Positions 1 to 64,000 of a stretch of 64,000 nt of DNA are shown piece by piece. The translations under genes were made by a program, and so were the position numbers. The stretch is from positions 72,850,001 to 72,914,000 of the forward strand of contig OX597831.1 of assembly GCA_951406725.2 (NCBI GenBank), in the 5' to 3' direction. This DNA is from Octopus vulgaris (Eukaryota). Below the pieces are notes generated by a model. The model was not told the DNA's origin. It worked only from the letters and a program-made list of their open reading frames with translations, and did not search any database. Position 1 is the first letter of the stretch, and the number at the start of each line of letters is the position of its first letter.

Positions 1-12103: not shown

Positions 12104-12238
12104 GGTGCAGATGTGGCTATGTGGTAAGAATTTGCTTCCTAAACACATAGTTCTGGGTTCAGTCCTACTGCTAGGCACCTTGATGTGACAGCTTGGGCAA
12201 GTGTCTTCTACTATAGCCTCGGACTGACCAAAATCCTT
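12103..12238 (+). mobile_element. SINE A head fragment
   Basis: ggtgcagatgtggctatgtggtaag...cttgggcaagtgtcttctactatagcctcgg. Confidence 0.75.
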
Positions 12239-12582
12239 CGGAGCACAATCCGGTAGACATAAACCAAAGAGAAGAATCACATGTAATACACGGGGTGGAC
12301 CAAAAATCATGCACAAAAACATTTGACATTTTATTTATTATTACTTTGACCAGGCTCCCGTGGCTTTTATGGGTTTTTCCACATGAGACCTTTTCTTTTT
12401 TCGAAGCGTCTCCTCTATTGGGAGTTTTGTAAATTGTTGAATTTTTTCGTTGTTGTAAAGCTTGTTTACACGGACTTTTTTTCTTCGAAAAACGGACAAA
12501 ACCTTTTGTAACCTTTCGTCCTGTTTTTGTCCCTTTATGTTTTCCAATCATATTTGTCAGCCCTTGTGGCCAATAAAAGGAA
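12239..12582 (+). mobile_element. putative 3' UTR of a non-LTR retrotransposon sharing the long SINE-B tail
   Basis: Ends gtcctgtttttgtccctttatgtttt...agcccttgtggccaataaaagg, compared with the SINE-B tail gtccttgtttgtcccctctatgtttagcccc.tgtgggcaataaag; T-rich body; followed by a simple repeat. Confidence 0.45.
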
Positions 12583-12721
12583 TTAATTATTACTATTATT
12601 ACCATTATTATTCTTATTACTACATACTACTATTATTATTACTACTACTATTACTACTATTATTATTACTACTACTATTACTACTATTATTATTACCACT
12701 ACTACTACTACTACTATTATT

Positions 12722-12940
12722 AAGGTGGCAAACTGGCAGAATCATTAGCACGCCAGGCAAAATGCTTAGTGGTACTTCGCCCATCGCTACGTTCTGAGTT
12801 CAAATTCCGGCGAGGTCGACTTTGCCTTTAATCCTTTCGGTGTCACTAAAAAACAAGTACCAGTTGAAAACTGAGGGGTCAATGTGATCAACTCATCCCC
12901 TCCTCTAAAATTTCTGCCCTTGTGGCAAAATGTGAAACCA
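12722..12940 (+). mobile_element. SINE B between (TAC/TAT)n and (ATT)n
   Basis: Colinear with other B copies. Confidence 0.85.
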
Positions 12941-13390
12941 TTATTATTATTATTATTATTATTTATTTTGTCCATCATATACAAGTACATGTGTCTTCAT
13001 CCATCATTATCCTATTCATTTTACTCAATTATAGAAACATTGAAGCATGCCTGACTATTTCAGAGTGTATTGAGCTTATTTGGAGTGTGGCTTTTAGCCC
13101 ACCGTGCGTGCGTGTGTGTGTGTGTAGGCTAACACAAGACCCACATTAAACTCTTCACTTGTATCACGATTGAACCAAGAATTTAACTATGGTCTGTACT
13201 TAACACTAAGTATTGCCTGCCACTCTTTGGGTCATCTAGATACCAATATCTTTTATACATATATATATATATATCATATTAGATATATATATATATATAT
13301 ATATCATATTAGAGGAAAAAATAAAAACTAAGGCAGAACAAGTATCTCAAGTCATTTAGGATAATTTAATTAGGGTAAGGTGAGTTTGCA

Positions 13391-13466
13391 GTCTTACAGC
13401 TGTTTCTGGGATAACCTGACTGGTTGGTTAGCATGTCCATACACTGGGTATTCCATCATCAGAGAC
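13391..13466 (-). ncRNA. type I hammerhead ribozyme motif (minus strand)
   Basis: Minus strand reads GUCU-CUGAUGA-UGGAAUACC..GGUUAUCCCA-GAAA-C-AGCU-GUA-AGAC: full core, stem I GUCU/AGAC, stem II, minimal stem III with palindromic AGCU loop, GUA cleavage triplet. Confidence 0.75.
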
Positions 13467-13529
13467 AAAGTGTGTATGTATGAAAGTTCTTGACAGGGAA
13501 AGAACTTGACTTTCATACGTACTCACTTT

Positions 13530-13605
13530 GTCTCTGATGATGGAATACCCAGTGCACAGACATGCTAACCAACCAGTCAGGTTATCCCAGAAACAGCTGT
13601 AAGGC
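13530..13605 (+). ncRNA. type I hammerhead ribozyme motif (plus strand)
   Basis: GUCU-CUGAUGA(13534-13540)-stem II-GAAA(13590-13593)-CAGCU-GUA(13599-13601)-AGGC; stem I has one G-U wobble. Confidence 0.72.
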
Positions 13606-13852
13606 TTCAAATTCACCTTACCCAAATCCAATTATCCTAAATGACTTGAGATACTTGTTCTGCCTTGGCTTTTGTTGTTCTCTTTCCTCTAATATATACC
13701 TGCTAACACAGAAGCCTAATACAGATCCCGAGCTCCAGCCTCAGCTGTGAACTTGGAACCTAACAGATGACGAGTTATAGCACTTACCCAGCGTACCTAT
13801 TCGTTTAGATCACCAATGAACTAAACCCCTCCTATCCTTTATATATATATAT

Positions 13853-14128
13853 GAAGGCACGATGGCCCAGTGGTTAGGGCAGCGGACTCGCGGTCATAGG
13901 ATCGCGGTTTCGATTCCCAGAAAACACCTAAAAGCTCCACGAGGCTCCAGCAGGGCGTGGTGATCCCTGCTGTACTCTTTCATCACTCTTTCTCCCACTC
14001 TTTCTTCTGTTGACCTGCTCGCTTAGCCAGCGGGTTGGCGTCATTCGAAGGCTAAAACAATGCGAACGCATTGTGACCAGCGATGTGTAACAACATCTGA
14101 TGGTCTGGTCGGTCACGTGATCACGTGA
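13853..14128 (+). mobile_element. tRNA-derived SINE, family D
   Basis: A box tggcccagtgg, B box gtttcgattcc; unique body ending ggtcacgtgatcacgtga; flanked by (TA)n on both sides. Confidence 0.75.
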
Positions 14129-15903
14129 TATATATATATATTTATATATATATATACATATATATAAAATTCAAACTCACTCACATGGCTTTCTCCACTC
14201 AGACTTAGTTTTCTCACTTTCACTCACACGTACACATGTATCTTGTTCAAACTTGCTCATTCATGGCTTTTCACCACACAATCTTAAGACACACTTTTTA
14301 CACACACATCCAGCCTTCATATTAACACATTCACTCAAATGTGCTCAAACATTTATGCTCTCAGTCCACCCACGCTCAAACGCACTCACAATCTCATAGA
14401 CACACACACAGAGCCTCCAGAGAGGCCATGGTGCAAACATATTCATACACATGCATTCAAGCATTTAAAAACTTTGATACACACATACACAAACACACAA
14501 AACCTCATACATATACACACACTTACCTGATCACACACACACACACTTCAGACATTCAAAACTTAGGAAAACAAAACTTGAGGCATCTACAATTCCTGGT
14601 GCCTCCTGCCATCATTCATTCAACAATATCAAATGAATGAAAAATAAGAGGAATTACTTGTTAAAGAGAATGTCAGGCCATGGAGCACACCATCATATTC
14701 CAGACTAATAATATTCTGGCTTGTTCTAATTCCTCGAATCACACTACCCCACCCCCTTTCTCCCACTTTAGCTAATTGCATTACCTTGATAATTAAACAA
14801 TTACAGATTTTCTGAAATGAAAGGACTATCTGCAAACATTTTAATGAAGAATTTTAATTTGGAGCTTGGTAAATGCTTCCAATAATAAAACTCAAAGACA
14901 ACTGAACAATTATTTGGAATGGCAGTTCAATGCATTCTGGAATAATTTCTGGCAAACCAAGATCTAAAATAAGACATCATCATCATCATCATCATTTAAC
15001 ATCCATTTTCCATGCTGGCATGGGTTGGACAGTTTGACAGAAGCCAACAAACCAGAGAACGGCACCAAGCTTCAATGTCTGCTTTCACACATTGCTTCTG
15101 CAGCCAGTTGGAATCTGGGATGACGGAATTGGTAAGGCATCAGACAAAAATACCTTACAGTATTACGCACCCACATACACCGAGGTTCTGAGTTCAAATC
15201 TCGCCCAAGTTGGATCTTGATTTTTATCACTCCAATGTCAATGGCTGCCATTTCTAGCAAGTTACTCAAGAGATTACCATTGACATTATTATTGCTGTTA
15301 TTGTTGTTATGGCAGTAGTGGTGGTGGATGGTAGAATCAGTAAAGAACTGTACAAAATGCCACACAGTACCAAGCTACACTACTTGTACAGTGAGTTCAA
15401 ATCCTACGAAGACTGACTTTTCCTTTCATGCTTCCAGGGTCGATAGATCCCAGTTAAGCACTGGAATCAAATCAATCCTTTCTTCACACCCACAAAATGG
15501 GTGGCCATACAACTATATTCTTGTTGTTGTTGTTGTTGCTATCATCATCATCACCACATTTTTATCTATTTAGGTATTCAACTTTCTTTGGTAAAGCAAT
15601 TAATTCATCACAGAAGAAAAAATGACTGATAAAGATATTTTATCAGTGTAAGATATATATATACATATGTATATATATATATGTATATACACACACAAGC
15701 ACACATACATACACACATGCATAAAGAGAGAGAGAGTGAGAGAAAGAGAGAAAGAGAGAGACTTGCATGCAGTGTTTTGTGTGTGTATACACACACGCAT
15801 GCAAAAACACGCACACACACACACACTGTACTCATATGCTCTCATGTTCCTGTAATTTCAAATATTGCTTACAGCAAACATTATACATCTGTGTGTGTGT
15901 ATG

Positions 15904-15953
<50 letters not shown>

Positions 15954-16081
15954 CATGTATGGGAATATGTGTATGCCTATGCATGCACATAAGTACATAC
16001 ACATGTATTTGTGAGTGTGTGTATGTATATATATATATATATATATCATCATCATTTAGCGTCCGCTTTCCATGCTATATA

Positions 16082-16115
<34 letters not shown>

Positions 16116-16229
16116 TACATTGCCCACAGTGGAACTAAAGTTGGTTTAGTTCACTCACCAATGCCTGCTGTTATTGAGGTAGAAGCGTATTTGTCTCTAT
16201 GCCTGTCTGTGTGTAAAAGTTCACATCTG

Positions 16230-16260
<31 letters not shown>

Positions 16261-16324
16261 CATGTTCACATTTATGTATGTTTATGTTTACATATTCACA
16301 CCTGCGTTTACATCTTTACATCTG

Positions 16325-16372
<48 letters not shown>

Positions 16373-16424
16373 TGTGTGTGTGTTTGTGTGTGTTCACATG
16401 TTCATGGAGAGAATGTGTACATGT

Positions 16425-16455
<31 letters not shown>

Positions 16456-16547
16456 CTTTAGTTCCAAAGTTTGTTCTAAGAATCACAACTTTGACCAATT
16501 ATGAAGAACTAAGTATATTCTATAATCTAAAATTACAAAATTAATAA

Positions 16548-17021
16548 ATCCTTTCTACTATACACACAAGGCCTGAACTTTGTGGGGAGGGGAGTAATTG
16601 ATTACATTGACCCCAGTACACAACTGGTACTTGATTCATCAACCCCAAAAAAATGAAAGGCAAAGTCGACCTCGGAGGAATTTGAACTCAGAACGTAAAG
16701 ACGGACAAAATGCTGTTATGCATTTTTGCCTGGTGTGCTAACCATTCTGCCAGCTCACTGCCTTAATAATAATAATGATAATAATAATAATAATAATAAT
16801 AATAATCCTTTCTACGATAGGCACAAGGCCTAAAATTTGGGAGAAGGGAATAATTGACTACATTAACCCCAGTGTTTTACTGGTATTTAATTTATTGACC
16901 CCCAAAAGGATGAAAGGTAAAGTTGACCTTGGTGGAATTTGAACTTGGAATGTATAAGCCGGACAAAATGCCGTTAAGCATTTTGTCCGATGTGCTAATG
17001 ATTCTGCCAGCTCACCACCTT
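16548..17021 (-). mobile_element. two tandem antisense SINE B copies separated by (AAT)n
   Basis: Copies at 16548-16763 and 16805-17021. Confidence 0.85.
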
Positions 17022-17194
17022 AAAATTTCAAAATAAATAATAAAAACAAAAAAAAGCCATTCCTTCTCTCCAAAGTAAAAAAAAAAAAAAATTATGGAAA
17101 GAAGAGGAGAAAGAGATGAGATTTAAGAATTGACAAATTTATATTTTAACAAGGTAAACATCAAACTAATTCCCTTCTTACCTGTATTTAATTA

Positions 17195-17730
17195 TTTCAC
17201 CTTCAAACTCATTGAATTTTCTCTTATTTAATAATTTATCTTTTAAATTCTTTCCTTCTCCTCTCTCTCCTTCCTGATATGTTTCATCCTCAAACTTCTT
17301 CCTCTTCTCTTTCATTTAACATTTTTTTCAAACTATTTCCTTTGCACTCTCTCCCTCGCATTTAATATATTTATTTTAAATGCCTTCCTTTTCTTTTTTT
17401 ATTTAACATTTTTCTTTCAAACTCTTTCCTTACCGTTCTCCTTCATTTAATACATTTTACCCCTTCAAATTCCTCCCTCCTCTTTCTCTTTCAAACTCCT
17501 TCTTTCTCTCTGTTACAAAACACATTTCTCCCCCAAAATCCTTCCTTTTCTCCTTCATTTAACATTTTTCTTTCAAACGCTTTCCTTCTCTCTCTCTCTC
17601 ATTTCCCCTTCAAACTCTTTCCTTCTCTCTCTCCCTCATTTCCCCTTCAAACTCTTTCTTTCTGTCGTTTCCTCTCTATTACCCAACACATTTTCTCCCC
17701 TGCAACTTCCCTTCACTCATTCCTTCCTTA
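17195..17730. repeat. degenerate pyrimidine-rich minisatellite (units of about 38-60 nt)
   Basis: Recurring ttcaaactctttccttctctc..cattt(aacattt); almost no G on the plus strand. Confidence 0.7.
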
Positions 17731-18229
17731 TTAGATAAGAGACAAGTTAACCAACTCAAAACTTATCCAATCCATCTTAGTGCAGCAGACACATTCATCT
17801 TATGAAACCTGCCAGATAGTTCCAGACACAGGTATGTAGGTAGGAAGGCAGGTAGCCGTAGGTAGACACAGGTCTTTGAGAACTGCAGGATATTAAACAC
17901 TAACATCACTAGAACTTCTGGCTTCCATTTATTCCGAATGTAGTTTCTTACATTTTTCTGCAATTTTATTTCTCATATTGACAATTCAGTTATGACTGTA
18001 GTGATAATTGTGATGATGATGATGATGGTGGTGGTGGGTGGTGGTGGTGATAAGGTTTGTGGTGATGATAGATCATGTCTGTGTGTGTGTGTGTGTGTTG
18101 CAACAGTATCACACCAGATCTATGAGTGGAACCTTATGGAAGAGATGGTTGAGACACATATAAAAAGATGCAGCATTGCACATTGCAGATCTGTCCAACC
18201 CACCTTCAACAGGGAGATGACATGAAGAT

Positions 18230-18515
18230 GACAACGATGACAATGTTTATTATAGTGGTGATGACCATGATGATGAGTGTGATGGAGATGAGGATGATAA
18301 TGGTGATGACAGTGCCAATAACAACAGTGATGAAGACAGTGATGGTAGAGATAATTGTAGTGGTGTATCTGATAATGGTGATGGTAGTTGTGATGGTGGT
18401 GATGGTCGTAGTTGTGATGGTGGTGGTGGTGGTGGTGGTGGTGGTGGTGGTAGTGGCGGTAGTGGTGGTTTTGGTGTTGGTGTTGGTGGTGGTGGCAGTG
18501 GTGGTTACGGTGATG
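18230..18515. repeat. compound (GAT/GGT)n microsatellite
   Basis: Directly visible. Confidence 0.9.
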
Positions 18516-18831
18516 TAATCACTACTGTCTACTGTAGCCAACTCTGCTGGTTCTGCTAAGTTTTCAAGGAAATTTATAGGTTAGCAGAATAACAGACCAG
18601 TGTGCAACTTTCTTCTGGCATCAGCATATGTGTGTATGTATATGTGTGTATGTATGTATGTGTGTGTATGTATGCGTGTGTATGTATGCGTGTGTATGCA
18701 TTTGTATGTGTGTATCAGAGAGAAAAACAATATTCTGACATCTACAGAGAGAAAATCAAATTCCCCAACAGCATTCTTCCAAAAGATAAATGTGTGTGTG
18801 TGTGTCTATACACAAATATACACTGTGTGTA

Positions 18832-18874
<43 letters not shown>

Positions 18875-19047
18875 CACACATATTTTATATAAATATACAC
18901 ATACACATATACATTATATATATATATATATATATATTTATTAAGTATATGATTTAACTTATTAAACACAGTCCAACAAATTCATTCATATTTCTGTAAA
19001 CGGAGGAGATTAGATGTTAGAATGGTTCATAGTTTTTACTACTCGTG

Positions 19048-19135
19048 TTGCTGTACAAATTGTTTCGTACAGAAAGACTCAGATATTCATAAATAGAAAA
19101 TCCGAGTTGTCAGAATGAGTACTCATCGGTAGCAA
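19048..19135 (-). ncRNA. degenerate type I hammerhead motif
   Basis: Minus strand: UUGCUA-CCGAUGA-GUAC...GUAC-GAAA-CAAUUU-GUA-CAGCAA; core U4 is replaced by C and stem I has one mismatch. Confidence 0.55.
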
Positions 19136-19253
19136 AGATAAGAACTAAAAAGACGTTAGAATTACATAAGTTTGGTGTTATCAATCATTTTGTATTGCGT
19201 TCTTGTTCTTGGAGTCTATTTTAAACATATATATATATATATACACATACATA

Positions 19254-19299
<46 letters not shown>

Positions 19300-20179
19300 G
19301 ATAGATTGATAAATAGACGGATGGATAGATGTCTATGTATGTGTATGTATATATATATACAGATAGATTGATAGATGGATGGATAGATGTCTATGTGTAA
19401 ATATATATATATATACATATTTTATATATATATATATACATCATCACACATACATTACAAACATATATTACATACACACACACTTATGTAAGTACATGTG
19501 TGTGCACACAAATATATATTCATGGAATATATATATATAAACACACACACAAGCCTATACATATGTATATAATTGTGTATATATACATACATACATTATA
19601 CACACACACATATGCGTGTGTGTGTGTGTGTGCATACGCAAGAATATCCATACATAACATATATTCAGGCACAAAAACACTAAAGTAAGGAATTCTCAAC
19701 CTGAATGGCACCAATCCAGATTGGCGGCAATGTAATGGAAGCTACTTTGACTCACTTGATGATAAAGATCTCAATCTTGAAACATTCTTTATCACAAGAT
19801 TCATTTTCTGTGTGTTATTAATTCATTCTATTATCGCATAAGTTGAATAGGTCTGTAAGCCTAAACATTGGCTGAAGGAAAAAATCCAATTCTAATATCA
19901 TCCAGGAAGTGGTGAGGCTGGAGGGGGTTTTTCTTTCAGACAGAGCTGTGATGATTATGCCAACCTTTAGAGACAGACTAAGGGCTTACAAGGAGACTTT
20001 TCTTGGATGTTTTACATTAATTAGAATAATACAGATATTTGAAAATAAAGAAAGAAAAAAACAATGCAGGTGAGGAAATTAGAAAAAAACATATAAGGAG
20101 ATGTCAATAGATGAAAACAAAAGAGAAAATATACTGTATTATGGTACATAAGCTATTTAATGATCTTATATCATTTCAG

Positions 20180-20502
20180 GAAGGTGCATGGTTGGTGGGA
20201 ATTCGGCTCACGATTGTAAGGTCGTGAGTTCGATTCCTGGCGACACGTTGTGTCCTTGAGCAAGACACTTTATTTCACGTTGCTCCAGTCCACTCAGCTA
20301 GCAAAAATGAGTTGTACCTTTATTTTAAAGTGCCCCAGCCTTGTCACACACTGTGTCACGCTGAATCTCCTTGAGAACTACGTTAGGGGTACATGTGTCT
20401 GTGGAGTGCTCAGCCACTTGCACATTAATTTCACGAGCAAGCTGTTCCATTGATCGGATCAGCTGGGACCCTCCTCGTTGTCGTAACCGACTGAGTGCTC
20501 CC
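20180..20502 (+). mobile_element. CORE-type tRNA-derived SINE (resembles Octopus OR2-like elements)
   Basis: B box gagttcgattcc followed by tgtccttgagcaagacactttatttcacgttgctccagtccactcagct..aaaatgag, the CORE-SINE pattern. Confidence 0.7.
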
Positions 20503-21102
20503 ATTATTTCAGGAAAGATTCCTGTTCTCAACACACTATAATGGCCTGTTGGTAACAACACATTTCTTTGAACTCTTTATTTCCTGTATTCTATTTCAAA
20601 AAGGAAATTTTTCCTGAAATATTAAAGGATCATTAAACAACATATGTAAGGTAATGTAACCTTTTCTCTTTGTTTTGCATTTATTGACATCGCTTTAAAT
20701 ATTTTGCCCTCACTTCTGCATTGCTCAAAGGTTTCTCTCAAACATTTATATTATTTAAAGATTTTAAGACTTCAAGGAAATTACAAAACGTTTATAAATT
20801 CGAACAGATGATGCCCAAAGAATTTTTGCAGTATTTCAACATAGGATTACATTAACCTTTAAATTCTCCTTAAAACTAGAAATGTGTCAATCTCACAAAC
20901 ATAAAATATTCCACATAGAAATTTTTTATTAATTTAAAAGAAAAAGAAAACATTTTCATCATATTTACATAATCCCACCAGAATAGTGGACAGGGGTTCT
21001 TTATACCCACAGCAAAAGCTATGATGTTGTGGGCAAAATGATTCTTCTGCCCAACCCATGCCAGCATGGAAAACTAACACCAAGTGATGATGATAGCTAG
21101 AA

Positions 21103-21443
21103 CAGGCACAGGTGTGGATGTGTGGTAAGAAGTTTGCTCCCCAACCACATGGTTCTGGGTTCAGTACCACAGTGTGGTACCTTGTGCATCTTCTAATAAA
21201 GCTTTGAATCAACCAAAGCCTTGTGAGTGGATTTGGTAGATGGAAACTGAAAGAAGCCTATCATGTGTGTGTGAGTGTGTATGTTCCCCACCACTACTTG
21301 ACAACCAGTGTTGATGTGTTTATGTCCTCAAACTTAGTGGTTTGGCAAAAAACACCAACAGAATTAAGTACCAGGCTTTAAAAAAAAATTCCTTCAAGGT
21401 GGTGCCCCAGCATGGCCATAGTCTAATGACCAAAACAAATAAG
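21103..21443 (+). mobile_element. older SINE A subfamily copy
   Basis: Head ggcacaggtgtggatgtgtggtaag; tail ggtggtgccccagcatggccatagtctaatgacc. Confidence 0.8.
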
Positions 21444-22178
21444 GTGTGTGTGTGTGTGTAAATATGAAATTCCTCCTTGAGGTCTGAGCAAAGGTCTTCA
21501 CAGACCATCTTGGGTGCTCCCCAACCACCACCAGCCCCTATTAAAGAGAAAGAAAACTCTGACCATCAAAACCCTCCTCTATGGATGGTTAATTGGAAAT
21601 GATGCCATACTATTCTCGATAGGGACCAGGAAGGTACACCAAGCCTAATATTCTCAATTTGGTCCGTAATCCCTCCATCATCTGACATGTGGCATTCTGT
21701 GCCCTTGTACAGGAAATGTCACTTTGATGGGGGAACAGGTGAGCTCATATCCAACACATACATTTGATCCCTATAAACAAATCATCGGAGCAGGTCCTTC
21801 AGTGGAACCCTCATCTGTCAGCTTAAAAAAAAATGTACTCTACAACATACATTGCGTACTTTCTCTCTTCCATCTGAACACACACACACACATATACAAC
21901 TGCATCCATTACATATATAAAATGTTGACAGACACACACATATATATATACACACATATATCATTAGCAATTAAGTCATTGAGTATGAAATAAGTAGTGA
22001 GTCATGTCAGCTGACCTTTCTTTCCGTTAATTACATCAAGTTAACAAATCAAATCTCGAGATTGTACAGACAATAATATTTCAGTGAGTGTATATAACCG
22101 AATAACCAATAGTTGGCTGTGTTGGTGGGAATTTATCTAGTAAGCTATTCACTCACAGTAAGATACATACATACACAC

Positions 22179-22214
<36 letters not shown>

Positions 22215-22246
22215 CGTGTGTGTGTATATATATATATATATGTATG

Positions 22247-22291
<45 letters not shown>

Positions 22292-22382
22292 GTATGTATA
22301 TATATATGTGTGTGTGTGTGTATATATATATGTATGTATATATATATGTATATATATATATATATGTATGTATGTATGTAAG

Positions 22383-22427
<45 letters not shown>

Positions 22428-23018
22428 ATACATTACACACATACACAATATGGCTACAGCAGGTAATAAGATAACATGACATTGTACTTAAAACCAGAAA
22501 CACAACAAATAAATGACTTCCCAGAACACCGAGTGAATGTACCTAGAAGCATTTCAATTTTCCTGGAATCGATAACACTGATAAGAGGCGAGAAAGGAAC
22601 CAGTGACTCGGACGAGAGCCAATCAAAGATACTTTTACAAAGACACACTGGAAAACCAGCCAATCAACTTCATTATTCCAGTTAGGTTTGGGGGACGGTG
22701 GGAATCCCGCTACAGTTGCCCTCACAGCTTTATCTGTGGGTCAAAATACAGAGATACTCCTCATTTGATTAAGAGTTAATCACAGAAGATTATTTAAGAA
22801 TTGGTTATTTAAATGGTGTCAGTGCAATGTGTTTTAGTTTGGGTTTGATTATCATTTGTTGCCCGGGGGGGGGGGGGGCTGATATGGAGTTTAGTGAAGC
22901 AGTGAAATTCTTTGGTTCCTTCAAGCCAATTTTGGTCTTCTCTAATATGTGAGCCAAAATGTAATAATATTCGTTGATTGCCATTTATTATATTGTTGCC
23001 TAAACCACTTTCAGAGTT

Positions 23019-23054
<36 letters not shown>

Positions 23055-23377
23055 AGAGTTTAAAAGAAAAGGTAATAGCACCATTGTTGCCTATGTACCT
23101 ATATTTATCAAATATGGATAGATAGATAGATAGATAGATAGATAGGTATTCATATATATATATGTGTATGTATGTATGTATGTATGTATGTATGTGTGTA
23201 TGTGTGTAGAAGGAGAGAGAGAGATATCATGTGTATGAGTGTGTGTGTATGTGCATGGGGGGAGAGAGAGAGAGAGAGAGAACACATAAAATTACACATG
23301 CAGAGACATACACACAGGTACATATGTATGTATAAGTTTATATATATTCTCCCATATCTATTCTCACCATTTCGTGT

Positions 23378-23414
<37 letters not shown>

Positions 23415-23649
23415 CCATCAGGGCTAATAGCTAATTCTTCCATCAAATCTGTATTGTCTTAATACAAATAAAAGCATTATCTGTCCGCTTCTTAGATACC
23501 AGTTAAGGAATCTGTTGACTATCTGCTAGAAATAACCCTCCTATTCTCATTCTATCAGATCCAAATAACTTTGCAGATATTGCTGAAGAAATCTAGTGTA
23601 AAAGATGATAAATTCATTATAGCTCTTGGTAAAAAAATATTCTGAAAGA

Positions 23650-24065
23650 CTTTACTCTTTTACTCTTTTACTTGTTTCAGTCATTTCACTGTGGCCATGC
23701 TGGAGCACCGTCTTTAGTGGAGCAAATCGATCCGGGGACTTATTCTTTGTAAGCCCAGTACTTATTCTATCGGTCTCTTTTGCCGAACCACTAGGTGACG
23801 GGGACGTAAACACACCAGCATCGGTTGTCAAGCAATGCTAGGGAGACAAACACAGACACACAAACACGTACATATACATACATATATATATATATATATA
23901 TACATATATACAACAGGCTTCTTTCAGTTTCTGTCTACCAAATCCACTCACAAGGCATTGGTCGGCACGGGGCTATAGTAGAAGACACTTGCCCAAGATG
24001 CCACGCAGTGGGACTGAACCCGGAACCATGTGGTTGGTTAGCAAGCTACTTACCACACAGCCACT
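23650..24065 (-). mobile_element. SINE A, antisense
   Basis: Colinear reverse complement of the family consensus. Confidence 0.9.
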
Positions 24066-24391
24066 AAACTATCTTATCCTAAAGACGATGTTTTGGGCCA
24101 AGTGAACTTCATGCTATAAAGAATGAGATGTGTATGAAGGAGAGGTGCTAGCATTGGTGGTTGTTAAGGAGTGGTAGAAGTGTTCAAAAAGACACTGCTA
24201 ACAGATGGTCAAGAAATGGGACGAGAAAAAAACCCAGACATTATTATTAACAGATGGTGGGTTGCAGGTGCCATGAGAAAGAAATCTATATTTTGTTTTT
24301 CCTCTCCTAATGCAACTGTCACTGTTAATGGTTGTGGTGAAGTGATGGCATTTTCTTCCTACTGCGTCTTTGCTATATTTGCATTCTACAG

Positions 24392-24715
24392 AAGCAGGCA
24401 TGGCTGTGTAGTAAGAGGGTTGCTTTACAACAATGTGGTTCTGGGTTCAGTCCTACTGTGTGGAACCTTGATCAAGTGTCTTCTACTATAACCTCATGCC
24501 ATGCTTACCAAAGGCCTTCTGAGTGTATTTGGAATATGGAAACTGAAAGAAGCCCATTGTGTGTATGTGTGTCCCTCCCATCACTGCTTGACAACTGGTA
24601 TTGGTATGTTTACACCCTTGTAACTTAGAGGTTCAGCAAAAGAGACCAATAAAATAAGTATCCTTCAAGGAGATGCTCCAGTATGGCCAGTCTAGTGACT
24701 GAAATAAGTAGAAAG
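24392..24715 (+). mobile_element. older SINE A copy
   Basis: Diverged head and tail motifs. Confidence 0.75.
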
Positions 24716-24943
24716 ATGTGTGTGCATGTGTCTGAGTGTGAAGATATACATATATATATATATACATACATAAATATATACATACATAAATATATACATA
24801 CATAAATATATACACACACACAGAGGGAGAGAAATATACATAACTATATATTTGCACACACGCACACGTGTGTACATATGTATGCCTGAGTGTATGGTGT
24901 TTGTGTGTGTGTATGTGTATACTCATACTCACACATACACACA

Positions 24944-24984
<41 letters not shown>

Positions 24985-25270
24985 CATTTGATTCTTAAGT
25001 GAATCTGATCCCCACTACAACAATTAGCTAATCCACCGAAAAACATATTCCCATCGTTTGGAGAGGGAGGTCACTTGGATATGTCGTATAAATTTCTAAG
25101 GAGGTGTAATATCAGGACAAGCAGCTGTGAAGTTTCCATTTATCAACATGCACCCTTTAATACACTGCAATCCAGTTCCGCCCATCCACTATTCTGTGAT
25201 AACCACATTGATAGGACTTTACTTCTGCTCTCACTTATCAAATATGAACAATGGACAGATTGTGTACTCA

Positions 25271-25673
25271 CTTTTACTCTTTTACTTGTTTCAGTCATTT
25301 GACTGCGGCCATGCTGGAGCACCACCTTTAGTCGAGCAAATTGACCCCGGGACTTATTCTTTATAACCCCAGTACTTATTCTATCGGTCTTTTTTGCCGA
25401 ACCGCTAAGTGACGGGGACATAAACACACCAGCATCGGTTGTCAGGCAATGCTAGGGGGACAAACACAGACACACAAACACATACACATACATATATATA
25501 TACATATATACGACAGGCTTCTTTCAGTTTCCGTCTACCAAATCCACTCACAAGGCATTGGTCGGCCCGGGGCTATAGCAGAAGACACTTGCCCAAGATG
25601 CCACGCAGTGGGACTGAACCCGGAACCATGTGGTTGGTAAACAAGCTACTTACCACACAGCCGCTCCTGCGCC
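25271..25673 (-). mobile_element. SINE A, full length, antisense
   Basis: Colinear with 23650-24065. Confidence 0.9.
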
Positions 25674-25719
25674 TATAGTATGCATGTGCAGTATACGTTA
25701 TGTATGCATTGTGTAAGTA

Positions 25720-26165
25720 TATGGCGTAGTGGTTCAGGTGCTGTGCTCATGGTTTTGCAATCATGGTTTCGATTCCTGGGACTGGACAGTGTATTGTGTT
25801 GTTGAGCAAAACACTTCATTTCACATTGCGCTACAATCAATTTGACATCTGATGTGCAACACACCTGTGCCCCTGTACACACAATACCGATTTTGATGAG
25901 CACCTGTGCTGGTGCCGCGTATAAAGCACTCGTGTTGGTATCATGTACAAAACACTGGGGCTGGTGCCACACAAAAAGCACCCAGTACACTCTGTAGAGT
26001 TGTTGGCATTAGGACGAGCATCTAGCTGAAGAAACCATGCCAAAACAATCAAAACGAATCGGAGCCTGGCGTAGCTCTCCGACTTACCAGTTCCTGTCAA
26101 GCTGTCCAACCCAACCATGCCAGCATGGAAAACAGACATTAAATGCCAATGGTGATGATGATGAT
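25720..26165 (+). mobile_element. SINE with tRNA/CORE-like head and family-C (RTE) tail
   Basis: tggcgtagtgg..gtttcgattcc..ttgagcaaaacacttcatttcac, then the C body and caaccatgccagcatggaaaacagacattaaa. Confidence 0.6.
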
Positions 26166-26528
26166 GGAGCTTATGTATAGCTCAAGCATTTGATCACAAA
26201 TTATTTGTGCAGGATGTTGAGCAAGAAATGGCAGAACCCACATCTGTTGTCTATGACAGGACAGACCCCTATATATATACAAGCATACTTCCTTGCCATA
26301 TTTCAATGTTACCATATTTCTGCTGAAAAACACTTTGTTTCAATTAATTTTGAAAATAATGAGGAATTTAGCCAAATATCTTGGTCTTTATTGCGATGGC
26401 ACATCAATTAACCTGAAATATTTTCATAGAAGGGTTTAATTTGAACTTATTTAAAACAAGAAGTTTGTATATCATAGAGACAGAGGCAGACTCGGGTGAG
26501 TTTACAAACACAGACTGAGTTATACAAT

Positions 26529-27117
26529 TAACCGATTCGTTAACATATTTTTGTTAAAAATACTTCCTTTGTTCCAATTAATTTTGAAAGTAACGAAGAG
26601 TTGAGTAAAATATCTCGGTTGTTGTGAGGAACATAAACTGACGTGAAATTTACTTTTACTTTTTTTTTTACTTTTTACTTGTTTCAGTCATTTGACTGCG
26701 GCCATGCTGGAGCACCGCATTTAGTCAAGCAAATTGACCCCGGGACTTATTCTTTGTAAGCCCAGTACTTATTCTATCGTTCTCTTTTGCCGAACCACTA
26801 AGTGACGGGGACGTAAACACACCAGCATCGGTTGTCAAGCAATGCTAGGGGGACAAACATATACACACACACACATATATATATATATACATATATACGA
26901 CAGGCTTCTTTCAGTTTCCTTCTACCAAATCCACTCACAAGGCATTGGTCGGCCCGGGGCTATAGCAGAAGGCACTTGCCCAAGATGCCACGCAGTGGGA
27001 CTGAACCCGGAACCATGTGGTTGGTTAGCAAGCTACTTACCACACAGCCACTTTTGCGCAAGTTTCTACCATAAAACTAGGAGTGGTTTCATGTGAGTTT
27101 GTATTAAAAGGGTTAAT
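26529..27117. mobile_element. piggyBac-like MITE P2 interrupted by antisense SINE A (26650-27059)
   Basis: ttaaccgattcgttaacatattt ... gtattaaaagggttaa, with a full SINE A inside. Confidence 0.6.
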
Positions 27118-27369
27118 CTGAGACCATGTGTGTGTGTGTGTGTATACACCCGCCTACCTCCCTGTACTGAGGTAGAGGTTGCTAAACAATGTTTAACAAA
27201 TCCAAACAAAACCAAAACCAACAACAAAAATATAAAACAAGACAAAAACACACCAGTTTATCACACACCCCTGCCAAACTTGGCACCACCCAGCTCTCAT
27301 TTATCATTCTCTTCATATATATAGATATATATAGATATTATGCATATATACATACACACATGTATACAC

Positions 27370-27720
<351 letters not shown>

Positions 27721-28099
27721 CTGAATTTTCTTTGTTTATTGTTTTTGATCTTCAACTATCATCTGCTGAGTCTTTGAATTCCCAGACAGTGTTTCCAGCT
27801 GGTTTTTAGTTCAGATGCAACAAGAAAAGCAAAAAAGAAAATAGCTTATAGCCTTTTGTTTTTTCTTTCTTTCTTTTCCTATATTTTCTTTTGTTTCAAA
27901 GTAATATCTTTTTCACCTATAATTTTAGCTTAATTACTCCATCTCCCAACACAATTTTTATAAAATATTGATTACGTTGTACATTTCTGGCTAATTCACA
28001 TTGTTTCTTTTGTTTGCTTTTAAATTTTCAAGTACAAAGTCTTAATAGTCTAGGTGTCTTACCCTTGACCCTATTATTATTATTATTATTATTATTATT

Positions 28100-28295
28100 A
28101 GCGCGTGGGGCAAAATGCGTAGCGGTATTTTGTCTGCCATTAGGTTTTGAGTTCGAATTCTGCCACGGTCGACTTTGCCTTTCATCCTTTCAGGGGGTCA
28201 ATAAAATTAGTACCAATTACGTACTGGGGGTCGATGTAATCAACTTAATTCCTTCCCCAAAAATTTGAGGCCTTGTGCTTCCAGTAGAAAGGATG

Positions 28296-28327
<32 letters not shown>

Positions 28328-28470
28328 AACTAGGACGGTGAGCTAGCAGAAACATTAGCAGTTCAAATTCCGCCAGGGTTGACTTTGTCTTTCATCCTTT
28401 TGGGGTCGATAAATTTAAGTACCAGGTGAGTACTTAAATTTCAGGCCTTGTGCCTAAAGTTGAAAGGATA
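28100..28470 (+). mobile_element. two SINE B copies separated by (ATT)n; the second has internal deletions
   Basis: Family motifs at 28100-28295 and 28332-28470. Confidence 0.75.
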
Positions 28471-28477
28471 ATCCTTA

Positions 28478-28838
28478 TTATCTCCACCTTAGCAAAAGCA
28501 GAGGTATTGTCTTCAATCATGTTTGTTTGTTTGTCTGTAAACAAGATATCTCAAGAACTGCTGGATGGTTTCAGATGAAACTTTCAGGAATGTTTAGCCT
28601 TGTGACTGGTTTGAACTGATTAGATTTTGGGATCGATTTGGTACTGGACAAGGATTCTGGATCATTTTTTTCCTGTTTTTTTACTTATTTATTGAGAGCG
28701 GTCAGGTTCATTTTTAGTATTCTCGTTCGTGAAAGCAGTCGGGGTCATTTTTAGTATTCTCATTTTAAATATCATCTCCAGTTAATCGTTGAGAGGATGT
28801 TGGTGTTGCCTTGGCAGAGGTTTGCACTCTCTAAGTGG
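28478..28838 (+). mobile_element. Helentron-associated non-autonomous element (HINE/DINE-1-like)
   Basis: 5' ttatctccacc..gaggtattgt, (GTTT)n then aacaagatatctcaa, gatgaaacttt, gattagattttggg; 3' subTIR ccttggcagagg plus hairpin cact-ctcta-agtg. Confidence 0.65.
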
Positions 28839-29167
28839 CAGCACCACCACCACACCACCACTATCATCATCATCATCATCATCATCATCATGGTGGTGGT
28901 GAGCTGGTAAAATCATTAACATACCCAGCACAGGAGCCACTTGGGCAGACCTGGCATCGACCACGTTCGGACGGTGCTTTTTATGTACCATTGGTACAGG
29001 AGCCGGTCAGGGGTCGCCAGCCCCAGCTACGATATTGGTTTTACTTGACTCAACAAGACTTTTCAAGCATATCATATCACCCGACGCATCAGGAGTATTC
29101 TTAACACAGCCGAACGTGTGTGGCTCTGATCTCACTTTAGTTGCCAGGTCTTGTCAATCACAATTCC

Positions 29168-29400
29168 TCATCATCATCGTTTAACGTCCGTTTTCCGTGC
29201 TAGCACAGGTTGGACGGTTTGACCAGGGTCTGGGAAGCCAGGAGGCTGCACCAGGCTCCAGTCTGATCTGGTAGTATTTCTACAGCTGGATGCCCTTCCT
29301 AACGCCAACCACTCCGCGAGTGTAGTGGGTGCTTTTTACATGCCACCGGCACAGGTGCCAGTCAAGGCGGCGCTGGCATCGGTCATGTTTGGATGGTGGA
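29168..29400 (-). mobile_element. SINE C, antisense
   Basis: catcatcgtttaacgtccgttttcc...ctacagctggatgcccttcctaacgccaaccactcc. Confidence 0.85.
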
Positions 29401-30426
29401 GGTCAGCTTAGCCTGTCATTCTTTCAGGGATCAATACAATGAAGTAACAGTCATGTATTGGGGTTGATGGTAGATGGTATCCACCAGCCAGCCCCACCCC
29501 ACCTTTGAAAAAATTGCTAAGCTTCAATCTAAATGAATAACCATTACTATTGTTGTAGTAAAAAAAATAAATAAAAAACGAAAATAAAAGACCGCAGGTG
29601 ATCAAGAGTGGTGGTCATGGCTTGTGTTAACAGATTTACTTTCAGCATGTGTCTGGTGTAGGTCAGAGCTGGGTGAGGGCACCTGCCATTGGTAGACTGG
29701 ATAATCTTAGGTCTGTGAAGTTTCTTGACTGGTCCTAGTTGACAACGCTCCCCTCCAGGGCCTTGATATGAATCATCTCTGTATGGTCTATAGCATTACT
29801 TTTGTGCTTTCATTCATTTCATCCGCTTTGGGTATAAGCCCAAATCCTAACACACACACACTCACGCACACTTAGAGTAATCTGTCGCTGTTATGTCGCC
29901 TTCCCACTCACCCATCACCTTCATCATAATAAGATTATTGTAATTATCATTATAATTATCATTGTTGTTATTATTATTATTATTGCTGTTATTATCTTTT
30001 TATGAGCTGGCAGAATTGACAGCACGCTTGACACAGCGCCTGGTGGTATTTCTTCCGTCTTTACGTTCTAAATTTAAATTTTGTTGAGGTCGACTTTGCT
30101 TTCATCCTTCTGGGGTCAATAAAATAAAGGACCAGCTGAGCACTGAAACTGACGTACTTGCCCAGCCCCCAACTACCCCCAAATTTCAGGCCTTGCACCT
30201 ACAGCAGAAAGGATTATTATTATTGCTGCTGTTGTTGTTGTTGTTGTTAAATAAGATATAAATTAATCTAATATCAACAAACATACACACACATACACAA
30301 TTGATTTCATTTAGGGAATAATTAATGAAAGTGTATCCTTGTGTGTGCATGCATATGGTGTATGAGGGTGTGAGTGCATGTGTGTGTGTGTGTGTGTATG
30401 TAAGTGCTTATATGTGTGTAAGAATA

Positions 30427-30844
30427 CAGGGTTGGCCGAAAGTCACCCGACAGTAAATCAAAATTCCATGAATTCTATCCGAAATTCTGTAAGGACAACA
30501 AACTGGCAGAATCGTTAGCACACCGGGCAAAATGCTTGGCAGTATTTCGTCTGCCGTTACGTTCTGAGTTCAAATTCTGCCAAGGTCGACTTTGCCTTTC
30601 ATCCTTTCAATGTCAATTAAATAAGTACCAGTTACACACTGGGGTTGATGTAATCGACTTAATCCCTTTGTCTGTCCTTGTTTATTTATCCCCTCTGTGT
30701 TTAGCCCCCTATGGGCAATAAATAAAATCAGTTTGAACAATTGTTATGATGTTTCATATTTTTAGATGCTTTTATTAAAATTCATTCGTAAAACAAATAA
30801 ATCTTGGTTTTGATTTACTGTTGGGTGACTTTTGGCCAACACTG
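30427..30844. mobile_element. Tc1/mariner-like MITE carrying a nested long-tail SINE B (about 30492-30727)
   Basis: TIRs of about 37 bp: cagggttggccgaaagtcacccgacagtaaatcaaaa / ttttgatttactgttgggtgacttttggccaacactg; TA on both sides. Confidence 0.85.
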
Positions 30845-31009
30845 TACGTTTATAGTGTGTGTGTGTGTGTGTGTGTGTTGACATTTCAGTTGTGTCCTCC
30901 TCCACTCCAGGGATAGTTAAGGTCTATCTTCATTCAGACAAGTTAGTCAGTGGTGGTGGGCAGGATGTGAAAGGATCAAACTAAACGACAACAATTAACC
31001 ATCTACAAG

Positions 31010-31170
31010 ACAACCTGCTAGAAATAGCAGCCAAATCTCCTCCAAATCATACACTGCCACCTTTCATAAAGGAAAGAAATATCAGATAACACAGTCTCGG
31101 GTATAAAAGAAAAGACAGGATGGTCACGGTTGGAATGTCTTTCATTAGAGTTCTACTTGATCGGACCCAA
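31010..31170. repeat. old interspersed repeat family E
   Basis: Motif ctgctagaaatagcagccaaatct..ggatggtcacggttggaatg; also at about 3950-4200, 43090-43270, 44415-44545 and 45500-45870, in both orientations. Confidence 0.6.
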
Positions 31171-31618
31171 CAGATAAGCCCCCCCCCATCTTACCCTTAC
31201 CACTCACTCCAGCTTATTTTCCATTAGGATCAGGATTACCCCTCAGACACACCACCAAGGGCTCACCCAGAGGTCTACTGCAATAACCTCCATGAAGCCC
31301 TTCCATCACAACCGTACCCCCACAAACGGCGGCCACGGCCAGGGGCCACATGTAATTGCACAGAAACCTCTCATATGATAACTGAAGAGGTTCCACATGT
31401 AGCCAACAGCTGTGGAATTGAATGGATCAACTCAACAACGACAATAGCAAGATTAAATGCTTTCTCCTCTTTCTACTACTCTTTCCATCTCTGACCATTT
31501 CTATCAGTTTATCTCTCTCACTGACTGTCTCTCCCCCTCCCATATATATCAGTCTCTCTGTCACTTTCCCTCTATCTCTGTGTCTGGCTCTCATTGCTTG
31601 CATCTCTTTCTTTTTCTG

Positions 31619-31652
<34 letters not shown>

Positions 31653-31655
<3 letters not shown>

Positions 31656-31810
31656 CGCGGGCATGGCTGTGTGGTTAGGGAGCTTGCTTCCCAACTACAT
31701 GGTTTCGGGTTCAGTCCCACTGCGTGGCACTTTGGGCAGGTGTCTTCCGCTATAGCCCCGAGTCGACCAAAGCTTTGTGATTGAATTCGGTAGGTGGAAG
31801 TTACTGCCGT
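31653..31810 (+). mobile_element. SINE A 5' half after (TA)n
   Basis: ggcgcgggcatggctgtgtggttag...gaccaaagctttgtga. Confidence 0.75.
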
Positions 31811-31862
31811 GTGTGTATGTGTGCGTATAGCTGCTCAGTGCCTCTCCGAAAGAGAGAGAGGG

Positions 31863-31909
<47 letters not shown>

Positions 31910-32127
31910 CATATATATATACACACACATATATATATATTTGTCCTTCTCTCTGTCTTGCTTTCTCTATATCCACTTATGTATCTGTCTCTCTCAACTG
32001 TGTGTGTGTGTGTGTGTGTGTGTGTCTCTCTCTCTCTCCCCCCAGCACAGAAACGAATTCGACAGGTGGGCAACAGCTAAGTGCATGTATCAACATATAT
32101 TAACACAGATATTATGTCACTTCACAA

Positions 32128-32166
<39 letters not shown>

Positions 32167-32369
32167 GGCACAGACTGAGAGAGGTCAGCTGCAAGATTTA
32201 AACACATCATTAGAATGACAGACAAGGAAAACACAAAAAAAAAAAAGTCAATCAATTACCCGGTTTGTTGTTATTTTAATTTCTAATGCATTAAATATAA
32301 ATAAATTCAGCTGAATTTTTTTTTGTTTTTTTTTTTTGTTTTTTCACAAACTAATTTTGGAGGAGAGGG

Positions 32370-32650
32370 CAGGGCCCGCCCATGATTATTTGCAAGTCCT
32401 CCAGGACCAGTTGAGCTTGATGCCATTAACGTCTGCTTGCTTTATACTGCAGCAGATCGATCAACATTTGCAGGAAAGACTTAGAGATTCCAGGGGGAGC
32501 AATGTTCAGGGGAAGAAGGACTGGAGATAATAGTGCAGAGTTGAAGAGCTTGAACACATCGTAAGTAACAAGAGGTGGGAAGACGAGCAGAGTGGGGGTA
32601 CCTGAGTGATGGAGGTACAAGACCAACCAGCTGCAAGGAACTGAGGCAAT
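32370..32650 (-). pseudogene. decayed 3' end of a Jockey/CR1-group LINE
   Basis: Minus-strand frames LQLVGLVPPSLRYPHSARL...PWNL..FPA resemble the ELxxLVPP..TR...LWNxLP..FP terminus of such elements. Confidence 0.5.
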
Positions 32651-33194
32651 GATAGCAAAGGCACAAAGGCAGAGAGCTGACAGAATTGTTAGCATACCAG
32701 ACAAATTCTTAGTAGCATTTGTTCTGGTTTGATGCTTTAAGTTCAAATTCTGCCAAAGAAAATTTGCCTTTCATCCTCTTGGAATCGATAAAATAAGTAC
32801 CAGTTGTACTTTGGGGGTCAATGTAATCAACTGCCCTCTTCCACAAGATTTCAGACCTTGTGCTTATCGTAGAAAAGGTTATAATAGAAACAGGAATTGT
32901 ATTTGCTGTACAATGACATATTTCAGTAGAATTACTACACGGTGATGGTCAGAACTGGACTCTGGTCATTGAAATGTTGGATTAGGAGTTTCAGTGATCA
33001 GCACTCATATTCCATCACTGGCACCACTTCTACAAAAGTGCAGACAAAATGTTTAGTGCAGATAACCCACTCCTAGGGTTAAAAACTGGTTAGCAAAAAC
33101 TGTAACTTTTGTGTTTAAAAATAAATGGTAAATTTAACAAGATTTATTTTGGTTCCAGCTTGGTACCAATGTTGCGACCCTGGTACCAAGCTGA

Positions 33195-33363
33195 ATGATG
33201 AGCTCAAATCAGCATTCTCTTCCGTGGATAAACATCAGTGGCACAGAGAGGAAAGACCTATGTGCACGAGTGACAGCCAGCCTTCCTCAAACACTTTTGC
33301 CTGGGTCTGAATGCACATGGACAGATGCATGGTCAAACTTGACCAATGGAAGTTTAATTTCAG
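33195..33363 (+). CDS. candidate first coding exon of an unidentified host gene (exon 33159-33363)
   Basis: Acceptor ttattttggttccAG ending at 33158; in-frame TGA directly before ATG 33195; 56 codons of non-repetitive sequence with three N-glycosylation sequons (NIS, NLT, NGS); donor CAG|GTAAAA at 33364 (phase 1). Confidence 0.4.
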
Positions 33364-35115
33364 GTAAAAAAAATAGCATCCCTCACTGCCAGGAAGTACC
33401 ATAGCTGGTAACTTGTAAGACATTTTCCCCAAAAAGAGCTCTCAAAAAATATCACCTCAAATCTTGGGCATTCCATAAGCTAATTTTATCCCTGGTGCTT
33501 ACTACTATAGGCTAATTTTAAACCAGACGGTCTCTTCTACATAGCCAGATCCACAATATTTACTCGTGGGAATGTTTTCTGTACTTTTGTAACGTGCTAC
33601 TAAATTGTTTTAAATATCACACACCCTAATGCCCTAAAAACATTTTTCCTGACTATGCTCTGCTGGAATTGGGGTGCATCTAGTATGCCTGTATGTCTTT
33701 TATGCTACCAAATATGGTAGTTCAGAATTTGTGTGACACTATAGAATCTTAGTACTTTCGGCACAATCACCCAGTTGGCTTACCATGTAGCACTAGCCCT
33801 GGATATACCACATGTGTATGTGTGGTTTTCTATATCTGTATTTGAGTTACCGGTTTAAAGTAGTATCTCAAATTGTATCCCTTTACATTAAAGATGGTAA
33901 CATAATTTTTGGTAAATGGAGATTGATAAAATATTGGACTAAAATAAGCAATGGAGTTGATGTAAATTCCTCAAGTGATGATGTTCCAGCATGGCCACAG
34001 TTCAATGAGTGAAACCAGTGAAAGAATACAAGAATAACAATGGCAATTTCTTCTAATTCAAAGACTTTGCCTCAACTCAATCAGGAGAATAATTAAATAA
34101 ATAAATAAAAAGTTGGCCATATGGAAAATATAAAGAATAAAATAAATAAGTAAAAGAATTATGTCAATGGGTAGAAGTGAGAGGAGAAAATGCAGAAGGA
34201 GAGGTTGAGGTGAGAAGCTGGGGTGGTGGTAGTGGTGGTGGTTGTGGGATAAATTCAACATTTTAATGAGATCCAAAAGGATAATAGAAATACCAGAGAG
34301 GGGAAGGAGGAGGAGGAGGAGGCAGAAAAAAAAAGAAGAAGAGGAAGAAGAAGGAGTTAACAAATAGGTAAATAAATAAAAACAGAATTGTTAAGGAGAG
34401 AAAAGAAGAGGGACTGGAGTGAAAAGGACCAGATGTGTGCAAGGGGTAAGAAATTGGGTTAACTAAGGAAGGGACCAGAATATGTAAACACACCCTCTTC
34501 AACCTCCCCATCACTACCTGACAATCACCCGACCAACACTATCGCCCCCCACTCATAGGAGGAAGCTAACAAATGACAATGGAAGAATATAATGGTAAAT
34601 GCCTTCAAGGCACCACAGAAATAGCTGGATAATGTTATCAGTGATATTTAAGGAATGAGAGACAAACTGTTCCTGGATAGGCAGCTAGGAAACAGCAGGT
34701 GTATGAATGTATGTAGCTGGATGTGGTAAGAAGGTTGCTTCCCAACCACGTGGTCTTAGGTTCAATCCCACTGTATGGCAATTTAGGCGTTATCTACAAT
34801 AGCCCTGGGCCAAACAAAGTGGATTTGGTAGGTGGAAACTGAGAGAAGCCCATCAGGTGTGTATGTGCATGGGGAGGAGTACTCTTGCTTTGCCTTGACA
34901 TCACATGATAGATATGAGTGAGACTCACTGTCATGCAAGTGATGTCCATTTTCCAATCTTCCATGAAAACATGTCTGGTCACAAAGAAATATTACTATAT
35001 TTGGAAACAGGTGGAGGTTGGTAAAGAAAAGGCATCTGGGTATAGCCATAGAAATCCCATCTGATCCATATATGCATGGAAAAGCTAATGTAAAAAGGAT
35101 GATAATATATATATA

Positions 35116-35645
35116 CAAGGGTGAGCCAAAAAGTAAAGCCATTTTGTTTAGGACAAGTATAATTACCAACACAGGATCATGTATCGTACATCAAAATGAA
35201 GCTGGTCCTCTGCGGATCACATCCCTACTTCTCAACATGGTCACCGTTTCTCTCAATAGCAATGTTCCACCTTCGAATGAGACCATGTATCCCTGTCTCC
35301 ATAAAATTCTGTTGGCTGTTCTTTGAGCCACCGCTTCACTACAGTTTTCACTTCCTCGTCACTGGAATAATGTTTGCATCTTGAACCCTCTGTCATGGGG
35401 CTGAAGAGATGATAGCCCAGTGACGAGGAAGTGAAAACTGTAGTGAAGAAGTGGCTCAAAGAACAGCCAACAGAATTTTATAGGGCAGGGATACATGCTC
35501 TCATTTGAAGGTGGAACATTGCTATTGAGAGAAGTAGGGATGTGATCAACAGAGGACCAGCTTCATTTTGATGTACAACACATGTTCCTGTGTTGGTAAT
35601 TACACTTGTCCTAAATAAAATGGCTTTACTTTTTGACTCACCCTC

Positions 35646-35646
<1 letters not shown>
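35116..35646. mobile_element. mariner-derived palindromic MITE built from two 3' ends
   Basis: Arms 35116-35365 and 35417-35646; termini TA-caagggtgagccaaaaagtaa / ttactttttgactcaccctcg; arms encode the mariner transposase C-terminus (HYSSDEEVKTVVKRWLKEQPTEFY). Confidence 0.9.
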
Positions 35647-35691
<45 letters not shown>

Positions 35692-35755
35692 TATGTAGTA
35701 ATGCTTCAACAAGTAGAAAAGCAGTCGATTAGCAAAGAGAGTAAAGATAATCTTA

Positions 35756-35949
35756 TAAAAAAAAACTACAAATCTTGTAAATACAACTACCCAGGGTTTC
35801 CTGGTTGAATAAGTTGTTATTTTAACCATTTATCAAACGGAAAACAAGCCGGTCTTATTTTCCAGTTTGATAAATAGTTGAATAAGTTATTATTTCAACC
35901 AGGAAACCCTGGGTAGTTGTATTTACAAGATTTGTAGTTATTTTTTTAT
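35756..35949. repeat. foldback of about 190 bp (MITE-like)
   Basis: aactacaaatcttgtaaatacaactacccagggtttcctggttgaa is perfectly inverted at the other end; inner arms atttatcaaac.ggaaaa / ttttccagtttgataaat. Confidence 0.85.
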
Positions 35950-35977
35950 TTTACACACACACACACATATATCACCA

Positions 35978-36295
35978 GCATCATCATTTAACGTCCGTTT
36001 TCCATGCTGGCATGGGTTTGACGGTTCAACTGGGGTCTGGTGAACCAGACGGCTGCACCAGGCTCCAGTCTGATCTGGCAGAGTTTCTGCAGCTGGATGC
36101 CGTTCCTAACGCCAACCACTCCGAGAGTGTAGTGGGTGCTTTTTACATGCTGGCATCAACCACGATCAGATGGTGCTTTTTATGTGTGACCTGCACAAGA
36201 GCCAGTCAAGGCGGTGCAGCCATCGGCCATGTTCAGATGGTGCTTTTTACGTGCCACCGCCACAGGGACCACAACTACAGTTTCCATTTGATTGT
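35978..36295 (-). mobile_element. SINE C, antisense, with internal repeats
   Basis: Family motifs present. Confidence 0.85.
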
Positions 36296-36939
36296 GATAT
36301 ATATATATATATATATATATATAATACATACACAAAAACATACAGTAATATGTGCAAGTGTAGTTTATAGGTGCAGGTATGGCTGTGTTAAGAAGTTCAT
36401 TTCCTAACCATGTGGTTTCAAGTTCAATCCCAATGCATGGCACCTTGGGCAAATAAATGTCTTCTATAATTCTAAACTCACCAAAGCCATTGCTAAAAGA
36501 CCATTGTGTGTGAGTACACCCTTGTTTTGTTATACTGGTGATAGTTGTCAATGATTATCACCATCATTCCTGAGGCTAAACAAAGTGACATTTTCTCAAG
36601 ATGTCATATAGAGGGGTTGAACCCAGGACCTTGTGATTGTGAAGCAAACCCCTAAACCATTCAGCCATACTACACCACATACAGACTACACTGTTGCTTG
36701 ACATATTTCTGGTGCTTGTGTTAATTATCCTTTGTCTTACATCCTCTCCATTAGATGAAATGAAGCCAAGTCCATGACTCCTGGTTCATGGTTCGTTAAC
36801 TCAAAAAATTATTTCAGATAATTTAACAATATATTTTCTCTATGCATTTCCACAAACAAAAATACATATATATAAATACGTATTATACATATACACAAAT
36901 ATATACATAAATACATATACACACACACACATATATGTA

Positions 36940-37021
<82 letters not shown>

Positions 37022-37519
37022 TATACACATATACATATAGACTTAAATGTACATACATGTGGATTGCACATATGTACATATACACATTATATATACATAC
37101 ATATGTATATATACATATACACACGTGTGTGTGTGTTCACTCATTTGATCTTTCATTTTACATCTGTTTTTCCATGCTAATATGGGTTGGAAATTAAGCA
37201 GTGTGTGTGTGTGTGCGCACGCATGTGTATACACACACACAATCTACTCAAACATATGCTTAATTATTTTCTTTCATTAATCAACTATTATATAAAACAA
37301 AACAATTCATAAACAAACAAAACCCAAAATACAAAATGATTAGAATTCCAGTAGAAGAATGGTAAAAAAAAACCATCGGTAAAGTGAGGGATGCAGGTTC
37401 AATACCTGGGCAATTCCTCTAATTTCATTCACTCCTGAAACTCTGCTAAAAAAAATCTGCTAAGTTGATACGTCTTCCTTCATTCACAGTGTACAGAGGG
37501 ACTAGCAACTTCAGCATTA

Positions 37520-38295
37520 ACATGACATTGTGGTCTTTAGTGCTACAATGATTTATTGAGGTCTACAAGGCCAACGGCTTACTAAGGAACAATGGACCTT
37601 CTGGAGTTGATTGTGTCAATGCAATCTTTTATTGAAGAATTCCTGACCCAATGAGCTATCTATATTCTTTCACTACTGACCCAATAACCTATTGAGATCA
37701 ATAATGTTGACCCAATAACTTAGTAAAATCTTCCAGAGGACTATAATGACCTACAGAGGTATTCTGCATTGAAAGGCGGCAAGCTGGCAGAAATGTTAGC
37801 ACGCCAGGCAAAATGCTTAGCAGTATTTCGTCTGCTGCCACGTTCTGAGTTCAAATTCCGCCAAGGTTGACTTTGCCTTTCATCCTTTCGAGGTCGATTA
37901 AATAAGTACCAGTTACGCACTGGGGTCGATATGATCGACTTAATCCGTTTGTCTGTCCTTGTCTGTCCTCTCAGGGTTTAGCCCCTTGTGGTTAGTAAAG
38001 AAATAGGTATTTCATCTGCCGCTATGTTCTGAGTTCAAATTCCACCGAGGTCGACTTTGCCTTTCATCCTTTCGGGGTTGATTAAATAAGTACCAGTTAC
38101 GCACTGGTGTTGATATAATCAACTTAATCAGTGTGTCTGTCCTTGTTTGTCCCCTCTGTGTTTAGCCCCTTGTGGGTAGTAAAGAAATAGGTATTCTGCA
38201 TTGACTCAATGAGCTAGTGAGGTCTTGTTGACCTTATGACCTACAAAGGTCATCAGCTACAATGACCTGCTGTGATGACCCCAATGACTTAACCT
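37520..38295. repeat. highly diverged minisatellite (about 25-30 nt, tgacccaatgaccta.tgaggtc) split by a SINE B dimer
   Basis: The motif recurs at 37545-37760 and 38203-38295. Confidence 0.55.
37773..38188 (+). mobile_element. long-tail SINE B head-to-tail dimer with 16-bp TSD
   Basis: TSD aggtattctgcattga at 37757-37772 and 38189-38204; internal junction aaagaaatag|gtatttc at about 38005. Confidence 0.9.
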
Positions 38296-38440
38296 ACAAA
38301 ATATTTTCAAGGCTAAAGCAATAACTCCTTGACAGTTCCTGGTGATGTTTCCATGCTACATTAACAATGAACCAGAAACTGGTGACTGACGGAACCTGCA
38401 GCAAGGTCCCAACCTAAAGAAAGATTGTTATATATATATA

Positions 38441-38820
38441 GGCGGAGGAGTGGCTGTGTGGTAAGTAGCTTGCTTACCAACCACATGGTTCCGGGTTCAG
38501 TCCCACTGCGTGGCACCTTGGGTAAGTGTCTTCTACTATAGCCTCAGGCCGACCAAAGCCTTGTGAGTGGATTTGGTATACAGAAACTGAATAAAGCCCG
38601 TCGTATATATGTATATATATATATGCGTGTGTATGTTTGTCCCCCTAGCATTGCTTGACAACCGATGCTGGTGTGTTTATGTCCCCGTTACTTAGAGGTT
38701 CGGCAAAAGAGACCGCTAGAATAAGTACAGGGCTTACAAAGAACAAGTCCCGGGGTCGAGTTGCTCGACTAAAGGCGGTGCTCCAGCATGGCCGCAGTCA
38801 AATGACTGAAACAAAAGAGT
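38441..38820 (+). mobile_element. SINE A, full length
   Basis: Directly after (TA)n; colinear with the family. Confidence 0.9.
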
Positions 38821-39375
38821 TATAATTAAGATTATCGAAGGTGACGAGCTGGCAGAGTAGTAGCATGCCTGACGAAAGGGCTTAACGATATTTTATCTGT
38901 GTTGATGTTGTTCTGAGTTCAAATTCCACTGAGATCAACTTTGTTCTTCATCCTTTCAGGGTCGATGAAATGAGTGACATTTGTGATCAGGGATGAGGCT
39001 AGTGACTAGGTCTCCCTCTTGCAAAATTTCAGGCCTTGTGGCGATAACAGAAAGGATAATTAGAGTTATCTAGGTTTTTAGTTCAAATCCAACCTGAGGT
39101 GATGATGCTTTTTACTGTTTGCTCAGGGTCCCATGGTAATTCTGAGATTAGCTGAATCTATTATACCCACTACCTCCTTGAGCCAATCTATTACACCCTT
39201 TCTCTCCTTGCAGTATTTCTTCCGATTCTTTACATTTCAAGTTCAAATCCAACTATGGTCAGAATTGCCTTTCACTTCCACCCCACAAGATGAACAAAAT
39301 AAAATACCAATCAAGTCTGGGGTTGGTGGTATTGACGGATCTCCTCCCTCAAAATTCTTGGCCTAACTGGTAGAA

Positions 39376-39806
39376 CCTTTCTGCTCTAAGCAGAACACCC
39401 GAAATTTTGGGGGAGGAGGCCAGTCAATTAAATCAACCCCAGTACACAACTGGTACTTAATTTATTGACCCCGAAAGGATGAAATGCAAAGTCGACCTCA
39501 GCAGAATTTGAACTCAGAATGTAATGGCAGATGAAATACCGCTAAGTATTTCGCCCGGCATGCTAATGCTTCCTATTTCTTTACTGCCAACAAGGGACTA
39601 CACACAGAGGGGACAAACAAGGACAGACAAACGGATTAAGTCAATTATATCGACCCCAGTGCGTAACTGGTACTTACTTAATCGACTCTGAAAGGATGAA
39701 AGGCAAAGTCGACCTCGGCGGAACTTGAACTCAGAACGTAGCAACAGACAAAATACGGCTATGCATTTCACCCGGTGTGCTAACCACTCTGCCAGCTCAC
39801 CGCCTT
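39376..39806 (-). mobile_element. two adjacent antisense SINE B copies (short-tail and long-tail)
   Basis: Copies at 39376-39571 and 39572-39806. Confidence 0.85.
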
Positions 39807-39907
39807 CCTAACTGTCGCACAAAACACCTGACAACATTTCTTCTGACTCTTCACTTTCCAAGTTCAATTACTACCAAGGTCAAATTTGCCTTTCCTCTTT
39901 TCAGGGT

Positions 39908-40977
39908 CATCATCATCGTTTAAAATGCATTTTCCATGCTGGCAGGGGTTGGACAGTTTGACAGGTGCCGGCAAGTTAGAGAGCTACACCAAGCTCTGTC
40001 TGTTGTGGCATGGTTTTTAGAACTTGATGCCCTTCCTAAAGCCGTCCACTTTACAGAGGGTAGTGGATGCTTTTTGCATGAGCCAACACAGGTGCTTTTT
40101 ATGTGACACCAGCACATCACCATCATCATCAATTAACGTCCATTTTCCATGCTGGCAAGGGTTTGGTTGGTTTGACTGAGGTCTGGAGGGCCAGCGACTG
40201 CACCAGGCTCCAATCTTGATCTGGCAGAATTTCTACAGCTGGATGCCCTTCCTAACGCCAACCACTCCGAGAGTGTAGTGGATGCTTTTTACGTGCCACT
40301 GACACAGGAACCAGTAAGGTGGGCCTGCCAGCGATCATGTTCGGATGGTACACAGGAGTCAGTCAGGGGTTACTGGCATCGGTCACGATCAGTTGGTGCT
40401 TTTTACGTGCCAGGGTGGTGAGCTGGCAGGATCGTTAGCATGCCAGGTAAAATGCTTAGCAGTATTTCGTCTGCTGTCACGTTCTGAGTTCAAATTCCAC
40501 CAAGGTCGACTTTGCTTTTCATCCTTTCAGGGTCAATTAAATAAGTACCAGTTACACACGGGGGTTGATGTAATCGACTTAATCCCTTTGTCTGACCTTG
40601 TTTGTCCCCTCTATGTTTATCCCCTGTGGGCAATAAAGAAATAAATAAAATAAAAAGTCCCAGTCAAGTACTGGGGATAATGAGGTGGGGGGAGTCAATG
40701 TAATTGAAATATACCCTTCCTCAAATTTCAGGCCTTCTGACTCTATTAGAAACCATCGGGGCAGAGTTATTCAGAGCCTTGGAACCAATGCTCTGCAGAA
40801 TTTCTTTCAGCTCTTCATAGTCTGAGTTCAAATTATGCCATGGTCAACTTATTTCATTCTTTCAGGGTCAATAAGCTAAAAAAAACCCAGTCAAGCATTG
40901 AGGTTGATGTATTCAACTGACCGGTTCCCTTAAAAATATTTGCAGGCCTTGTGCCAAAGTTTGAAATCATTATTATT

Positions 40978-41008
<31 letters not shown>

Positions 41009-41235
41009 AGGTGGCAAGTTGGTGGAATTGTTAGCATGTCAGACAAAATGCTTGGCAGCATTTCATCTATCTTTACGTTCTGGGTTCAAATTCTGCTGAG
41101 GTCGACTTCACCTTTCCTCCTTTTGGAGTCGATAAAACAAGTCTCAAAGAAACACTGGGGCTGATGCAAACAACTAGTCCCCTCTTTTCACAAATAGAAT
41201 AAATAAAAAAATCCAGGCCCTATGCATATTAGTAG
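39908..41235. mobile_element. cluster of SINE C (-) and SINE B (+) copies
   Basis: C at 39908-40110 and 40120-40410; B at 40413-40650, 40757-40965 and 41008-41235. Confidence 0.75.
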
Positions 41236-41889
41236 AAATGATAAAAATTCTTATCATCAGTAGTAGTAATAGTAGTAGTAGTAGTAGCCAGCACAACTAC
41301 TATCATCATCATCATCCTCATCATCATCATAGAACAGGAAATTCTAGTGTTTCACTGTTTAAATAAATGATGTGTAATAAATCTGTGTTGTGTTTGTTTA
41401 ATAATTCACTTAGTTAGCATAGTAAAGCAGGCGGGGGGGGGGGGGAGCACACAGTGCTGTTAGCAAACATGCAAGTACACACACACACACTATTATACTC
41501 ACACACACACACACACACACACATACAAGGCCTCACCCAGTACTTATATATACTCATGCATCAGTCCCACCCAGAAATGGTCGTGATGGTCTGACCTACA
41601 ATATTGACTCACCACCTTTAGTCTATGATTGATTAATGGGGGGGAGGGGATCGGAAATAATGGAACCAAATCTTCTGCTTAAATTAATAGACACTTGCTC
41701 CAGCTTTTGTATGCATCTGTCAATCAATCAACCGTTACACCAGCCAATGGTACATGTACTTTCTCTCTCCCTCTCACACACACACATGCACACACACATA
41801 CACACACATAGATTAGATTTAAAAAAAAAAAAAAAATCTTACAATGGATGGGCAAGTAGGTGGGTAGGCAGATAAGTGGATAGAGATAA

Positions 41890-42550
<661 letters not shown>

Positions 42551-43432
42551 GAATAACATCTGTCAAAAGTGGTATCTCACATGAGTGTACTATGACTAAC
42601 AGGATATCAGTTTCTTGAGAGACAGACAGAGAATAGGAAGGTGTGTTGACTAACAGAATAGATATGTAGATAGGTATAACATATTTGTATGTTACATGCA
42701 TGCACACTTACACACACACAAACACACATATATATACATGTATAAATATACAGGAAAGATATATACATTCAAACACACACACACGCAAGAAACAAACGGA
42801 AGACAGACAAATGGAGCAGCAGACAGGTGGAGTGAGAGAGAGAGAGACTGGAAGTGAGTATGTGAAGGCATAAAGTAGCAAAGTGCTAGGTCTGTCTCTT
42901 TTTTGCACCTGATTTTAAATTAGAGTCGGTAACACGTAGACGTTTGTTTTCTGGAAAGTGATTACCTGAAAAGCACAACAGAGGGAGCAGAGTTAACTGC
43001 TCGTAAAGTATGTTGAGTTTTGGCTAACGTGAGTGGAGGGCGCACGACAAAAAGGAAGGGAGGTCCTTTCTAGTATATGTTGTTATTTAACCCCACGTCG
43101 TTCCAACCGTGACATCCCATCTTGTTTTTCTTTAACCATAATGTACCCTGGGATGACATTGTCTAACGTACTTCTTTGCACTTTGTGTGCATGTGTAGGT
43201 TTTTTTTTTTTAAGACGATCTGATCTGACGGAAATTTGGCTGCTATTTTTAGCCGGTCAAGCGAGATCTAGAGGGTCCTTTCCCCCCTCTGCCCCCCTCC
43301 CTTCCCCTGTTGGTTTGTGAAATAATGTTGTCACCCGAAACGCGAGACATTATTATGCAGTGTGTAACCAGATTGGTTGATAGTGACATGAGATATGTGC
43401 TGACGGGAAAAGGGTGGGAGTACACACACACA

Positions 43433-43690
43433 CACACACTCTTCGATAGGAGACAACATTCTTTGTGTGTGTGTGTGTGTGTGTATATTTGCATGCATAG
43501 AATAATTTACACACATAAGTGTGTGTGTATGTGTGTATATATATATATACGTATACACACGTATACGCACACACTCTTCGATAGAAGACGACATTGTGTG
43601 TGTGAGAGAGTGTGTGTGTGTGTGTGTAAATATTTGCATACATAGAATAATTTACACACAAAAGTGTATGTATGCGTATATGTATCAATA
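43433..43690. repeat. tandem duplication of a unit of about 135 bp
   Basis: cacactcttcgatag(g/a)agac..atatttgcat.catagaataatttacacaca occurs twice (starts about 43433 and 43568). Confidence 0.8.
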
Positions 43691-45870
43691 TATCAATATA
43701 TACACACACACATAAACATCAAACTTTCTTTTCATTTCATGTTATACATTAACACTAAGATTCACAATAAGCACACACACACACACTGACATGTGCTCGC
43801 GCGCTTTTTGATGGATTGACAGATGTGTGAAGAGTTATATACATACATACATACATACGTACATACATACGTACGTATGTATGTATGTATGCATGTGTGT
43901 GTGTGTGTGTGTACACACGTATCTATGCATGCACATATAGCAGTAAATGAAAAACTAATTGTTTATTTACACCCGTAAACACCCCGAGATTTACAAAAAT
44001 AAAAACACAAAACAGAGACAGTTGTGTCCAGACAGACAACAGCAAATTGCTATTTTATACAATTACTCACAAGTCTACATACACAGAAATTATGTACGTA
44101 TGTGAGTGCGCGTACATCTATCTATATAGATACATCAGTATTCTTGTTTCAGTCATTCCACTGAGGCCATGCTGGAGCAAAGAATGCATAATACAAATCT
44201 GTAATTGAATTTGTATATAGGCGTGTGTGTGTGTGTGTGTAAAAGCTATATATACCCCGAATAAATTCAAAACGAAAAATGCTTGTGTGTACGTATGATG
44301 CAAGTCTGTATGCATATTACACATGCTACAAGAATGCATGTATTAATTACACATACTTTAAGTTTTTGTTCAGATAGGGGCTAACAAGGCGGGGAGAGAG
44401 TTCAAATGGTCATTTGACCTACTAGAAATAGCAGCTAAATATCCCTCAAACTGTACCCTAACCAAAACAGAAAAATGAAAACACGATACGCTAAATAAGT
44501 CAATCCTAGACATACTGTGTCAGGAACAGAAAACAAAAAAACTTTTAAGGTCAAGATTGAAATGAGTTTCACCACGAGCCTACTCGACTAGGGCTAGACA
44601 AAAACCCGTTAACCTCCAGTTTCTAACCCGAGCAAAAAAGGCATCATAATCAATATTGTTCAGTTGAAGAACTGCTGGTCAATAGACGAGAATACAGAAC
44701 GTCATTAATTCAAAGAAGAACGATTAAGGGACAACCACGAAGAGAAAAATTGATCTCTATGGGTAAAAAGAAAAAAGTGGGGCAGAGGACAATAACGACA
44801 GAACAACCCACCCCAGCTTTGTGTCAAACATTCCGGGTTTTTATTTCCTCCTTTCAATCCGCCACTAACTTCACTCGGCTTCAATGTTTAATGTAGCTTA
44901 TTTGTAGCGGGTAGGCAGAAACAGATTAGTGAACATGGTGAGAGAACAGGTCTCTAGGCACAGGCTGGGGTAGTTTTGGTATACAGAAACTAGCTTGTTA
45001 AATGAGTAGGTTGGTTGTTTTGGTGGTGAAGTTTGTAATATTAGAATAAAGGCCTTTTTTTTTTTTCTTAGTGTAGTAGGTCACCCTTATTATATGTATA
45101 CCAAGTACCTACTGTATCGTATACACCCGGGGTACAAGAGAGAACATGTGGAGGGAAAGGATTAAAAGAAATAAATAAGAGAAAGTTAGGGTGTTTTGTG
45201 TGTGTGTGTGTGTAGTGGGGGAGGAAAAAACACAATTAAATGAAAAAATAGAATAAGAAGGAAATTATAAGGGAGGAAAGAAGAAAGGAAGAGAGAACAA
45301 AAGAGATGAAAGAGGGAACAGAAGAAATACAAAAGAAAGAAAGGGAAAAAAAGGGGGGAAACAAGAGAGAAATGGAGAGAGAAGAAGAGAGGGAAAAACG
45401 AGGAAGCCGAAGAAATTAAAGCAACAAAATCAAATACGAAGAGAAAGAAGGAAGCTGTTTGAAAAGAAACTAAATCGTTTCATGTTTGTTATGGTTTAGT
45501 CCCAGTCAGACCCGACGCACTGGATATGTCCTCTCTCATCAAAGGTTGTCCAACCGTCACCATCCCTCTTATTTTTCTGAACATAAACATAAACCTTGGA
45601 TTACATTCTCCAATAGGGCCTTCCTTCTTTTCAACAGCAGTGTATAGATTGAAGGAGATTTGGCTGCTATTTCTAGTACGTTGAGCGATCGTACAGAGAA
45701 GCTCCGTTCCGTGTTAGTGTGACCCAGTTATGGAATTGTGTTCCTGCGTCACATTGAGGCAGAATGAACCAACAATGGTCGCTCGAACCCGTAGAAATAG
45801 CTGTCAAATTTCCCCTACGTCATCTTCCCTAAACAAGGGAGAACACATTGGATAATGTAGTCCTAAAAAT

Positions 45871-46430
45871 CCTTTCTCCTATAGGCACAAGTCTTGAAAT
45901 TTAGGGGAGGAGGGCAGTCAACCGCGGTGGAATTTGAACTCAGAACGTAGCAACGGCCGAAATACCTATTTCTTTACTACCCACAAGGGGCTAAACACAG
46001 AGAGGACAAACAAGGGCAGACAAACGGATTAAGTCGATTATATCGACCCAGTGCGTAACTGGTACTTATTTAATCGACCCCGAAATGATAAAAGGCAAAG
46101 TCAATCTCGGCAGAATTTGAACTCAGAATGTAGCAGCAGACAAAATAGCGCTAAAGACTTCGTCCGGCCCGCTAAGGATTATCCAGCTCGCCGCCTTAAT
46201 GTAGTCCTCAAAATAAGGCGGCAAGCTGGCAGAAGGGTTAGCACGCCGAGCAAAATGCTTACCGGTAATTCGTCTGTCTTTACGTTCTAAGTTCAAATTC
46301 CGCCGAGGTCAACTGTGCCTTTCATCTTTTCGGGGTCGATAAATTAAGTACCAGTTGCATACTGGAGTCGATCTAATAGACTGGCCCCCTCCCCCAAAAT
46401 TTCAGGCTTTGTGCCTAGTGTAGAAAAGAA
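45871..46430. mobile_element. divergent (head-to-head) SINE B pair
   Basis: Composite antisense copy 45871-46196 with TSD taatgtagtcct(a/c)aaaat; sense copy 46215-46430 begins about 18 nt away. Confidence 0.85.
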
Positions 46431-46439
46431 TGTAGAAAT

Positions 46440-46885
46440 CAAATTCGATGACTGGCATCCGTGCTAGTGGAGCACTAAGAGCACCATCCAAGCGTGATCG
46501 TTGCCACAGCAGCTGACTGGCTTCCGTGCCGGTGGTATGTAAAAAGCACCATTCGAGCGTGATCGTTACCAGCGTCGCCTTACTGGCACATGAAAAACAA
46601 CATTCAAGTGTGGTCATTGCCAGTGCCGCTGGGCTGGCTCCTGTGCCGGTAGCACGTAAAAAACACCGTTTGAGCATGGCCGTTGCCAGTACAGCCTGAC
46701 TGGCCCTCATGCCAGTGGCACGTAAAAGCACCCACTACACTCTCAGAGTGGCTGGTGTTAGGAAGGGCATCCAGCTGTAGAAACCGCCAGATCAAGACTG
46801 GAGCCTGGTGCAGCCATCTGGTTCGCCAGTCCTCAGTCAAATCATCCAACCCATGCCAGCATGGAAAGTGGACGTTAAACCATGA

Positions 46886-46888
<3 letters not shown>
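46440..46888 (+). mobile_element. SINE C with an internal array of about 60-65 nt repeats
   Basis: About five units of ctggc..cgtgccggtggcacgtaaaaagcacc..gagcgtg..cgttgccag, then ggaagggcatccagctgtagaaac and the (gat)n tail. Confidence 0.85.
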
Positions 46889-46925
<37 letters not shown>

Positions 46926-46934
46926 TTATATTTA

Positions 46935-47160
46935 TAAAGTTAATCCAAACATGAAAACACAAAGAGAAAGCACAACAGCGCAAGGACGCGGAACAAGTAT
47001 AGTGTTGTTGGACGCCCTGGAAAGGAAAGAAAGAAGGAGGATTTAACGTTTCGAGCGGAGCTCTTTGTCAGAAACATAGGAGAAGGAAAGATCCTCAGAA
47101 GGGAAAACGAGGAAAAAAAAAATCACCAACGGTACACACGCGGTCACATTTTGAATGACC
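46935..47160 (-). mobile_element. Penelope-like pLTR fragment with decayed minimal hammerhead
   Basis: Minus strand 47075-47041: guuu-CUGACAAA-GAGC-uccGCUC-GAAACGUUA-aau; follows (TA)n; second copy at 49905-50101. Confidence 0.65.
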
Positions 47161-47571
47161 AGAAGGGAATAGGTGAAGAAAAAGTTCTTTCAAAGACAGG
47201 AGAGTGCAAGAGAAGGAGGTATGAGTGTGTAAGTGTGGATATGTGCGTGCGTGCAGCTCTGTGTGTGTGTGTGTGTGTGTGTGGTTGTGGCTGTTAATCT
47301 ATATGTGTGATATATATACATATACACACAGATATGTGTGTATGTGTATCCTACAACTGCTTCACAACTGGTGTTGGTTTGTTTACATCCCTGTAAGTTA
47401 TGGGGTTTGGGGAAAAGAGACTGAAAGAATAAGTAACAGGCTTTAAAAGAAACGGGATAAAATAAGTACTGGGCTCAATTTGTTTAATTAAACCCTTCAA
47501 GGCGATGCTCCAGCATGGCCACAGCCTCTGGTTGAAACCAATAACACACACATACACACACGTGTGCACAG

Positions 47572-47605
<34 letters not shown>

Positions 47606-47711
47606 ATTGTTTTTCAACAGTCCACCAAGGGATTGGATGTTGTATTCGAAATCAGGTGAAGTGGGGGAGAAAGAAAGAGAGAAAAAGATAGGGAAGGAAT
47701 GATAAAGACCA

Positions 47712-47746
<35 letters not shown>

Positions 47747-47921
47747 AAGTAGAGAAAGAAGGGTGAAAGAAGTGGAGTGAGAGAGAGAGAGAGGGGGGGA
47801 GACAGTGATATTTCCTGTCCATTCCATTGAAACTGGTCGTTATGACAATTAGCAAGATGAAATAAATGGGAAATGTGTTCAGAAAATATGAATGTTTAGG
47901 GTGGGTGTGTCAGTGTCAGGA

Positions 47922-47961
<40 letters not shown>

Positions 47962-48083
47962 TGTGTGAACATATGTTTATTATGTGTGTATGAAACAATA
48001 TTGAAATATATCTACAACAGCGAGTTTTCAACCAGCAATGTACTGTACATATAAATATACAATATATACACACACACACACAC

Positions 48084-48124
<41 letters not shown>

Positions 48125-48444
48125 GAGAATTTCTATGTGCATGCTTGTATGTGTGTGTGTGTGTTCCTAGAAGGCATGGATGGCTTATTTTCTTTATCAA
48201 TTAATAGTTCACGCCTGGGTGACAGACGTTTTATTCTTATTTTTCCCTCCAAATGGTGATCCATGTTCTGGAACCATTCTTTGTTGTTGTTGTTGTTCTT
48301 GTTGTTTACCCCCCCCCCCCCCCAGACAGCCATCAATAAACAGATCTATGATGAAAGCCACCCAGCTGTGATCATCCGTCTTTTTTTGTAAAGCAGGGAT
48401 TACATTCTCTAATGTAGCCTTCTACATGACTGACTTCAATGCCA

Positions 48445-48487
<43 letters not shown>

Positions 48488-48821
48488 CTTCATCTATGGA
48501 CTGGAATGATGTCACCAAAAATTTGCACAGACAATAATTTGTGCCTCTCTGTGTATGTGTACATATATACACACACACAAAATCATCATTTTAATGTCCA
48601 CTTTTCCATGCTTGAATGGGTCAGAGAGATTTTGTTGAAGTAGACATTCTACAGCTGGATGATCTTCTTGTCATCAATCCTCACCGATTCCAAAGCAAAG
48701 AAACATTTTCCCCACATGTCAGGCATGTTTTCAAAGAATATTGGAAACACCGCTTGGGTGATGGTGATACTCGTTTACAACAATCACACGATGTGAAGAC
48801 AAGGAGATACCAGCTTACACA

Positions 48822-49039
48822 CATAAGGGGCTGTTGAAAAATCTTTGGCTTTAAAGGTATTGTGAAATGCCTGGCTGGAGACCCAGCCTTCCAAGTTCTT
48901 TTACAGGGCTTAGAAAAACTGAAAGATCGCTATAATGTGTGAACCTGAGAGGGGAATATGTTGAATAAAATCATAATTAACTGATCCTCCTGTATTTTTT
49001 TTTTACTGAAAATCAGGGACTTTTCAGTACCCCTACATA
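48822..49039 (+). mobile_element. short mariner-derived element
   Basis: Degenerate TIRs aggggctgttgaaaa / ttttcagtacccct; encodes the transposase end GLEKLKDRYN.VNLRGEYVE*. Confidence 0.7.
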
Positions 49040-49055
49040 ATCACACATATATATA

Positions 49056-49462
49056 GGTGCAGGAGTGGCTGTGTGGTAAGTAGCTTGTTTACCAACCACA
49101 TGGTTCCGGGTTCAGTCCCACTGCGTGGCACCTTGGGCAAGTGTCTTCTACTATAGCCTCGGGCCGACCAAAGCCTTGTGAGTGGATTTGGTAGACGGAA
49201 ATTGAAAGAAGCCCGTTGTATACATATGTATATATATATATATGCGTGTGTGTTTGTGTGTCTGTGTTTGTCCCTCTAGCATTGCTTGACAACCGATGCT
49301 GGTGTGTTTATGTCCCCGTTACTTAGCAGTTCGGCAAAAGAGACCGATAGAATAAGTACTGGGCTTACAAAAGAATAAGTCCTGGGGGTCGAGTTGCTCG
49401 ATTAAAAGTGGTGCTCCAGCATGGCCGCAGTCAAAATGACTGAAACAAGTAAAAGAGTAAAA
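49056..49462 (+). mobile_element. SINE A, full length
   Basis: After (TA)n; colinear with the family. Confidence 0.9.
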
Positions 49463-49489
49463 TAGTATATATAGTCCCTGTGCTATCTA

Positions 49490-49815
49490 TCCTCTACAAA
49501 AATCTTGCTTACATCGCATCACAACACCAAGACAGAACTATTTCACCTCAACTAGTTCTGTTCCCTTTAATATCCATGCCAAGACACGTAAGAGAAAGAT
49601 CTCATAATATCCAAACAGTACCACCAACAAATTCCAAATAAACTGTCTGCACCCAGATATATTTCTACAAACATTAACACTTTACTCATCGAATGGGCTA
49701 TGGTGCCTAAAGAACCCCTGTAATATGACACATTGTTAAATGTCTTTTTCAGGTGGTGCTATTAAATTAGCCATGGCCTCAGTCAATATTGGCTGAAACT
49801 TATCATCTAAGTATT
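49490..49815 (+). pseudogene. 3' end of a CR1/L2-group LINE (same family as 7150-7500)
   Basis: Colinear with 7160-7500; same tail. Confidence 0.8.
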
Positions 49816-49904
49816 TGTAAGAGCTTCTTTCAGTTTCCATCTACCAATTCCGCTCAAAAAGCGGACGTTAAACGATGATGATATATATATACACACATAT
49901 TTAT

Positions 49905-50101
49905 AAAGTTAATCCAAACATGAAAACACAAAGAGAAAGCACAACAATGCGAGGACGTGGAACAAGTATAGTGTTATTGGATGCTCAGAAAGGAAAGAAA
50001 GAAGGAGGATTTAACGTTTCGAGTGGAGCTCTTTATCAGAAACATAGGAAAAGGAAAGATCCAGAGAAGGGAAGATGGAGGAAAAAAATCACCAACGGTA
50101 C
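49905..50101 (-). mobile_element. Penelope-like pLTR fragment, second copy, inside an antisense SINE A
   Basis: Colinear with 46935-47135; minus-strand CUGAUAAA-GAG..CUC-GAAACGUUA at 50043-50009. Confidence 0.65.
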
Positions 50102-50589
50102 AGGGCTGTTATAGAAGACACATTCCCAAGGTGCCAAGCATTGATACTGAACCCAGAGCTAAGTGGTTGGGAAGCAAGCTTCTTAACCACACACCACCCA
50201 TACCTCTATGCATGTCATGAATGAACATAAACAAGAAAGAAAAAAAAAGCAATACAACAGACAAGTTTCCTTGTTGCAAAACCCTCACCTCTTTCCAAGC
50301 AAGGTAATATTTAGCTTCTGTTGGACGTATTTCCATTGAAGACTGGAACCAAATGGCACTGGTTGTATGATGATGAGACTTACAACAGTCATGTCATGGA
50401 ACTGTCGAAAGATGGAGACGATAACCCACAAAGACATACATTCCACATACAACTTCTGTCCATCAAATTCACTCACAAGGCTTTGGCCAGTCTGTGGCTA
50501 TATTGGACAACACTAAACCCACAGCTACAGAGTTGGAAAGTGAACTCCTTAATCACAAAAGTGCTCTGTTCAACTTCCTGCTATTCATT

Positions 50590-50680
50590 TACAGAGATGA
50601 CATTACAAAGAAACAGAAAGGGGTCTAGCACAGCACCCTGAGGAACACAACAAAAGACGGTCGCTAGTCTTGAGAAAATT
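50590..50680 (-). pseudogene. small LINE RT fragment
   Basis: Minus-strand CVPQGAVLDPFLFL matches the GVPQGxVLGPLLF motif. Confidence 0.55.
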
Positions 50681-51409
50681 CCCTTACGACTTGTACGTGG
50701 TGGTTTCATTTTGGCAAACAACAGTCCACTGCAGTAGCTTTTCTACACACACACACCTAAACATACCAACATGTGTGGGTGTGTGTGTGTATGTGTACAC
50801 ATATGTGAGTGTGTGTATGCATACATGTAGAAAAAACAAAAGCAAATGAGAGAGATTACACAAAGAAAGTTTGGAGAGTCCGAACTCCAGAAAAAAAAAC
50901 ATTTTCTTCAACCTGGATGTTACTGTGTACTTTGTTCCAGTGAGTCAGTTTCCGAGTTCAAACTCCAGTGAAGTGAATTTTACACTTTCTATGCTAACTA
51001 AACACAATACATGTGTCGCAACGCACTCCATTTAATTGCTTCGCTAAACACAGAGAAATCTTCCCAACTCGTATCAAGCTGTAAATGACTCTTTAACACA
51101 CACACACACACACACGCATATTTCTATGTACTCACATATATGTAATTAGACACACACACACACACAAATGCATGTGTGTGTGTGGAGAGAGAGAAAGAGA
51201 GGGAGATAATGATGCAGATAAACACAAGCCTATTGTGTTCATCACCATCACTAACTCACTTTATATCAGCTTATCTTGGACTCCTCTTACCGCCACTCAT
51301 GATGCCATGGACCTAGTTTTGGATGCAGAATTCACAGTTTAAGCTCAATTCATTTAGACATTATTATGTGTTTTCTACACTGAGTATATCTAGCTCTCAA
51401 CTATTGTTC

Positions 51410-51450
<41 letters not shown>

Positions 51451-51759
51451 CATACAAAGTCAGCAGAATAATATAATGAATATTATTCTCAGAATTTTCA
51501 ATGGCAACACCGTATAACACTGGAAGCAGAAACGGCTGTTAGATGGGATAAAGATTTTGTATTAAAAAGTAATAATCGATGTCAGTCAATTGTTGTTGAT
51601 CAATATTCTCCATTTTCTGCTTAATTTAAATTTGATTCCTAATAAACTCATGTTTATCTTTTTCATTGCCTGTATCCTATGAGCATAATATGCTTGCATA
51701 TGTATACCTAGTGTTAACATAGGTAATTATACTGGAAGTAAAATGAAATATTTTCATCC

Positions 51760-52150
51760 CTTAGTGGTATTTTGTCTGCCTTTACGTTCTGAGTTCAAAT
51801 TCTGCTGAGGTCGACCTTGCCTTTCATCCTTTTAGGATCAATAAATTAAGTACCAGTTGCGTACTAGGGTCACTCTAATCAACTGGCCCCCTCCCCAAAT
51901 ATTTTGAGCCTTGTGCCTAGAGTAGAAAAGACTATTTAAGGTGGTGAGCTGGCAGAAACGTTAGCATGCCGGGCAAAATGCTTAGTAGTATTCTGTGTGT
52001 CTATGTTCTGGGTTCAAATTCTGCCGAGGTCAACTGTGCCTTTCATCCTTTCAGGGTCAATAAATTAAGTACCAGTCGCATACTAGAGTCGAGCTAACTG
52101 ACTGGCCTCCTCCCCAAATATTCCGAGCCTTGTGCCTAGAGTAGAAAAGA
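51760..52150 (+). mobile_element. two tandem SINE B copies
   Basis: Copies at 51760-51932 and 51938-52150, both ending gagccttgtgcctagagtagaaaagac. Confidence 0.85.

Positions 52151-64000: not shown

Follow-up and report, generated by a model that had tools for sequence, protein, structure and literature searches.

A decayed head-to-head pair of Hydra-type Penelope-like element 3' ends with a predicted hammerhead ribozyme on each strand in Octopus vulgaris

Introduction

Viroid-like RNAs carry ribozymes in both polarities and are rod-like. A locus in the genome of Octopus vulgaris would give an RNA of similar shape: a long hairpin with one hammerhead-like motif on each strand. Is it a replicating, viroid-like unit, or the remnant of something more familiar? 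It lies in a 64,000-nucleotide stretch of contig OX597831.1 (assembly GCA_951406725.2, positions 72,850,001 to 72,914,000, forward strand), here called the window, and window coordinates are used throughout. A first-pass annotation described a non-autonomous ambisense ribozyme unit and named an inverted pair of Penelope pseudo-LTRs (pLTRs) as its most parsimonious origin. The analysis below points with high confidence to a decayed insertion of a Hydra-type Penelope-like element (PLE), in which two short 3' ends are joined head to head within a (TA)n microsatellite, probably as the product of one retrotransposition event. Each arm has a predicted hammerhead because the hammerhead belongs to the pLTR of the element.

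Structure of the foldback

The two inverted arms (13306-13486 and 13510-13695) are 89% identical across 186 nt, with 15 mismatches and one 5-nt gap, and the predicted fold of 13300-13700 has an energy of -287 kcal/mol (z = -33), a stability equalled by none of 100 shuffled sequences. Arm alignment and fold energy thus bear out the foldback as first described at 13306..13695. The start at 13306 holds and the end does not. The left arm (13306..13502, minus strand) is an inverted, tail-less, 5'-truncated pLTR copy, whereas the right arm (13502..13695, plus strand), likewise 5'-truncated, is followed on its side only by a conserved tail of about 145 nt (13696..13840, plus strand), so the insertion reaches about 13840 and is asymmetric. 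It has no open reading frame left.

The inner arm ends meet near 13502 without a TA spacer. At this inversion junction (13487..13509) the left arm includes about 10 nt more of the element body, and a small insertion is present in the right arm; a 26-nt pattern spanning the junction, searched at up to two mismatches, matched the genome once, at the window itself. In contigs from 4 of 24 sequencing runs, none of the pieces listed crosses the junction, and the depth at this point is a total over all copies of the family. The outer end of the left arm adjoins the left (TA)n target microsatellite (13257..13305) and the tail ends at the right (TA)n flank (13841..13855); because both flanks are TA runs, a target-site duplication is unreadable.

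The left TA run stands at the end of an isolated tail of another, related pLTR family (13126-13258, plus strand; 466 first-look candidates in the genome), and PLE remnants have thus accumulated at a single microsatellite. At locus L176 a hammerhead-like core lies upstream of this tail. On the other side, an extremely abundant interspersed repeat, likely a SINE, adjoins the right TA flank (13856-14110; summed contig depth in the millions). Farther away lie two LINE-like reverse transcriptase (RT) ORF fragments (56418-58645; open frames of 437 and 283 aa), after which comes a TA/CA-rich microsatellite of about 3 kb (58.7-61.9 kb).

Hammerhead motifs in the arms

A strict type I hammerhead descriptor gave exactly two matches in the 64-kb window and none in 60 dinucleotide-resampled windows. 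The motif of the right arm (13530..13605, plus strand) has C3 at 13534, GAAAC at 13590-13594 and a predicted cut 3' of A17 at 13601, and that of the left arm (13391..13466, minus strand) has C3 at 13462 and a predicted cut 3' of A17 at 13395. H17 lies at these same two sites, and one type I hammerhead per strand was correctly called at the outset. Both motifs contain the core boxes, stems I and II, a palindromic stem III region and an NUH site, as expected of minimal type I hammerheads. Stem I has 4 bp in each arm (GUCU/AGGC right, GUCU/AGAC left), and the stem III/loop is the palindrome ACAGCUGU. The Rfam hammerhead models matched neither arm, whether at the gathering score or with E <= 5, and below threshold Rfam returned only hairpin-driven miRNA matches.

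Self-cleavage by these motifs is a prediction from structure models. The distal part of stem II is damaged in both arms, and the hammerhead-constrained energies are -3.0 and -6.1 kcal/mol, as against -13.8 (L030) and -7.3 kcal/mol (L079) in other copies. The free minimum-energy folds of the isolated arms are not hammerheads. In the predicted rod, the pairing probability is 1.0 at each of the 10 core positions checked, as anticipated by the suggestion that a read-through transcript sequesters the ribozyme.

The first-pass annotation had stem II closing with an unusual U-A pair. Hammerheads could be parsed in 80 of 111 candidate copies of the family (at most 5 mismatches per anchor), and these show instead an extra pair of opposed bases next to a canonical G10.1-C11.1. 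After A9, 44 copies have C, 32 have T and four have another base, the next two bases are GG in 53 and AG in 22, which is a signature of CpG decay, and the facing base is A in 74. With C opposite A in most copies and with CpG decay, the T after A9 probably derives from a C that never paired normally with the A, and the U-A closure is likely an age-related artefact next to a regular G-C pair. A similar derivation of the AGCU loop from a CpG-decayed GGCC was considered and dropped for weak support (AGCT in 56/80, GGCT in three and GGCC in one).

The core is intact in 46 of the 80 parsed copies and damaged in the other 34, so that it is unremarkable for the window to have two intact ones. Departures from the majority base amount to 5.9% at core positions (55/936), as against 8.4% (508/6025) in the conserved part of the 3' arm, a small difference for which search bias may account. 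Sister subfamilies keep the same core despite shorter stem II hairpins, which supports a hammerhead function in the source elements. Unrelated compact type I hammerhead motifs also occur close to family copies at L125:538 and L124:7281 (both plus strand); in the one at L125:538, C and A likewise flank the G-C base of stem II.

Close published counterparts are the dual minimal hammerheads of Schistosoma mansoni PLEs, which lie 100-700 bp apart on opposite strands and have an extra base after A9 and a conserved G10.1-C11.1; monomers did not cleave and dimers cleaved at a low level in the experiments reported there (Cervera and de la Pena, 2014; PMC4209133). Dimer cleavage by hammerheads is also summarised in PMC6765202. 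The window motifs agree with those of S. mansoni in being minimal type I on opposite strands, in the base after A9, in G10.1-C11.1 and in the palindromic stem III, and differ in that their C3 positions are only 72 nt apart and that an additional A also stands before G12.

The parent element

Longer copies of the family carry a GIY-YIG-type endonuclease upstream of the arm, past about 1 kb of non-coding sequence (the 3' UTR). Its motifs are CxCX5C, YIG, CxLC and CKH, and the linker, CxxC and CxH that characterise Hydra elements are present in L123, L124, L125 and L161. Endonuclease, 3' UTR, arm and tail are contiguous in the single loci L161, L169, L125 and L124, and in L170 the series runs up to the arm. 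Farther upstream, RT motifs (TMGS and YRDD in L122 and L123, with FLDV in L122) are contiguous with the same endonuclease and 3' UTR. Within the subfamily to which the window copy belongs, none of the loci examined has RT, endonuclease and arm contiguous, and RT is therefore linked to the arm by way of overlapping loci. A sister-subfamily locus, L164, does hold DKT, TMG, YRDD, FLDV, endonuclease, hammerhead and tail in one piece; its length from DKT to the end of the tail is about 3.65 kb, which exceeds the tendency of the Hydra clade to stay below 3 kb (a tendency and not a strict criterion). RWK and DKT occur together in L162, L163 and L168, and DKT in L164, all of them sister-subfamily loci. 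In L162 the pLTR passes through the tail directly into an RWK-coding frame, and through this sister-subfamily locus the family shows a trait of EN+ PLEs, in which the tail is the stretch lying past the upstream pLTR on the ORF side.

All family copies examined are broken. The RT and endonuclease fragments gave no Pfam match above cut-offs, and GIY-YIG appeared only at E 0.012 in the database relative P0002; the nearest database relative of an RT fragment is from Octopus bimaculoides (64% identity). A long Asn/Thr-rich insert lies between RT and endonuclease in the family ORF (L121:3714-5114, minus strand; also L122 and L123). A separate, apparently younger Hydra-type family with shared motifs has open frames of up to 644 aa (L166:2626-3760, plus strand; L167:4280-5421, minus strand).

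Judged by these sequence motifs, the arm represents the 3' end, or pLTR, of a Hydra-type PLE of high copy number, RWK and DKT being contributed by sister subfamilies only. The pLTR origin named in the first-pass annotation is thereby upheld and tied to a parent with RT and endonuclease. A type I hammerhead within a non-coding stretch of about 350 nt could also suggest a non-LTR retrozyme, a tandem hammerhead repeat that makes circular RNA, and an origin of retrozymes from pLTRs has been reported (bioRxiv 2026.07.22.740005). Retrozymes, as described in that preprint and in PMC7229834, are direct tandem repeats from which successive hammerheads release monomers. The metazoan non-LTR retrozymes of PMC7229834 share the type I hammerhead with the window, but the window has no direct tandem unit, its motifs being inverted copies with one on each strand, and the body of the family is a protein-coding PLE with a 3' UTR of about 1 kb; we regard a retrozyme as extremely improbable here.

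Copies and pair layout in the genome

Searches of the 2.8-Gb assembly gave, as rough totals of first-look candidates of which 40 were scored in each search, 2183 for the tail to the right of the arm, 1475 for the foldback and 153 for a 331-nt piece located about 0.7-1.05 kb upstream of the hammerhead. This fall-off in the upstream direction is the 5'-truncation profile of a retroelement. The median pairwise identity among 112 arm pieces is 81%, from which the family is old.

Inverted pairs were found at 17 of 30 tail-selected loci, the window counted in, and no inverted partner was present within the roughly 1.5 kb examined at the other 13. All 33 arrangements recorded are divergent (head to head) and none is convergent (tail to tail), although the 33 are partly redundant rather than independent loci and one pair is an arm matched with itself; L041 and L052 are apparent duplicates of each other. 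Both arms were detected in 32 pairs among 36 inverted loci, and exactly one tail is present in 31 of these, none in one and two in none; since about half of the pairs came from the tail search, the absence of two-tailed pairs is the informative part. Detected arms are separated by gaps of about 0 to 3483 nt, the break in many pairs lies within or past the hammerhead, and the inner breakpoints differ from pair to pair. Breakpoints at -690 in the survey of tail loci were discarded, as they come from another repeat inside the reference copy. A pattern count of cores on both strands in the same survey was likewise set aside, since across 3 kb such patterns match by chance. Most of the arm and tail ends listed run into TA or CA repeats. 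Near 1650-1800 in L173 and L174, inversion junctions fall inside the hammerhead and form tiny palindromes with only the 3' core half on each strand, and L025:1250-1684 contains short direct repeats of the arm 3' end and part of the tail within an inverted pair.

These layouts bear on two further explanations. Long inverted arms between TA runs would suit insertion at TA of a DNA transposon of the MITE or foldback kind, bounded by long terminal inverted repeats; this has next to no probability, given ends made asymmetric by the tail, the 13 of 30 tail-selected loci that lack an inverted partner within the interval examined, and 5'-truncated copies that lead to RT and endonuclease coding sequence. 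The other is the mobile ambisense ribozyme unit, replicating as a rod-like circular RNA, for which the two intact cores and the very stable rod can be cited. We consider it highly improbable. The two motifs are duplicates of a single sequence rather than distinct ribozymes, and cores damaged in 34 of 80 copies leave the two intact ones unremarkable. The junction is unique, the inner ends vary among pairs and the tail is one-sided. Each strand holds one cut site and one sense ribozyme, so that, reasoning from sequence, neither a unit-length monomer nor a unit-length circle could be released. The first-pass annotation had offered a one-off inverted pLTR pair as the opposite of a mobile unit, expecting in that case a unique junction and, elsewhere, single arms only. 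The junction is indeed unique in the genome; the copies are not only single arms, since inverted pairs are common, each with its own breakpoints. The window foldback is an ordinary head-to-head PLE remnant of known layout.

Subfamily mosaic of the arms

Family copies split into two subfamilies, A and B. Typing at two or more segments succeeded for 70 of 89 anchored copies and gave a consistent result in 68 of them; the remaining two, which are discordant, are the arms in the window. The segments of the right arm are typed A (upstream), B (stem II), A (end) and A (tail), and those of the left arm A, B and B. In the right arm the subfamily-B patch occupies the 3' strand of stem II (13568..13582, plus strand) between subfamily-A sequence. 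A rare three-base variant of the patch is common to both arms and otherwise occurs at two places only, both of them B-type loci. The exact combination of A-type upstream sequence with B-type stem II was matched by the right arm only, and B with B by 31 sites in the genome; the searches of the genome located the A-to-B switch common to both arms at no other site. At the left end, the assignment to B comes mainly from a single 5-nt gap within a T-rich run.

Such a mosaic is a poor fit to simple copying of one ordinary RNA. Two PLE insertions, one of subfamily A and one of B, might have landed head to head in the same TA tract and later have been partly homogenised by conversion within the palindrome. 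The outer ends do differ in type (right end and tail A, left end B), and both arms have the rare variant tract otherwise confined to two B-type loci. Set against this are inner ends without a TA spacer, a single tail as in 31 of 32 pairs, a need for conversion in two opposite directions, and a left-end B call that depends mostly on the 5-nt gap. Other short-gap pairs, moreover, have none or one common rare variant and no raised arm-to-arm identity, so that general homogenisation of arms was not seen in them. Taken together, these observations make two insertions improbable.

With a single insertion preferred, the simplest reading of the sequences would be that one chimeric template was copied twice and that a slippage deletion then occurred at the left end. 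A one-off chimeric donor locus may alternatively have been the source of the mosaic arms. As the A-to-B switch is common to both arms and absent elsewhere, a more specific scenario is also proposed, which we hold to be speculative and rather unlikely: the PLE RT would have jumped between two element RNAs and then copied its own chimeric cDNA, giving the inverted arm.

Discussion

The Hydra clade comprises C-terminal EN+ PLEs with a CxCX5C linker, CxxC, CxH, RWK and DKT motifs, no CCHH motif, a (TA)n target and a length generally below 3 kb, and an inverted 5'-truncated copy, with the tail often at one end only, is described among them (Craig et al., 2021; PMC8557442). The window family shares with the clade CxCX5C, CxxC and CxH, the (TA)n target, a hammerhead in the pLTR and, in sister subfamilies, RWK and DKT; extra opposed bases flank stem II in many entries of the published Hydra motif list, as they do here. 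The supplement of the same paper includes Penelope-13_HM, for which it records a 5'-truncated copy in inverted orientation and the hammerhead on either strand, and one octopus family among its entries, Hydra-1_Obim. The hammerhead given for Hydra-1_Obim differs in sequence from that of the window family, which is therefore another family, though it may already be catalogued. Compared with the clade as described in that paper, the window family has a longer stem II region (about 48 nt between the core halves), a 3' UTR of about 1 kb, an Asn/Thr-rich ORF insert, and a tail of about 145 nt as against the published 30-40 nt.

Head-to-head junctions in PLEs of Adineta vaga were ascribed to self-priming (Arkhipova et al., 2013; PMC3846280). 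As in the window, insertions of the Pen2a type consist of inverted head-to-head pLTRs with a tail on one and a palindrome at the junction, and Adineta PLEs also have an Asn/Thr-rich insert between RT and endonuclease; the Pen2a tail is 31 nt long and its target-site duplications are readable, whereas in the window any duplication is masked by the TA target, and the ORF is gone. Opposite-strand hammerheads in head-to-head PLE pairs are an already published layout (Cervera and de la Pena, 2014; Penelope-13_HM). For PLE insertion, nicking of AT-rich DNA and internal initiation by RT, which accounts for the tail, have been reported, with a hammerhead that is protein-assisted and dispensable for insertion in vitro (Frangieh et al., 2024; PMC11167929).

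From this literature we infer the following course for the window insertion. The GIY-YIG endonuclease of the element would have nicked AT-rich DNA, and RT would have started internally on the RNA, at the end of the tail, and halted about 30 nt upstream of the hammerhead. A second copy, without a tail, would then have been laid down in reverse through self-priming or a second priming event, and substitutions would have accumulated since. A transcript crossing the insertion should fold into a rod that blocks the ribozyme, and one starting at the centre should contain a single hammerhead that is weak, depends on dimer formation and has a damaged stem II.

The locus itself carries little weight, being one of many dead head-to-head PLE ends in the genome. 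It does offer a caution for ribozyme screens: PLE inversion yields hammerheads on both strands automatically, so their presence in a genomic hairpin is no sign of viroid-like replication. If the template jump and self-copying did take place, the mosaic foldback would be direct evidence for fold-back self-priming in PLE inversion. Should the chimeric patch common to the two arms turn up in other pairs as well, the way in which PLE inversions form could be tested from genome sequence alone.
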